Origin: Alphaproteobacteria bacterium
GTDB taxonomy: Bacteria; Pseudomonadota; Alphaproteobacteria; MPNO01; UBA830
NCBI GenBank assembly: GCA_965243135.1
Contig: OZ251539.1
Location: forward strand, 2,720,001-2,784,000
DNA length: 64,000 nucleotides
Direction of reading: 5' to 3'
Of the stretch, positions 1-64,000 are shown in pieces (within the stretch, counting starts at the first letter, position 1; each line of letters begins with the position of its first letter). The translations under genes were made by a program, and so were the position numbers. The notes below the pieces were generated by a model. That model did not search any database. It saw only the letters and a list, made by a program, of their open reading frames with translations, and was not told the origin of the DNA.

Positions 1-1
1 T

Positions 2-508
2 CCTCGTGTGGTGTTCCAATACTCCGCAAGGCTTTCGCGGCTTGACCGGATGGCGATTCTCAGGGCAGCCCGCAAGATTCGTCCGGAAGGAATTTATTCT
101 TTCGTCTGGATTAACTCCCATCACAATATACGATTCTATGACAGTCGTCCAGACACGGACGGAAGTCTTCGCCGGGGCAGCTACGTTGAGGCGGGCGCGA
201 ATAAGATATACCTGTCGACAACCGGTTACAATCCGTATCGCCGGGCCATGGGAACGCCGAAACCGCTAGAAGTCTCTGCTTTTGTCGACCGACCGGACAG
301 CGACGGCCACCAACCTGATCTTCGGATATTGGCCTTGCAGGTTTTGAGTCTCACTAAGCTGAATTGGGCTTCCACGGATGCGTTTTGCGGGGAGCCGATC
401 ACGCTCAAGTACGCCAGAGACATAGCCTATTTGACGGCCGCTTTCCTGCGCCAATCGGAGCCGTTCAACCTTCATCCTTCTCTGGAGACGACGCCATGGT
501 TCATTTAG
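2..508 (+). CDS. Prokaryotic Argonaute, C-terminal PIWI domain (5' part outside window); probably catalytically inactive
   Basis: Frame open from window start. PIWI C-terminal signature 'GTPKPLEV...QVLSLTKLNWAS...EPITLKYA'; the usual catalytic 'HRDG' position reads 'QYSA'. Confidence 0.85.
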   Translation, partial: PRVVFQYSARLSRLDRMAILRAARKIRPEGIYSFVWINSHHNIRFYDSRPDTDGSLRRGSYVEAGANKIYLSTTGYNPYRRAMGTPKPLEVSAFVDRPDSDGHQPDLRILALQVLSLTKLNWASTDAFCGEPITLKYARDIAYLTAAFLRQSEPFNLHPSLETTPWFI

Positions 509-760
509 CGAGTTCGAGGCCCGGATCAAGTCGGTGGTCCGGCTTTCAGACGGCGAATCGAAAATTTCACGCCTCCTGACATCGCGTAAATCCAACTCCG
601 GCGACCGTTTCCTTCCCGACGCCGCGCTGCGACCTCGCCAGTATTGCGCGGATCCACCTGTTGCGGCGCAGGCGCCCGAACCTTCGGCGACGGAAGCCGC
701 GCGCCGCGTCGGCGTGAACGCAAGCTTTGCGGCAGGCGCTCCCGGCTTTCCGTGCTGCAG

Positions 761-1468
761 CTACGCGCCGCTCCCTATGGCGACCGCGTTCTTGTGAACG
801 TCGTCGTACATCAGATGCTGGATTTCGAGCATCTGGCGAACGGTCTTGAGCACGAGCGTGCGCTCGTCCTCCGTGCGAGCGAACTGGTCGAGAAGCTTTC
901 GGCCGACATCGGAATGCTCTTCGTCCGCACTGTCGTGGATCACCCAGTAGGCGACCTCTTCGTCGCTCAAACCGAACTGTTCCTGGAGATTGCGAGCGAT
1001 CTTGACGTACAGTCCGGGTATCGCCGCCTCGCCCGCCAGCATGTGCGCGGCGACGCCTTCCAGGAAGCTTTTCGAGCAGATTTGGGTGAAATAAGCCTGA
1101 AACGCCACTACGCCGGCGCAATACGGGGGATCGTACATTTGTTCCGGCGTCAGCCCCATGCCCCTCGCGTAATCGAGATAGAGCCGGTGGTGCGAGACTC
1201 CGTTTGACATCAGGCGCCCGGTCGCCTCTTCGAAGGCCACTTCGGCGATCAACTCGCGCCAAGCCGGATCGGGACAGATCACGTAGAGATTGCCGTGATA
1301 GTTGTGATTGTGGAGCGGTATGCCGCCATGCTGCTGACAGATGTAGCGCGACTGCTCCAGATTCCACCTGCCCTCGACCATGCCGGTCCAGAGCGGATGT
1401 CCATACATCGGCAGTTCCCCGTGGATTTCCGAAATCCGATCGAGCACGCCCTGCGTCGTCAATGTCAT
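761..1468 (-). CDS. Heme-oxygenase-like iron-containing redox enzyme (TenA/PqqC/CADD-like)
   Basis: HPLW, 'EE...HHRLY', 'YWVIHDSADEEH' metal-ligand motifs; ATG at 1468 preceded by AGGAGA. Confidence 0.8.
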   Translation of the reverse strand: MTLTTQGVLDRISEIHGELPMYGHPLWTGMVEGRWNLEQSRYICQQHGGIPLHNHNYHGNLYVICPDPAWRELIAEVAFEEATGRLMSNGVSHHRLYLDYARGMGLTPEQMYDPPYCAGVVAFQAYFTQICSKSFLEGVAAHMLAGEAAIPGLYVKIARNLQEQFGLSDEEVAYWVIHDSADEEHSDVGRKLLDQFARTEDERTLVLKTVRQMLEIQHLMYDDVHKNAVAIGSGA

Positions 1469-2212
1469 CGTGCGTCTCCTGGCAGACCGAAAGCGCATTG
1501 AACATATCCTTCGGCCGCAAACCGGTCGAGCGCCCGGCGTGGCAGCGCCGCCTTGCATGGGTTGCAGGCGTCAGGATCGGACGCGGTCCTTGTTCCGACG
1601 CCGGAGTCGCGTCTTCCGCAGAGCATAGTCCGCACGGCTGCGGAGCGGAAACAAATCGCGATCCTGAAGCTCGGCGTGGAAAACTGTCGACGGTCGGCAC
1701 GGCTGGATCAATTGCGCTTTGGTCCCTTGCGTCTCTTCGGGACACCATCCTCCGGCAGACCGGTTCTTGCCGCTTCTCCACCTCGCGAAGCGCACTCTCC
1801 GGTGCCAGGCGAAGCTTCTCGACCTTCGGAAGTCTCCGGAGCGCCGCTGTCGGCGCCCTCCCCGACCGGCGTCGTCTCGGGCGTCGCAGGCTGAATGTGC
1901 GGCCGCCATGGCGGCCGCGAGAAAAAGGCGTCCGGAAGAGCGATTCGCTAAACCCTGTTCACGCTCCGCGAGCGAACGGCCTACGCCGGGTCCTCTGGTT
2001 TCCGTCTTTGAAACGCGCTCGACTTGAACTTCTTGAATCGCAGGTCCATCGCCTCGTCCGAACGAGCTGGCGGCCCGCAAGACGCGGCGGATCTCTCGAT
2101 GCGAACGCTTTTTCAGAAAAGACGGAAAACGCGATCTCGTCGCAAGTCAATCGATCACGCGGAAATCGTCGAAAACCATGAAGCCATGCAAAAGTAAACG
2201 CCGTTGGGAGGA

Positions 2213-3064
2213 TCAAAGGCTGCGGGCGTGGACGCGCTTCAGGAAGTCGATCACCTGGCCGTTGAAACGGTCCGCGTGTTCGATGTTCGGGCAGTGTCCG
2301 CAGTTTTCGTAGACATGATGCTCGTTGTCGGGGATGCGCTCGGCCAGTTCGTGGGAATAGCCCTGACTGCGCAACGGATCGTTGGCGCCGGCGACGATCA
2401 GAACCGGTACCGCGACGTTCTCGTAGACCGTGTCGTCCGGCACGCCGAAACCCTGTTTCGCGCCTTCGTTCCGCTCCTGGCGCTTGAGACGCGGCGCGGA
2501 CGCGCATTCCCAGGCGCCCGGCAGCAGCGCCATTTCCTGGCGCTTCGCCACGTACGCGTCGTCGTCGCCCCATTTGGGGTCGTCGAGCATGGCGTGAAGG
2601 AGTGCCCGCATCGCTTCCGCGGTTCCGTCGTACGCGAGCAACGTCTTCCGCTCCTCCGTCAGCGGCGTGAACCCGCCGCCCGAACACAGCACGGCCGACC
2701 GCACCGGCAAAATCGGCGGCGGGTCGGCGATGATCCGCGCAAGATTGGATCCGCCCATGGAATTTCCCACGAAATCCGCCTCGGAGATCCCGAGCTCCTC
2801 GAAGAAACGTTGCATGTGGCGGTATACGCGCCCGCGCGGGTCGGCGAAATCGAACACCTTGTCCGTGCGCCCGAACCCGAGCCAGTCCGGCGCGACGACG
2901 TGGAAATGCTCGGCGAGCGCCGGGACGGCGAACTCCCAGCTGATTTCGGCGCAGCCGCCGAATTCGCCGGAATGCAGCAAGGCCACCGTCGGCGCGCCGG
3001 GGTCGCCCGCCTCCAGATAGTGAGTGTTGACGCCGTCGACGGCGACGTATTTCGATTCGATCAT
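2213..3064 (-). CDS. Alpha/beta fold hydrolase
   Basis: LLHSG, APDWLGFGRT, GNSMGG nucleophile elbow, CGHCP catalytic His; start trimmed to MIESKY. Confidence 0.9.
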   Translation of the reverse strand: MIESKYVAVDGVNTHYLEAGDPGAPTVALLHSGEFGGCAEISWEFAVPALAEHFHVVAPDWLGFGRTDKVFDFADPRGRVYRHMQRFFEELGISEADFVGNSMGGSNLARIIADPPPILPVRSAVLCSGGGFTPLTEERKTLLAYDGTAEAMRALLHAMLDDPKWGDDDAYVAKRQEMALLPGAWECASAPRLKRQERNEGAKQGFGVPDDTVYENVAVPVLIVAGANDPLRSQGYSHELAERIPDNEHHVYENCGHCPNIEHADRFNGQVIDFLKRVHARSL

Positions 3065-3083
3065 CTCCGGCTCTCCCGACGGT

Positions 3084-4313
3084 TCAGCGCACGAAATCGA
3101 CGGCGAGGCCGTCCGCATGATCGGGCGGCGACTCGCGCTTTTCCGCCGTCTCCTCGGGACTCCACGCATCCGCGAGTTCGCGGAGGCGCGGGTACACCTC
3201 GCGTTCGTAGAGCGTCATCGACCGCAGGACTCTTTCGGTCGAAAGGTGGCCGGCTTGTCCCATCATCAGCATGTGGCCGAAACCGCCGGAATGCTCCCAG
3301 AACGACCTGATCTGCCGGTACACCTGGTCGGGCGTTCCCGCGAAGACGTTGCCGCGGCGCATGTGCTCCCCGAGATCGGCGCTGTAGGCGGCGCCGGTTC
3401 CGGATACGTGGGCGCCGCGCATGATGTTGGCGGCGAGCTTCGGCGGGTGGTAGCCGGGAGGGTTCCTCCAAGGCTCCGAGACCTTGTTGGCCTGCATGTA
3501 CCACATCAAATGGTTGGCTCCGTCCTCGGCTTCGCGTTCGCTGTCGCCGACATAGACGAGCGCGCAATAGGCCAGCCGGTCGAGCGGCGCGTGTTCGCGA
3601 TGATGCCTGAGGTAATTCGCGCGGTAGGCGTCGAAAATCGGACGGATTCGCGAATAGCCGGCAAGAAAGACGGCGCCGACATGCCCGTGCCGGGCCACGG
3701 GATCGGTGCTGGCGGCGCTGCCCATCGTGATCCATACGGGAGGATGCGGCTGCTGCCACGGGCGCGGCCAGACGTTCACCTGGCGGTGACTGTACCACCT
3801 GCCCTCGAAACTGAACGGACCGTCATGCGTGGTCCACGCCTTCAGGATCAGGTCGTGCGCTTCCCACAGCCGTTCCGACCCCCGGTACGGAAGGACGTTG
3901 GCGGCGGCCGCCTCGTAGGGCACGCTGCGGACGAAGCCGCATTCGAGCCGCCCCTTGGAGATGACGTCGATCATCGCCATTTCTTCCGCGACGCGGACCG
4001 GCTGGTTGCGATTGGGCAGGGGGTTGCCGAGGATCAGGAGCCGGGAGCGGCCGGTCTGCCGCGCGAGGATGCCGAGCATTATGGGCGCGGCCGGAACCAT
4101 GCAGGTCGCCGTCTGGTGATGTTCGTTCACCATGATCTCCAGCCCCAGCTCGTCGGCGGCGCACCAGAGGTCGAGATATTCGTTGTAAAGACGGCTGGCA
4201 TTCTGCGGGTCGCAGAGCGCGTTGGGCAAATCGACCCGGATCGAAGCGTAGGAATCGGGATCCGGCAGGTCGGGATAGCAGTCCTCCGTGAAGAACCAGG
4301 TCTTGAGGCTCAT
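3084..4313 (-). CDS. LLM-class flavin-dependent oxidoreductase (luciferase-like), paralogue 1
   Basis: NEHH, 'PVRVAEEMAMIDVISKGRL', 'PRPWQQPHPPVW', 'GTPDQV'. Confidence 0.93.
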   Translation of the reverse strand: MSLKTWFFTEDCYPDLPDPDSYASIRVDLPNALCDPQNASRLYNEYLDLWCAADELGLEIMVNEHHQTATCMVPAAPIMLGILARQTGRSRLLILGNPLPNRNQPVRVAEEMAMIDVISKGRLECGFVRSVPYEAAAANVLPYRGSERLWEAHDLILKAWTTHDGPFSFEGRWYSHRQVNVWPRPWQQPHPPVWITMGSAASTDPVARHGHVGAVFLAGYSRIRPIFDAYRANYLRHHREHAPLDRLAYCALVYVGDSEREAEDGANHLMWYMQANKVSEPWRNPPGYHPPKLAANIMRGAHVSGTGAAYSADLGEHMRRGNVFAGTPDQVYRQIRSFWEHSGGFGHMLMMGQAGHLSTERVLRSMTLYEREVYPRLRELADAWSPEETAEKRESPPDHADGLAVDFVR

Positions 4314-4331
4314 GCGTTCGCGGCCCGCGAA

Positions 4332-5561
4332 TCAGCGAACGAATTCGACGCCGAAGGTGCCGAGGTCAGCGCTCTGCCTTGCCGGCATCGCCGCGCTGCG
4401 TTCGGCGACTTCGGCGGGGTCGCTGGTCGCGGTCAACTCGCGGAGGCGAGGATACACTTCGTTACTGTACAGCTTCATCGACTTCAGCGCATCGTCGTCG
4501 GAGAGGAAGCCTGCCTGGCCCATGAGCATCATGTGTCCGAAGCCGCCGGAATACTCCCAGAACGCCTTGATCTGCTCGTAGACTTGATCCGGGGTGCCGG
4601 CGAACACGTTGCCGCGGGCCATCTGCTGTTCGAGCGTCGGATTGACCGGCACGCCCGAGCCGGTGACGCCGCGCATGACCGCGGCGGAAACGGCTGGGGG
4701 GTGATAGCCGGGCGGATTGCTCCATTCCGGCGGCACTTTGTTGGCCTCCATGTACCAAAGCAGTTTGCGCGCGCCGTCTTCCGCCTCGCGTTCGTTCTCT
4801 CCGACGTAGCACAGCGCCAGATAAGCGAGGCGGTCGAACGGAGCCTGGCCGCCGTGAGCGCGCGACCAGGCGTCGCGATAACCGCCGAATATCTCCCTGA
4901 TCTTGGGATAGCCGGCGAGAAAGACGGCGCCGACGTGACGATGCTCGGCGACCGGCACCGCCGTGCGGGCGCTTCCCATGGTGATCCAGATCGGCGGATG
5001 CGGCTGCTGCCACGGGCGCGGCCATACGTTGACTTGGCGGTGATGGTACCAGCGTCCCTCGAAGTTGAACGGACCGTCATGGGTGGTCCACGCCTTGACG
5101 ATCAGGTCATGCGCTTCCCAGAGCCGTTCCGTACCCTTGTACGGCAGGATGTTCGCGGCGGCGGCCTCGTACGGGACGCTGCGCACGAAACCGCATTCCA
5201 GGCGGCCTTTCGAAATCACGTCGACCATCGCCATTTCCTCCGCGACGCGAACCGGCTGGTTGCGGTTGGGCAGAGGGTTGCCGAGAATCAGCAGGCGCGC
5301 CCGGCTGGTCTGGCGGGCGAGTATTCCGAGCATGATAGGGGCCGCCGGAACCATGCAGGTCGCCGTCTGGTGATGCTCGTTGAGCATGATCTCGAGGCCG
5401 ATCTCGTCGCAGGCGCACCAGAGGTCGAGGTAGCGGTTGTAGAGCTCGCTCGCCTTCCGCGGGTCGCAATGAACGTTCGGCAGATCGACGCGGATCGACC
5501 GGTAGGCGCTCTGATCCGGCAGATAGGGATAGCAGTCCTCGGTGAACCACCACGATTTCAT
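4332..5561 (-). CDS. LLM-class flavin-dependent oxidoreductase, paralogue 2
   Basis: Same motifs as paralogue 1; start MKSWWF overlaps the upstream stop (ATGA). Confidence 0.93.
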   Translation of the reverse strand: MKSWWFTEDCYPYLPDQSAYRSIRVDLPNVHCDPRKASELYNRYLDLWCACDEIGLEIMLNEHHQTATCMVPAAPIMLGILARQTSRARLLILGNPLPNRNQPVRVAEEMAMVDVISKGRLECGFVRSVPYEAAAANILPYKGTERLWEAHDLIVKAWTTHDGPFNFEGRWYHHRQVNVWPRPWQQPHPPIWITMGSARTAVPVAEHRHVGAVFLAGYPKIREIFGGYRDAWSRAHGGQAPFDRLAYLALCYVGENEREAEDGARKLLWYMEANKVPPEWSNPPGYHPPAVSAAVMRGVTGSGVPVNPTLEQQMARGNVFAGTPDQVYEQIKAFWEYSGGFGHMMLMGQAGFLSDDDALKSMKLYSNEVYPRLRELTATSDPAEVAERSAAMPARQSADLGTFGVEFVR

Positions 5562-6325
5562 GGCCCCGGCCCTTCGGTCGCGAACGCCAGCACGGCATCG
5601 ACGAACGCGCCGGGGCGCTCCATCTGGGGCGCATGGCCGGCATTTTCGATCACCGTCAGGCCGGCACCGTCGATCATCTTCGAGAACGCGCGCCCGTAGT
5701 CGACGGACACGATGCCGTCGCTGGCCCCCCATATGAAATGAGTCGGAATGTCGATGCGATGCAGCCGCTGCGGCAGCTTCGGGTTGTGCATGTACGGATC
5801 CCACGTGTACACGCCGAGCGCCGTGCGGTTGGCCGCGATCTCCTCGACCCGCTCGTCCGGCAGCCGCGCGAGGTCGGGGGCCAGCGACGCGTCGTGAAAC
5901 ATGAGCTCCGCCAGCTTTTCGGCCGGCGCCGCGAAGACGTCCGCGATGTCGCGGACGTCGCGACCGGAGACCTTGACGCCGACGGAATCGACCAGAATCA
6001 GTTTCGAGAGGCGTTCCGTCGTCATTACGGCGAGTTCGAGAGCGATCCAGCCGCCCATGGAAAAGCCCATCAGGACGGCGTCCCTCAGATCGAGTTCCTC
6101 CAGCAGGTCGAGATAGAGAAACGCCAGATCGTCGATGCAGTCGAACTGGTCCGGAATCCGGCTGCCCGCGAAGCCGGGATGGGTGGGAGCGACAATCTCG
6201 AATTTTTCGGCAAGCCGGTCGGCGAACGGCATGTCGGCGATCGGTCCGCCGCCTCCGTGCAGCGCGACCAGGGGCCGACCCGAGCCCTTGCGCGCAACCT
6301 CCACGTCGAGTCCCTGCAGTCTCAT
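5558..6325 (-). CDS. Alpha/beta fold hydrolase
   Basis: LHGGGG, HPGF, GFSMGG, WGASD, AGHAP motifs; start uncertain. Confidence 0.88.
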   Translation of the reverse strand: MRLQGLDVEVARKGSGRPLVALHGGGGPIADMPFADRLAEKFEIVAPTHPGFAGSRIPDQFDCIDDLAFLYLDLLEELDLRDAVLMGFSMGGWIALELAVMTTERLSKLILVDSVGVKVSGRDVRDIADVFAAPAEKLAELMFHDASLAPDLARLPDERVEEIAANRTALGVYTWDPYMHNPKLPQRLHRIDIPTHFIWGASDGIVSVDYGRAFSKMIDGAGLTVIENAGHAPQMERPGAFVDAVLAFATEGPGP

Positions 6326-6557
6326 GCCCGTTGTTCCATCCTTCGCCTCTCGCCGGTTGCGCCGCACATTACTTTTCCGCCGGCCGGTTGGCAATCCGCG
6401 CGGGAGAGAGGCGGCGTCGCGGATTCCGGGCGACGACGAAGGGGCGGACGAACCTTGGCAGATCCTTGCCGCCAGGCGGCCGCGGGGCAGGCGTCGGCGA
6501 CTGCGAATCGGCGGCCGCGCGCATCGCGAAGCGCCGGCCGCCCTGAACGCGGCGCGG

Positions 6558-8186
6558 TCATTGCACCCAGTAATCCGAGGAAGGATCGCCTTTGACGGTT
6601 TCTTCGGGCGACCACTCGCCGATGATCAGGCCTTTCCTGCGGGCGCCGCCGGTGCGTTTGCGGACCGCCTCCTCCGATATCGAGATACGGGTGCGGCGCT
6701 TGCGCAGCCACGCGAAAATCCGTTCGTGCATCTCGGCGCGGACATCCGCGTGGTCGGGACTGCTTCCAAGGTCGCGAAATTCTTCGGGATCGGTCTCTAG
6801 ATCGAAGAGCTGCGGCCGATAGCCTTCGTACAGGATGTATTTCCAGCGGTCGGTGCGCGCCATAAACGCCCGCGCATCCGCAGGTTCGATGCCCAGGTAG
6901 CTGCGCGCGGGCTTGAACGCGAAGTCGCTTTCCGAGAAGACGGCGTCGCGCCATTCGCCGTTCCGCCCGCTTCGCAGCGCCGGAAGAAGGGACCGCCCCT
7001 CCAGCACGTGGCCAGCGTCTTTCCAGCCGCCGAAGAGGTCGAGGAAGGTCGGGATCAGGTCGATCGATTCGACGAACAGATCGTTCCGGGTTCCCCGCGT
7101 TCCGTCGGCCGCCGAATCCGGATCGTAGACGACGAGCGGTATCCTGACCGAACAATCGTGGAACATCTCCTTCTCGCCGAGCCAGTGATCGCCGAGGTAG
7201 TCGCCATGGTCCGAAGTGAAGACGATCAAGGTATCGTCCATCCTGCCGCTCGCTTCCAGCCATTCGAACAGGATTCCCAGCTGATCGTCGATCTGCTTGA
7301 TCAGCCCCATGTACGCCGGGACGACGTTCGCGCGCACCTCGTCCATGGCGAAGCTGCGGCTTTCCGGATGCTTCATGTGCGCCGCGATCACCGGGTGGGG
7401 ATCGTCCAGTTCCGTTCGCGACCGCACGGCGGGCAGGATCTGGTTTCGTCCGTACGCGGCGTGATACGGCGCCGGCGCGACGTAGGGCCAGTGCGGCTTG
7501 ATGTAAGAAAGATGCAGCAGGAACGGCGCGTCGCCCTGTCGTTCCATGAACTCGATCGCGCGGCGGGTCATGTAGGGCGTTTCGGAATCCTCTTCCCTGA
7601 TTCGCGCCGGCAGGTGGTTGTTTCCGAGATACCAGCCGGACAGGATTTCGCCGTCGGGGCCCTCCGCCGAGTTCGCCCAGTCGTGCCACGGGTTGTCGCC
7701 ATCGTAGCCTTTCGACCTCAGGTAGCGGTTGTAAGCGTAATCGGGATCGACGACCGCGTCAGGCCACAGGCCGTCGTCGCGTTCGACGGGTTCCAGCCCG
7801 CACTGGGAGGCGAGTCCGCCGAGACTCGAGGCCGGATCCACGCCCAGCCTCTTCATGCCGTCGCGGTCGGGGGCCATGTGGGTCTTGCCGACGAGGGCGC
7901 AACGCAGGCCGCGCGGCCGCATCCAGTCTCCTATATTCGGTTGCCCGACGGACAGCGGAACGTCGTTCCAGGTGGCGCCGTGGCTGAACATGTAGCGTCC
8001 GGTCAGGAACGACATGCGCGACGGACCGCAAAGGGGGGACTGAACGTAGGTTTGCGTAAAGTTGACGCCGCTTGCCGCCAGCCTGTCGACGTTCGGCGTT
8101 TCCAGGTGCGGATGCCCGTTGCAGGAGAGGTAGTCCCAGCGCAACTGGTCGCACATGATGAACAGAATGTTTCGTACCTTGCCCAT
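6558..8186 (-). CDS. Sulfatase / phosphonate monoester hydrolase-like enzyme
   Basis: NILFIMCDQLR, CGPSR (CxPxR formylglycine motif), GKTH, FTSDHGD, LFDLETDPEE. Confidence 0.93.
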   Translation of the reverse strand: MGKVRNILFIMCDQLRWDYLSCNGHPHLETPNVDRLAASGVNFTQTYVQSPLCGPSRMSFLTGRYMFSHGATWNDVPLSVGQPNIGDWMRPRGLRCALVGKTHMAPDRDGMKRLGVDPASSLGGLASQCGLEPVERDDGLWPDAVVDPDYAYNRYLRSKGYDGDNPWHDWANSAEGPDGEILSGWYLGNNHLPARIREEDSETPYMTRRAIEFMERQGDAPFLLHLSYIKPHWPYVAPAPYHAAYGRNQILPAVRSRTELDDPHPVIAAHMKHPESRSFAMDEVRANVVPAYMGLIKQIDDQLGILFEWLEASGRMDDTLIVFTSDHGDYLGDHWLGEKEMFHDCSVRIPLVVYDPDSAADGTRGTRNDLFVESIDLIPTFLDLFGGWKDAGHVLEGRSLLPALRSGRNGEWRDAVFSESDFAFKPARSYLGIEPADARAFMARTDRWKYILYEGYRPQLFDLETDPEEFRDLGSSPDHADVRAEMHERIFAWLRKRRTRISISEEAVRKRTGGARRKGLIIGEWSPEETVKGDPSSDYWVQ

Positions 8187-8309
8187 GTCTGCGTTTCGCT
8201 CCGGTTGTTCCGTCTGTTTGATAGCACGGCGAGCGGCTCGCCGCCCGCGCGCGGGAATGCGCAAAGGCCGTCGCGCGGCGCGTCCCGCCCGCCCCTTTCG
8301 GACAGGGGT

Positions 8310-9464
8310 TCAAACGGGCAGGGCCAGGATCCGCTTCGCCACGATGTTGCGCTGGATTTCGCTCGAACCGCCGTAAATCGTGGCGCGGCGGACCTGGAGG
8401 AAAAGCGGCGCCACCTCGACGGGCCCGTCTTCGGTTTCGACCGAACGCGCGGCTTCGCCGCCGGCGGCGTCGAGCAGCAGATCGGCGACGCGCTGCAGCA
8501 GCTCGGTGCCCGCGATTTTCAGGATCGAGGATTCGTGTCCGAGCGAGCGTTGCGCATTCGCGATTTCGGCCGCGTGCGCGAACATCGCCGCGAAGGCGAC
8601 GGTTTCGATTTCGATCGCGGCGAGCCGTTCCCGAAACCCGGCGTCGTCCGCGGCGCCGGTCGCGCGGGCGACTTTTCCGACGCGCCGCAGCGCGTCGTAG
8701 AGAAGTCGCGGATTCGCCGTCGCCAACCGTTCGCGGACGAGCAGAGCGTTGGCGACGCGCCAGCCGTCGTGCAGTTCGCCGACCACGTTCTCCAGCGGCA
8801 CGCGCACGTCGTCGAGAAACACTTCGGCGAACTCCTCGTCTCCCGCGATGGTGCGGATGGGACGAACCTCGATCCCCGGCGTCTTCATGTCGATCAGCAC
8901 GAAACTGATCCCGGCCTGCTTGCGCGACGCGCCGGGATCGGTGCGCACCAGCGCGAACATCCAGTGCGAATGCTGAGCCCATGTGGTCCATATCTTGGAG
9001 CCGTTGACGACAAGGCGGTCGCCGACGATTTCGGCGCGGGTTCTGAGGCTGGCGAGATCCGATCCCGAGCCGGGCTCGGAATAACCCTGGCACCAGATAG
9101 CTTCACCGGCGACGATGGGGGGCAGGAATCGCTCTTTTTGCGCCTCGGCGCCGAAGGTCATGAGAATCGGCCCGATATGATTGACGCCCTGTCCGGAAAG
9201 TTCCGGCGCACCGGCGCGCGCGAGTTCTTCGGCGAGGATGATCTGCTCGTTCAGCGTCGCGTCCGCGCCGCCGTAGCGCCGAGGCCAGTGCGGAGCGAGC
9301 AATCCCTTGGCGCCGAGCTGCCGTTGCCACCGCATCGCGCGTTCGAACGGCGGCCTGGTGGACCAGCCGCGGAGATCGTCGGGCAACGTCGCGCCGATCC
9401 AGGCGCGCACTTCGGCCCGGAACGCCTTTTCCGCGGGGGTGTCCTTGCGAAAACCGATGACCAT
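8310..9464 (-). CDS. Acyl-CoA dehydrogenase
   Basis: WCQGYSEPGSGSDLA, NGSKIWT, TIYGGSSEIQRNI. Confidence 0.95.
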   Translation of the reverse strand: MVIGFRKDTPAEKAFRAEVRAWIGATLPDDLRGWSTRPPFERAMRWQRQLGAKGLLAPHWPRRYGGADATLNEQIILAEELARAGAPELSGQGVNHIGPILMTFGAEAQKERFLPPIVAGEAIWCQGYSEPGSGSDLASLRTRAEIVGDRLVVNGSKIWTTWAQHSHWMFALVRTDPGASRKQAGISFVLIDMKTPGIEVRPIRTIAGDEEFAEVFLDDVRVPLENVVGELHDGWRVANALLVRERLATANPRLLYDALRRVGKVARATGAADDAGFRERLAAIEIETVAFAAMFAHAAEIANAQRSLGHESSILKIAGTELLQRVADLLLDAAGGEAARSVETEDGPVEVAPLFLQVRRATIYGGSSEIQRNIVAKRILALPV

Positions 9465-9604
9465 GCGGGCAGATTATCGGTTTGCGCCCGCCGTGCACAG
9501 GCCCGGCGAAGAACGGAAACGGACAAGGACCGCCCGCGCGAGACGAGCTGTCCGGTTGCCCGTCGCCGCGCCCTCCGGTATGCGTGCAGCGAGGGAGAAC
9601 GGCG

Positions 9605-10765
9605 ATGAAGCGCGGCGACGGGCGAATTCTGACCACCCATGTCGGCAGCCTGCCGAGACCGGGGCGGCTGATCGAAACGATGATCGCGGAGGATCGGGGC
9701 GTCGCCATCGATCGCGAGGCTCGCGACGCCGAGCTGAGGGCGGCGGTCGACGAGGTCGTCGCTCGCCAAGTCTCGACGGGGATAGACATCGTCGACGACG
9801 GCGAATTCTCGAAACGGGGTTTTTCCGTTTACGCCAACGAACGGCTGGCGGGCTACGAAATTCGGCCGAAGCGGAGGGGCATCCCGTGGGCCGGCTCGCG
9901 CGAGGCGCTGGCGTTTCCGGAGTTCTACGAGGCCGCGCTGCCTCGCGGTTCGGCGCCGCGAGCGGAGGAGGCGGTCTGCACGGGTCCGGTTTCGTACAAG
10001 GGGCAGGCCCAGCTTGCGCGGGACATTGCGAACCTGCGGGCGGCCGTCGACGCTCACGGGGCGGAAGAAGCGTTCGTTCCCGCGATCTCGCCGGTCGACG
10101 TCGCGGGCAACCAGAAGAACGAGCATTACGCGACATCGGAAGACTTTCTTTACGCGGTCGCCGACGCCATGAGGGAAGAATACCGAGCCATCGTGGATGC
10201 GGGGTTTGTCCTGCAGATCGACGATCCGCATCTGGTAACCCACTACGTCAAGACTCCGGGCCTGGAACTGACCGATTACCGCAAATGGGCGGAAGCGCAG
10301 GTGGAAGCGATAAACTATTCCCTCGACGGCATTCCCGAAGAGCGGGTTCGCTATCATACCTGCTACGGAATCAACATGGGGCCGAGGGTTCACGAGGTGG
10401 AACTCGGCTGGGTCCTGGATATCGTGCTCCGGGTCAGGGCCGGAAGCTATTCGTTCGAAGCGGCCAATCCGCGCCACGAACACGAATGGCGGCTGTGGGA
10501 GAACGCGCGCTTGCCGGACGGCAAGGCGCTGATTCCCGGAGTGATCACCCATTCGTCGGTGCTCGTCGAACATCCGGAACTCGTGGCCGAGCGCATCCGG
10601 CGCTTTGCCGGGCTGGTCGGCCGGGACAACGTGATCGCGGGCGGCGATTGCGGGTTCGGGACCCAGGCCAGCGCCGAGCCGGAGATCGATCCCGCCATCG
10701 TCTGGGCGAAACTGGAGGCTCTGGCCGAAGGAGCTCGCATCGCCACTTCCGATCTGTGGCCGTAG
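9605..10765 (+). CDS. Cobalamin-independent methionine synthase II family protein (epoxyalkane:CoM transferase-like)
   Basis: TTHVGSLPRP, DGE, LQIDDP, HTCYG, DCGF zinc ligands. Confidence 0.92.
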   Translation: MKRGDGRILTTHVGSLPRPGRLIETMIAEDRGVAIDREARDAELRAAVDEVVARQVSTGIDIVDDGEFSKRGFSVYANERLAGYEIRPKRRGIPWAGSREALAFPEFYEAALPRGSAPRAEEAVCTGPVSYKGQAQLARDIANLRAAVDAHGAEEAFVPAISPVDVAGNQKNEHYATSEDFLYAVADAMREEYRAIVDAGFVLQIDDPHLVTHYVKTPGLELTDYRKWAEAQVEAINYSLDGIPEERVRYHTCYGINMGPRVHEVELGWVLDIVLRVRAGSYSFEAANPRHEHEWRLWENARLPDGKALIPGVITHSSVLVEHPELVAERIRRFAGLVGRDNVIAGGDCGFGTQASAEPEIDPAIVWAKLEALAEGARIATSDLWP

Positions 10766-10914
10766 GCTGAACGGCGCCCGTGGGGAGATGGGCCATGCGC
10801 AACCAGGCCGCCGGCCGCGAATGAACTCTTTCGCGAATCGAAGACTTCGCGGCGGCGCTCGCCGTTCGAGAATTCCAGAACGCGACGCCGAGATCCGCCC
10901 CGTATCGCGTCGTT

Positions 10915-11134
10915 TTCAATGCGCGCCGTTCGAACCCGGAAAGGTTATGTCGCGCGCGGCGCAAGGTTCGGGTGCACCGCACTCAGAGTCGCATGCTGCC
11001 GGGCGGACATGCTTTCGTACTGACTTCAATGCGCGCCGTTCGAACCCGGAAAGGTTATGTCGCGCGCGGCGCAAGGTTCGGGTGCACCGCACTCAGAGTC
11101 GCATGCTGCCGGGCGGACATGCTTTCGTACTGAC
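10915..11134. repeat. Perfect 110-bp tandem duplication (2 copies)
   Basis: 10915-11024 is identical to 11025-11134 (ttcaatgcgcgcc...cgtactgac). Confidence 0.95.
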
Positions 11135-11354
11135 GGTCGGCCGTCCGCACGGCCCTCGCGGACTTGTCGGCGGACGGAGTGCCGGTCGCCGAGCGGACGG
11201 CAAAGAATCGGCGCGGCGCGAACGCTTCTCGCTTCGGCGGCGACGGTCTTTTCCATGTCGTGATATCGAGCGAATCGTCGGCAGCGATTCTTCCGGCGGG
11301 TCTCGGGTAAGAATCCCAACTCCGCGGCCGAGCGTTTTCGCGGGTCCGCCCGCT

Positions 11355-11678
11355 TCAGCGGCGCTTGTCGAAAAACGCGAAAAGTTCCTCGGAGGTCCGA
11401 CTGACGGCGACGTGGGCCGTCGCTTCCTGAAACCGTTCGGGGTCGACGATGCCGTCGAGCATGGATTTCAAGCGTTCTCCCGCTTCGTCGCCGAACCGTT
11501 CGGCCGCAAGCCTGGCCATGAGTTCGCGGTTCAAAGCCATGGACGCCTCGGCCCTTGCGTCGGACGCCTCGGCTCTTGCGTCGAACGCCTCGGCCCTTTC
11601 CACGGCCGCGTCGGCTCTTGCGTCGGCCGCAAGCGCCCTTTCCACGGCCGCATCGTAATGTTGAGCGAATCCGGTCAT
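11355..11678 (-). CDS. Stand-alone Rpn C-terminal module (107 aa; RpnS-like candidate antitoxin)
   Basis: MTGFAQHY...FFDKRR, preceded by GAAGGA; near-identical to the C-terminus of 12052..13551. Confidence 0.65.
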   Translation of the reverse strand: MTGFAQHYDAAVERALAADARADAAVERAEAFDARAEASDARAEASMALNRELMARLAAERFGDEAGERLKSMLDGIVDPERFQEATAHVAVSRTSEELFAFFDKRR

Positions 11679-11734
11679 CGATCCTTCAAGTGCAGTCTCT
11701 GGCAAGAAGTTCCACGGCCCCAAAATCGCCCGCT

Positions 11735-11995
11735 TCAGCGGCGCTTGTCGAAAAACGCGAAAAGTTCATCGGAGGTCAGACTGTCGGCGACATGCGCCGT
11801 CGCTTCCTGAAATCGTTCGGGGTCGACGATGCCGTCGAGCATGGATTTCAAGCGTTCTCCCGCTTCGGCGCCGAACCTTTCGGCCGCAAGCTTGGCCACG
11901 AGTTCGCGGCTCAAAGCCACGGCCGCGTCGGCCCTCGCGTCGGACGCAAGCGCCCTTTCCACGGCCGCATCGTAATGTTGAGCGAATCCGGTCAT
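11735..11995 (-). CDS. Stand-alone Rpn C-terminal module (86 aa; RpnS-like candidate antitoxin)
   Basis: As for 11355..11678, with fewer 7-aa heptads. Confidence 0.65.
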   Translation of the reverse strand: MTGFAQHYDAAVERALASDARADAAVALSRELVAKLAAERFGAEAGERLKSMLDGIVDPERFQEATAHVADSLTSDELFAFFDKRR

Positions 11996-12051
11996 CGATC
12001 CTTCAAGTGCAGTCTCTGGCAAGAAGTTCCACGGCCCCAAAATCGCCCGCT

Positions 12052-13551
12052 TCAGCGGCGCTTGTCGAAAAACGCGAAAAGTTCATCGGAGGTCAGACTG
12101 TCGGCGACATGCGCCGTCGCTTCCTGAAATCGTTCGGGGTCGACGATGCCGTCGAGCACGGATTTCAAGCGTTCTCCCGCTTCGGTGCCGAACCTTTCGG
12201 CCGCTAGCTTGGCCACGAGTTCGCGGTTCAAAGCCATGGACGCCTCGGCCCTCGCGTCGGACGCCTCGGCCCTCGCGTCGGACGCAAGTGCCCTTTCCAC
12301 GGCCGCATCGTAATGTTGAGCGAATCCGGTCATCAGTATCGATCCTTCAAGTGCAGTCTCAGGGAACCATTCTGACCCGAGCGCCGTCATTGTCAACAGA
12401 AGATGGCGCAACGGTTCGTCCACCGGCAGAAGCCTGTCAAGCTCCTCGCAGGCGCGCAACGTGTCGGCGGGGTCGCCTTGATGCAGCCGGAAATAAGCCG
12501 CCGCGGGATTGTCTTGGTACGCGGAATAGTCCATCCGTTGGACGTCGTGCACCACATACCGCGCCGGCGTTCTGTAGGGCTCGAGGAAGGCATGCTTCGG
12601 CGGAGCTATCAGCCTTTCCGCGTCGTCGGCTGCATTCCAGGCGTCGGCTCCCGTGTGGACGACGACCGGAACGGTGAACGGAACCCGGTCGTCGGCATCC
12701 AGGAGATCCTTGTGGTTCCGTCGGATGGTTCTTGTGAGTTCGATCCGGTAGGACGCCATCCGTTCCGCCATAGCGCGGTCGACAGCGGATTGGAACTCGA
12801 CGATGAAGGAAAGCGGCTCTGAGTCCTGCGGTTCGAGGACCAAGATCATATCGCTGCGGAGGGCACGGCTGAGCGAGTGGGACACGAGTTCCCCGTCGAT
12901 GCGTCGAATGGCCGCGTCTTCCGGCACCAGATCGGCCGGCAGGACAGTCCGCAGCAGGCCCCGCGCCATTACGGGATACCCGAAAACGAACCGGGCTATC
13001 GCGTCGTGCGGATAACGTCCCGGCCTGCCCAGCATCCGCAGCGGGGTCCGGTCTCGCGGGTCCTTGAGAGCAGGGTTCCCGCCGCATCCGACCAAAGCGA
13101 CGAACGCGGCGTAGTTCTCGTTGCGGGCGGCGTAGTGAAGCGGCGAGAACCCCCGATTGTCCGCGGCGTCGAGACCGGCGCCCGCCGCGGCCAGAGCCTC
13201 GATGGCGGCCGCATTCCCGTCGCGGGCAGCGTAGTGAAGCGCCGTTCGCCCGTTCCGGTCCCCGGCGTCGAGGCCGGCGCCCGCCGCGGCCAGAGCCTCG
13301 ATGGCGGCCGCGTTCCCGTAGCGAGCGGCGTAGTGAAGCGCCGTTCGCCCGTTCCGGTCCCCGGCGTCGAGGCCGGCGCCCGCCGCGGCCAAGGAAGCGA
13401 TGTGCGCCGCGCCCTTTTTCGGGACCCTGGCGGCGTAATGGAGAAGGGTCCGGCCCTTTCGGTCTTTCGGGTTGTTGTGCCGACGGAACAATTCGACGAT
13501 GAATTCTGGGGACCCCGTCCTGACGGCGGCGGCGAGCTGTCGTTTCTTCAT
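12052..13551 (-). CDS. Ankyrin-repeat + Rpn/YhgA-family PD-(D/E)XK nuclease fusion
   Basis: Four ankyrin-type 'GRTALHYAA' repeats (two are near-exact 99-bp copies), then Rpn motifs 'HDAIARFVF', 'LRSDMIL', 'IVEFQSAVDRAMAERM', 'VPVVVHTGADAW'. Confidence 0.88.
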   Translation of the reverse strand: MKKRQLAAAVRTGSPEFIVELFRRHNNPKDRKGRTLLHYAARVPKKGAAHIASLAAAGAGLDAGDRNGRTALHYAARYGNAAAIEALAAAGAGLDAGDRNGRTALHYAARDGNAAAIEALAAAGAGLDAADNRGFSPLHYAARNENYAAFVALVGCGGNPALKDPRDRTPLRMLGRPGRYPHDAIARFVFGYPVMARGLLRTVLPADLVPEDAAIRRIDGELVSHSLSRALRSDMILVLEPQDSEPLSFIVEFQSAVDRAMAERMASYRIELTRTIRRNHKDLLDADDRVPFTVPVVVHTGADAWNAADDAERLIAPPKHAFLEPYRTPARYVVHDVQRMDYSAYQDNPAAAYFRLHQGDPADTLRACEELDRLLPVDEPLRHLLLTMTALGSEWFPETALEGSILMTGFAQHYDAAVERALASDARAEASDARAEASMALNRELVAKLAAERFGTEAGERLKSVLDGIVDPERFQEATAHVADSLTSDELFAFFDKRR

Positions 13552-14054
13552 TCTTCCGATCCCTGCTTGCGACTGTCGTGCGCTCAATGTTTCCGAACTC
13601 CGTTTCCGCCCCTGAGAAGCGGACCGCGGACCGCCGCCGAGGCGCGGCCCGCAGGCTTCGTCGCAGCCGAACGCCGGACATCGTCCGTCCGGCAAGGCTG
13701 CGGCTGCGTTCGCCTTAATGCCATGAAACGGCGGAACCGTCAAGGGGGAAATTCGCCGACGAAGCATCGAGGGTTCGGCGGCGCCGGAAGACGCGTTCCG
13801 GCATTCCCGGCGGTTCCGACGACGACGGATTCTTTCGAAGCGCGCTGGCGTCCCGCGAAAATCCCGCGTTCCCGCCGTTCGGGTCGTCTCCGCTCGCCCT
13901 TCGGAGACGCTTGCCTGGACGCCGCGCAGCCGGCCTGAACCGGAAAGATCGTCCGGCGCCCTGACGCCGCGACCGCGTTCCGCAGGCTTGACAGCCGTTT
14001 CCAGGGGGCGTAAACGTCGGGCCGACGAGGGCCCAATTTTTCGAGATCCGCAAG

Positions 14055-14345
14055 ATGTCCAGACGCTGCTCGATGACGGGAAAAGGCGTGATGACCGGCA
14101 ACAATGTCAGTCACGCGCACAACAAGACGCGCCGGCGCTTTCTGCCCAACCTCCAGAACACGTCGCTCCTGTCCGATGCGCTCGGCCGCGTGGTCAGGCT
14201 CAAGCTTTCCGTGCGCGCCATTCGCGCGATCGAGCACAAGGGGGGACTCGACGCCTATCTTCTGGCGACGCCCGACAGGCGGCTGCCGGAGGAGGCTCGC
14301 GCTCTGAAGCGCAAGATAAGGAAGGCGTCGGCAGTCGCCGGCTGA
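14055..14345 (+). CDS. rpmB: 50S ribosomal protein L28
   Basis: [33 protein letters not shown]. Confidence 0.98.
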
Positions 14346-14429
14346 GGGTTCGCCGCTCCACCCGAAGAAACGGCCGCCGGAACTCCGCGCGCAGCGCCTC
14401 CGGCTTTTCAGGAACGCTTGGGCAGCGCC

Positions 14430-16283
14430 CTACGCGGCGCGCCGCCGCCGGCGCAGCGTTTCCGCTTCCTCGTCGAATAGTTCCGCAAGGCTGTCGAGCA
14501 TCGTGCCGCCGAGTTGCTCGGCATCCACGATCGTCACGGCGCGGGTGTAGTAACGGGTGACGTCATGGCCGATGCCGATCGCCGTAAGCTCCGCTTCGGG
14601 ACGTTCCTCGATCATGGCGATCACGTCCCTCAGGTGCTTTTCGAGATAGGTCCCGGAATTGACCGACAGCGTGGAATCGTCGACCGGCGCGCCGTCCGAA
14701 ATCACCATCAGGATCTTTCGCTGTTCCGCGCGCGCCAGCAGGCGTCCGTGGGCCCACAGCAGAGCTTCGCCGTCGATGTTTTCCTTGAGCAAGCCTTCGC
14801 GCAGCATCAGGCCGAGCGACTTGCGCGCCCGGCGCCACGGCGCGTCGGCCGCCTTGTAGACGATGTGGCGCAGGTCGTTGAGCCGTCCGGGATTGGCCGG
14901 CTTGCCGTCGGCGAGCCAGCGCTCCCGCGCCTGTCCGCCTTTCCACGCCCGAGTCGTGAAGCCGAGAATCTCCACCTTGACGCCGCAACGTTCCAGCGTG
15001 CGCGCGAGGATGTCGGCGCTCATGGCGGCGACCGTGATCGGGCGGCCGCGCATCGACCCCGAATTGTCGATCAGCAGGCTTACGACGGTATCGCGAAACT
15101 CCGTTTGCTTTTCGACCTTGTAGGAAAGAGGGTGAAGCGGATTCGTGATCACTCGGGACAACCTTCCCGCGTCGAGCAGCCCTTCCTCCAGGTCGAACTG
15201 CCATGAGCGCGATTGCTGGGCGAGAAGCCGGCGTTGCAACCGGTTGGCGAGGCGTCCGATGACGCCTTGCAAGCTGGAGAGCTGTTGGTCGAGATGATTG
15301 CGCAGCCGGGTCAATTCGTCCGGATCGCAAAGGTCTTCCGCGCCGACGACCTCGTCGAAATCGACGAGGTAGGGACGGTACGGCGGTTGGCGCGGCTGGT
15401 CGGAAAGGCCGTCCGGACGGCGTTGACGCTCCGACCGGTCGCCGTCCTCGTCGCCGGTGCCGGGCATCATTTCCTCCTGCCCTTGCTCCGACATCGATTC
15501 GTCGCCTTCCTCCGCGTCCGCATCCTCCATGTCGGCGCTTTCCGATCCGGCCATCTCGGCGGAAACGCCTTCCGAGTCGTCCGCTTCCGAATCCTCGGAG
15601 TCCTGGTCTTCGGCGCGCTCGCCTTCTTCTCCCTCTTCCCGTTCGGTCGCTTCGGCGTCCTCGTCGATGAGGTCGAGGTCCGCGAGAAGCTCGTTCAGCG
15701 CGTCGGCGTAGGCCTGCTGGTCGGCGACGGCATCGCAGAGCCGTTCGAAACCGAGGTCGATCTTGTCCGTGATCCAGTCGCGCCATAGCCCGACGAGCTG
15801 CCGTCCGCCGTCGGGCAGTTCTTCGCCGGTGAGCGCTTCCCGCACCATCAGACCGAGAGCCTCCGACAGGGGCGCGTCCTCGCGCACGTTGACTCGCGTG
15901 TAGCCGAAGGCGTCGCATCGATCCTCGAGCGCCGTTCGCAGGTTTTCGGCGACGCCTGCCATCATGCGCGCTCCGAGCGCTTCCACGCGGACGCGTTCGA
16001 GGGATTCGAAGACGTTGCGCGCGTTTTCGCTCCTCGGCGCGCGGGTCGCATGGAGATCTTCGTCGTGATATCTGAGGCGCAAGGCCATGGCGTCGGCTTC
16101 GCCGCGCAGGGAAGCTTTCTCGCGGTCCGTGAAGTCGCGCGACGGCATCGGAAGGCGCGCCTGGTTGTCGATCAGCCGGGCCTCCGAACCGTAGGCAAGC
16201 GTGACATCCTCCCGGCCGGCGATGGCGCGCATGGCCGCCGCGGTCACGCGGCGGAATTCCTCGGCGGGCTGATTGTCGCTCAT
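14430..16283 (-). CDS. cobT: Cobaltochelatase subunit CobT
   Basis: Acidic linker and vWA '[14 protein letters not shown]', 'ENIDGEAL', 'ISDGAPVDD'; adjacent to cobS. Confidence 0.96.
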
Positions 16284-16290
16284 CCGGTGT

Positions 16291-17289
16291 TCAGGCCGCC
16301 GTCTGCACCTGCTTCAGTTCGGGAAGATCTTCGCCGAAGCAACGCTGATAGTATTCGGCGACCGTCGCCCGTTCGAGCTCGTCGCACTTGTTCAGGAACG
16401 TCATTCGGAATCCGGTCGCGATGTCTCCGAAGATGTCGGTGTTCTCCGCCCAGGTGATCACCGTCCGGGGCGACATGACCGTCGAAATGTCCCCGGCCAT
16501 GAAGCCCGCCCGCGAGAGGTCGGCGACCCGCACCATCGAATCGATCATCCTGCGGCCGTTCTCGTCGTCGAACTGCGGCGTCTTGGACAGCACGATCGCA
16601 ACCTCCTCCTCGTGCGGGAGGTAGTTCAGCGTCGTCACCAGGTTCCAGCGGTCGAGTTGCCCCTGATTGATCTGTTGGGTGCCGTGGTAAAGGCCGGTCG
16701 TATCGCCCAGCCCGACGGTGTTCGCGGTCGCGAGCAGCCGGAAGGCGGGATGCGGCCGCAGGACCCTGTTCTGGTCGAGCAGCGTCATCCTGCCGTCGGT
16801 TTCGAGGACGCGCTGGATGACGAACATCACGTCCGGGCGTCCGGCGTCGTATTCGTCGAAGACCAGCGCGACGGGATGCTGCAGCGCCCAGGGAAGTATT
16901 CCGTCGCGGAATTCGGTTACCTGCTTGCCGTCGCGGATCACGATCGCATCCTTGCCGATCAGGTCGATCCGGCTGATGTGGCTGTCGAGATTGACGCGCA
17001 CGCAGGGCCAGTTGAGTCGGGCCGCCACCTGTTCGATATGGGTCGATTTTCCGGTGCCGTGATAGCCCTGTATCAGCAGCCGCCGATTGTGGGCGAAGGC
17101 GACGAGGATCGCCAGCGTCGTATCGCGATCGAAGCAATAGGTCGGGTCCATGTCCGGAACGTATTCCGTCGCCCGCCGGAAAGCGGGCACCTCCATGTCC
17201 ATGTCGATGTCGAAGACCCTGCGCGCGGATACGGTCTTATCCGGCCTGTCGATTTCGCTGATGTCAGCACTCTGTTTTGCGGAAGCCAT
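16291..17289 (-). CDS. cobS: Cobaltochelatase subunit CobS
   Basis: [34 protein letters not shown]. Confidence 0.97.
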
Positions 17290-17327
17290 TCTGTTCCCCG
17301 AACGAAGACGCGGAGGAGCGCGCCGCG

Positions 17328-17831
17328 CTATCGGCTGCCGTTCCTCAAAGTCGCATAGGCGCGATTGACGGACTTTAACCGTTCTTCGGCCCTCTTGTCG
17401 CCCCCGTTCGCGTCGGGGTGCAGTTTTTTGGCGAGAAGCCTATAGCGCCGGCTGACTTCGCCGCGGTCGACCGGCGGTTCGAGGCCCAGCGTCGCGAGCG
17501 CCCGGCGCTCGGCATCGGGCGTCGCGGCGGGAGGCGCGTCCCGGCCGAGCGCGTCGAACGGGTCCCGGAACGGTTCGAAGCGCGGCGGGCGGTCGCCGAG
17601 CGGCCATGTCGGGCGGTTCCAGACGGTATCGTCCTTGATTTGGGCTTCCACCGCATGGCGATCCATGCCCGCGCAGTAGTCCCATGCGGCGTTGTATTCG
17701 CGAACGTGCTTCAGGCAGAAGCTATGGAATTCGCCCGGTCGCCGCGGCGAAACGGGCGCGCGAAATTTTCCGGCGTCGCCGCAGTCGGGATGGTCGCACG
17801 GGCCGTCCTCGTCTCGCATGTCGCTTCGCAT
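17328..17831 (-). CDS. J-domain (DnaJ-like) protein
   Basis: '[15 protein letters not shown]', '[11 protein letters not shown]'; usual position upstream of cobS. Confidence 0.9.
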
Positions 17832-18312
17832 AACCGGCGGAGTATGGAGGCTGCGCCCGCGGCCCGCAAGGAGCCGCGGATCATCTCGCGGACGCGGAAC
17901 GAGACGAGCCGACGGCAGCTCGCCGGCGCCTCCGGGACCGGTTCGCCGGAGCGCGTCGCCGCGCCGTTCGGCCGGCAGCCGAAGGAACCGGGCGGCCGAA
18001 CGCTCCTTCGGCGCGGCGAGCGGAAGCACGGCGCCAGCCCTGGCCGGCGAATCGTCCAGGACGACAAGACGATCTCGCCGCCGGGCCGCGCGGCGGTTTC
18101 GACCGGGAAATCCGCCGTTTTCCACGCGCGACAGAGGACGTTCCCGGCCTGCGAAAGCCGTCTTCGGGAGCTTGTGAACGGCAAAGGGCCCCGAACCCGT
18201 TGAGGCGAAGAAGTTCGCATCGTATGATCTCCCGCCGACGAACGGCAGGCGTCGCCGGTCAATCCGCGCGAACGGGAACCTGCGGTCAACGGATTTTCGC
18301 TGCGGAGCGCGA

Positions 18313-18579
18313 ATGACGGTAGCCGAAACCATAAGGAAAAAACTGACGGGGGCCTTCGCGCCGACCCGGCTCGAAATCGTCGACGAATCGCACATGCATG
18401 CCGGACATGCGGGCGCGCGTCCCGAGGGGGAGACTCATTTCCGCGTCGAAATCGCGTCCGAGGCGTTCCGGGGCCGATCGCGCATCGATCGTCAGCGCAT
18501 GATTCACGACGTTCTCGGCGAAGAACTGGCCGGTCCCGTTCACGCGCTCTCGGTGTCGGCGGCGCCGCCGGAGACCTGA
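18313..18579 (+). CDS. bolA: BolA family protein
   Basis: DESHMHAGH, ETHFRV, F.G.SRIDRQR, VHAL. Confidence 0.95.
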   Translation: MTVAETIRKKLTGAFAPTRLEIVDESHMHAGHAGARPEGETHFRVEIASEAFRGRSRIDRQRMIHDVLGEELAGPVHALSVSAAPPET

Positions 18580-18913
18580 ACGTCCGCGACCGTCAGGGGC
18601 GGCCCCGCGACGGGCGCTTCCGGCCGATGCCTTCCAGTTTTCGGAACGAGGGAAGCAGCGCCGGACGCCGCGCGTGGGGCTCGCCACGGCCTCCGCTGCC
18701 CGCACGACGAAGTCGCCGGCGAGGCGCAGCCGCATGCCGCGCAGCGGTTCGCCCGGCTTCGCCTCGCCCCGAAGTCGTCGAGGAACGGCTTCACGTCCGC
18801 AAGGCGGCCGGCGCGTCCCGGAGTCCGTCCGCGCGCCGGAAACTGCAGCGCCCCATGGCGCGGGCCGGCTTTCGCTCCGGTTCGGAGAGGGACATTCGCG
18901 ATTTCCCGTTTCG

Positions 18914-20194
18914 TCATGCGCCGCCGGGCGCGCCGTCGCCGGTCTTCATCGGCTTCATCCGGATCTGCGTGATCCGGTTGCGCTGGCGCCTGACGATTTC
19001 CAGCCGGAAGCCGTGAAAATGGAAGATTTGCCCGGCCTGGGGGATGATCCGCGCTTCGTGGATCACCAGGCCGGCGATGGTCGCGGCCTCCTGATCCGGG
19101 AGGTTCCAGCCGAAGCGGCGGTTGAGGTCGCGCACCGTGACGCCGCCCGAAACCAGGCAGCTTCCGTCGCGCTGGGGGCGGACGCCCACCGGCGCGACGT
19201 CGTGCTCGTCGGAGATCTCGCCGACGATTTCCTCCAGGATGTCTTCGAGCGTCACCACGCCCATGAGGGCCCCGTATTCGTCGACCACCAGCGCGAAATG
19301 CTCGCGCCGCTGCCGGAACGCCTGCAGCTGGTCCAGCAGGTTCGTCGAATCGGGAACGAACCATGGCGGCGTCAGGATGCTCTCGACTTCGATGTCGCCG
19401 GCTTCGCCCGAACGGGCGTGGAGCTCCCGCAGCAGCGCCTTGGCGTGCAGGACGCCGGCTATGTTGTCGGGAGAGTCCCGCCACAGCGGGATCCTGGTGA
19501 ACTGACTCTCGAGCGCCCGTTCGACGATCGCGCCGGCCGGCTGCGACGCGTCGATCATGAAGACGTCGCGGCGGTGTTGCATGATCATGCTGACGTCGAC
19601 GTCCCGCAGGTCCAGAACGCTGTGGAGCATCGCCGTGACGCCGCTCGCCGGATGCAGTTCGATCGCGCCCCTGAGCTCCTCCAGCGTCGCGTTCATGTCG
19701 CGGCCCTCCGCGCGCCGGACCCCCAGCAGGAATTCGCAGGCGCGAAGCGCCCACTGTATCGCCGACATCACGGGGGTCAGCACCCGGACCAGCATCCGGA
19801 AGGTCGGGGCGACGAGCAACGCGACCCTGTCGGGGTTGCGGAACGCGTAGGTCTTGGGCAGCAGTTCGCCGAATATCAGCACGAGCAGCGTCATTGACAG
19901 GGTCGCGTAGACGACGCCGGTTTCTCCGGCCACGCCGATAAGGAGGCTGGTCGCGAGCGCCGAGGCGAGGATGTTGACGAGGTTGTTGCCGAGAAGAATG
20001 GCGCCGATCATTCGGTCCTGTTCTTCCCGCAGCCGGTTCACCAGCCGCGCCCTCCGGTCGCCTTTCACCTCGAGTTGATGCATGCGCGGCCGCGACGCCG
20101 CGGTCAGCGCAGTCTCGGATCCCGAAAAGAAGGCGGAGAGAACGAGCAGCACCAGGATGCCGGCGAGGGTCGCGAGCAGGGGGTAATCCGTCAA
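18914..20194 (-). CDS. HlyC/CorC family CBS-domain transporter
   Basis: SAFFSGSETA, ILLGNNLVNI, GELLPK, VVDEYG, TLEDILEEIVGEI; TTG start overlaps the aroB stop. Confidence 0.93.
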   Translation of the reverse strand: MTDYPLLATLAGILVLLVLSAFFSGSETALTAASRPRMHQLEVKGDRRARLVNRLREEQDRMIGAILLGNNLVNILASALATSLLIGVAGETGVVYATLSMTLLVLIFGELLPKTYAFRNPDRVALLVAPTFRMLVRVLTPVMSAIQWALRACEFLLGVRRAEGRDMNATLEELRGAIELHPASGVTAMLHSVLDLRDVDVSMIMQHRRDVFMIDASQPAGAIVERALESQFTRIPLWRDSPDNIAGVLHAKALLRELHARSGEAGDIEVESILTPPWFVPDSTNLLDQLQAFRQRREHFALVVDEYGALMGVVTLEDILEEIVGEISDEHDVAPVGVRPQRDGSCLVSGGVTVRDLNRRFGWNLPDQEAATIAGLVIHEARIIPQAGQIFHFHGFRLEIVRRQRNRITQIRMKPMKTGDGAPGGA

Positions 20195-21321
20195 CGCAGG
20201 TTTCCCGCGTTCGGGAGGGCGGCCTCGATCGCGCGCCGGACGGCCTCCGGGTCGGCCTGGGGGGCGACGAAGGCGTCGCCTACGGCACGCGCCAGGACGA
20301 AGGCGATCCGCCCGTCCCGGACTTTCTTGTCCCGGCTCATGCGCCGGATGAGCGCATCGGGGTCGCAGCGGCGGCCCGCCGGCAGGGCGACGGGCAATCC
20401 GACCGTCTCGAAATGCCGGCGGACGCGGGCCACTTCGGCGTACGCGCACAGGCCGAGCGCCGCCGAGAGCTCGAAAGCCATGACCATGCCGACGGCGACC
20501 GCCTCGCCGTGGAGCATCCGGTACCCGGATTCCGCTTCGATGGCGTGGCCGAAGGTATGGCCGAAGTTCAGGAGCGTTCGCGCGCCCGCTTCGCGTTCGT
20601 CCCTTCCGACGACGTCCGCCTTCACGGCGCAGCTGGCGCGGACGGCATGGCGGCGCGCCGGGCCGTTCTCGGCGACGACCTGGGCGCCGTTGCGTTCGAG
20701 CCAGGCGAAGAATCCCGGATCGCGGATCAGGCCGTATTTGACCACTTCGGCGTAGCCGGCGAGGAGGTGCGGTCGCGGCAGCGTGTCGAGCATCGCCGTG
20801 TCCGCGAGGACGAGCCTCGGTTGGTGGAACGCGCCCAGGAGATTCTTGCCGTGGCGCGTATTCACGCCGGTCTTGCCGCCTACCGAACTGTCGACCTGCG
20901 ACAGCAGGGTCGTTGGAATCTGGACGAAGTTCAGGCCGCGCAGGATCATGCTGGCGGCGAAACCGGCGATGTCGCCGACGACGCCGCCGCCGAGGGCGAT
21001 CAGGACCGAGGAGCGTTCCGGCGCGGAATCGAGCGCCGCGGTCGCGACGCGTTCCACCGTTTCCAGGCTTTTGGTCCGTTCTCCCGGAGGCAGGACTATG
21101 GAGGCCGGCCGGACTCCCGCTTCGGACAACGCCTTCCGGACGCTTTCGAGATGCAGTCCGGCGACCGTTTCGTCGGTGACGATCCAGCACGGGCGCGATC
21201 CGGCGAGGTCCCTGACGCGGGCGGCGCCGCTGCCGCCGGGCGCGGCCACGCCGTCGCCGATGACGATTTCGTAGGACCGTTTCCCGAGTTCGACCCGGAG
21301 ACTCTCTTCCTTCCGCTTCAT
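20191..21321 (-). CDS. aroB: 3-dehydroquinate synthase
   Basis: GGGVVGD, PTTLLSQVDSSVGGKTG, LNFGHTFGHAIE, LHGEAV. Confidence 0.97.
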   Translation of the reverse strand: MKRKEESLRVELGKRSYEIVIGDGVAAPGGSGAARVRDLAGSRPCWIVTDETVAGLHLESVRKALSEAGVRPASIVLPPGERTKSLETVERVATAALDSAPERSSVLIALGGGVVGDIAGFAASMILRGLNFVQIPTTLLSQVDSSVGGKTGVNTRHGKNLLGAFHQPRLVLADTAMLDTLPRPHLLAGYAEVVKYGLIRDPGFFAWLERNGAQVVAENGPARRHAVRASCAVKADVVGRDEREAGARTLLNFGHTFGHAIEAESGYRMLHGEAVAVGMVMAFELSAALGLCAYAEVARVRRHFETVGLPVALPAGRRCDPDALIRRMSRDKKVRDGRIAFVLARAVGDAFVAPQADPEAVRRAIEAALPNAGNLR

Positions 21322-21869
21322 GCCGGCTGCGGTCCTTCGAAACAGCGCTGCAGCGCGCGCAGCACGGCGCGGGCGGCGGCGTCGGCCGATCGGTCGCCGG
21401 AGGCGACCGTCAGATCCGCCTCGGCATAGAACGGGTAGCGTTCCGCGATCAGGCGTTCCATGACTTGGCGCCGGTCCCCCATGTTCAGCAGCGGCCGGTC
21501 GCTGCGTCGCGAAACGCGTTCGAGGAGGACTTCGAGATCGGCCTTCAGCCACACGGAAACGCCGTTCAGGCGGACGTTGCGCCGGGTCTCCGCGTCCGCG
21601 AACGCGCCGCCGCCGGTCGCGATCACGGCGTTCCGCCGCTTCATCAGCCGGGCGATCACCCGCCGCTCGCCGTCGCGAAACGCCGGTTCGCCGTATTTCG
21701 CGAAGATGTCCTCGATCGAGCAATTGGCCGCCGCTTCTATCTCCCTGTCGGCATCGATGAATTCGCGGTCGAGCAGGGCCGCCAGCCGCTGTCCGACGGT
21801 CGTCTTTCCCGCTCCCATCAGACCGACCAGAACGATGGGCTTTTCAGCATACTGCAGGGCGACTGTCAT
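21318..21869 (-). CDS. aroK: Shikimate kinase
   Basis: GLMGAGKTT, GEPAFRDGE, ATGGG, RPLL. Confidence 0.97.
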   Translation of the reverse strand: MTVALQYAEKPIVLVGLMGAGKTTVGQRLAALLDREFIDADREIEAAANCSIEDIFAKYGEPAFRDGERRVIARLMKRRNAVIATGGGAFADAETRRNVRLNGVSVWLKADLEVLLERVSRRSDRPLLNMGDRRQVMERLIAERYPFYAEADLTVASGDRSADAAARAVLRALQRCFEGPQPA

Positions 21870-21989
21870 TGGAAGATTCGCTTAAGCCCAAGGCGTTCTC
21901 GCCGTCGGAATTTCCGGGAGGCGGCCGCCTTGCGCGGGGCCGGCCACCGGGGTTCGCCCGGTCGCGCTTCCACCTCCGCAGCCGGATCT

Positions 21990-23125
21990 CGGGCCACGCG
22001 CCCCGGGACGACCCGCGCACGGAAGGAAAAAGCGTTGTCCTCGGGCGGATCCTCCACCTTCAGCCGGCGCGCGTCAACGGGAAAATAGCGCTGCCGCAGC
22101 TGGAAGTCCGGCATATTTCGGAAAGATCCCTTCCGAGCGCGGCCGGCCAAAACGGCTCGCCGTCGCGAACGACGATCGGCAACATTGCCGCCGCCGCCAT
22201 CTTCGCGCCGCCGCGGACGAACTTCCCGTACGACGCCGACGTGCAGGAAGCGCGGGATCGTCTCCCGGTCGACGCTCGACTGGAACTCCAGCGGCGGAAG
22301 CGCTTCGCCCTGGCCGTCTTCCGCGCGCAGGCGGACGCGCCCTGGAAGGGATGCGCGACCAGATGGCGGACGCCCCGTCTTCCGCGCGCAGGCGGACGCG
22401 CCGCTGGCCGACAAGCGCACTTTTCCGGCGATGGACCGTCTTCCGCGCGCAGGCGGACGTGCCGTCTAAAACGTGTTGAGAGAAAATTCCCTCAACCCGT
22501 CTTCCGCGCGCAGGCGGACGTGCCCCCGGCATCCGATCCGCCCGGTGGGCCGGACCGCCGTCTTCCGCGCGCAGGCGGACGTGCCCCCGATCGGCGGCCG
22601 CGCATGGCATGTGATCACCCGTCTTCCGCGCGCAGGCGGACGTGCCCTGTTCGCGGTCGAGGCCATCGCCCAGCACGAGCCGTCTTCCGCGCGCAGGCGG
22701 ACGTGCCTGAATCCCATACTTTTTGCAAGATTGTACGCAACCGTCTTCCGCGCGCAGGCGGACGCGCCGGCGCCTCGCGCAATGTCCGCGTGGGACACGC
22801 GCCGTCTTCCGCGCGCAGGCGGACGTGCCTGAATCCCATACTTTTTGCAAGATTGTACGCAACCGTCTTCCGCGCGCAGGCGGACGCGCCAGCCCCGGTC
22901 CCGTCGGCATTGCGCGGATCATCCCGTCTTCCGCGCGCAGGCGGACGCGCCAGACCATGTCGGCGCGGCTCTGCCGCAGGTCGTTGTCGACGAACCGCGG
23001 CGGGGGATCGCGGCAGGGAAGTCCGGTTCTCCGCCGAAGTCCGCCCGAAGGAAGCCGTGCGCCAGGTCGGCCACGGACCGTGGGTTGTCGAAAAGCGTTT
23101 GCATGGCGTCGTCGCAGATGTCGCG
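21990..23125 (-). pseudogene. Frameshifted Rpn/YhgA-family nuclease gene interrupted by the CRISPR array
   Basis: Minus-strand pieces in Rpn order: 'DDAMQTLFDNPRSVADLAHGFL', 'FVDNDLRQSRADMVWRVRL' | array | 'LEFQSSVDR', 'LPIVVRDGEPFW', 'FQLRQRYFPVD'. Outer limits approximate. Confidence 0.85.
22314..22951. CRISPR. Orphan type I-E-like CRISPR array: 11 repeats CCGTCTTCCGCGCGCAGGCGGACG(C/T)GCC, 10 spacers of 33 bp
   Basis: Repeats start at 22314, 22375, 22436, 22497, 22558, 22619, 22680, 22741, 22802, 22863 and 22924 (exact 61-bp period); TCCGC/GCGGA hairpin; spacers unrelated except 7 = 9; no cas genes in window. Confidence 0.95.
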
Positions 23126-23279
23126 AACCAGACCGGCTCCCGTCCGGCGAGCCTCGCGGCGGCTTCTTTCTTCATGCGTAAAGCGAAGGCAGCGCGGACG
23201 CGCCCCAAAATCGCCATAATCTGCGACGATGGTGCGGCCGTCGTCAAGCGCGGCGGACCGCGCGAATTGGGAGCGTCGG

Positions 23280-23420
23280 ATGAAAACGTTGCACATTGCC
23301 GTCTTGGCGGGCGCCTTGCTGGTTCTGGGAGGAGGAGCTGCGTTGCTTGCCGTTTGGGACATCCCCGCCCCATCCGCCGAGGTCGAAAGAATCATTCCGA
23401 ATGACCGCTTTCCTCGCTGA
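23280..23420 (+). CDS. Small membrane hypothetical protein
   Basis: One hydrophobic helix plus 'WDIPAP...VERIIPNDRF'; recalled as common upstream of xerD in Alphaproteobacteria. Confidence 0.7.
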   Translation: MKTLHIAVLAGALLVLGGGAALLAVWDIPAPSAEVERIIPNDRFPR

Positions 23421-25143
23421 TCGCCGGCCGCGGATGATCGCCGGCCTGCTGGCCGCGGCGATTTCCTTCGGAGCTGCGGCGCAGCCCGTCGAACTTCGGC
23501 GGCCGACTCCCGACGAGGCCCGTCCCGCGCCGCCGACGCCTCCGCCGGTCGAATCGTCCGGCGAGGAAGCCGGAGCTTCCCGGCCCGCGGACGAGATCGT
23601 TTTCGATACGCTGGACCCGATCGATCCCGATACCTTCGGACTGATCGGCGCGAATCAGGACGGTTTCGGCGTCGACGTCTGGCAGGGAGCGGACTGGCAA
23701 ACCGTCAGCGGGCTGATGTCGCAAATCCCGGCGCTCACGACATCGGCCACGATGCGGGCGCTCGCCTCCCGGCTGCTCCTGTCCCGAGCTTTCGTGCCCG
23801 CGGGCAAGCCGGCGAACGCAAGTTTCGTCGGGCTGCGCGTCGAACGGCTTCTGGACATGGCCATGATCGAGGAGGCGCTCGCCCTGTTGAAGGCGGTTCC
23901 GGTCCAGCGGCGCGATGCGACGTTCTCGAAGGTCGAAGTCGAGACGCTCTTCTTCGACAACAGGAATGCGGAGGCATGCGCGCGGGTCGAGGAGGTCGCC
24001 GGAAGATTCGCCGACGTGTACTGGAATCAGGCGCAGGCCTTCTGCGTCGCTCTCGGAGGCGATCAGGCGCGCACCGCGCTCATCGCCGAACTGCTCCGCG
24101 AACGGGAGGAAGAAATAGAGCCGGCGTTCTTCACCGCGCTGGAATCGCTCGCCGGGTTGGAGGTCTCCGAGGTCGAGTCGCTCGACGCGCCCGGCGGACT
24201 GCTTCTCTCCATGATGCGCGCCGCCGGCCTGAAGCTGCCCGGGCCGCTGGCGAAGAGCGCCGATCCGGCGATTCTCCGTTGGGTCGCGAGGTCGCCGAAC
24301 GCCGATCTCGAGGTTCGCCTCGCGGCGGCCGAAAAAGCGCTGGGCGCACATGTTCTCGCGCCCGCCGACGTAACGCGGGCGTATCGGGGCATACGATTTA
24401 CCGACGAGGAACTGGCCAATCCGGTCTCGCGAGCCGAAGCGGACTGGGGACCGCGAGGCCGGGCGCTTCTTATGCGTGCGGCGTCAGCGCAGAGTTCTCC
24501 GCTCGCCAAGGCCGAACTGTTGAGGCGCGCATGGCAGATCGGGCGCGAGCGAGGCGGATACGGCGTGATGGCACGGATGGGCGCTTCGGAGGTTTCGGGC
24601 ATAACGCCGTCATCGGAACTGACGTGGTTCGCGGAGGACGCGGCTCGCGCCTTGTTCGGCGCGGGCCGCATCGCCGAGGCAATGGCCTGGTACGGCGCCG
24701 TGGCGGGACCGAGCGCAGCCCTGGACGAGGCGCGGAACGCGGAGGCCGGCCTGTGGCCGCTCGCGGTGCTGGCCGACAGCGAGACGCCCTTCGATCCCGA
24801 CCGGTTGACGCAGTGGTACGCCGACCTGCGGCAATCGGCGCCCGACGAAGCCCGCGGCAGGGCTCTGACCTTGTTCGGACTGCTGGAGGCCGCCGGCCGG
24901 AACGTTCCGTGGCGGACGCTGCTGGACGCGCCGACGGTCGGAAGCGGGACGGATCGGGCATGGGCGCGCAGCCTCGCGGCCGCGGCGGAGGAGGGCCGGA
25001 TCGGCGAGACCGTTCTGCTCTCGGCCGTCTTGGCCGGCGCCGGCGCGGGCCCGCCGGAGCTTGCGACCGCGCTCCGACGCGTCGGGCTCGAGGAGGAAGG
25101 ACGGCGCCTGGCACTGGAAATCGCCGTCGCGGCCGGGTTGTGA
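23401..25143 (+). CDS. Exported hypothetical protein upstream of xerD
   Basis: Signal-peptide-like N-terminus, long coding-like ORF, stop overlaps the xerD GTG. Confidence 0.8.
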   Translation: MTAFLADRRPRMIAGLLAAAISFGAAAQPVELRRPTPDEARPAPPTPPPVESSGEEAGASRPADEIVFDTLDPIDPDTFGLIGANQDGFGVDVWQGADWQTVSGLMSQIPALTTSATMRALASRLLLSRAFVPAGKPANASFVGLRVERLLDMAMIEEALALLKAVPVQRRDATFSKVEVETLFFDNRNAEACARVEEVAGRFADVYWNQAQAFCVALGGDQARTALIAELLREREEEIEPAFFTALESLAGLEVSEVESLDAPGGLLLSMMRAAGLKLPGPLAKSADPAILRWVARSPNADLEVRLAAAEKALGAHVLAPADVTRAYRGIRFTDEELANPVSRAEADWGPRGRALLMRAASAQSSPLAKAELLRRAWQIGRERGGYGVMARMGASEVSGITPSSELTWFAEDAARALFGAGRIAEAMAWYGAVAGPSAALDEARNAEAGLWPLAVLADSETPFDPDRLTQWYADLRQSAPDEARGRALTLFGLLEAAGRNVPWRTLLDAPTVGSGTDRAWARSLAAAAEEGRIGETVLLSAVLAGAGAGPPELATALRRVGLEEEGRRLALEIAVAAGL

Positions 25144-26057
25144 CGGCGAGCGGCGGGCAGTCCGCAAGGCTGCTGGAGGTCTTTCTGGAAATGATGACGG
25201 CGGAGCGCGGAGCCGCGGCCAACACCTGCGCCGCCTATCGAGGCGATATCGAACAATATCTGGAGCATCTGCGAGGATCGGGCGTCGACGCGCTGACGGC
25301 CGACACCTCCCACGTGCGCTCGGCGATCGACGGTTTCGCCGGATACGCCGCGCGCACGCAGGCGCGCAAGCTTTCCGCGCTGCGCCGGTTTCACCGGTTC
25401 CTGGTCGTCGAGGGCTACCGGGACGACGATCCGACTTCGACGGTGGACGGTCCGCGACGCGGGCTGTCCCTGCCCAAGGCGCTGAGTTTCGAGGAGGTGG
25501 AGGGGCTGCTCGCGGCGGCGCGCGCGGTCGAGGGCTGGCGCGGCGCGCGTCTGGTAGCGCTGCTGGAGATCCTGTACGCGACGGGGCTGCGGGTTTCGGA
25601 ACTCGTGGGGCTTCGGCGCGGGTCGCTGTCGCGCGCCGGACGGATCGCGACAGTGCGGGGCAAGGGCGGAAAGGAACGCATGGTTCCTCTGGGCGGGCCC
25701 GCGCGCGACGCCGTCGAGGCGTGGTTGCCGCTGCGCGAGGAGCAGCTCGGCGAAGCGGCGAAGGGGAACAAGTGGCTTTTTCCCTCGCGTTCCGCCGCCG
25801 GCCATTTGACGCGCGACCGTTTCGCCAAGCTGTTGCAGGAGGCGGCCGTTTCCGCGGGCATTGACGCGTCGCGCGTTTCGCCGCATGTTCTGCGCCATTC
25901 CTTCGCGACCCATCTGCTCGCGAACGGAGCCGACCTCCGAAGCGTGCAACAAATGCTCGGTCATGCCGATATCTCCACGACCCAGATCTACACCCATGTT
26001 CTCGACGAACGGCTCCGGGCGCTGGTCCGCGACGTCCATCCGCTCTCGGGCATCTGA
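25140..26057 (+). CDS. xerD: Tyrosine recombinase XerD
   Basis: ERGAAANT, LYATGLRVSEL, GKGGKER, SPHVLRHSFATHLL, LGHADISTTQIYTHV; aroK-xerD-accA synteny. Confidence 0.93.
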   Translation: MTASGGQSARLLEVFLEMMTAERGAAANTCAAYRGDIEQYLEHLRGSGVDALTADTSHVRSAIDGFAGYAARTQARKLSALRRFHRFLVVEGYRDDDPTSTVDGPRRGLSLPKALSFEEVEGLLAAARAVEGWRGARLVALLEILYATGLRVSELVGLRRGSLSRAGRIATVRGKGGKERMVPLGGPARDAVEAWLPLREEQLGEAAKGNKWLFPSRSAAGHLTRDRFAKLLQEAAVSAGIDASRVSPHVLRHSFATHLLANGADLRSVQQMLGHADISTTQIYTHVLDERLRALVRDVHPLSGI

Positions 26058-26085
26058 TCCGGCGTGACCGGGCGGAGCGTCGTCC

Positions 26086-27051
26086 TTGGCAGAAACTCAC
26101 GCCTTTCTTGAATTCGAGAAGCCGATCGCGGAGCTCGAGGGCAAGATTCAGGAGTTGCGGCACCTCAGCGACGACAGCGGGATTCGGATCGCCGACGAGG
26201 TGGAGCGGTTGCAGAACCGGGTCGATCGACTGCTGGTCCAGACTTACGCTAGGCTAACTCCGTGGCAGAAGGTTCAGGTGGCCCGGCATCCCGGGCGTCC
26301 GCACTGTCTCGATTACATCGGCGCGCTGATCGGCGAGTTCACGCCGCTGGCGGGCGATCGCGCCTACGGCGAGGATCAGGCGGTCGTCGGCGGCCTCGGG
26401 CGATTTCACGGCCGGTCGGTGGTCGTTCTCGGCCACGAGAAGGGCGCCGACACCGATTCGCGGATACGGCACAATTTCGGGATGGCGCGGCCGGAGGGGT
26501 ATCGCAAGGCGCAGCGCCTGATGCGGCTCGCGGATCGTTTCGGGCTTCCGGTGATCACCTTCGTCGACACGGCCGGCGCCTATCCGGGCGTCGGCGCCGA
26601 GGAGCGCGGCCAGGCGGAGGCGATCGCGCGTTCGATCGAGACCGGGCTCGATTTAAGGGTGCCGGTGGTCGGCGCGGTCATCGGCGAGGGCGGTTCGGGG
26701 GGGGCCATCGCCATTGCGGTGGCCAACCGCGTGCTGATGCTCGAGCATGCAGTCTATTCGGTGATTTCTCCCGAGGGATGCGCGTCGATCCTGTGGCGCG
26801 ACGCGAGTCACGCGACCGAGGCGGCGAACGCGCTCAAGCTCACCGCGCAGGACATGCTGGAGCTGGGCGTCATCGACGCGATCATTCCCGAGCCGGTCGG
26901 CGCGGCGCATCGCGACGGCAAGGCGGCGATCGAAGCGACGGGCCGCGCGATTTCGGACAGCCTAGATGCGTTGCGCGGCCTCGAGGGCGATGCATTGCGG
27001 CGGCAGCGGCGCGAGAAATTCATGCAAGTAGGGGAGCGTCCGGACAATTGA
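26086..27051 (+). CDS. accA: Acetyl-CoA carboxylase carboxyltransferase alpha subunit
   Basis: [43 protein letters not shown]. Confidence 0.98.
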
Positions 27052-27630
27052 CGGACGTTCGGAGGAAAGCGCGTCCGGGCGGACGGCATAAGGCGGCGGA
27101 ATTCGCCGTTGCGGAAAGGCTTTCGGCTTCAGGCGGCCTCGCAACCCGCCGACGTCGCGCTCCGCCGCCGGCGCGGGTCGCCGTGTCCGCGCAGCCCGGC
27201 CTTGCCATCCTCGCGAGCCTCCCCTCTCGTCCCGATCCTCGTCGCAAATCACCGCCCGGCGCAGCGCAACGACCCGCTTACCCAAGCTCGAAATCGGCGA
27301 ACGCCCCCCCGTTCGGCCCCTTCCTTGACGAAAGCTGTCCCCGAACGCCTTGGCGGTCGCGGCCCCTTTCTCGACGATGGACGCGAAAGCTCGCACCGCT
27401 TCGGCGGCCACCGGGGAGAACTTCGACAGGGACAAACCGTTCGAAGATCGCGAGACTGACATGAGTTGCGGTTTGGAGCCAACATTCCGCCGCGCGCCAG
27501 GAGCATTCTTTTTTCGTCCTCCGGCCCCGCGTCAAAGCCCGGAACGGCGTTTTGCCACGAAATCGCTGGCCTTGAAGCGTCGCAGCCCGCACTCGAGTTG
27601 AAAATCAATAGTTGTTTCCGGTTTGGCAAT

Positions 27631-28130
27631 ACAAGCGCTCGCTACCCGGGGGACGAAAAAATTTCGTCCGGGACCGGACACGGGATCCTTCGCCCCTCAT
27701 GCCGGATTTTTGCTGCGACCGACGGACGAAGGGCTTTGCCGCCGGCAACGGCTCTCCGGCGGCGGGACGAGACGTTGCGGCAACGGGACGAGGCGCGCCA
27801 AGAGGCGTCGCGCGTAGGCAAGTCGGCAGACGACGTTCCCAAAAACGCGACGCGTGCGGGCCGAGGCGGCGCGCAACGAGCCGAAACGCCTGAAGTCGGC
27901 CTCTTCGGCGAACGAGCTTGTGCGGGCCGCCCATGGCGAAGCCGAGGGAGCGCCTCGACGAACGCGGCAACGCCCGCGGCGCGCAAGCTTGACAAGAGCG
28001 GGCGCGCCCGACGCGCGGGAGAGCGGCGCGGAACGAAAAGCCCGGCGGGGGCGGCAGCCCGGGTCGTCGTCGCGCGGACGCGCTTGCCGGGCTCCTGGGG
28101 AACGCCGCCGTCCGCGGCGGGCCTTTCCGC
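27631..28130 (+). mobile_element. Partial non-autonomous element (degenerate A end)
   Basis: 'aagcgctcgctacccgggggacgaaaaaatttcgtcc' and following sequence match 62723 onward. Confidence 0.75.
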
Positions 28131-28492
28131 GAGGGCGGCCGCGGTTTCTGTCGCAAGCGAGAGCGGCCGCGGCCAGAGCGACGCGGCGCAAGCGCCGCCA
28201 TGACCGGAGAAGCAGCGAGAACCAGGTCCCGGCGCGGTACAGCGAGGACAGCCGCACGCCGGGGCGATGAGATGCGGCGGCAGAACGGCCAACCCAGCCG
28301 TCGTTCCGGAGACCGAGAGGATCCCCGCCGCACCCGCCGGCTGCAGGCCTCGCACGGAAGCGAAAGCGCGAAGCGGTTTGCAGAGCATGGACTTTTTGGG
28401 CATATCCTTGTCGAACGAGTCAACATTCCCGATACGAAGTTGCCTTTGACAAGAAGTTCCGTCCGGCGGCGGCACGCGAAGAAAGTTCGGCC

Positions 28493-29356
28493 ATGACAGG
28501 CGAGTTGCGGGCGGCGCGCGGCGATGCAAGCGGAGGTCCGGCGGCCTACGGCGGGACGGAAGCCGTTCCGTCGCAGGCCGCGCTGGCGTTCGCCGACATC
28601 GTCGACGGCGCGCGCGCATGGCATCTGTGGAGCATGCTCGGCTGGCAGGACATACGCCAGCGCTACCGCCGCTCGAAGCTCGGGCCTTTCTGGCTCACCA
28701 TCAGCATGGGCGCGCTGGTAGGCGGTCTCGGCGTATTGTACGCTGGGTTGTTCAAGGTCGAGGTCGCGGACTATTTGCCCTTCATTGCGGTCGGTTTCAT
28801 CGTCTGGAGTTTGATTTCCGGGCTTATCGTCGAGGGTTGCGACGCGTTCATCCGCGCCGAGAGCATCATAAAGCAGGTCGGGCTGCCCTTGTCGGTGCAC
28901 GTGTACCGGGTGGTGTGGCGGAGCGCGATCATCTTCGCCCACAACGCCGTCATTTACGTCGTCGTCGCGGTCATTTTCTCCATCCGGCCGGGCTGGACTT
29001 GTCTTCTCGCTCTTCCGGGACTTGCGCTGGTGTGCCTGAACGGCGTCTGGCTGGGGCTGCTGTTCGGCCTTGTGTCGGCCCGCTTCCGCGACGTTCCGCA
29101 GATCGTGGCCAGCGTCGTTCAGATCGCCTTCTTTCTTACGCCGATCATCTGGAAGCCCGAACTGCTGCCCGGCCGCGCGCTCGTGCTGGACGCCAATCCG
29201 TTCTACCACTTCCTGGAGTTGGTGCGGGGGCCGGCGCTGGGGCAGGCGCCGGAACCCATCTCCTGGATCGCGGTTCTGGGCATCACCGTCTGCGGTTGGG
29301 CGGCGACGCTGGCCATGTACCGCGCCTACCGCTGGCGGGTCGCGTATTGGGTATGA
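28493..29356 (+). CDS. ABC-2 polysaccharide export permease (Wzm-like)
   Basis: 'DIRQRYRRSKLGPFW', multiple TM helices, 'FFLTPIIW', 'NPFYH'. Confidence 0.93.
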   Translation: MTGELRAARGDASGGPAAYGGTEAVPSQAALAFADIVDGARAWHLWSMLGWQDIRQRYRRSKLGPFWLTISMGALVGGLGVLYAGLFKVEVADYLPFIAVGFIVWSLISGLIVEGCDAFIRAESIIKQVGLPLSVHVYRVVWRSAIIFAHNAVIYVVVAVIFSIRPGWTCLLALPGLALVCLNGVWLGLLFGLVSARFRDVPQIVASVVQIAFFLTPIIWKPELLPGRALVLDANPFYHFLELVRGPALGQAPEPISWIAVLGITVCGWAATLAMYRAYRWRVAYWV

Positions 29357-30117
29357 ACGCCGAAATCAGCCTCCGGCTCGACGCCGTGACCGTGGATTTT
29401 CCCGTTTACGGCGCGGACAGCCGCTCGCTCAAGAACAATCTCCTGCGCCGGAGCACGGGCGGGCGGATAGGTCGGGACGCCGCGCAGCGGCTTTCGGTGC
29501 GCGCTCTCGAAGACGTGAAGTTCGCGCTTGCTCACGGCGACCGCGTCGGGCTGGTCGGCGCGAACGGCGCGGGCAAGACGACGCTGCTACGGGTGCTCGC
29601 GGGAGTCTATCAGCCGACGTTGGGGCGCGTGGACCGCCGGGGACGAGTGGCCGCGCTGTTCAATCTGTCGCTCGGCATCGATCCTTATTCGACGGGATAC
29701 GAGAACATCACGGCGCGCGGAATGTTCCTCGGGCTCATGCCCTCGGAAATCCGCGAGCGGACCGCCGAGATAGCGGAGTTCACCGAGCTCGGCGACTATC
29801 TGGCGATGCCGGTGCACACCTACTCGACCGGCATGCAGTTGCGACTGGCGTTTGCGGTGTGCACCTGCATCAAGCCCGAGATTCTGCTGATGGACGAGTG
29901 GATCGGGGTGGGCGACGCGGCCTTCGTCAAGAAGGCGGAGCGGCGGCTGGAAGAATTCGTGGGGCGGGCGGGGATCCTCGTGCTGGCTTCGCACAACGCC
30001 GCCTTGCTCGAGCGCGTCTGCACAAGGGGTATACTGTTGGAAGCTGGACGGGTGCAGGCGTTTGGACCTATCGACGAGGTGCTGCGGGATTTCAGAGCGG
30101 GGATTCGTCAGTCCTAG
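29353..30117 (+). CDS. ABC polysaccharide export ATPase (Wzt-like)
   Basis: GANGAGKTT, YSTGMQLRL, LMDEW, ASH. Confidence 0.93.
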   Translation: MNAEISLRLDAVTVDFPVYGADSRSLKNNLLRRSTGGRIGRDAAQRLSVRALEDVKFALAHGDRVGLVGANGAGKTTLLRVLAGVYQPTLGRVDRRGRVAALFNLSLGIDPYSTGYENITARGMFLGLMPSEIRERTAEIAEFTELGDYLAMPVHTYSTGMQLRLAFAVCTCIKPEILLMDEWIGVGDAAFVKKAERRLEEFVGRAGILVLASHNAALLERVCTRGILLEAGRVQAFGPIDEVLRDFRAGIRQS

Positions 30118-30144
30118 CCCGGATATCTCACCACAACTGGTTGC
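30118..30144. mobile_element. Isolated IS1380-type end
   Basis: cccggatatctcaccacaactggttgc matches the reverse complement of 47208-47234; preceded by CTAG. Confidence 0.75.
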
Positions 30145-30322
30145 CTCCGATTCGCAGTATATAAAATCAAGCTACTATACGACCTGCGAAAGGAAACCCC
30201 ACAGACTGTAAACCGTTGCAACTTGAGTTTCAACGCCTCGGAAGCCGCGGGTGTACGTCAATTTCTTGAGATTTGCATTGACGCCAAGGAGGGCCTAGAT
30301 TTTCTGTATGTACTAATGCGCC

Positions 30323-31705
30323 ATGTCCACGTCCCAAGACTTGGAAACCCTTCTGCAACATCGCGCCGACGTTCTCCGTCAGTTGTCCGAAGATCTTCGC
30401 CAAGGATCCCTCACCGCCCAATACCGCAAGCAAACCCGGTTGCCATTGCGCAGAGGGACCGGGGCATGGGCCGTACCTTCAACTGACCCGAAAGGTGAAG
30501 GGCAAGACGCGATGCAGGTCCGCTGCCGCGGAAGTCGTGGGCAGGAGTACAAGCAGTTTCGCGAGCTGGTCCAGCAATTGGTAAGCGCATGCGATGCGCG
30601 ATTGGACCGTTCTCGCGGCGACGAAGTAAAAAAAGCCTTCGAGGCCGTCGTCGCGGCGGAAGCGTCGTCCGAGATAAACCGCCTGGTCGGGGACGGTGTG
30701 ACGGACGACATGGAGGCTGTCGAAACCGCGGCGAAGCGAGCGGAGATCGGCGCCCGTGCCGTCGCCAAGCGGTTCAACCATTCCGACCACGTTGGACATC
30801 GCATGCGCGTCGTGTGGAGGAGAAGCCCACGGGCCGGCGCCCGAAAACCTTCACAACGGCGTTGGACGAAGTTCGACCGGACATACTACCGCTGCAACGC
30901 TTGCAACACCGGGATCTGCCCACGGGACCGGGCGATGGAAAAAACCTCCCCCGCCGCCACGCGCATGGTCGGGTTCGCAGCTTCGCAATGGCCAGTAGGA
31001 AGGAGTTGGCGGGGCTGAAGGTCGACCCCAAGATGGTCGAACGCGCCGCCGAGGCTCTCGGCACCGAAGAGGATGAACGCCAGAGGGTCGAGGTCGAACC
31101 GCCGTCCGGGCCGACCATGTATGTCGGCATGGACGGCACCGGGGTGCCGGCCAGGCAAGCAACCGGACGGTTCTTCCAAGACTCGCGAGGCCAAACTCGT
31201 CACCGTGTGGACGGCCGAAAAACAAAACGAAGGGACACCCGAACAGGGTTCGGCTCCGTCGGCATCGCCGCTACCACCGACAAGGAACTGTCGCCTTTCG
31301 CTCAACGAGTCGAGCGCGAAGCGCGCCGTCGCGGCTTCCACGACGCCGAGCGACGCGTGGTCCTGGGGGGCGCTCTGGGAACATCGCCGACGAACTGTTC
31401 CCCGACGCCACCCTTGTTCCATGCGAAACAGCACCTGTGGAGCAGGGCGAAGGAGATCTACGGTGACGGAGATCTTGCGGAAGCATGGGCAAAAAAGCAG
31501 TGCGACGCCCTCGAAGACGGTCAGGTCGACAAGGTCATCGCGGCTCTCCGCAAGCACGGCGCCGCAGGCTACCTGGAACGGAACCGCGCGCGCATGCAGT
31601 ACGCAAAGTTCCGTGCGCAGGGTTTGTCCTCCGGCGTCGTCGAGGCCGGTTGCAAGAGAACGGTCGGCAACCGTCTGAAACGGGGGCGGTGGACCGTTCG
31701 CGGCG
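30323..31705 (+). pseudogene. Degenerate ISKra4-family transposase with upstream accessory ORF
   Basis: 'YVGMDGTGVP', 'EAKL', 'FHAKQHLW', 'SGVVEAGCK..VGNRLKR..RWTVRGAN', spread over several frames. Confidence 0.85.
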
Positions 31706-32290
31706 CGAACAGCCGCTCGCTCAAGAACAAACTCCCGCGCCGGAGCACGGGCGGGCAGCCGGAGCGCCGCGCGGCGGCTTTCGCCGCACGCGCTCGAAGA
31801 CACGAAGTTCGCGCTTGCGCACGGCGACCGCGCTGATCGGCGCGAACGGCGCGAGCAAGACGACGACGCCGCTCGCGGGAATCTACCGGCCGGCTCCGGG
31901 GCACACGGACCGCCGGGGAAGGGCGGCCGCGCCGTTTACCGCTCGGCCCTTACGGGAAACGTCACGGCGTGCGGAATCTTCCTCGGGACCATGCCTCCGG
32001 AAATCCGCGAACGAACTGCCGAGGAGTTCATCGAGCCCGGCGACTGCGAGGCCGGCGCACCGGTCCGCGACCGGCGTTCGCGGCGCGTGCCTGCGCCCGA
32101 GATTCCGCCGATGGACGAGCGGGGTCGGCGACGCGGCCTTCGTCAAGAAGGCGGAGCGGCGGCTGGAGGAGGGGCGGGCGGGGCTCCTCGCGCCGGCTTC
32201 GCGCAACGCCGCCTCGCTTGAGCGGACCCGCGCAACGGGTATACTCTTGGCGGGCGGACGGGCGCGGGCGTTCGGACCTGAGGCGCCGCG
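31700..32290 (+). pseudogene. Eroded duplicate of the wzt-like gene
   Basis: Collinear with about 29410-30070 (e.g. 'gccgctcgctcaagaacaa', 'gccttcgtcaagaaggcggagcggcggctgga') with many deletions. Confidence 0.85.
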
Positions 32291-32497
32291 GGACATCGGG
32301 GTTGCTTCAGTCCCAAAGTTCCGGCATTTCTTCGAAGCCGTTCGTTTGCGTCTATGTCGAGACAGTCCATGCCTTTTGGAGAATCCAGGAAAGCGGCCGC
32401 CGCGTGCGCGGGCCTGCGCAAGGGCGGTCCGCGCGCCAAAGGGCCAATCTTCCCGTCAAGGGCAGGAAACTCACCGTCCTGCGGACGAGCCTGAAAG

Positions 32498-33517
32498 ATG
32501 AAGGTTTTGGTGACCGGCGCCGGCGGATACATCGGCACCACCCTTGTTCCCCGCTTGATCGCGGCAGACCACGACGTCAAGGCCGTGGACAGGTTCTTCT
32601 TCGGGCGGCATCTCCTGCCGGAGGCGGAACGGCTTGAAATCCTGGCCGAAGACAACCGCAAGCTGACCCGCGAGCATTTCGAGGGCGTCGACGCGGTGAT
32701 CGACCTCGCCGCCATCTCCAACGACCCGTCGGGCGAGTTGTTTCAGGAGGCGACCTGGGAGATCAACCGGGATTCGCGGGTGCGAAACGCCCGCATGGCC
32801 AAGGAAGCGGGCGCGCGCCGATACATTTTGCCGTCGTCGTGCAGCATCTACGGTTTTCAGGAAGAGGGCGTCGTCGCCGACGAAACCAGCGGCACGAATC
32901 CGCTTACCGTATACGCCCGCGCCAACGAAATGGCGGAAAAGGGCGTGTTGCCGCTTGCCGACGAAGACTTTTGCGTGGTCGTGCTGCGTCAAGCGACGGT
33001 CTACGGCCTTTCGCCGCGCATGCGGTTCGACCTCGCCATCAACGGCATGACCTTCGGCGCCTGGAAGACGGGCCGGTTGCCGCTCATGCGCGACGGCGCG
33101 CAATGGCGGCCCATGGTCCACGTGCGCGATACGGCTCGCGCGCAGACGTTCATGCTCGAAGCCGACCCCGAGAAGGTGAACGGCCGGATTTTCAACGTCG
33201 GTTCCGCCGCCAACGTCTACCAGATCGGTCCGCTCGGCGAGCTGGTCGCCCGGCGCGTCCCAAGGAAAGTGGAGATCGAATGGTACGGCGACCCCGACCG
33301 GCGAAGCTACAGGGTCGCGTTCGATCGGATCGAAGCGCTCGGCTGGCGCGCCGAAGCGACCGCCGAGGACGGCGTCGCCGAGATCTGCGAGGCGCTGGAG
33401 GCGGGAACCGTCGACAAGACCGTGCAGACCGTGACTCTCGACTGGTACAAGGAGCTGGCGCGCTGGCATCGAGTCATCCGCGAGGTCGAGATGTACGGAG
33501 GCATCGTCGAGATATGA
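32498..33517 (+). CDS. NAD-dependent epimerase/dehydratase (SDR)
   Basis: TGAGGYIG, LAAISND, SSCSIYG, PRMRFDL. Confidence 0.93.
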   Translation: MKVLVTGAGGYIGTTLVPRLIAADHDVKAVDRFFFGRHLLPEAERLEILAEDNRKLTREHFEGVDAVIDLAAISNDPSGELFQEATWEINRDSRVRNARMAKEAGARRYILPSSCSIYGFQEEGVVADETSGTNPLTVYARANEMAEKGVLPLADEDFCVVVLRQATVYGLSPRMRFDLAINGMTFGAWKTGRLPLMRDGAQWRPMVHVRDTARAQTFMLEADPEKVNGRIFNVGSAANVYQIGPLGELVARRVPRKVEIEWYGDPDRRSYRVAFDRIEALGWRAEATAEDGVAEICEALEAGTVDKTVQTVTLDWYKELARWHRVIREVEMYGGIVEI

Positions 33518-34431
33518 AGGCGCTGCTGCTGGGGCCGAACGGGCAGTTCGGGCACGACATCCGGCGCGCTCACATGGAGGCCGGAGAGCCGTTCGAGCTC
33601 GCTCCGCTGGCGCGGGACCGACTCGACGCGTCGTCGCCGCGGGCGGTGGAACGCGCGCTCGGCGAGCTCGAGTTCGACGCTCTCGTCAATTGCACCGGAT
33701 ATCACAAGACGGACGAGGTCGAGGACAACGCCAACCTGGGCTTCAGCGTCAACGCGCATGCGGTGCATGCGATGGCGCGGGCGTGCGCCGCCGAGCGCGC
33801 CGTGTTCGTCCACGTCAGCACCGACTACGTGTTCGGAGGCGACGCGGGCCGCGCGCGGCCGTTGCGGGAAAACGATCCGGTCGCGCCAGTCAACGTCTAC
33901 GGCGCCACCAAGGCGATGGGGGAAACTCTGGCCAGACTCGCTTGCGAGAACGCCGTCATCCTCCGCGTGGCTTCCCTGTTCGGGACGGCGGGAGCGAGCG
34001 GCAAGGGGGGGAATTTTGTCGAAACGATAATCGGCGCCGGGAAGGAGAAGGGAGCGCTGCGGGTGGTCGACGACCAGACCATGTCGCCGACCGCCACCGC
34101 GGACGCGGCGCGCGTCGTTCTGCGGATTCTCGCGAGCGGCTGCGCCCCCGGGATTTATCACTTGGTCAACGACGGCGCGGCGACCTGGTTCGAATTCGCC
34201 CGCGAAATCGTCCGCCTCGCCGGAATCGAGGCTGTCGTGACGCCCTGCGCGAGCGACGAGCGTCCTGCCCGCGCCCTGCGCCCGCGGTACAGCGCGCTCG
34301 ACAACGCCAGGATCTCGGCCGCGTTCGGCAGCCTGCCGCCATGGCAAGAAGCGCTCGAGCGCTATTTGATCGCCAAGGGACACCGCACGCCGACGGCGGG
34401 CGGAGCGGTCCCCGGAGGGGCGCCGCGATGA
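33514..34431 (+). CDS. rfbD: dTDP-4-dehydrorhamnose reductase
   Basis: GPNGQFG, HVSTDYVF, NVYGATK, DDQTMSPT, RPRYSAL. Confidence 0.92.
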   Translation: MKALLLGPNGQFGHDIRRAHMEAGEPFELAPLARDRLDASSPRAVERALGELEFDALVNCTGYHKTDEVEDNANLGFSVNAHAVHAMARACAAERAVFVHVSTDYVFGGDAGRARPLRENDPVAPVNVYGATKAMGETLARLACENAVILRVASLFGTAGASGKGGNFVETIIGAGKEKGALRVVDDQTMSPTATADAARVVLRILASGCAPGIYHLVNDGAATWFEFAREIVRLAGIEAVVTPCASDERPARALRPRYSALDNARISAAFGSLPPWQEALERYLIAKGHRTPTAGGAVPGGAPR

Positions 34432-34770
34432 AGGGCATCGGCCGGAGGGGAAGGAACGCGCCTGCATCCCGTGACGAGCGCGGTAAGCAAGCAGCTCCTG
34501 CCGGTCTACGACAAGCCGATGCTATCCGTTGAGCACGCTGGCGGGAATTCGGGACATTCCGGTGATCTGCGCGCCGCAGCACGGCGCGGCCTTCAAGCGG
34601 CTTCTCGGCGACGGCAGCCAGTGGGGCCTCGCGCTCCGCCATGCCGTGCAGCCGCGCCCCGAAGGGCGGGCGCAGGCCTTCCTCATCGGCAGGGACTTCC
34701 GGCGATTCCTGCGCCCTGGCCCTCGGGGACAACATCTTCTACGGGCACGGCCTGACGGAGAAATTCAGAA
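34428..34770 (+). pseudogene. rfbA: Truncated, frameshifted glucose-1-phosphate thymidylyltransferase
   Basis: 'MKGI', '[13 protein letters not shown]', 'LLGDGSQWG', '[13 protein letters not shown]' in different frames; cut at a transposon remnant. Confidence 0.88.
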
Positions 34771-34782
34771 CTCCTGACATCG

Positions 34783-36640
34783 TTAGATTTCAACTGGACA
34801 GTTCCTCGAAGACCAAGCGCATATCCGTTCCGGGATAGACGTGACGTTGCCGTACGGTCGTTTCGCAGAGTTCCCGAAGCGCCTTGTTGAAGCGGGGCTG
34901 CGACATGGAATGGAAGCGCACGGTGAGGGTTTCGCCGTCCGGTGTCGGCAGGGGTTCGGAACAGGGTCTGGAGGAAAGCGCGGCCTTCGTCTTCGTTGCG
35001 GTTCAGCGCAGGGAGGGCGAACATCGCGCTTTCGGCTCGGTAGGCGGCCATTCTGACGAGGTCGGTGAAGATCTTGCGCTCGGGTTCGAGCCTGACGATC
35101 TCCTCCTCGTCCATCGGTTCCTTGACCGGCACCCTCTCCGGCAAGGTTTTCAAGCGCTCCTCGCATTCTCCGATCTCCGCTTCGAGCTCCCTGCTCTTCC
35201 GGCCTTTCCGTTCGTTCTTCCATTGCTGCCTACGCCCCACTTTCCCTTCCAGCCGTCTCCTTCCGGCACTCCGCGTACAGCGGGTTCGGGGTCATCCGCT
35301 CGGCCGCTTCGACGTTGTAGGTGCAAGGATGATCGAGCGCGTACTCGTGGCGCACGAAAGAAGTTCTCCTGGTTCCAGCGCGCGAACATCCGGGAGGCGA
35401 CTTCGACCATCGGCAGATCCCGGCGCGTGGTCACGGTCTGGTGGCCGTTGACGCACAGCCGCCACACCTCGCGCAACCTGTTCTTGCCGATGCGCGTCTC
35501 GCGCTCGGACAGAAGATAGACTGCGTCGGACGAAGGGGCCTCGACCTCGACGAAGTCTTCCTCCGGCCACGGAGCGTAACGACCTTAAGTCATAACGTCG
35601 AACCCTTCCGACGCCCAGCGCTCGAACGTCTCCGGGCTCCACCCGCCGCGGTCGAACGCGACGGTCACGCGTTCCGCAACGAGCTCCCGCACATGCGGCA
35701 AGATGTCGTTGTCCATTGCCGCCAGCAGGTTGTCGTTGGCTTCCGCGGTCACGAAGAACAACGGCTGCGCCCGCGCATCGTTGACCCCGATCGTCGCCGG
35801 CATGCACAGGCGTCGCCGCGGCACGAAGGTCTTGGGAAGTCGGTGCTTGCGCCCATGGTAGGGACGGACATGCCCGTCGACGTACAGGTAGCCCAATGCT
35901 TCGGCTTCCGTCCAGCGCCGTGTGAACCTGTCGGCCAGACGGTCCGCAAGTCCGCGTTCGGCCCTTCAACTTGCGACGCAGCGTCTTCATCTCGGGCGCC
36001 CGGTCGAGATCCAGCAGCAGGCCGGGTTCGCCCGGCGCGTGTCTTTTGAGTTGCTCGGGACTCTTGATCCGCAGCAACGCCATGAACGCCAGCGTCAACA
36101 ACACGCTATGCAGCCCGAAAAAGCCTTTCCGGAGCCGGCCGTAAACCTCTTCCGTCACGAGCCCTTCTTGCATGAGCGCCGGCAGCGCCAGAAGCACGCC
36201 GGCGCAGGGGACCGCCTCCGCCGCCTCGAACCGCACCGGCGCTTCTTCGAGCTCGCCGACAGCGGCCAGCGCCCGCGACCCTCTTGACGGCAATCCCGCC
36301 GGAGCACTGTCCGTCGGCCGCCGAGCGCGTCGAAGGCTGCGAACCCCGCGGCTCCTCGTCGATCCGCGCGAGAGCGCCGCGTTGTACGGCTTATCGCCGC
36401 GCCTGAAACGCCCGCTTCCTTTGCCCCCGCATTTTGCGAACGCCCCTTGTCGAGCGTCTGCTGCGCCCGCTCCAAGGTGTCGCCCGTCAGCTTGTGTGCA
36501 GCCCGAGGCCCGCGCTTCTTGCGGAAGGCCGCCAGGTCGCCGGAACGATACAGGTCCCGGTTGCTGCGTCGTCCGGGACATCCCGAAAGCGCGCGCCAAC
36601 GCCGATACCTTCGCCAACCCAAGATCGCTCAGCACTCCCT
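34783..36640 (-). pseudogene. Degenerate HTH-containing putative transposase
   Basis: 'LRIKSPEQLK...LDRAPEMKTLRRKL', 'YVDGHVRPYHG', 'MFARWNQENFF', 'RMAAYRAES' across frames. Confidence 0.75.
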
Positions 36641-36885
36641 GGGCGAGGCGCCGCCCAAGGCGTCGGGTCGGTACGAATCGCGCAGCGTTGTGTTATTCCG
36701 TCGAAACCAGCCCCAAAAAAACTACCCAAAACACGGAGAAATTCCACGACGCGATAGGATCCGCACTTTCCGCGACCCCTTACGAGCTCGACTGAGCGCC
36801 GCCCACACCGTAAATGTAGTGCCTAGCCACGAAGGTGAATCCTTAAAATTCAGATGTTTATAGCCGAGGACCGTCGAAGTCAGGG

Positions 36886-38039
36886 GCAAAATCCTCCGCA
36901 TCGCCACCGCCCTCGGCGCCGGCACGGTCACCGTCGGGCTCGTCGCCATCCTGGTCAAGCTCCTGTAACGAGAGGCGTTTGCGCCGCAGCAACCCCGCCA
37001 GGGCGACAGGCCCTTTGCGGGAGCCGTCGTTGCCGACGGACGAATCGCCGCGGCGCGCGTCTCCCTCCCGGGCGCCGGACTTTTGCGGACCGCCCTTCGC
37101 CCGGCGGTTCGTCGGCAAGGCGGCGTCGAGGCGGCCGCGGCGAGAGCGGCTTGCGGTTCCGTAATTTTCCGGGCGGAGTCCTGCGAGCGCCGCGACGGCG
37201 AGGCCGCGCAGATTCTCGACTTCCGCGAGGCCCGTCTTGCGGACGTCGGCCATCTTCGGAAAGCGCGGGCGGACCGTCCCGTTGGCGCGCTCGTTCAGCC
37301 CGCGTCGTCGGCGCGGGCGAGCGAAGAAAAACGACGCAGCTTCCGCGACCTTCTTGCGGGTCGCGAACTCCTTGCCGCCCGCGTGCGCGAACACCTCGAC
37401 CGGACGCGCGCCCGTTTCCTCGGTCGGCCGACCGCCAGGCGCGGCCAGCGACGCAAACCTGGAGGCACGATCCGCAGGCGGCAGCGCGGCGCGGCCGTGT
37501 CGCCATCCGGGGCTTCCCGGCCCTCGGACGCATGTCCACCCGACGCGGGCGCGGCGCTTCCCGCCGCTTCGCCAGGAGCGCCGCCGACTTCTTGTCGTCC
37601 TCCGCGCGCCGGCAGGTCCGTTGACCGCGAATCCGCCGCGCGGAAGACCTGCCGAGATTCTCGATATAGCTCGCCGTCACTGGGAAAACCGGCACGTTCG
37701 CGACATGACTTACGACGAGGATCGCCGCCGTAACCACGTCGGCGGCAGTGCCCGTACACTCGCTCGCAACGCCTCCATCGTTCGGTTGCGCGGACGTTTC
37801 GACTCCGCAGGCTCACCGGCACTACGACCCGCGCCAGGGCCGTTCGAGAGCTGACCACGGAGATCTTCTGACGCCCGACGGCGGCCTCGCCTCTCGCACC
37901 GCCGCCTGCCGCCACCCCTGCCGTCTCGCCGGTCTCGCACCACCGCCTCGCGCCGCCATCGTCTCGCCGATCTCGCGCCGCTGACGCCTCCTCGCGGGCA
38001 GCGCTTGGCAATGACCGCGCCATTCTTGAATTCGCCCTG
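36886..38039 (+). repeat. About 1.1-kb block (DUF1640 3' end + IS30 remnant + ISAs1 remnant), duplicated at 57125-58239
   Basis: Direct similarity to 57125-58239; IS30-like 'GKEFA...RGLNERANG...FPK' on minus, ISAs1-like 'HWENRHVRDMTYDED' on plus. Confidence 0.88.
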
Positions 38040-38092
38040 CCTGCCGCCGCCGACTTCTTAACGGTTCCAGCGCGGCGGCCTACCCTCTTCGA

Positions 38093-39372
38093 ATGACGAA
38101 ACGCATGCTCGGCTTGACCTCCCTCCGGAAAATCCGGACGAGGGACTGCTACTACGTCGACAAGACGGACCATGCGCACCGCCTCGTCGAGAGGGGCAAG
38201 TGCTATTTCCTGTCGCGTCCGCGCCGGTTCGACAAGACCCTGCTGGTGGACACGCTGCAGGAGTTGTTCGAAGGAAGCGAGGAGCTGTTCCGGGGCCTCG
38301 CCGTGCACGGCGGGTGGGACTGGTCGATACGTCATCCTGTCGTGCGGATCAGCTTCGGCGGGGGCAATTTCGACTCCCCGGACCTCGTTCGGAGCAACGT
38401 GGAAGATCAGTTGGAGGAAACGGAGCGGCTGGCCGGCCTCGAACCGGGTCCCGCCGGGGCGGCGGTCCGTTTCCGGCGCCTGCGCTGCACGACCGCGCCG
38501 GGCAGCGGGCGGTCGTGCTGGTGGACGAACAAGCCGGTCCGCGCTCGGCGACCGGGAACTGGCGCTGGCCAACCGCGACTTCCTGCGCGGCTTCTACGCG
38601 ATGATCAAGGATTGCGACAGGCAGCTCCGTTTCGTTTTCCTGACGGGGGTGAGCAAATTCTCGAAGGTGGGCCTGTTCTCGGGCCTGAACAACCTGCGTC
38701 ACGCTGGAGCCGGAATTCTCGGACATCTGCGGCTGCACGGACGCGGAGCTGGACGCGGCCTTCGCCCCGGAACTCAAGGGCCTGGACCGGGACGAGGTCC
38801 GACGCTGGTACAACGGCTACAACTGGCGCGGGCCGGAGAGGGTCTACAATCCGTTCGGCCTGCTGCTGCTGTTTCGGCGGCGCGAGTTCCGCCCGTACTG
38901 GTTCGAGAGCGGCACGCCGACCTTCCTGGTCGAGACGCTGGCGCACCGCAACCTGCCCACTCCCCGCCTGGACGGCATGATCGGCAGCGAGAGCCTGCTC
39001 TCGGCCTTCGACGTGGACAGGGTCTCGGCCGAGGCGCTTCTGTTCCAGACCGGCTACCTCACCATCGTCGGCGAAGAAAGCAGGCGCTACAGGCTGGGCT
39101 ACCCGAACCTCAAGGTGCGCCGGAGCCTGGGCGAGGCCTTGCTGGAAGAACTGCTTCTGGACGAGGCCCGCGAGGAGACGGAGAACCTGCGGCTGGGCGA
39201 ACTGCTGGAGGCGAACGATTTCAAGCGTCTCGAAACCCTGTTCCGCGGCATTTTCGCCCCGCACCAATGGTACATGAACAGCCCGGTGTACGAAGCCCAC
39301 TACGCGAGCGTCCAGTTGCTTGGAGGGCCTCGAGCCGGTGGCCGAGGACAGCGGCAGCCGGGGGCGCGCCGA
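38093..39372 (+). pseudogene. AAA-ATPase-like + PD-(D/E)XK nuclease, frameshifted copy 1
   Basis: YYVDKT, LSRPRRF, FLTGVSKF, WYNGY, LLFQTGYLTI split over frames. Confidence 0.9.
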
Positions 39373-39395
39373 CGTAGTTACACAGCAAATAGACC

Positions 39396-39644
39396 GTCAC
39401 CCCGCGACCGAACGCTTACGCCGAAGAGGCCGACTTCAGGCGTTTCAGCTCGTTCAGCGCAGCCCCAGCGGCGCTGCGTTAACGCCGCCCTTGCCTCCCC
39501 GCGACGCGTGCGACTCGTTCCGCAGGGGGCGTTGCCGATGGCAAAGCCCCTGTCCGTCGGTCGCAAGTGCGCACCCGTGTCCGGTCCTCGGACGAAATTT
39601 TCTTCATCCCCCGGGTAGCGAACGCTTACCGATCGAACGCTTAC
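39396..39644. mobile_element. Stacked ends of the non-autonomous element (B end at 39419, A end at 39629, extra cgaacgcttac at 39634-39644)
   Basis: gtcaccccgcgaccgaacgcttac and cccgggtagcgaacgcttac motifs. Confidence 0.8.
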
Positions 39645-39646
39645 GC

Positions 39647-40325
39647 TTATTGGCAGGAATCTCTCAATTTCTCATATGCGATAAATGTTTCATCAACAGC
39701 CTTTTTCAAACCGTCAATATAAGATTTAACAATAGTTGTATGCAGTAGAACTAAAGAATTCCAAGAAATGATCTTAATCTTTTCCTCTACATTCATTATA
39801 TCTGATAGATCAGTCACAATAAATCCAAAGTCTTTCTGGGATGACTTCGGTTCGCGAGTATTCGCTAACCCAGACTTCCATAAGGGTTCTGAGGGTGTTA
39901 TTGCCTTATAGGTACTATTTTCTAGCTTGGCCATCCCCACTATACCCTTAGATATATGTTCGATGAGCTCTGCTTTTGATTTTTGATCTGCAACTTTTTT
40001 TAGCACTCTATTTGTCGGAATTAAATATGCCTTTTTCCTAGTTTTTATCGCACTATAGTCTGAAAAATGCGCTGTGATTTCGCGAACAACTACCTAAAAT
40101 CATATTTTATATAGTTGCCAGTCCCGAGTATTTTTATTTTTCGAGGTTCTTCGAGGGGACCATTGAAAGAGTTTGCTGATTCCTCAGGAAAAAATCCAGT
40201 AATTTCACGAAATTTATCATTAGAATAATGTCTCCATTTTTCATTATTTTTGATACAATTTATACTCTTCGTGATCGAGTCCCAATTAAAATTGGATACC
40301 GCATGGTTTCCGTCAATTCTAGCTT
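39647..40325 (-). pseudogene. AT-rich foreign gene fragment of unknown function
   Basis: Abrupt drop in GC; two adjacent minus-strand open frames (39647-40006, 40090-40350). Confidence 0.5.
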
Positions 40326-40597
40326 GTCGCAGCCCGGCGTCCGGCGTCATGCCGTCATCGTCGATGCCCGACCACCTCGAGAAGCCTCTTCAACGTCCTC
40401 ACGAGGTCGGCGTGGGCCGACGAATTCGTGGCCGTTTCGCCGGGATCTTGCGAGAGGTTGAACAGCTGCAGCGGCAAAGGTCTGGCCCGGGGCGCGTGAA
40501 GTCGCCGTGCCGTGCGGCCCCGGACATGGCGGGAAGGCTGGCCGAGAGTGGAGGCGTCGCTCGTGGCCCCGAAGAGCGGCGCGTGGCGCGCGGCTCA

Positions 40598-40815
40598 AGT
40601 TCGTTCGCCGAAGAGGCCGACTTCAGGCGTTTCAGCTCGTTGCGTGCCGTCTCGGCGGCGCTGCGTTAACGCCGCCCTTGCCTCCGCGCGACGCGCGCGC
40701 CCCGTCCCGCCGGGGCGTTGCCGACGGCAAAGCCCCCGTCCGTCGGTCGCAAGTGCGCACCCGCGTCCGGTCCCCGGACGAAATTTTCCTCGTCCCCCGG
40801 GCAGCGAACGCTTAC
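40598..40815 (-). mobile_element. Partial non-autonomous element (A end at 40815)
   Basis: Matches 39420-39629 and about 54390-54655. Confidence 0.8.
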
Positions 40816-40950
40816 GACGGACAAACCCCCGCCGAGTACCGTCACTCACTGACAGCAAAGGAAACCCCACCGTCTCTGGTGAACCTAGACATACTCCTTG
40901 ATCGAAGCTCTCTTCCGTCTTATGGTAATCAACCCACCGTGGAGCAAGCC

Positions 40951-41175
40951 ATGACCGCCACCACCTTCAACCCGCTCGAAGTCGCCCGCGAACTCGAAGC
41001 GGCTGGAGTCGAACGCCGTCAAGCCGAAGCTATCGCCGAAGGGATGCGCCAGGCCGCTACCGCCGACCATGATGCACTCGCGACCAAGGCCGATATCGCG
41101 ACGCTGCGATGGATGTTCGGCTTCCTGGCGGCGCTCAATCTCGCGATGGCCGCCAAGCTGTTCAGCATCGTCTAA
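40951..41175 (+). CDS. DUF1640/CCDC90-like small membrane-anchored protein
   Basis: 'FNPLEVARELEAAGVERRQAEAIA...LATKADI..LRWM' plus C-terminal TM; GGAG RBS. Confidence 0.82.
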   Translation: MTATTFNPLEVARELEAAGVERRQAEAIAEGMRQAATADHDALATKADIATLRWMFGFLAALNLAMAAKLFSIV

Positions 41176-41963
41176 CCCGCATATTTCGGTGCGCCGTGGA
41201 AAGGCGCTCTCTTTCGGTGGGCGCGACGACCTTGTCGATCTGACCGTCTTCAAGGACGTCGCACTGCTTTTTTCGCTCGCCCCTTCAAGTTTGAAGCGCA
41301 ACGCGCGTGGTGGCTGACCGACCGTTTTCATGTTGCGGAGAGGTCAGGCGGGTGAGTTCAAAAACGGAGGCCAACGCCCGCCGTTTCCGGTTTCGCTTTC
41401 GCGAGCCGCTTCGGTTGACGGCTTCGAACGAGCCATGGTTTTCGGCGGCGGAAGTCCGCTCGCTCGACCGGACGACGCTCTCGTTCGACGGAACCGCTGC
41501 CTGACGTTCAGGCGTCTCGCCGCTTGCGGCGCATGTCGTCGCGCGCCTCCGGCGCCGAACCAGCTGCAGGTGCGAGGCCTGCCGCGACAATCGTCGTCGC
41601 GCGGCTTTCCCTGGCGAGGGCGCTTGCCGTCGCGTTGCGTCGGCCCTGGTTTCCTCGGCGAGGGCGTCGACCTTGCCGTCGAGGCTCGCGAAGCCGGCGT
41701 CGTTGTCGACGCGCGTCGCCTTTGGCGGCGGCGTCTTCCGTCGGCGTTCGCCCGCGGCATCCAGGCCGCGCGTTGAGCGCGTCGAACGCGCTCGCCTCGG
41801 CGGAGCAGGATTTCCGCGGAACGACAGCTTCGCTCGCCTCCGCGCTTTTCCCCGCCGGCGGCCCGTGCCGCCGCGGAAACTGCCGGCTGCTTGCCGCGCC
41901 AGGGGACGCGCCTGCCGCCGCCGACTTCTTGACGGCTCCGGCGCGGCGGCCTACCCTCTTCGA

Positions 41964-43484
41964 ATGACGAAACGCATGCTTCCGATCGGCTTGACCTCCC
42001 TCCGGAAAATCCGGGGAGAGATGGACTGCTACTACGTCGACAAGACGGACCATGTCCGCCGCCTTGTCGAGGGTGGTCAATATTATTTCCTGTCGCGTCC
42101 GCGCCGGTTCGGCAAGACCCTGCTGGTGGACACGCTGCAGGAGCTGTTCGAAGGAAGCGAGGAGCTGTTCCGGGGCCTCGCCGTGCACGGCAAGTGGGAC
42201 TGGTCGACACGCCATCCGGTCGTGCGGATCAGCTTCGGCGGGGGCGATTTCGGCGACCTGGACGGAGTTCGGGAAGAAACGGAATCGCAGCTGAAGGCGG
42301 CGGAGAGGCGGGCCGGCATCGAGCCGGGCAGCGCCAGAGTTTCGGTCCGCTTCCGGGAACTGATCGCGGACCTGCACGAACGCACCGGGCAGCGGGCGGT
42401 GGTTCTGGTGGACGAATACGACAAGCCGATCCTGGACGCGCTCGGCGACCGGGAACTGGCGCGGGCCAACCGGGACTTCCTGCGCAGCCTGTACGGGGTT
42501 ATCAAGGACTGCGACGAACATCTCCGTTTTGTTTTCCTGACGGGGGTGAGCAAGTTATCGGGCCTGTTCTCGGGCCTGAACAACCTGAACGACATCACGC
42601 TGGACGAGCGCTACGGCGCCATCTGCGGCTGCACGGACGCGGAACTGGACGCGGTCTTCGCCCCGGAACTCAAGGGCCTGGACCGGGACGAAATCCGCCG
42701 CTGGTACAACGGCTACAACTGGCTCGGGCCGGAGAGGGTCTACAACCCGTTCGGCCTCCTGCTGCTGTTCGACAAACGCAAGTTCGGCAACTACTGGTTC
42801 CATAGCGGCACGCCGACCTTCCTGGTCGAGACGCTGGCGCGCCGCAACCTGCCCACTCCCCGCCTGGACGGAATGATCGGCAGCGAGAGCCTGCTCTCGG
42901 CCTTCGACGTGGACAGGCTCTCGGTCGAGGCGCTTCTGTTCCAGACCGGCTACCTCACCATCGCCGGCGAAGAGGGCGGGCGCTACCGGTTGGGCTACCC
43001 GAACCTCGAGGTGCGCCAGAGCCTGGGCGAGGCCTTGCTGGAAGAACTGCTCCCGGCCGAGGCCCGCGAGGAGACGGAGAACCTGCGGCTGGGCGAATTG
43101 CTGGCGGCGAACGACTTCAAGCGTCTCGAAACCCTGTTCCGCGGCATTTTCGCCGCCATCCCGCACCAGTGGTACATGAACAGCCCGGTGTACGAGGCCC
43201 ACTACGCGAGCGTCATCCACAGCTGCTTCCTGATGGAGGGCCTCGAGCCGGTGGCCGAGGACAGCGGCAGCCGGGGGCGCGCCGACATGGCGGTCCGCGC
43301 CGGCGGGCGCGTCTACCTGTTCGAGTTCAAGGTGGTGGAGCGCGGACGGGAGGGGACCGCGCTCGCGCAGCTGCGGGAGAAGGGCTACGCGGACAAGTAC
43401 CGCCGTCTCGGGCGTTCGGTCCACCTGGTGGAGTTCAGCCGCGAAGAGCGCAATGTCGTCGGCTTCGATTGCGAGGCCGCCTGA
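41964..43484 (+). CDS. AAA-ATPase-like + PD-(D/E)XK nuclease, copy 2 (open frame)
   Basis: RPRRFGKT Walker A, VDEYD Walker B, C-terminal 'GRADM...YLFEFK...ALAQLREKGYADKY'. Confidence 0.92.
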   Translation: MTKRMLPIGLTSLRKIRGEMDCYYVDKTDHVRRLVEGGQYYFLSRPRRFGKTLLVDTLQELFEGSEELFRGLAVHGKWDWSTRHPVVRISFGGGDFGDLDGVREETESQLKAAERRAGIEPGSARVSVRFRELIADLHERTGQRAVVLVDEYDKPILDALGDRELARANRDFLRSLYGVIKDCDEHLRFVFLTGVSKLSGLFSGLNNLNDITLDERYGAICGCTDAELDAVFAPELKGLDRDEIRRWYNGYNWLGPERVYNPFGLLLLFDKRKFGNYWFHSGTPTFLVETLARRNLPTPRLDGMIGSESLLSAFDVDRLSVEALLFQTGYLTIAGEEGGRYRLGYPNLEVRQSLGEALLEELLPAEAREETENLRLGELLAANDFKRLETLFRGIFAAIPHQWYMNSPVYEAHYASVIHSCFLMEGLEPVAEDSGSRGRADMAVRAGGRVYLFEFKVVERGREGTALAQLREKGYADKYRRLGRSVHLVEFSREERNVVGFDCEAA

Positions 43485-44084
43485 AGCCGGACGAGGTCCC
43501 GTTCGGACATGGCCGCCTCCGCGAAAGAAGCCGCCCGCGACGCGGGTCCGGCCTGCGCTCCGTCGAAGGCGGCAGCCGGTTCGTCGCCTCGCGCGCTTGC
43601 GACTTGACGGGCCGCCCGGCCGACGCCTCGGGGCCGACGGCGTCTCCGGGTTCCGCGCCGCGCCGCAGGGCGAGAGAGCCGGTCGTTCTCGTCGTCGCGG
43701 CGCCCCTCGTCGACGGCCGCGTCGCGCGGCGGCCGCAGGGCAAGGCGGGGGAATTCCCCGGCGGCACCGCCGCCGCCGCGGAACCGCCTACCTTCTGTTC
43801 GGACTCGCGGGCGGGCGGCCGTCTCGCTGCCGCTGGTCACGGCCGCAGTTTCCCGCTACTTCGTTCGTGGGCGCGGACTGGCGGTCGGCCTCGCCGTTTC
43901 GGGCGCGGCGACAGTTTCCGGTCCTGTCGCTTCCGGGCGTCGCCGGCTGACGGGCTTCCTGCCTGGGCGTGGCGGCGCTCTCCCTGTTGGTCGTCCTTTG
44001 TTTCAGGTCGCCGCCGGAAAACCCGCCGGTCGCCCGTGCCGCCGCGGAAACTGCCGGCTGCTTGCCGCGCCAGGGGACGCGCCT

Positions 44085-44250
44085 GCCGGCCTGCCTCCGC
44101 GCGACGTTTCCGCTTCCTGGCGCGCCTCGTCCCGCCGGGCCGTTGCCGGCGGCAAAGCCCCTCGTCCGTCGGTCGCAGCAAAAGGGACGAAGGATCCGGT
44201 GTCCGGTCCCTGAACGAAATTTTTTCGTCCCCCGGGTAGCGAACGCTTAC
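44085..44250 (-). mobile_element. Partial non-autonomous element (A end at 44250)
   Basis: Reverse complement of about 62723-62890. Confidence 0.8.
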
Positions 44251-44257
44251 GTCGCGT

Positions 44258-44509
44258 CTAAAATGATGAGGGATGTCCCGATTGCCGGGAAATCATCACC
44301 ATCCATAATAGAATGTCCCCCAGCAGAGTTTCGCTGGATTCCTGTCCGGTCACTCTCAAATATGAGGCGGCAGCCGTCGATGTCGCTATCCCAATGATCT
44401 GCACTCCGGCATACAGAACCCTACCATATATTCGATTCTTCCTTTCCAACTCCCCATGGATATGACGCGTCAGTTCGGCTTTCTCGCTAAGTTTCTCAAT
44501 TCTCGTCAT
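44258..44509 (-). CDS. Small 2-TM protein downstream of the TRIP13-like ATPase (candidate effector; probably truncated)
   Basis: AAGGAG RBS, two hydrophobic segments, ends next to the element end. Confidence 0.55.
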   Translation of the reverse strand: MTRIEKLSEKAELTRHIHGELERKNRIYGRVLYAGVQIIGIATSTAAASYLRVTGQESSETLLGDILLWMVMISRQSGHPSSF

Positions 44510-44523
44510 TCTATATTCTTCCT

Positions 44524-45396
44524 TTATTTAACCTCGGGCGTTGCTCCAATCTCCTTAGCCGTCTCTTCAAGGATCTCCGGCGTCAATCTCTTATCAGGAT
44601 ACGCTCTGGCGATTGCTTCTGGAAGCCATCGCTGTCGGTAGTCGGAGAACGTGTATCCTACCTCGCCGTTCGCTCCTCCTGAAGCAGTCTTTTCTGCAAG
44701 CCTCTTGATCATTTCTTCGGAAATCTTGGTACCAGAAAGATCTCGACGGAGTAACTCTTCCGCTTCTTGCTTTGTGGGTCGTTCGAACAGCATTAGGCAA
44801 GCAGCTCTTCTGACTATCGCCGCATCCAATACCTTCACCCGATTTGTGCAAAGGAATGCAGCCGCCCGGCCTTTCTTCTCTCTTATCCCGTCCAGACCTT
44901 GAACCAAGAAGTTGACTCCCGCCTTTTCCTCTTGGTGCATTTGCTCCGTATTTCGCTCCGTTGCGATTGCATCAGCCTCGTCTATCAGCAAAAACGCCAA
45001 TCGTTTTTTGCCCGCGTACTCCGCTAAATTGCCGAATGCGGCTCCGATCTGCCGGCTCATATCCCCGTGCAACCCACTGCCTCGAATGTCGCTCCCCACT
45101 TTCAGCAACCTTCCCTCTCGTCCAGTGTCTTGGCTTAGCCGGTTTGCGATACATTCCGCCGTAGTCGTTTTTCCCGTTCCGACATCCCCGCTGAAGATAC
45201 ATAAAGCGTGTCGGTTTTCCGCCCACATGCAGGCGTCAATCACTCGTCCGTAATGTTTCTTGCTCCACGAAGCAACCTCGTCCTTCTCAAGGATCAACCT
45301 TAGTTGTCTAGCTACCTGTTCGTACCTTCTTTCGAATCCAACGAGTCCTGCCGCTTGCTTAGTGAGGATTTCTGTTGGCAGTTCGGTCACCTCCAT
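44524..45396 (-). CDS. TRIP13/Pch2-like AAA+ ATPase (CBASS Cap6-like)
   Basis: 'WSKKHYG', GDVGTGKT, 'RGSGLHGDMS', IDEADAIA, 'QMHQEEKAGVN', CTNR, 'YTFSD'; low GC; HORMA-like tail directly upstream. Confidence 0.85.
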   Translation of the reverse strand: MEVTELPTEILTKQAAGLVGFERRYEQVARQLRLILEKDEVASWSKKHYGRVIDACMWAENRHALCIFSGDVGTGKTTTAECIANRLSQDTGREGRLLKVGSDIRGSGLHGDMSRQIGAAFGNLAEYAGKKRLAFLLIDEADAIATERNTEQMHQEEKAGVNFLVQGLDGIREKKGRAAAFLCTNRVKVLDAAIVRRAACLMLFERPTKQEAEELLRRDLSGTKISEEMIKRLAEKTASGGANGEVGYTFSDYRQRWLPEAIARAYPDKRLTPEILEETAKEIGATPEVK

Positions 45397-45408
45397 TTGT
45401 GCGACTCC

Positions 45409-45477
45409 TTATTCGTAGCTTACTCGTGTAAGCCCATAATCCCCGTAACTAAAGGTTCTCATACCGGTTTCTTTTAG
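45409..45477 (-). pseudogene. C-terminal remnant of a bacterial HORMA protein (continues at 47239-47286 across IS1380)
   Basis: Removing the IS and one TTAG gives ...KWGPSNYSLDYSSLKETGMRTFSYGDYGLTRVSYE*, resembling bacterial HORMA C-termini. Confidence 0.65.
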
Positions 45478-47234
45478 CCCGCATATCTCACCAGAGCGAA
45501 TCAGGGGGCTGGATTCGGGTTACGGGCGCGGTTTTCGGAACGACCGACGAGCCGGAGAAGCGGGGCGCAGTCGGCAAGCAAGGATTTTTCGTGAACGAAA
45601 CGCGAACTTGTGCGGTTGTGGATGATTCCGACGCCGTGGAATCCAGTACCCGAGCATACCTGTCCCGTGGCCGACGTTCCGGCTTTCAAAAAAGGGCTGT
45701 CGAGGCCGCGAGCGGCGTCAGGTCGGGGCCGGCGGCGCAGCCGCCTGCAGGTTCGCCAGGACCCGGGCGAATAGATCCTTCCAGGGCCAGACCGACGAAA
45801 ACGAGAGCAGAACCCTCCGAACCGAGATGCGGATGCAGACGGCGACCTTGAGGAGCTTCGTCCGAATCGTTCCGGCCTGCGCCCTGTCCTCCCCGGTGCC
45901 GGCCAGGCCGACCCTCCGAATCGCCGCCACCAGGTGGCTGGCGAACGTCGCAAAGTCGAGGCGCAACTGGTTCGCCCGCATGGTCGCGGTCGAAGTCCGA
46001 TCGGCGAACAGGTCGAGTTGCTGCTCCTTGATGCGGTTCTCCATTTCGCCGCGCGCGCAGTACAGATCCTCGTAGAGAGCCTGCGCCCCCGCCCGCTTGC
46101 AGCCCAGCGAAGTCACGACGAAGCGGGCGTTGAGGCCGCGAGGACCCGGCAGCCACTCCGCCTTCGCGACCACCCGCCGCGTCCGGCTCCACGACCTTCG
46201 GGTCCGGTACCGGAAGTCGCAGAACCGCCGCGACGACTCGCCGGTCGAGAGGCAACGGCGGCGCGACTTGCGCAACTGCCTGGCGATGCGCTCCGCCAGA
46301 CGGGGGTTGCGGGACAGGCCGAACAGGTAGTCGACCCCGTTGTCTTCGCACCACGTCATGAGTTCGTCGCGGCAAAAGCCGCCGTCGCCGCGAACGACGA
46401 TCCCGGTCTCCGGCCAGCGCTTGCGAATGCGCTCCACAATCCGTGCCAACTCCTCCGCCGTGCCCGCCGCCGGGTCGACGTTCGCAGGCCGCAACCGCGA
46501 ACACAAAATCAGGTCGTCCCACACGATGTAGAGCGGAAGGTAGCAGTATGAGTCGTAGTAGCCGTGGAAGTGACGCCCCTCCTGGTTGCCGTGCACCAGG
46601 TCGTCGGTGGAGTCGACGTCCAGCCAGATCTCTTTCGGCGGCGACGGACAGGCGTCGAGGGACAAGTCGATCTTGAGATCGTCCAGCGCTCCCGGAATGG
46701 CCGTGATCTTCTTGTACCGGTGCGTCTCGGCCTCGCCGGGAACGCCCAACTCGAACCGGTTCAAGGTGCTCGAACCGGCCAACGGAATGCCGCGGTCGCG
46801 CTCCCGAACCCGCTCCTCCCCGGTCAGGTCGGTGCACCCGACGGCCAGCGCCAGCACGCTGTCGGCCCGAAGCTGGTCGTGATCGTTGACGTCCTCGTAA
46901 CCCTGTAAAAGGCCGAACAACCGCTGCGAAACCAGCCGCTGCACCGGGTGCTCGAGGCGTTCCTGGCATCGGTGGTCCTCGAAGCAAGCCGCCATTCGCG
47001 GCGTCAGGTTGAGCAGCGCGTCGGCCTGGCGCAACAGCGTCGCGCCGCCGTCGGTGCTGAGGCGGCCGCCTTCGAAATCGCCGACCACCTTGCGGCTTCC
47101 GAGGCCTTGAAACTCAAGCTGCAACGGTTTACAGTCTGTGGGGTTTCCTTTCGCAGGTCGTGTAGTGGGTTGATTCTTCTATATGTATTGCGAATCGGGG
47201 GCCCCATGCAACCAGTAGTGGTGAGATATCCGGG
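45478..47234 (-). mobile_element. Complete IS1380-family element with TTAG target duplication
   Basis: Inverted ends cccgcatatctcacca / tggtgagatatccggg; TTAG at 45474-45477 and 47235-47238. Confidence 0.92.
45718..47124 (-). CDS. IS1380-family transposase
   Basis: FEGGRLSTDGG, GYEDVND, LDVDSTDD..HGNQEG, RGDGGF, YCARGEMENRIKE. Confidence 0.95.
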   Translation of the reverse strand: MQLEFQGLGSRKVVGDFEGGRLSTDGGATLLRQADALLNLTPRMAACFEDHRCQERLEHPVQRLVSQRLFGLLQGYEDVNDHDQLRADSVLALAVGCTDLTGEERVRERDRGIPLAGSSTLNRFELGVPGEAETHRYKKITAIPGALDDLKIDLSLDACPSPPKEIWLDVDSTDDLVHGNQEGRHFHGYYDSYCYLPLYIVWDDLILCSRLRPANVDPAAGTAEELARIVERIRKRWPETGIVVRGDGGFCRDELMTWCEDNGVDYLFGLSRNPRLAERIARQLRKSRRRCLSTGESSRRFCDFRYRTRRSWSRTRRVVAKAEWLPGPRGLNARFVVTSLGCKRAGAQALYEDLYCARGEMENRIKEQQLDLFADRTSTATMRANQLRLDFATFASHLVAAIRRVGLAGTGEDRAQAGTIRTKLLKVAVCIRISVRRVLLSFSSVWPWKDLFARVLANLQAAAPPAPT

Positions 47235-47296
47235 TTAGGCTGCTGTAATCCAAGCTGTAATTGCTCGGTCCCCATTTATTTTCCCGCTATCAACTC

Positions 47297-48475
47297 CGAT
47301 GGGATGGACGCCCCCTCCCCGGCGGCATCGCGTTGTGCCATAGTGCTGTCGAACCACAACATATGGAGAGAGGACATCCATGGAACAGGTTAGCATAATT
47401 GGCCTGGCGAAGCGGAGTTTCTCGCTTCACGGCGCTCGAGCGGACGGATCCGTTGCGTTTCGCCGGACCCTCGGCCGCCCGAAGGTTCTGGACTTCCTGA
47501 AGCGACAGCCGAAGTGCATCGTGGAGGCTTGCGGCAGCTCGCACTACTGGGGCCGGGAGAAGCTTGGCCACGAGGTCAGGTTGTTGCCACCCGTCAAGCC
47601 GTTCGTCAAGCGTCAGAAGAACGACACGGGCGGACGCCGAAGCCGCACCGACGTCGTCGCCGTGAAGACCGAGGAACAGCAGGGAATGATGTGGCATGCG
47701 CGCAGCCTGTTCGTGCGGCAGCGGACCCAGACGGCACTTCGCGGTCGCGGAGTTCGGTCTCGTGGTTCCCCAAGGCACCGCCAACGTCAGGAAGCTCGAA
47801 GATGCGTTGCTGGCATCGCCTGCCCGACCTGGTACACCGCCGCCGATTTGTTGGAGCGGCAGTCTGAAAAAGAAGATCGACGAGCAAAAGGGCGCTTGCG
47901 AAGGAGGACTCGAAGCGGAGCATTCCCGGGGTCGGTCCCTTGACCGCTTCGGCAGCCTTCGCGCCGGGAGAACTTCCGGTCGGGGCGCGACTTCGCGGCC
48001 TGGCTGGGTCTGACGCCGAGAGAGGACAGCACGGGCGGCAAAGTGAGGCTTGGCCACGGGTCAGCGTGACAGAGCATCGGGTCAGTCGTTCGGTTGGCGA
48101 AACGACGCGGGATGGGCTCGTGGCTGGCGCTTGCGACCAAGCCTCCGAAGCTGGTGACGGCTGGCCAACGGCGCGTATCGCTTGGGCGCTGCTGACGAAG
48201 AGGGAGTTCTACCAGGTGCCGGCAGCGGCTGCCGACTGAGGGTTTCCCGGGATCCGACGGCGCTAGCGCTGGACGTCGGGGGCAAGGACGGAGGGAGAGT
48301 AAGGGCAAATGGTCGCGGGCAAACCAGCTGCACTTCTTGTGTGCTTCGAGCACGCACTTGGACCCGGTCCGCGTATCGCCGTCCGCGGCCACTGAAGTCG
48401 CATCCAGAGACACGAATGTACTTGACGCACCGAGCTTTCCAAAATGCTTGCATCAACGGGGGCGTCCACACACGA
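47297..48475 (+). mobile_element. Degenerate IS110/IS1111-family element
   Basis: 'IGLAKRSFSLHG', 'EACGSSHYW', 'VKPFVKRQKND'; sub-terminal IRs tggacgccccc (47305-47315) / gggggcgtcca (48458-48468); 3' non-coding region. Confidence 0.85.
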
Positions 48476-48647
48476 AGTGCAATACCGACGGTCGGCAATC
48501 CCTGTCGCCAAGGCAGTATGGGTTGGCCGGTGCGTCAAGGTGCCGGGGCGGCGGTCCGCGCGGCGACGAACCGGCGGAACCGACTGCCGCCGCAGGCCGA
48601 ACCCGCGGCGGCGTTCTTTCGCGGAGGCGGCCGTGACGGGAAACCGT

Positions 48648-50180
48648 TCAGGCGGCCTCGCAATCGAACCCGACGACGTTGCGCTCCTCGCGGCTGAACT
48701 CCACCCCGATCAGGTGCACCGAACGCCCGAGATGACGGTATTTGTCCGCATAGCCCTTCTCCCGCAGCTGCGCGAGCGCGGTCCCCTCCCGCCCGCGCTC
48801 CACCACCTTGAACTCGAACAGGTAGACGCGCCCGCCGACGCGGATCGCCATGTCGGCGCGCCCCCGGCTGCCGCTGTCCTCCGCAACCGGCTCGAAGCCC
48901 TCCATCAGGAAGCAACTGTGGATGACGCTCGCGTAGTGGGCCTCGTACTTCGCGACCGGGCTGTTCATGTACCATTGGTGCGGAATGGCGGCGAAAATGC
49001 CGCGGAACAGAGTTTCGAGACGCTCGAAGTCGTTCGCTTCCAGCAGTTCGCCCAACCGCAGGTTCTCCGTCTCCTCGAGGGCCTCGACCGGGAGCAGTTC
49101 TTCCAGCAGGGCCTCGCCCAGGCTCTGGCGCACCTCGAGGTTCGGATAGTCCAGCCGGTAGCGCCCGTTCTCCTCGCCGACGATGGTGAGGTAGCCGGTC
49201 TGGAACAGAAGCGCCTCGACCGAGACCTTGTCCACGTCGAAGGTCGAGAGCAGGCTCTCGCTGCCGGTCATGCCGTCCAGGCGGGGAGTGGGCAGGTTGC
49301 GGCGCGCCAGCGTCTCGACCAGGAAGGTCGGCGTGCCGCTATGGAACCAGTAGTTGCCGAACTTGCGTTTGTCGAACAGCAGCAGAAGGCCGAACGGGTT
49401 GTAGACCCTCTCCGGTCCGAGCCAGTTGTAGCCGTTGTACCAGCGGCGGATTTCGTCCCGGTCCAGGCCCTCCAGTTCCGGGGCGAAGACCGCGTCCAGT
49501 TCCGCGTCCGTGCAGCCGCAAATAGCGCCGTAGCGCTCGTCCAGCGTGATGTCGTTCAGGTTGTTCAGGCCAGAGAACAGACCCGCTTTCGAGAACTTGC
49601 TCACCCCCGTCAGGAAAACGAAACGCAGCTGCCTGTCGCAGGCCACCCCGTACAGGCTGCGCAGGAAGTCGCGGTTGGCCAGCGCCAGGTCCCGGTCGCC
49701 GAGCGCGTCCAGGATCGGCTTGTCGTATTCGTCCACCAGCACGACCGCCCGCCGCCCGGTGCGCTCGTGCAGCGCCTCGATCAATTCGTGGAAACGGACC
49801 GCCGCCCCGGCGGGGCCCGGTTCGAGGCCGGCGCGCCTCTCCGCCGCCGCCAGTTGCCTTTCCACGGTTCCCCGAACCCCGTCCGGGCCGTCGAAGCGGC
49901 CCACGCCGCTGAAATCCAGCCGCACGACCGGGTGGTGCGCTGACCAGTCCCACCTGCCGTGCACGGCGAGGCCCCGGAACAACTCCTCGCTTCCCTCGAA
50001 CAGCTCCTGCAGCGTGTCCACCAGCAGACTCTTGCCGAACCGGCGCGGACGCGACAGGAAATAGTACTTGCCCCTCTCGACGAGGCGGCGCACATGGTCC
50101 GTCTTGTCGACGTAGTAGCAGTCCATCCCCCGGATCTCCCGGAGGGAGGAAAAGCCGATCGGAAGCATGCGTCTCGTCAT
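48648..50180 (-). CDS. AAA-ATPase-like + PD-(D/E)XK nuclease, copy 3 (open frame)
   Basis: Same motifs as copy 2, in inverted orientation. Confidence 0.92.
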   Translation of the reverse strand: MTRRMLPIGFSSLREIRGMDCYYVDKTDHVRRLVERGKYYFLSRPRRFGKSLLVDTLQELFEGSEELFRGLAVHGRWDWSAHHPVVRLDFSGVGRFDGPDGVRGTVERQLAAAERRAGLEPGPAGAAVRFHELIEALHERTGRRAVVLVDEYDKPILDALGDRDLALANRDFLRSLYGVACDRQLRFVFLTGVSKFSKAGLFSGLNNLNDITLDERYGAICGCTDAELDAVFAPELEGLDRDEIRRWYNGYNWLGPERVYNPFGLLLLFDKRKFGNYWFHSGTPTFLVETLARRNLPTPRLDGMTGSESLLSTFDVDKVSVEALLFQTGYLTIVGEENGRYRLDYPNLEVRQSLGEALLEELLPVEALEETENLRLGELLEANDFERLETLFRGIFAAIPHQWYMNSPVAKYEAHYASVIHSCFLMEGFEPVAEDSGSRGRADMAIRVGGRVYLFEFKVVERGREGTALAQLREKGYADKYRHLGRSVHLIGVEFSREERNVVGFDCEAA

Positions 50181-50951
50181 CCGAAGAGGGTAGGCCGCCG
50201 CGCCGGAGCCGTCAAGAAGTCGGCGGCGGCAGGCGCGTCCCCTGGCGCGGCAAGCAGCCGGCAGTTTCCGCGGCGGCACGGCGGGGAAAAGCGCGGAGGC
50301 GAGCGAAGCTGTCGCTCCGCGGAAATCCTGCTCCGCCGAGGCGAGCGCGTTCGACGCGCTCAACGCGCGGCCTGGAGGCCGCGGGCGAACGCCGACGGAA
50401 GACGCCGCCGCCAAAGGCGACGCGCGTCGACAACGACGTCAACGCCGGATTCGCGAGCCTCGACGGCAAGGTCGACGCCCTCGCCGCGGAAACCGGGGCC
50501 GACGCAACGCGACGGCAAGCGCCCTCGCCAGGGAAAGCCGCGCGCCGACGATTGCCGCGGCAGGCCTCGCACCTGCAGCTGGTTCGGCGCCGGAGGCGCG
50601 CGACGACATGCGCCGCAAGCGGCGAGACGCCTGAACGTCAGGCAGCGGTTCCGTCGAACGAGAGCGTCGTCCGGTCGAGCGAGCGGACTTCCGCCGCCGA
50701 AAACCATAGCTCGTTCGAAGCCATCAACCGAAGCGGCTCGCGAAACCGGAAACGGTGGCGGCGGGCGTTGGCCTCCGTTTTTGAACTCGCCCGCCTGACC
50801 TCTCCGCCACATGAAAACGGTCGGTCAGCCACCACGCGCGTTGCGCTTCAAACTTGAAGGGGCGAAGAGCTTTTACTCGGAGAATAAATCCGCCGTGCGC
50901 GCACTCGACGCTCTCCTTGACGGTTCCGGCATGGCGGCCTACCCTCTTCGG

Positions 50952-52491
50952 ATGACGAGACGCATGCTTCCGACCGGCTTGACCTCCCTCCGGGAGATCC
51001 GGGAGCTGGACTGCTACTACGTCGACAAGACGGACCATGTGCGCCGCCTCGTCGAGAGGGGCAAGTACAATTTCCTGTCGCGTCCGCGCCGGTTCGGCAA
51101 GAGCCTGCTGGTGGACACGCTGCAGGAGTTGTTCGAGGGAAGCGAGGAGCTGTTCCGGGGCCTCGCCGTGCACGACAAGTGGGACTGGTCGGCGCGCCAT
51201 CCGGTCGTGCGGATCAGTTTCGGTTCCGGCAAGCTCGACGCCCCCGACCGGCTGCACAGGAACGCGATGATGCAGCTCGACGCCGCCGAAAAGCGCGCCG
51301 GCGTCCAATGCGGCTACCCGGACGCCTCCGACCGCCTTCACCATTTGATCTCCGAACTGCACGAGCGCGCCGGGCGGCGCGTGGTCGTTCTGGTGGACGA
51401 GTACGACAAGCCGATCCTGGACGCGCTCGGCGACCGGGAACGGGCGCTGGCCAACCGCGACTTCCTGCGCGGCTTCTACAGCGTCGTCAAGGACTGCGAC
51501 GCGCATATCCGGTTCGCCTTCCTTACCGGCGTGAGCAAGTTCTCGCAGGCGGGCCTGTTCTCGGGCCTGAACAACCTGCGCGACATCACCCTCGATCCGC
51601 GTTTCGGCGCCATCTGCGGCTACACGGACGGCGAGCTGGACGCGGTCTTCGCCCCGGAACTCGACGGCCTGGACCGGGAGAAGGTCCGGCGCTGGTACAA
51701 CGGCTACAACTGGCGCGGGCCGGAGAGGGTCTACAACCCGTTCGACATTCTCCTTCTCTTCGAAACGCGCGAGTTCGAGGCGCACTGGTTCCGGACCGGC
51801 ACGCCGACCTTCCTCGCCGACCTTCTGTCGCGGCGCCGGTTCGCGCCGCCGGCCCTGGAGGATCTGGTTGCGGACGACGACCTGCTGTCGGCCATCGACG
51901 TCGACCGCATTCCCGTCGAGGCGCTGCTGTTCCAGACCGGCTACCTGACCATCGTCGACGAGGAGCGGGACGAGGACACGCGCCTCTACCGGCTGGACTA
52001 CCCGAACCAGGAGGTGAAGCGCAGCCTGAACGCGCTCCTGCTGAAGGCGATGGCGCCGGAGGTCACGGTCGCGGCGGAGAGCCGGGAGTTGCGCCGCCTG
52101 GGCGAACGACTTCGCCGGCCTTGAGAATCTGTTCCGGGCGTTCCTGGCGAGCATCCCGAACGAGTGGTACGCGAACACGGGCATGGCGGGCTACGAGGCG
52201 CACTACGCCAGCGTGTTCTACTCGCACTTCGTGGCGGCGGGGATGGACGTCCGCGCCGAGGAGAGCACCGCGCGCGGCCGCTCGGACCTGACGCTCCTGT
52301 ACAACGGCAGCGTCTACCTGTTCGAGTTCAAGGTCGCGGACGGGAAGCCGCAAGGCCGGGCGCTGGCGCAGATTCGGGAGCGCGGCTACGCGGACAAGTA
52401 CCGGCGTCCGGGCGTGCCGGTCCACCTGATCGGGGTGGAGTTCGGCCGGGAGGAGCGCAACATCGTCGGGTTCGAGTTCGAGACCGTCTGA
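50952..52491 (+). pseudogene. AAA-ATPase-like + PD-(D/E)XK nuclease, copy 4 (frameshift near 52110)
   Basis: AAA part ends at 52124; nuclease part 'YEAHYASVFY...GRSDL...YLFEFK' is in another frame. Confidence 0.9.
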
Positions 52492-52574
52492 AGCCGGGAG
52501 CCGTCCCGTTCGGACGCAGGCGGGCGTCTCCGCAAAAGGCGCCGGGCGGCCACGCCGGCCACGCACCGAGCCTG

Positions 52575-53060
52575 GCGGGTCGCGCGCATGAACGCCGAAA
52601 TCAGTCGACGCCGCGACCGTGGGCCGTTTGCGGCGCCGACAGCCGCTCGCTCAAGAACAGTCTCCCGCGCCGGAGCGCACCGGCCGCCCGACGGGACGCG
52701 CCGGCGCGGCGCGGGAACTCCGGGCCGACGTTCGGCCGGCGGCCTACCCTCTGACGAGACGCATGCTTCCGACCGGCATGACCTCCCTCCGGAAAATCCG
52801 GACGAGGGATTGCTACTACGTCGACAAGACGGAGCATGTGCGCCGCCTCGTCGAAGGGGGCGATTTCCTGTCGCGTCCGCGCCGGTTCGGCAAGACCCTG
52901 CTGGTGGACACGCTGCAGAAGCTGTTCGAGGGAAGCAAGGAGTTGTTCCGGGGCCTCGCCGTGCACGATAAGTGGGACTGGTCGGCGCGCTGTCGTGCGG
53001 CTTAGCTTCAGCAGGGGCAATTTCGTCGTCCAGGACGGGGTAACCATGGAAAGGCAGCTG
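52575..53060 (+). pseudogene. wzt 5' fragment fused to the 5' fragment of AAA copy 5
   Basis: 'atgaacgccgaaatcag' matches the wzt start; followed by 'YYVDKT...LSRPRRFGKT'. Confidence 0.8.
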
Positions 53061-53389
53061 GCGGCGAGGGACCGGACACAGGATCCTTCGCCCCTTTTGC
53101 TGCGACCGACGGACGAGGAGCTTTGCCGCCGGCAACGGCCCGGCGGGACGAGGCGCGCCAGGAAGCGGAAACGTCGCGCGGAGGCAGGCCGGCAGGCGAC
53201 GTTCCGGAAAACGCAGCGCGCGCTCCTGCGCCGCGCCGCCCGGCGAAACGCCGAAAACCCGCCCCGGCGTCGGCCGCGAAACGGTGCGCCGCCGAAAAGG
53301 GACGGCCGCAACTCCGGAAGAGCCGCCTCTCACGAAATCGCGCAGCATTGCGGGCCGGTCGGCGGGGGGGCAATGGCATTTACTGCGGC

Positions 53390-54655
53390 GTAAGCGTTCG
53401 GTCGCGGGGTGACACCTGCCCGTTCCGTCTCCAGTCTCGGCGCAGGGCAGGCCCACGGTGGTTGCTTGTTTCCTCGGGCTTTCCGCCCATGGCTTCGAGC
53501 GAACCCTGGAGGTTTGACGGCGGAAGTCCGCCTCGCCCGACCGGACGACGCTCCCGTTCGACGGAACCGCAGCCTGAAGTTCAGGCGTTTCGCCGCTTGC
53601 GGGCATGCGCGCGCCGCCCCTGCTGCCGCCTCGAGGACAGAGCCCGGCAATGAACGCCACCGCCCCGTTCCCGCCCTGGCGCAAGCGTCTCCCTTGACGA
53701 TCTGCACCGCGGATACCGTCTCTGGAAAGGACGCTCATGATCGCCTTCGAAATCGCCAGACTCGCGGTCACTTCCGCCAACGCGGTCGCGGCCGTCCTCG
53801 CGGCCGTCGACGTATGGCATCCGGTCCGCGCCAACGACGAACGCGGGCAACAACAGCGCGCGGCCACGCAGCAGCAACGCGAAGCCGAAGAACGCCGCCA
53901 CGAGGAGAACAAGACGGCGCTCAAAGCGCCGATTGCCGACAGCCAGACCGCCGCGCCGGAAACCGTCGCCGAACGGACGACGGGGCGGGAAGAAAGGGCG
54001 CCTGACGCCGTTCGCCGCCGGCGAGACCTCGAAGTCGAGCGACTGTCGCGCGGGGCGCAAGTCCCGGCGCCGTCGTTCGCGACCGACCGCGGCACTGGCG
54101 CACCTTCCGCTTCGGTGCGCACGTGGCCAGCGACAACGCCGCTTGCAGGCGCAAAACTCGACGAGTGGCCTATTCTCCGTTTCTTGCGCAAGGCTTGCCG
54201 CGGACAGCGGCCAGGAACCCGGCAAGCGCGGCGCGCGTCCGCGCGACGGCGACCCGGGCTGTCGCCCGCCGCCGGGCCTCTCGTCGTTCTTCCGCACGGT
54301 GCGCTCGCTCTTGCGGCCGAACTTGTCAAGCTTGCGCGCCGCGGGCGTCGCTCGTCGAGTCGCTTCCTCGACTTCGCCGCGGGCCGCCCGTTCGTTCGCC
54401 GAAGAGGCCGACTTCAGGCGTTTCGGCTCGTTGCGCGCCGCCTCGGCGGCGCCGCGTTCTCCGGAACGTCGCCTGCCGACTTGCCTCCGCGCGACGTTTC
54501 CGCCTCCTGGCGCGCCTCGTCCCGCCGCCGGAGGCTCGTTGCCAGCAGCAAGACCCGCTGTCCGTTGGTCGCTTCGAAGCAAAGATGAGAGGCGAAGGAT
54601 CCCGTGTCCGGTCCCCGGGCGAAATTTTTTCTTCCTTCGGGTAGCGAACGCTTAC
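53390..54655. mobile_element. Two-ended non-autonomous element (IS66-like GTAA ends) with small passenger ORF
   Basis: gtaagcgttcg...cgaacgcttac inverted ends; no transposase; ORF from 53737 'MIAFEIARLAV...RRHEE'. Confidence 0.8.
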
Positions 54656-54759
54656 AATGGCGAAAGTGGGTTGAAAGTCGGCGCGAGCGGCATATATCAA
54701 TTTCCGAGGCCATGCGGGACCGTCAGGGCAACGCGGCTCAACTGCGAAAGAAGCGGTCG

Positions 54760-55887
54760 ATGCAGATCGACATGCATTACTACGGCGCCTACGCCATGGC
54801 GCGCTCGGCCGGTCTCGACCGGGAGGCGGCCCGGGTCGTCGCAACCTCGTCTCAATTCGTCGACGACAACGTAGCGAAGGACCATGTGACCTTCCGGGAC
54901 GGGTCACGCATCGACACGGAAGCCACGGCCCATCATCCCGTCGACCTCTCCAACCGCGACGAACGCGACCAACGCCGGGTATGGGTCCCGTTCCATTTCA
55001 TACCCGGCAATATCGGCGCGACCTATACGGAGCGCTTGAAGTGCCGCATGGACAGCGAGCTCGCGCGGGAGATGCGGGACCACCACCTGACATATTCGGA
55101 CCGCGCCTTCGCGCTGCATCTGCTGGGCATCGCCACCCACGTCTATGCCGACACGTTCTCGCATTACGGATTTTCAGGCGTCAGTTCCCGCGGCAACAAG
55201 GTCGACAACGACAGTTTTCGCTTCCACGAGGATGTCGAGGGCGCCGACGACTCGGTCGCGGCATTGCCGCCCAGGACAAAGGATTACGTCACAGAGAAAG
55301 CCACAGCGTTCTTTCAAAAAAGAGGTGCGCACGGCGGCCTGTTAACCAACATCCAGAGTTGGCTTGCCGAAGAAGCGTCGGGGGCGCTGGGACACGGCTC
55401 CGTCGCCACTCTGCCCGACCGACCCTATCTCGTCTGGAGTTTCGACTACGAGCGGCCGGACGCGGTCGCCGGGATACGAAGCGCGCGCAACAACCCCGTC
55501 ACCTTTCTGGCGGGTTGCCGAGCGCTGCACGGCATGTTCCGGCGGTTCGCACGCCTGCGGCCGGGCCTCGACGCCGGCGACGGCCGCGACTTCGAAGCCA
55601 TCGCGCCGCGCGTGCGAGAGATTCTGCTCATCCAAGCCGATAAGGCCGAGCGTATCGCGGCCTGGCGGGACGCCGCGCGGGCGGGAGCGTTGTTCGGCAA
55701 GAACGGAGAGGAGATTCCGGACTACGAAGGCGAGAGTTGGAACGCTCGATGGGAGGAGCTGGACGGCGGCGATGATTACGGAACTGCGATGGATACGCAT
55801 ATATGGCGTTTTTATCAGGCTGCCTCTTTGCACCGGACCTATGTGCTGCGCGACCTCCTGCCGAAGCACGGGCTCATCGTCGATTAG
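54760..55887 (+). CDS. DUF6765-like protein (His/Asp-rich putative metallo-hydrolase)
   Basis: 'MQIDMHYY', 'SQFVDD', 'WVPFHFIPG', 'GIATHVYADTFSHYGFSG'. Confidence 0.75.
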   Translation: MQIDMHYYGAYAMARSAGLDREAARVVATSSQFVDDNVAKDHVTFRDGSRIDTEATAHHPVDLSNRDERDQRRVWVPFHFIPGNIGATYTERLKCRMDSELAREMRDHHLTYSDRAFALHLLGIATHVYADTFSHYGFSGVSSRGNKVDNDSFRFHEDVEGADDSVAALPPRTKDYVTEKATAFFQKRGAHGGLLTNIQSWLAEEASGALGHGSVATLPDRPYLVWSFDYERPDAVAGIRSARNNPVTFLAGCRALHGMFRRFARLRPGLDAGDGRDFEAIAPRVREILLIQADKAERIAAWRDAARAGALFGKNGEEIPDYEGESWNARWEELDGGDDYGTAMDTHIWRFYQAASLHRTYVLRDLLPKHGLIVD

Positions 55888-56775
55888 CATCGGAACCTGA
55901 CTGTCAACGAAGGCAACGGCGCGGCACGCCGGACGGGTTCGTCGACGCAGTTCCCACACATGGTCCGCCAGCGTCGTTACTGCGCCGCCGGTCGACCGCA
56001 GCCCAGGCGCTTGTCGCCGCGCCGAGGCTACGCTCCAGGTACACGCGGAATGGCCGGGCGACAGTCAGGCGAACCGCGTCTTCGCACGCCGTCTCGTCCG
56101 CGCTCCACCGAACGAGAATCTCCGGCGAGCGCCAGAACGCCAGCTTGGCCCCGTTCGCCCGGCCGCGTCTTGCGCCGCGGCGCGTTGCCCCGGCTGACGG
56201 GACATGCCGCGAGGCTGGCAGCGGTTTTCGTCGCAGGCGCGAGCGCCGCCATGACCGGAGAAGCATCGAGAACCGACTCCTATCCGCCGACGCAGTACAG
56301 CGAGGACAGCCGCACGCCGGGACGGGAAGAAGCGGCAGCAGTCGGCCGAACCGTCGTTCCGAAGACCGCGAGAGTCGCTGTCGCGCCCGTCAACGGAAAT
56401 CGCAGAGCTTTCGCGGAAGCGCGGGGCGGACAGCACGGGCTTTTTGGGCATATGCTTGTCGGACGATTGAACGTTCCCGACATGAGATCGCCTTTGACAA
56501 GAATTCCCGTCGCGGCGCGCGCCTGACCCACCGTCGCGGCCAACCCGGCACCATTCCCTGCGCCGCCGCTGTCCGCACCGCTGCCGTCTCTTCGCGCCGC
56601 TGCCGTCTCGCCGATCTCGCGCCGCTGCCGCCTCCTCAAGGGCGGCGCTTGGCGATGCCATTCTTGAATTCGCCCTGCTCCGGGTTGATCGGAGGAGCGT
56701 TTTCGCGCATTCTCCGCCCGGTTCGGGAGATTGTCGCCGGACGTCTCGACCTCGCTCAGTCTTCGGGAGGGAGCC

Positions 56776-57207
56776 ATGCCTGCAGTCGCCTTCGACACGC
56801 TCCGCGCCAAACAGGCTCTCACGGCGGCCGGATTTCCCGAGAATCAAGCCGACGCCGTCGTCGTAATGACTGGAGACGCTCTCACCGAAGGCGTCGCGAC
56901 AAAGCTGGACATCGGCGATCTCAAAGGCGACATCTCCAGGCTCGACGCCAAGATCGACAGCACCGCGGCGCAGCTCCGCGGCGACTTCAAGTCCGAAATT
57001 GCGCAGCTCGAAGTCAAACTCGACGGCAAGATCGACAAGACCGCGGATCTGCTCCGCGGCGAAATCAAGTCCGAGAGCGCCAAGATAGAGGCCAAGATCG
57101 ACGCCAGGATCTCCGGACTCGAAAGCAAAATCCTCCGCATCAGCACTGCCCTCGGCGCCGGCACGGCCACCGTCGGGCTCGTCGCCATCCTGGTCAAGCT
57201 CCTGTAA
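56776..57207 (+). CDS. DUF1640/CCDC90-like coiled-coil membrane-anchored protein
   Basis: 'AFDTL..L.AAGFPENQADA', 'ATKLDI', heptad repeats, C-terminal TM; GGAGG RBS. Confidence 0.85.
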   Translation: MPAVAFDTLRAKQALTAAGFPENQADAVVVMTGDALTEGVATKLDIGDLKGDISRLDAKIDSTAAQLRGDFKSEIAQLEVKLDGKIDKTADLLRGEIKSESAKIEAKIDARISGLESKILRISTALGAGTATVGLVAILVKLL

Positions 57208-58239
57208 CGAGAGGCGTTTGCGCCGCAGCAACCCCGCCAGGGCGACAGGCCCTTTGCGGGAGCGGGCGTTGCCGACGGACGAATCGCCACGGCGCGCGTC
57301 TCCCTCCCGGGCGCCGGACTGTTGCGGACCGCCCTTCGCCCGGCGGTTCGTCGGCAGGGCGGCGTCGAGGCGGCCGCAGCGAGAGCGGCTTGCGGTTCCG
57401 TAATTTTCCGGGCGGAGCCCTGCGAGCGCCGCAGCGGCGAGGCCGAGCAGATCCTCGTCGTCCGCGAGGCCCGCCTTGCGGACGTCGGCCGTCTTCGGAA
57501 AGCGCTGGCGGACCGGCCCGTTCGCGCGCTCGTTCAGCCCGCGTCGGCGGCGCGGTCGAGCGAAGAAAACCGACGCAGCTTCCGCGACATTCTTGCGAGC
57601 CGCGAACTCCTTGCCGCTCGCGTGCGCGAACACCTCCACCGGACGCGCGCCCGTTTCCTCGGTCGGCCGACCGCCAGGCGCGGCCAGCGACGCAAACCTG
57701 GAGGCGCGGTCCGCAGGCGGCAGCGCGGCGCGGCCGTGTCGCCGTCCGGGGCTTCCCGGCCTTCGGACGCATGTCCACCCGACGCGGGCGCGGCGCTTCC
57801 CGCCGCTTCGCCAGGAGCGCCGCCGACTTCTTGTCGTCCTCCGCGCGCCGGCAGGTCCGTTGACCGCGAATCCGCCGCGCGGAGGACCGGCCGAGATTCT
57901 CGATATAGCTCCCCGTTACTGGGAAAACCGGCACGTTCGCGACATGACTTACGACGAGGATCGCCGCCGTAACCACGCCGGCGGCAGTGCCCGTGCACTC
58001 GCTCGCAACGCCTCCATCGTTCGGTTGCGCGGACGTTTCGACTCCGCAGGCTCACCGGCACTACGACCCGCGCCAGGCCGTTCGAGAGCTGACCACGGAG
58101 ATCTTCTGACGCCCGACGGCGGCCTCGCCTCTCGCACCGCCGCCTGCCGCCACCCCTGCCGTCTCGCCGATCTCGCGCCGCTGACGCCTCCTCGCGGGCA
58201 GCGCTTGGCAATGACCGCGCCATTCTTGAATTCGCCCTG
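57125..58239 (+). repeat. Second copy of the 1.1-kb DUF1640/IS30/ISAs1 block
   Basis: Direct repeat of 36886-38039; followed immediately by an IS1380-like end 'gatatccgggttag'. Confidence 0.88.
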
Positions 58240-58370
58240 GATATCCGGGTTAGTCGATTGCCTGATTTCATGGCGGACGCTAAAATAGTCAGGTTGTACG
58301 GCAACGACCTGGAAGCCGTTGGGCCGACCCAGCAAGTCCAACGCCGAGAAGCGGACTTCAACCGGAAGCC

Positions 58371-61300
58371 ATGACGATATTCATAAATCTCGACCGGCGA
58401 TTTTCCGATTTGACGGAAGACGATTTAGAAGACATCGACCTTTGGGTGAGCGGAAATTCGTTCGTCTCCGGCATCGGCTGGCCGGAACTGCTCGACTGCT
58501 CGCGGGTTGTCCTGTTGGCGGAAGCAGGCGCCGGAAAGACCCGGGAGATGAAGGCGCAAGCGGACCGCCTCGCGGGAATGGGCAAGCCTGCGTTTTTCGG
58601 GCCGCTGGAAGACCTCGACCGCGGTCCGTTCTCCGATCTCCTTTCCCAAGAGGAGGAAAGGAGGTTCGAAACGTGGAAGAAGGACGGCGCAGAGCCAGCC
58701 TGGTTTTTTCTGGATGCGGTGGACGAACTGAAACTCACGCGAGGAACGCTGGATCGGGCGCTAAGGCGATTCTCCAAAGACATCGACGGCCATCTTTCCC
58801 GCGCTCGCGTCTTCATTTCGTGCCGTCCCAGCGACTGGCGACCGGTAATCGATCTGACCACCGTTCGCGAGCGGCTGCCGATGCCGGCAAAGAACGCCGA
58901 TGTCTCCGTACGGTCGCCTGAAGAAAGGTTCACGGATCCGCTTGTCCCCTCTGAACCCGGCTTTCTCGAACCGGGCGACCGCCACCAGGCAATGGCGGTG
59001 CGGAAAGCCCCGGAGGCCACCGTGCTCATGCTTCCGATGGACGACGCCATGATCAAGCGTTTCGCGCACGAGTTCGTTCATGACGCTCATGACGCGGCCG
59101 CGTTCCTGGAAGAGATCGAACGCCAGAACGCGTGGACGTTCGCGCGGCGTCCCCTGGATCTGGAAACGTTGGCCGCGACCTGGAGGAATTTGGGGCTTCT
59201 GGGCACGCTGGAACGGCAGCACGAGGAGAATGTCAAAACGAAGTTGAAGGACGATACCGACCGGGCCGACAGCGGCGTTCTTTGCGATATTCAGGCTCGA
59301 GCGGGTGCGGAAGCGCTCGCCTTGGGTCTGGCCTTGACGCGGACGCGCACCATTCGTTCTCCGGAGCAGGCGTTGGGTACGGAACGATCGGACGAAGTTC
59401 TCGACGCGGCCAAAGTCCTGCCCTGCTGGACGGAAGCGCAACGGCGCTCGCTGCTCCGCCGCGCCCTTTTCGATCCCGCCACCTACGGGCGCGTCCGTTT
59501 CCATCACCGTTCGGTTCAGGAGTATCTGGCGGCCGGCTGTCTGCGTAGACTCAAAGAACAAGGGATGCCGGTCAAGAATCTGTTCCGGCTGTTGTTCGCC
59601 GAACGGTGTGGGCTTCGTGTAGTTTTCCCCTCGATGCGCGCCATCGCCGCGTGGCTCGCCCTGTGGGAACCACGCGTAAGGAAGGAGTTGCTCGAACGGG
59701 AACCCGAAGCGCTGGTTCTGGAAGGCGACCCTGGATCTCTGGACCTGCATATCCGCGATGAAGTCGTGCGTGCCTTCGTAGACAAATACGGCCGCGGCAC
59801 AGTCGCGCATGCCCTCGTAGACAAACGTGGCGACGAGCGCGGCCTGAACCTCGACGGGGTTCGCAGACTTGCGCATCCTGATCTCGCGCCGGTAATTCGA
59901 CGCTGCTGGGGACGAGGACCGGCGAACGAAGATGTACTCAGCTTGCTGCTGGCGTTGATCAGGTTCGGGCCGACGGAAGCGTGCGCCGATCTCGCCGCCG
60001 CTGCAGCGCGCAAGACGACCTGGGCGCCTTATCACCGCATAATGGCAATCCGCGCTCTCGTCGCTTGCGACCGGGGGAGCGAGCTCCGCGGCATCGTCGA
60101 CGCCATGCTGAAAGATTCGGCATCGTGGCCGGACGAAGTCGTGAATGGCGTCCTGGCGGAACTGTTCCCGAAGTTCATCGGGGCGGAACACGCGCTTGCG
60201 TTGATAGAGCGGGCAAACGATCCGCAACAAGGCAGTATTGATTTCACCCAGTTGCACAAGATCGTCGAGGCAGCCGATCCGCTCTCGGATGCGATGATTT
60301 CACTGCGCGACGGCATGGCGGAACTCATCTGGCGGACGCGGGCGCCCGAACCGAGTCTATCGGACATTCGCAGCAAGTTCGAACATCTGGCAGAGCCGCT
60401 CGCCGCCATTTGCGATCGGCAGCTATCGGCGCCGGATCCTGCGCTGATCCGCGCTTGCGTGATTGCATCCCGCTTCGGCAGCCGCCTTTTGATACCGAAA
60501 GAAAAGGTCCAACGGCTCAGGCGCCGGTTCCGCAATACTCCAGGGCTGCGCCCCGAAGCGTTCTGGGCCGAGTTGAAGTTCATGGATGCGGTGGTTCCGG
60601 TCGACGACGGCCGCCGGCGTCGGGATCACGCCGCATATAACAGCCTTACCGGTTCTCCGGATGCAACGGATCGTTCCTGGTTGCTGAAGGCTCTGGCCGA
60701 CAAGAGTCAAGCGAGCCGGCGACCCGTCGCGCTCTGGGCCTTGCTCGACATTTGGCGTCGGCACGGGCGCTCCCCTGAGGAACGGCGCGTCATCCGGAAC
60801 GCCGTAGGGGGAGACCCGGCTCTGGAGTTCATCGTGGAAGAGTTCGAAGCGCCCCCGGAACCGGGCGAAGGAATTCGGACTGATGAACTGATGGCGCAAG
60901 CGAAGAACGATGCCGACGCGCGCCGCCTGAAAAGCTGGAAAGACTGGCGAGACAGGCTGATCGCGGAACCCGACGAGGCATTTTCTCGGGAACGGATGCG
61001 GGGAACCCTTTCCAGTCTCCACGAATGGCTCAAGGAGGCCAGTCAACAACAGCACCGTGTCTGGGATAAGGACGCATTGAGCGGGGCATTCGGCACGGAC
61101 ATCGCCGACCGTGCCGAGCGGGCCTTGAAGACGCTTTGGCGCACTGTGCGGCCCTTACTCTGGTCCGAGAGATCGCACGCAGCGAGAAACAGGAATAATG
61201 TTTCGCCCGAAGACTTGATCTTGGAACTTATGGGCGTTTCGGCCGAAGCCGCATCACCAGGGTGGGCGGAGGCGCTGTCGCCGGAGGACGCCAGAACGGC

Positions 61301-62714
61301 CGCGGCTTATGCGACCATCGAGTCGAACGGGTTCGCGCCGTTTATCGACGACCTTGCGCGGTCCCGCCCCGAGGTCGTAACGGAAGTAATCGGCACCGAA
61401 ATAGGCGCCGAACTTCGCCTTGGGCACGAACACGATTACTTGCCGTCCTTGAACGGCTTGATCCTTTCTCATGCCGAACACGCCGAACTCCGGACTTTGC
61501 TCGTACCCCGCTTTGCGGCCGAACTGGAGTCATGGCCTGTTGGTTTCCGTGACACGGACAACCCAAGATGGACGAGACATTTTGAAAAGGTTATGAGCTT
61601 TCTGCTCCTGAGCGATCGAACGCGGATCGCCCGCCTGTGCTGCGAACAGTTTAGACGCGATCCGGGAGGGGCGCTGGCGCTCGTATGGCTCCGGGGATTG
61701 GTCCGGTCGGATCCTGCGCAAGGCGCGCCGATACTGATCGAAAGCGTCACCAGCGGCGACGGCTTCGCGCGCGACGCGACGTTCGCCCAGATGCGGGACT
61801 GCTTCGGGGCGATTTACACGGACGTTACGGATCCTTCAAAGAGAGTGGATATCCTCGAGCCGCTCCTCCGGTGCGCTTACGCCCCGTCGGAGCTTCCGGG
61901 CGACCGCAAAGCAGCGCAGCGCACCCGGGAACATTTGCTCAATCTGCTGCTGTATACGCCGGGACCGGAGGCTCGCCGAGCCGTCCGGAGACTTGCGAAC
62001 GAAGCCGAATTTGCGGACGAGCGAGATCTCATGCTCCTGCTGAACCGAGACCAAACTGCACTCGATGCCGAGTTTTCTCCATTCGCGCCGGAAGACATCG
62101 CGGCGTTGCAGGAACGCTTGGAGGCCCCGCCAAGGGACCGAGACGGACTGTTCGCGGTCATGTTGGACCGGCTGGACGATCTCGCCCACGAGATCATGCA
62201 CGGCGAATTTTCGGATCTGCAGACGCTGCGGAAAATCGACGCCGAGCCGGAAATGCAACGTACGCTCGCCATGCGCCTCGATCTCATGGCGAACGGCGTC
62301 TATCGGGTCACGCGCGAGGAAGAGGTCGCCGACAATAAGCGCACGGACATCCGGCTCGTTACGGAAGATAACAAGGCGGCGATCGAAGTGAAAATCGCCG
62401 ATCACTGGACTCTCAAACAACTTGAGCGGGCGCTTCGCGATCAACTTTTAGGACGGTACATGCGGCACAGGGACTGCAAGGCTGGTTGTCTATTGTTGAC
62501 GTATCATGGCCGAAAATCCTGGCAGCAGGAGTGCGCCGGAAAACGAAAACGCCTGGAGTTCAAGGACGTGATCGAATTTCTTGCAAAAAGAACGGAAGCG
62601 CACGACGTTCGCGTTGCCGTGTTCGGCTTGGACCTTGACTCTGCACAGGTCGTGGCGGTCGAGCTGCAATTCCCGCCAAGGGTCGAAACCATTGGAACAA
62701 AAAAATTTTCGTAG
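58371..62714 (+). CDS. Large STAND/NACHT-like NTPase with C-terminal PD-(D/E)XK nuclease (candidate antiphage protein)
   Basis: Walker A 'LLAEAGAGKT', Walker B 'FFLDAVDE', 'ISCRP', winged-helix 'RFHHRSVQEYLAA', C-terminal 'EEEVADNKRTDIRL...AIEVK'. Confidence 0.85.
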   Translation: MTIFINLDRRFSDLTEDDLEDIDLWVSGNSFVSGIGWPELLDCSRVVLLAEAGAGKTREMKAQADRLAGMGKPAFFGPLEDLDRGPFSDLLSQEEERRFETWKKDGAEPAWFFLDAVDELKLTRGTLDRALRRFSKDIDGHLSRARVFISCRPSDWRPVIDLTTVRERLPMPAKNADVSVRSPEERFTDPLVPSEPGFLEPGDRHQAMAVRKAPEATVLMLPMDDAMIKRFAHEFVHDAHDAAAFLEEIERQNAWTFARRPLDLETLAATWRNLGLLGTLERQHEENVKTKLKDDTDRADSGVLCDIQARAGAEALALGLALTRTRTIRSPEQALGTERSDEVLDAAKVLPCWTEAQRRSLLRRALFDPATYGRVRFHHRSVQEYLAAGCLRRLKEQGMPVKNLFRLLFAERCGLRVVFPSMRAIAAWLALWEPRVRKELLEREPEALVLEGDPGSLDLHIRDEVVRAFVDKYGRGTVAHALVDKRGDERGLNLDGVRRLAHPDLAPVIRRCWGRGPANEDVLSLLLALIRFGPTEACADLAAAAARKTTWAPYHRIMAIRALVACDRGSELRGIVDAMLKDSASWPDEVVNGVLAELFPKFIGAEHALALIERANDPQQGSIDFTQLHKIVEAADPLSDAMISLRDGMAELIWRTRAPEPSLSDIRSKFEHLAEPLAAICDRQLSAPDPALIRACVIASRFGSRLLIPKEKVQRLRRRFRNTPGLRPEAFWAELKFMDAVVPVDDGRRRRDHAAYNSLTGSPDATDRSWLLKALADKSQASRRPVALWALLDIWRRHGRSPEERRVIRNAVGGDPALEFIVEEFEAPPEPGEGIRTDELMAQAKNDADARRLKSWKDWRDRLIAEPDEAFSRERMRGTLSSLHEWLKEASQQQHRVWDKDALSGAFGTDIADRAERALKTLWRTVRPLLWSERSHAARNRNNVSPEDLILELMGVSAEAASPGWAEALSPEDARTAAAYATIESNGFAPFIDDLARSRPEVVTEVIGTEIGAELRLGHEHDYLPSLNGLILSHAEHAELRTLLVPRFAAELESWPVGFRDTDNPRWTRHFEKVMSFLLLSDRTRIARLCCEQFRRDPGGALALVWLRGLVRSDPAQGAPILIESVTSGDGFARDATFAQMRDCFGAIYTDVTDPSKRVDILEPLLRCAYAPSELPGDRKAAQRTREHLLNLLLYTPGPEARRAVRRLANEAEFADERDLMLLLNRDQTALDAEFSPFAPEDIAALQERLEAPPRDRDGLFAVMLDRLDDLAHEIMHGEFSDLQTLRKIDAEPEMQRTLAMRLDLMANGVYRVTREEEVADNKRTDIRLVTEDNKAAIEVKIADHWTLKQLERALRDQLLGRYMRHRDCKAGCLLLTYHGRKSWQQECAGKRKRLEFKDVIEFLAKRTEAHDVRVAVFGLDLDSAQVVAVELQFPPRVETIGTKKFS

Positions 62715-62722
62715 ACTTTTCC

Positions 62723-63801
62723 GTAAGCGTTCGCTACCCGGGGGACGAAAAAATTTCGTCCAGGGACCGGACGCGGGATCCTTCGCCTCTTTTGCCGCGA
62801 CCGACGGACGAGGGGCTTTGCCGCCGGCAACGGCCCGGCGGGACGAGGCGCGCCAGGAAGCGGAAACGTCGCGCGGAGGCGGGCCGGCAGGCGACGTTCC
62901 GGAGAACGCAGCGGGCGCGCCGAGGCGGCGCACAACGAGCCGCCTGAAGTCGACCTCTTCGGCGAACGAGCGGACCGCCCGCGGCGAAGCCGAGGGAGCG
63001 CGTCGACGAACGCGGCAAGCCTTGCGCGAGAAACGGAGAAAAGGTCACTCGTCGAGTTTCGCGCCGCGGCGTTGTCGCCGGCCCCCGTTCGACGCCGAAA
63101 CGGGAGGCGCGTCGGCGCCGCGGTCGGTCACGAACGACGGCGCCGGCACTTGCGCCCCGCGCGACAGTCGCTCGACTTCGAGGTCTCGTCGGCGGGGAAG
63201 GGCGTCAGGCGCCCCCCCGCCCCGTCGTCCGTCGGCGTCGTTCGTTCGGCGACGGTTTCCGGCGCGGCGGTCCGGCAGCGCCTTGAGCGCCGTCATGCTC
63301 TCCTCGTGGCGGCGTTCTTCGGCTTCGCGCTGCTGCTGCGTAGCCGCGCGCTGCTGTTGCCCGCGTTCGTCGCTGGCGCGGACCGGCCATACGCCGACGG
63401 CCGCGACGGCGGCCGCGAGCGCGTTGACGGAAGCGACGGCGAGGTTAGCGATCTCGAAGGCGGTCATGAGCGTCCTTTCCGGAGACGGGAAACAGTATCC
63501 GCGGCGCCGATCGTCAAGGGAGACGTTTGCGCCAGGGCGGGAACGGGGCGGCGGCGTTCATTGCCAGGCTCCGTCCTCGGGGCGGCAGCCGCGGCGGGCG
63601 GCGCGCAGGACGATCCGCAAGCGGCGAAACGCCTGAACTCCAGGCGCGGTTCCGTCGAACGGGAGCGTCGTCCGGTCGAGCGAGGCGGACCCGTCGAACC
63701 TCCAGGGTTCGGCCATGGGCGGAAAGCCTGAGGAAACATGCAACCAGCGTGAGCCCGCCTGGAGGCGGAACGGGCAGGTCACCCCGCGACCGAACGCTTA
63801 C
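62723..63801. mobile_element. Two-ended non-autonomous element, inverted relative to 53390-54655
   Basis: gtaagcgttcgctaccc...gaccgaacgcttac; passenger ORF 63045-63467 (-). Confidence 0.8.
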
Positions 63802-63920
63802 AATGCACTAGATAGCGGGACGGTTTTCCTGATACCGATCGACCGTACAAAGGCATCAAGAGACAGGGAGAATACGCCTTCACTTTCTTGCCGGGTCATC
63901 TGACTGGTCGCTTGGGTCAT
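63802..63920 (-). pseudogene. N-terminal stub of a possible SIR2-family defence protein
   Basis: MTQATSQMTRQESEGVFSLSLDAFVRSIGIRKTVPL, cut at the element end; resembles the segment preceding the GAG motif of SIR2-APAZ proteins. Confidence 0.45.
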
Positions 63921-64000
63921 AGTGATCTACCTTGGCACCTCGTCAATCAAACTGGTACTTATACGGCCGATGCGATCAACGGTCATTTCTCTCAATATCG

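Follow-up and report, generated by a model that had tools for sequence, protein, structure and literature searches.

A leaderless, cas-distant CRISPR array with a repeat derived from its Rpn host gene, very probably a natural neo-CRISPR array

The window analysed, a stretch of 64,000 nucleotides of alphaproteobacterial DNA, contains at positions 22314-22951 a CRISPR array whose repeat is itself a segment of the Rpn/Transposase_31 gene that the array interrupts. On the evidence presented below, it is highly probable that this is a natural neo-CRISPR array, born by off-target integration by the type I-E Cas1-Cas2 of its own genome. An earlier note, made from the window sequence, had proposed that a coding segment was adopted as a repeat by Cas1-Cas2 acting in trans, and this proposal is supported by self-derived spacers with AA-N flanks, by some ten sister loci elsewhere in the genome and by the occurrence of empty sites.

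The array consists of 11 repeats of 28 nt, CCGTCTTCCGCGCGCAGGCGGACGYGCC on the plus strand, alternating with 10 spacers of 33 nt, and every one of its 10 units is exactly 61 nt long (repeat starts 22314, 22375 and so on to 22924; R1 at 22314-22341, R11 at 22924-22951). The repeats are near-identical and vary at a single position, where R3-R7 and R9 have T and the remaining five (R1, R2, R8, R10 and R11) have C. In its direct repeats and spacers of constant length, the locus conforms to a type I-E style CRISPR array, the sense strand of which is ambiguous. The coordinates, the spacing of 61 and the repeat count of the earlier note were reproduced, but its ten spacers include only nine unique ones, S7 being the same as S9. 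Rfam searches at E-values of up to 10 returned chance-level matches only, both for the orphan array and for the canonical array used as positive control. Pieces identical to the window were recovered in contigs from other sequencing runs (X2, X4 and X7), excluding an assembly artefact as the origin of the array, and the contigs of run X5 contain the array flanks at about 98%. The contigs of these four runs end at the repeats, and alternative states of the array are unreadable from them.

On the minus strand, the right flank ends in FVDNDLRQSRADMVW, the repeat continues in the same frame as RVRLRAEDG and the left flank goes on with QGEALPPLEFQSSVDRE, so that the SRADMVW-side flank, the repeat peptide and the left flank are contiguous in one frame, as was first read from the window. 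A collapsed version of the locus retaining one repeat, built by coordinates, aligned to an intact paralogue (G000:4504478-4505482) with 519 of 660 nt identical (79%), and gaps were absent both from the junctions and from the 60 nt surrounding the repeat. This paralogue carries a single in-frame copy of the 28-mer, sharing 24 of 28 bases with the repeat, and scores 71.1 bits with Pfam PF04754 against a cut-off of 21. The short fragments of the host gene did not match Pfam by themselves, and its assignment to Rpn/Transposase_31 (PF04754) is made through the 79% nucleotide identity to this PF04754-scoring paralogue. Also, an intact metagenomic homologue (P0004) reads SRADMVWRVRLRAEDGEVDVFLLLEFQSSVDRE, with WRVRLRAEDG at that exact position. 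The alignment, the 24/28 copy and the P0004 peptide thus identify the repeat as a duplicate of local genomic sequence that existed before the array. This is the outcome anticipated by the earlier note, which had suggested aligning the collapsed product to intact Transposase_31 genes and looking in these for a single in-frame copy of the 28-mer.

The core of the repeat has no second locus anywhere in this genome, and its exact 22 nt returned 0 matches in GTDB species genomes and 0 in the JGI metagenome contigs searched. Since the repeat core is private to the locus and absent in exact form from these collections, the array is not a translocated canonical array. An identical repeat in a cas-linked array with shared spacers, the finding that had been named in advance as speaking against a local origin, was encountered neither in the genome itself nor in the GTDB and JGI contigs.

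The array separates two remnants of the host gene, both on the minus strand. The 5' part (22952-23187) comprises about 60 nt of upstream region, the start and the N-terminal coding sequence as far as the catalytic Asp (...SRADMVW), while the 3' part (21955-22313) begins with QGEALPPLEFQSSVDRE, which contains the E-x-Q of the nuclease core. The former start codon ATG is now CTG, the frame of the 5' part shifts near 22990-23000, at least five indels break the frame when the gene is compared with the paralogue (several of them in the 3' part), and the gene ends early at about codon 198 of 334, with the last ~40% missing. An intact reading frame with the D...E-x-Q core is therefore not present, the array splitting the core, the start being lost and the gene truncated. 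The interruption between Asp and E-x-Q described in the earlier note stands, but the gene is more than interrupted and, judged by its sequence, is a start-less, truncated and frameshifted pseudogene. Homology of the locus to the paralogue starts at about 23187, and the protein of a relative (P0063) diverges from the locus at 23189.

In 38 of the 40 relatives searched, all of them ~30% diverged, the flanking genes were matched, with no Rpn fragment separating aroK from its neighbour; an orthologous empty site, an intermediate or a close relative with an intact gene at this locus was not found in this set. A protein (P0002) encoded on a 1960-nt contig with an estimated ~5% divergence contains a flank-like MVR, the repeat peptide and one spacer peptide of 11 residues, after which the repeat follows in the next frame and then the left flank. 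For the spacer peptide, a six-frame comparison gave an exact match at G000 2865888-2865920, with GGAA then G alongside. P0002 appears to show, as far as a protein sequence alone can convey it, a one-spacer state of the same Rpn site in a relative.

The genome encodes a complete type I-E operon (cas3, cse1, cse2, cas7, cas5, cas6e, cas1e with 301 bits, and cas2e), in which Cas1e and Cas2e are intact and both above the curated cut-offs. In agreement with the earlier observation that the window lacks cas genes, no cas gene is adjacent to the array and no Cas1 is encoded in the window; the three cas1 loci of the genome all lie at 5.26-5.31 Mb, and the operon is 2.56 Mb away from the orphan array at 2.742 Mb. 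The cas-linked I-E array (G000 5302437-5307163) has 78 repeats of 28 nt and 77 spacers, 75 of them of 33 nt, and the other two arrays of the genome have periods of 66 and 75-80. The orphan array thus has the repeat and spacer lengths (28+33) of a resident adaptation module whose cas1 and cas2 are intact. Comparison with the repeat of the cas locus, also recommended beforehand, gave the same geometry and a different repeat. Identity between the orphan and the canonical I-E repeat is 16/28 on the plus strand and 14/28 on the minus strand, about 9,900 genomic 28-mers score at least 16 against the canonical repeat, and the orphan repeat falls outside the resident I-E repeat family.

An AT-rich leader is absent from both sides of the array, as previously remarked, the flanks having a GC content of 0.69 (left) and 0.71 (right), compared with 0.42-0.50 in the canonical I-E leader. 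Also, no sigma-70-like promoter site was found on either strand. Integration by the type I-E system of E. coli depends on the leader and on IHF, and growth to 10 spacers without a leader is therefore surprising. Strictly polar growth would call for extra recombination steps to account for the duplicated spacer S7/S9 and for the order of the polymorphic base from R1 to R11 (c c t t t t t c t c c); growth of that kind from either end fits poorly, being less parsimonious than non-polar insertion. Without a leader, the array probably did not grow in a strictly polar manner, and the orientation of its spacers is not fixed. Spacers S2, S4 and S5 were taken up one way and the P0002 spacer in the opposite orientation.

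Four of the nine unique spacers match the genome's own chromosome, three perfectly and one at 32/33, compared with 2 of 77 in the canonical array (Fisher's exact P = 0.0008). Spacer S2 (22403-22435, plus strand) matches the genome's own rho gene at 33/33 (G000 4658567-4658599), with GGAA directly 5' followed by G. Spacer S4 (22525-22557, plus strand) is identical over 33/33 to G000 4716795-4716827, with GGAA again directly 5' and then C, and S5 (22586-22618, plus strand) over 33/33 to G000 4740655-4740687, in an ORF resembling the metallo-beta-lactamase fold, with the flank GGAAAT then C, in which GGAA lies 2 nt away. Spacer S6 (22647-22679, plus strand) matches G000 858968-859000 at 32/33, without an AA flank. 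The protospacers of S2, S4 and S5 are clustered at 4.658-4.741 Mb, within 82 kb, on both strands.

The flanks of the self protospacers partially resemble a PAM. AA is directly 5' in two of the four (AAG, AAC), one has its GGAA 2 nt off and one has none; in our own tally of the neo-arrays plus the P0002 spacer, AA occupies -2/-1 in only 6 of 11 good self protospacers. Both self matches of the canonical array show GAA then G. Neither phages nor plasmids matched the canonical array, so that the PAM of the resident system is read from these two canonical self matches only. No foreign protospacer of the orphan array was found in phages or plasmids, nor for S3 and S7 in IMG/VR or for S7 in JGI metagenomes. 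The whole array had no match in phages, and a single weak plasmid match (68%) was not taken as a protospacer. Spacer S7 (22708-22740, plus strand; GC 0.36), identical to S9 at 22830-22862, matched neither its own genome nor phages, plasmids, IMG/VR or JGI metagenomes, and is presumably of foreign origin.

A genome-wide scan revealed, apart from the cas-linked arrays, 12 CRISPR-like loci with a period of 61; of the other periods between 45 and 90, those not divisible by 3 gave 0-3 loci each. A private 28-nt repeat is present in 10 of the 12. With repeat boundaries read from the 61-nt rows, 8 of these 10 private repeats have a central CGCGCG/GCGCGC, a motif noticed post hoc and occurring in 2.3% of random 28-mers. 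About ten further neo-arrays are thus present, each with 1-3 spacers, and across the neo-arrays 13 of 23 unique spacers match the genome itself.

Paralogous empty sites exist for the Rpn array locus and for three sister loci. For the locus at 2992257, within a multi-copy element that we take to be an IS by its transposase motif, the copy at 2793986-2794115 is identical at 129 of 130 positions and aligns without gaps across the collapsed locus. For the locus at 973349, the sequence at 3074430-3074559 aligns, again gapless, at 91.5% across the collapsed locus, and the repeat-element copies at 973349 and 1912721 have received different spacers in the same proto-repeat. In a genome of 65% GC, the longest open frames computed across the remaining collapsed mini-arrays are no guide to coding context, the 2992257 locus in its multi-copy element being the one exception.

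We infer that Cas1e-Cas2e made the array. In the proposed order of events, the resident I-E integrase, encoded 2.56 Mb away, would have inserted a 33-nt spacer at a non-CRISPR stretch of 28 bp that lies within an Rpn (YhgA-like, PD-(D/E)XK) gene, after the catalytic Asp and before the E-x-Q motif. Staggered integration followed by gap repair would then have duplicated the 28 bp, giving a repeat-spacer-repeat unit, and re-targeting of each repeat copy would have led to 11 repeats and 10 spacers. General similarity to the true repeat is probably not what attracted the integrase; a central alternating CGCGCG with short inverted arms, spaced right from both cut sites, seems more likely. Even so, the choice of site is only partly explained, given that about 9,900 genomic 28-mers resemble the true repeat as closely as the proto-repeat does (16/28 or 14/28) and that the motif is a post hoc one. 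Many spacers derive from the chromosome of the host, essential rho included, which would be tolerable only if the transcripts are unused for interference, and the array is probably silent in this respect.

Other explanations of the locus have to be weighed against off-target integration. The first reading of the window had itself raised the alternative that Rpn genes recurrently give rise to arrays or host them; such a special role might come from nuclease breaks or from a coding hairpin serving as preferred proto-repeat. The largest neo-array of the genome does lie in an Rpn gene, and a different spacer is found at the same Rpn site in the relative; however, roughly 14 other Rpn loci in the genome are without an array (their equivalent 28-mers share 11-24/28 positions with the repeat), no Rpn locus contains any of the other 9-10 neo-arrays, and no paper linking Rpn/YhgA genes with CRISPR arrays was found in the literature searched. 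This alternative is thus not borne out and very unlikely. Less credible still is the movement of a pre-existing orphan array into the Rpn gene by recombination or transposition, with the in-frame fit due to coincidence or microhomology. According to one account (PMC13142298), isolated arrays are commonly explained by transfer or cas loss, and the Rpn fragment is itself an insertion relative to the 40 relatives searched. Yet all 28 nt are homologous gene sequence (24/28 to the paralogue) with both junctions gapless, the exact repeat peptide occurs in intact P0004, the repeat is unique in the genome with its exact 22-nt core absent from the GTDB and JGI contigs searched, and the ~ten sister loci each have a repeat of their own local sequence, with paralogous empty sites present. 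Translocation is close to refuted, its probability being next to nil.

It is also unlikely, if less remote, that the neo-array operates as a working CRISPR locus, cut by Cas6e and loaded into Cascade, with primed acquisition behind its growth to 10 spacers. Its repeat can form a hairpin, predicted at -10.3 kcal/mol compared with -13.1 for the canonical repeat, its 10 spacers exceed the 1-3 of the other neo-arrays, and three self protospacers fall within 82 kb (4.658-4.741 Mb), as they would after priming. These three are, however, on both strands, no promoter-like site was found, and the perfect match to essential rho with its AAG flank should be lethal under interference. By the rules of E. 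coli type I-E, GAA-G on the protospacer side seen in the canonical self matches would be non-functional. The canonical array holds only 2/77 self spacers, both with GAA-G on that side, which suggests that interference is active on canonical crRNAs and not on those of the neo-array. A bolder extension, to which we give an outside chance, is that the lineage is seeding new CRISPR loci at CGCGCG-centred 28-mers and that the Rpn array is now transcribed from the promoter region of the old gene, cut by Cas6e and priming acquisition. If true, it would offer a natural route from coding sequence to a new repeat family and a functional array, and would account for the 10 spacers and the 82-kb protospacer cluster.

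Where CRISPR arrays and their repeats come from has long been asked, and off-target integration, as favoured here, would bear on this question in several ways. About ten independent events occur together with empty-site controls in a single genome, in which the progenitor of a repeat can be read from a gene and its paralogues. The loci provide an in vivo view of the target requirements of the native I-E integrase, probably a central CGCGCG core and not a whole repeat, and an unselected record of captured DNA, which is mostly self and includes an essential gene. The contrast with the purged canonical array bears on the cost of autoimmunity. Also, the scan is simple, asking for private repeats at the period of the resident system, and is applicable to all genomes, and annotators are warned against taking arrays of this kind for decayed canonical ones or for coding repeats.

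With respect to known systems, the host gene belongs to the Rpn (YhgA-like, Pfam Transposase_31) recombination-promoting nucleases by its 79% nucleotide identity to the paralogue, and differs from them in being a truncated, frameshifted pseudogene, in a family with no demonstrable part in making the array. Set against the description of the family by Kingston et al. (2017; PMC5350276), the array sits between the residues matching RpnA D63 and E82/Q84. The canonical I-E array of the same genome shares with the orphan array the 28-nt repeat, the 33-nt spacers and AA-N flanks at self protospacers, and both repeats have a central alternating purine-pyrimidine core with inverted arms; it differs by its AT-richer leader (GC 0.42-0.50), its adjacent cas operon and its mere 2/77 self spacers.

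For isolated arrays, Shmakov is said to have proposed in 2020 (CRISPR J 3:535) three origins, off-target spacer acquisition being one of them. Like these, the present array lies far from the cas operon in a cas-bearing genome, and unlike them its origin is readable from sequence, the repeat being a gene segment unrelated to the cas-linked arrays of the genome. In E. coli, neo-CRISPR arrays were reportedly obtained in 2018 by Nivala, Shipman and Church (Nat Microbiol 3:310) through off-target Cas1-Cas2 integration, with the site duplicated as a new repeat. The likeness extends to the non-CRISPR target, the duplicated site, the possibility of further spacers, the I-E type and the 61-nt unit. A preprint citing that work terms the natural evidence for neo-CRISPR arrays "circumstantial" and places it in two other species, and the literature searched yielded no account of many neo-arrays in one natural genome. 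Whereas the E. coli arrays of 2018 arose under laboratory over-expression, the present case is a natural genome with native cas genes, in which one site has 10 spacers, about ten further sites occur, the progenitor of the repeat is visible in paralogues and the spacers are mostly self.

The Rpn array (window positions 22314-22951) lies inside an Rpn/Transposase_31 pseudogene on a single 6.10-Mb contig with a GC content of 0.65. It consists of a 28-nt word present 11 times (R1-R11) with a strictly constant period of 61 nt, and of ten 33-nt spacers (S1-S10) that are mutually unrelated except for the identical S7 and S9. Among the repeats only one position is polymorphic: R3-R7 and R9 have T there, and the other five (R1, R2, R8, R10 and R11) have C. 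Read on the minus strand, the right flank finishes with ...FVDNDLRQSRADMVW, the same frame continues through the repeat as RVRLRAEDG and the left flank then reads QGEALPPLEFQSSVDRE; both the 61-nt period and the reading frame across the repeat, as described in an earlier note made from the sequence only, are thus present. The lack of an AT-rich leader claimed there is also borne out, with flank GC contents of 0.69 and 0.71 versus 0.42-0.50 in the leader of the cas-linked type I-E array of this genome (the canonical array). The sense strand of the Rpn array is ambiguous.

About 15 loci in the genome are related to the host gene. The most similar of these, an intact ORF of 334 codons (the paralogue, genome positions 4504478-4505482), scores 71 bits against Pfam Transposase_31 (YhgA/Rpn; cut-off 21) and also matches NCBIfam RpnA, below threshold. 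The collapsed Rpn locus, constructed from coordinates with one repeat kept, aligned to this paralogue with 79% identity over 660 nt and zero gaps in the 60 nt around the repeat, in agreement with the claim that the repeat was derived from the gene. The single in-frame 28-mer that the note had sought in intact genes occurs in the paralogue (24/28 identical to the repeat). The intact metagenome homologue P0004, a 332-aa protein sharing 82% identity with the paralogue, reads SRADMVWRVRLRAEDGEVDVFLLLEFQSSVDRE and so has the repeat peptide unchanged at precisely the corresponding position. Equivalent 28-mers of the remaining paralogues are 11-21/28 identical; one of 11/28 is found in a 571-aa ORF of the window (12052-13767, minus strand) with N-terminal ankyrin repeats fused to a Transposase_31 (Rpn) domain.

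By NCBIfam alignment ranges, the array sits between the Asp and the E-x-Q corresponding to RpnA D63 and E82/Q84, residues whose mutation is described as abolishing RpnA activity (PMC5350276). The pseudogene is damaged beyond the array, with a CTG start codon and at least five frame-breaking indels. Its homology to the paralogue begins around 23187, some 60 nt before the start codon, and stops at about codon 198 (21955). P0063, a relative's protein of 96 aa, tracks the minus strand of the window down to 23189 and then diverges; since this point coincides with the start of the paralogue homology, that relative may lack the Rpn fragment. The fragment was absent between aroK and the next gene in all 40 relatives searched, which are too divergent for the ancestral form of the locus to be read from them. 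Parts of window 21300-23800 occur in four sequencing runs labelled sponge metagenome (X5, X6, X8 and X9); in X5, the one of the four that was aligned, the parts of the pseudogene on both sides of the array are present and about 98% identical.

A relative with an apparently occupied site was found by using the spurious ORF through the Rpn array as query. The recovered protein, P0002 (182 aa, on a 1960-nt contig), begins with MVR (MVW in the window flank), followed by the repeat peptide, a spacer peptide of 11 residues, a further repeat read in the next frame and finally the left flank up to the aroK border; in that frame it shares about 88% identity with the window. Its spacer differs from all ten of the window, and the spacer peptide has an exact six-frame match at genome positions 2865888-2865920, with GGAA then G alongside and a protospacer orientation relative to the repeat opposite to that of the Rpn array. 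If this reading of the P0002 protein sequence is right, the same site would carry a single spacer in one of the two lineages and ten in the other, none of them shared, reflecting either independent integrations or turnover.

Three cas1 loci, each adjoining a large array, are located at 5.26-5.31 Mb, within a region of about 55 kb (5262441-5316400). The arrays comprise 115 repeats of period 66, 48 repeats of period 75-80 and 78 repeats of period 61; only the last, the canonical array (5302437-5307163), has the 61-nt period, and its operon is a complete type I-E set (cas3, cse1, cse2, cas7, cas5, cas6e, cas1e, cas2e). The comparison proposed in the earlier note finds a type I-E locus with 28-nt repeats and mostly 33-nt spacers (75 of 77), and a different repeat sequence, the two being 16/28 identical in one orientation and 14/28 in the other. 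Overall identity to the I-E repeat does not explain the choice of site, because about 9,900 genomic 28-mers resemble the canonical repeat equally well. Another array (4812992-4813202) lies far from the cas operon, beside a short ORF; it has four true I-E-like repeats, the last degenerate, and one spacer matching its own genome at 31/32, and is possibly the relic of another I-E locus.

In order to detect comparable loci, the genome was scanned for 28-mers at least 26/28 identical recurring at a fixed distance with dissimilar sequence between them. With the three cas-linked arrays excluded, 12 loci were recovered at period 61, versus 0-3 at each other period from 45 to 90 not divisible by three. 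These are the Rpn array, the 4812992 array and ten mini-arrays (385672, 973349, 1912721, 1922849, 2208563, 2510624, 2545732, 2992257, 4477870 and 5621020), each with a private 28-nt repeat and between one and three spacers of 33 nt, the majority of which derive from the cell's own DNA. Of these loci, 1912721 and 1922849 are copies inside one duplication, and 973349 and 1912721 are copies of one repeat element in which the same 28-mer was targeted and the spacers differ. Several of the mini-arrays have empty paralogous sites, and such sites align without gaps to two collapsed loci: 2793986-2794115, in a copy of a multi-copy element, to 2992257 (129/130 identical), and 3074430-3074559 to 973349 (91.5%). 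Uninserted copies of the two multi-copy elements that bear spacers at 973349/1912721 and at 2992257 also occur in the window (41337-41628, 50514-50805 and 45835-46275). A central CGCGCG or GCGCGC, a motif spotted post hoc, is present in eight of the ten distinct repeats (that of the Rpn array and nine private ones) versus 2.3% of random 28-mers.

Off-target integration by the resident type I-E Cas1-Cas2 is the best-supported reading of the Rpn array and its private-repeat sister loci and, judged from sequence, very probably the correct one. The gene-derived repeat, the resident I-E geometry, the sister loci and the empty sites all support the earlier proposal of a neo-array built by Cas1-Cas2 in trans. 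Presence of the same repeat in a canonical cas-linked array would have argued otherwise; the core of the orphan repeat has no second occurrence in the genome, and its exact 22-mer has no match in GTDB species genomes or JGI metagenome contigs. The alternative that Rpn genes are recurrent hosts of arrays would place further arrays in such genes, and by coordinates none of the ten private-repeat loci falls in the genome's roughly 15 Rpn-related loci. Under off-target integration, each event would insert 33 nt and duplicate the 28 bp between two staggered attack sites, and every new repeat copy would be another target. The common central CGCGCG and short inverted arms resemble the middle of the true I-E repeat and probably position the integrase. 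As the array lacks a leader, insertion may have been non-polar; the simplest account of the C/T pattern along the repeats is that one internal repeat mutated from C to T and that spacers were then inserted at internal repeats, and the S7/S9 duplicate calls for either an additional recombination step or the same fragment having been captured twice. The Rpn array has grown to ten spacers, versus one to three at the sister loci.

Spacers S2, S4 and S5 match their own chromosome at 33/33 and S6 at 32/33. The S2 protospacer is within rho, and for this reason S2 also matches many relatives at 88-94%. Protospacers of S2, S4 and S5 fall in one 82-kb stretch (4658567-4740687, 4.658-4.741 Mb), a clustering possibly due to a capture hot spot or priming; those of two other mini-array spacers lie at 4.91-4.94 Mb, and the GC-skew minimum, a putative origin, at about 5.155 Mb. 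In plus orientation GGAA directly precedes the S2 and S4 protospacers, whose borders read AAG and AAC, respectively; it is two bases further off for S5, and S6 has no such flank. With the Rpn array included, 13 of 23 unique mini-array spacers have self matches, some only partial, and AA occupies -2/-1 in 6/11 good self protospacers. No source of the remaining Rpn-array spacers, two of which have GC contents of 0.36-0.39, was found in phages, plasmids, IMG/VR or JGI metagenomes.

Self spacers make up 4/9 unique spacers of the Rpn array versus 2/77 of the canonical array (Fisher P = 0.0008). The latter two, starting at 5304541 and 5304663, match at 33/33 and 28/28, and the PAM of the system was derived from these two matches only. 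Both protospacers carry GAA then G on the side opposite to that expected for a working spacer, an arrangement that would be non-functional under E. coli type I-E rules. We infer that the integrase captures considerable self DNA and that the canonical array is purged of self spacers unless harmless; survival of harmless ones only would be expected to give this opposite-side pattern. Since the Rpn array tolerates self spacers, interference probably makes no use of its transcripts.

Our literature search found no paper linking Rpn genes with CRISPR arrays. Off-target acquisition is one of three origins proposed for isolated arrays, neo-CRISPR loci made by off-target integration are described in E. 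coli over-producing Cas1-Cas2, and a preprint citing that work calls the natural evidence, in two other species, circumstantial. The Rpn array belongs to this kind and is an unusually clear and rich case, with the most spacers among its sister loci, in a genome that offers about ten independent events controlled by empty sites, together with a target motif and a record of self spacers. Unlike the E. coli loci, which arose with over-produced Cas1-Cas2, the Rpn array is natural and the progenitor of its repeat can be read.
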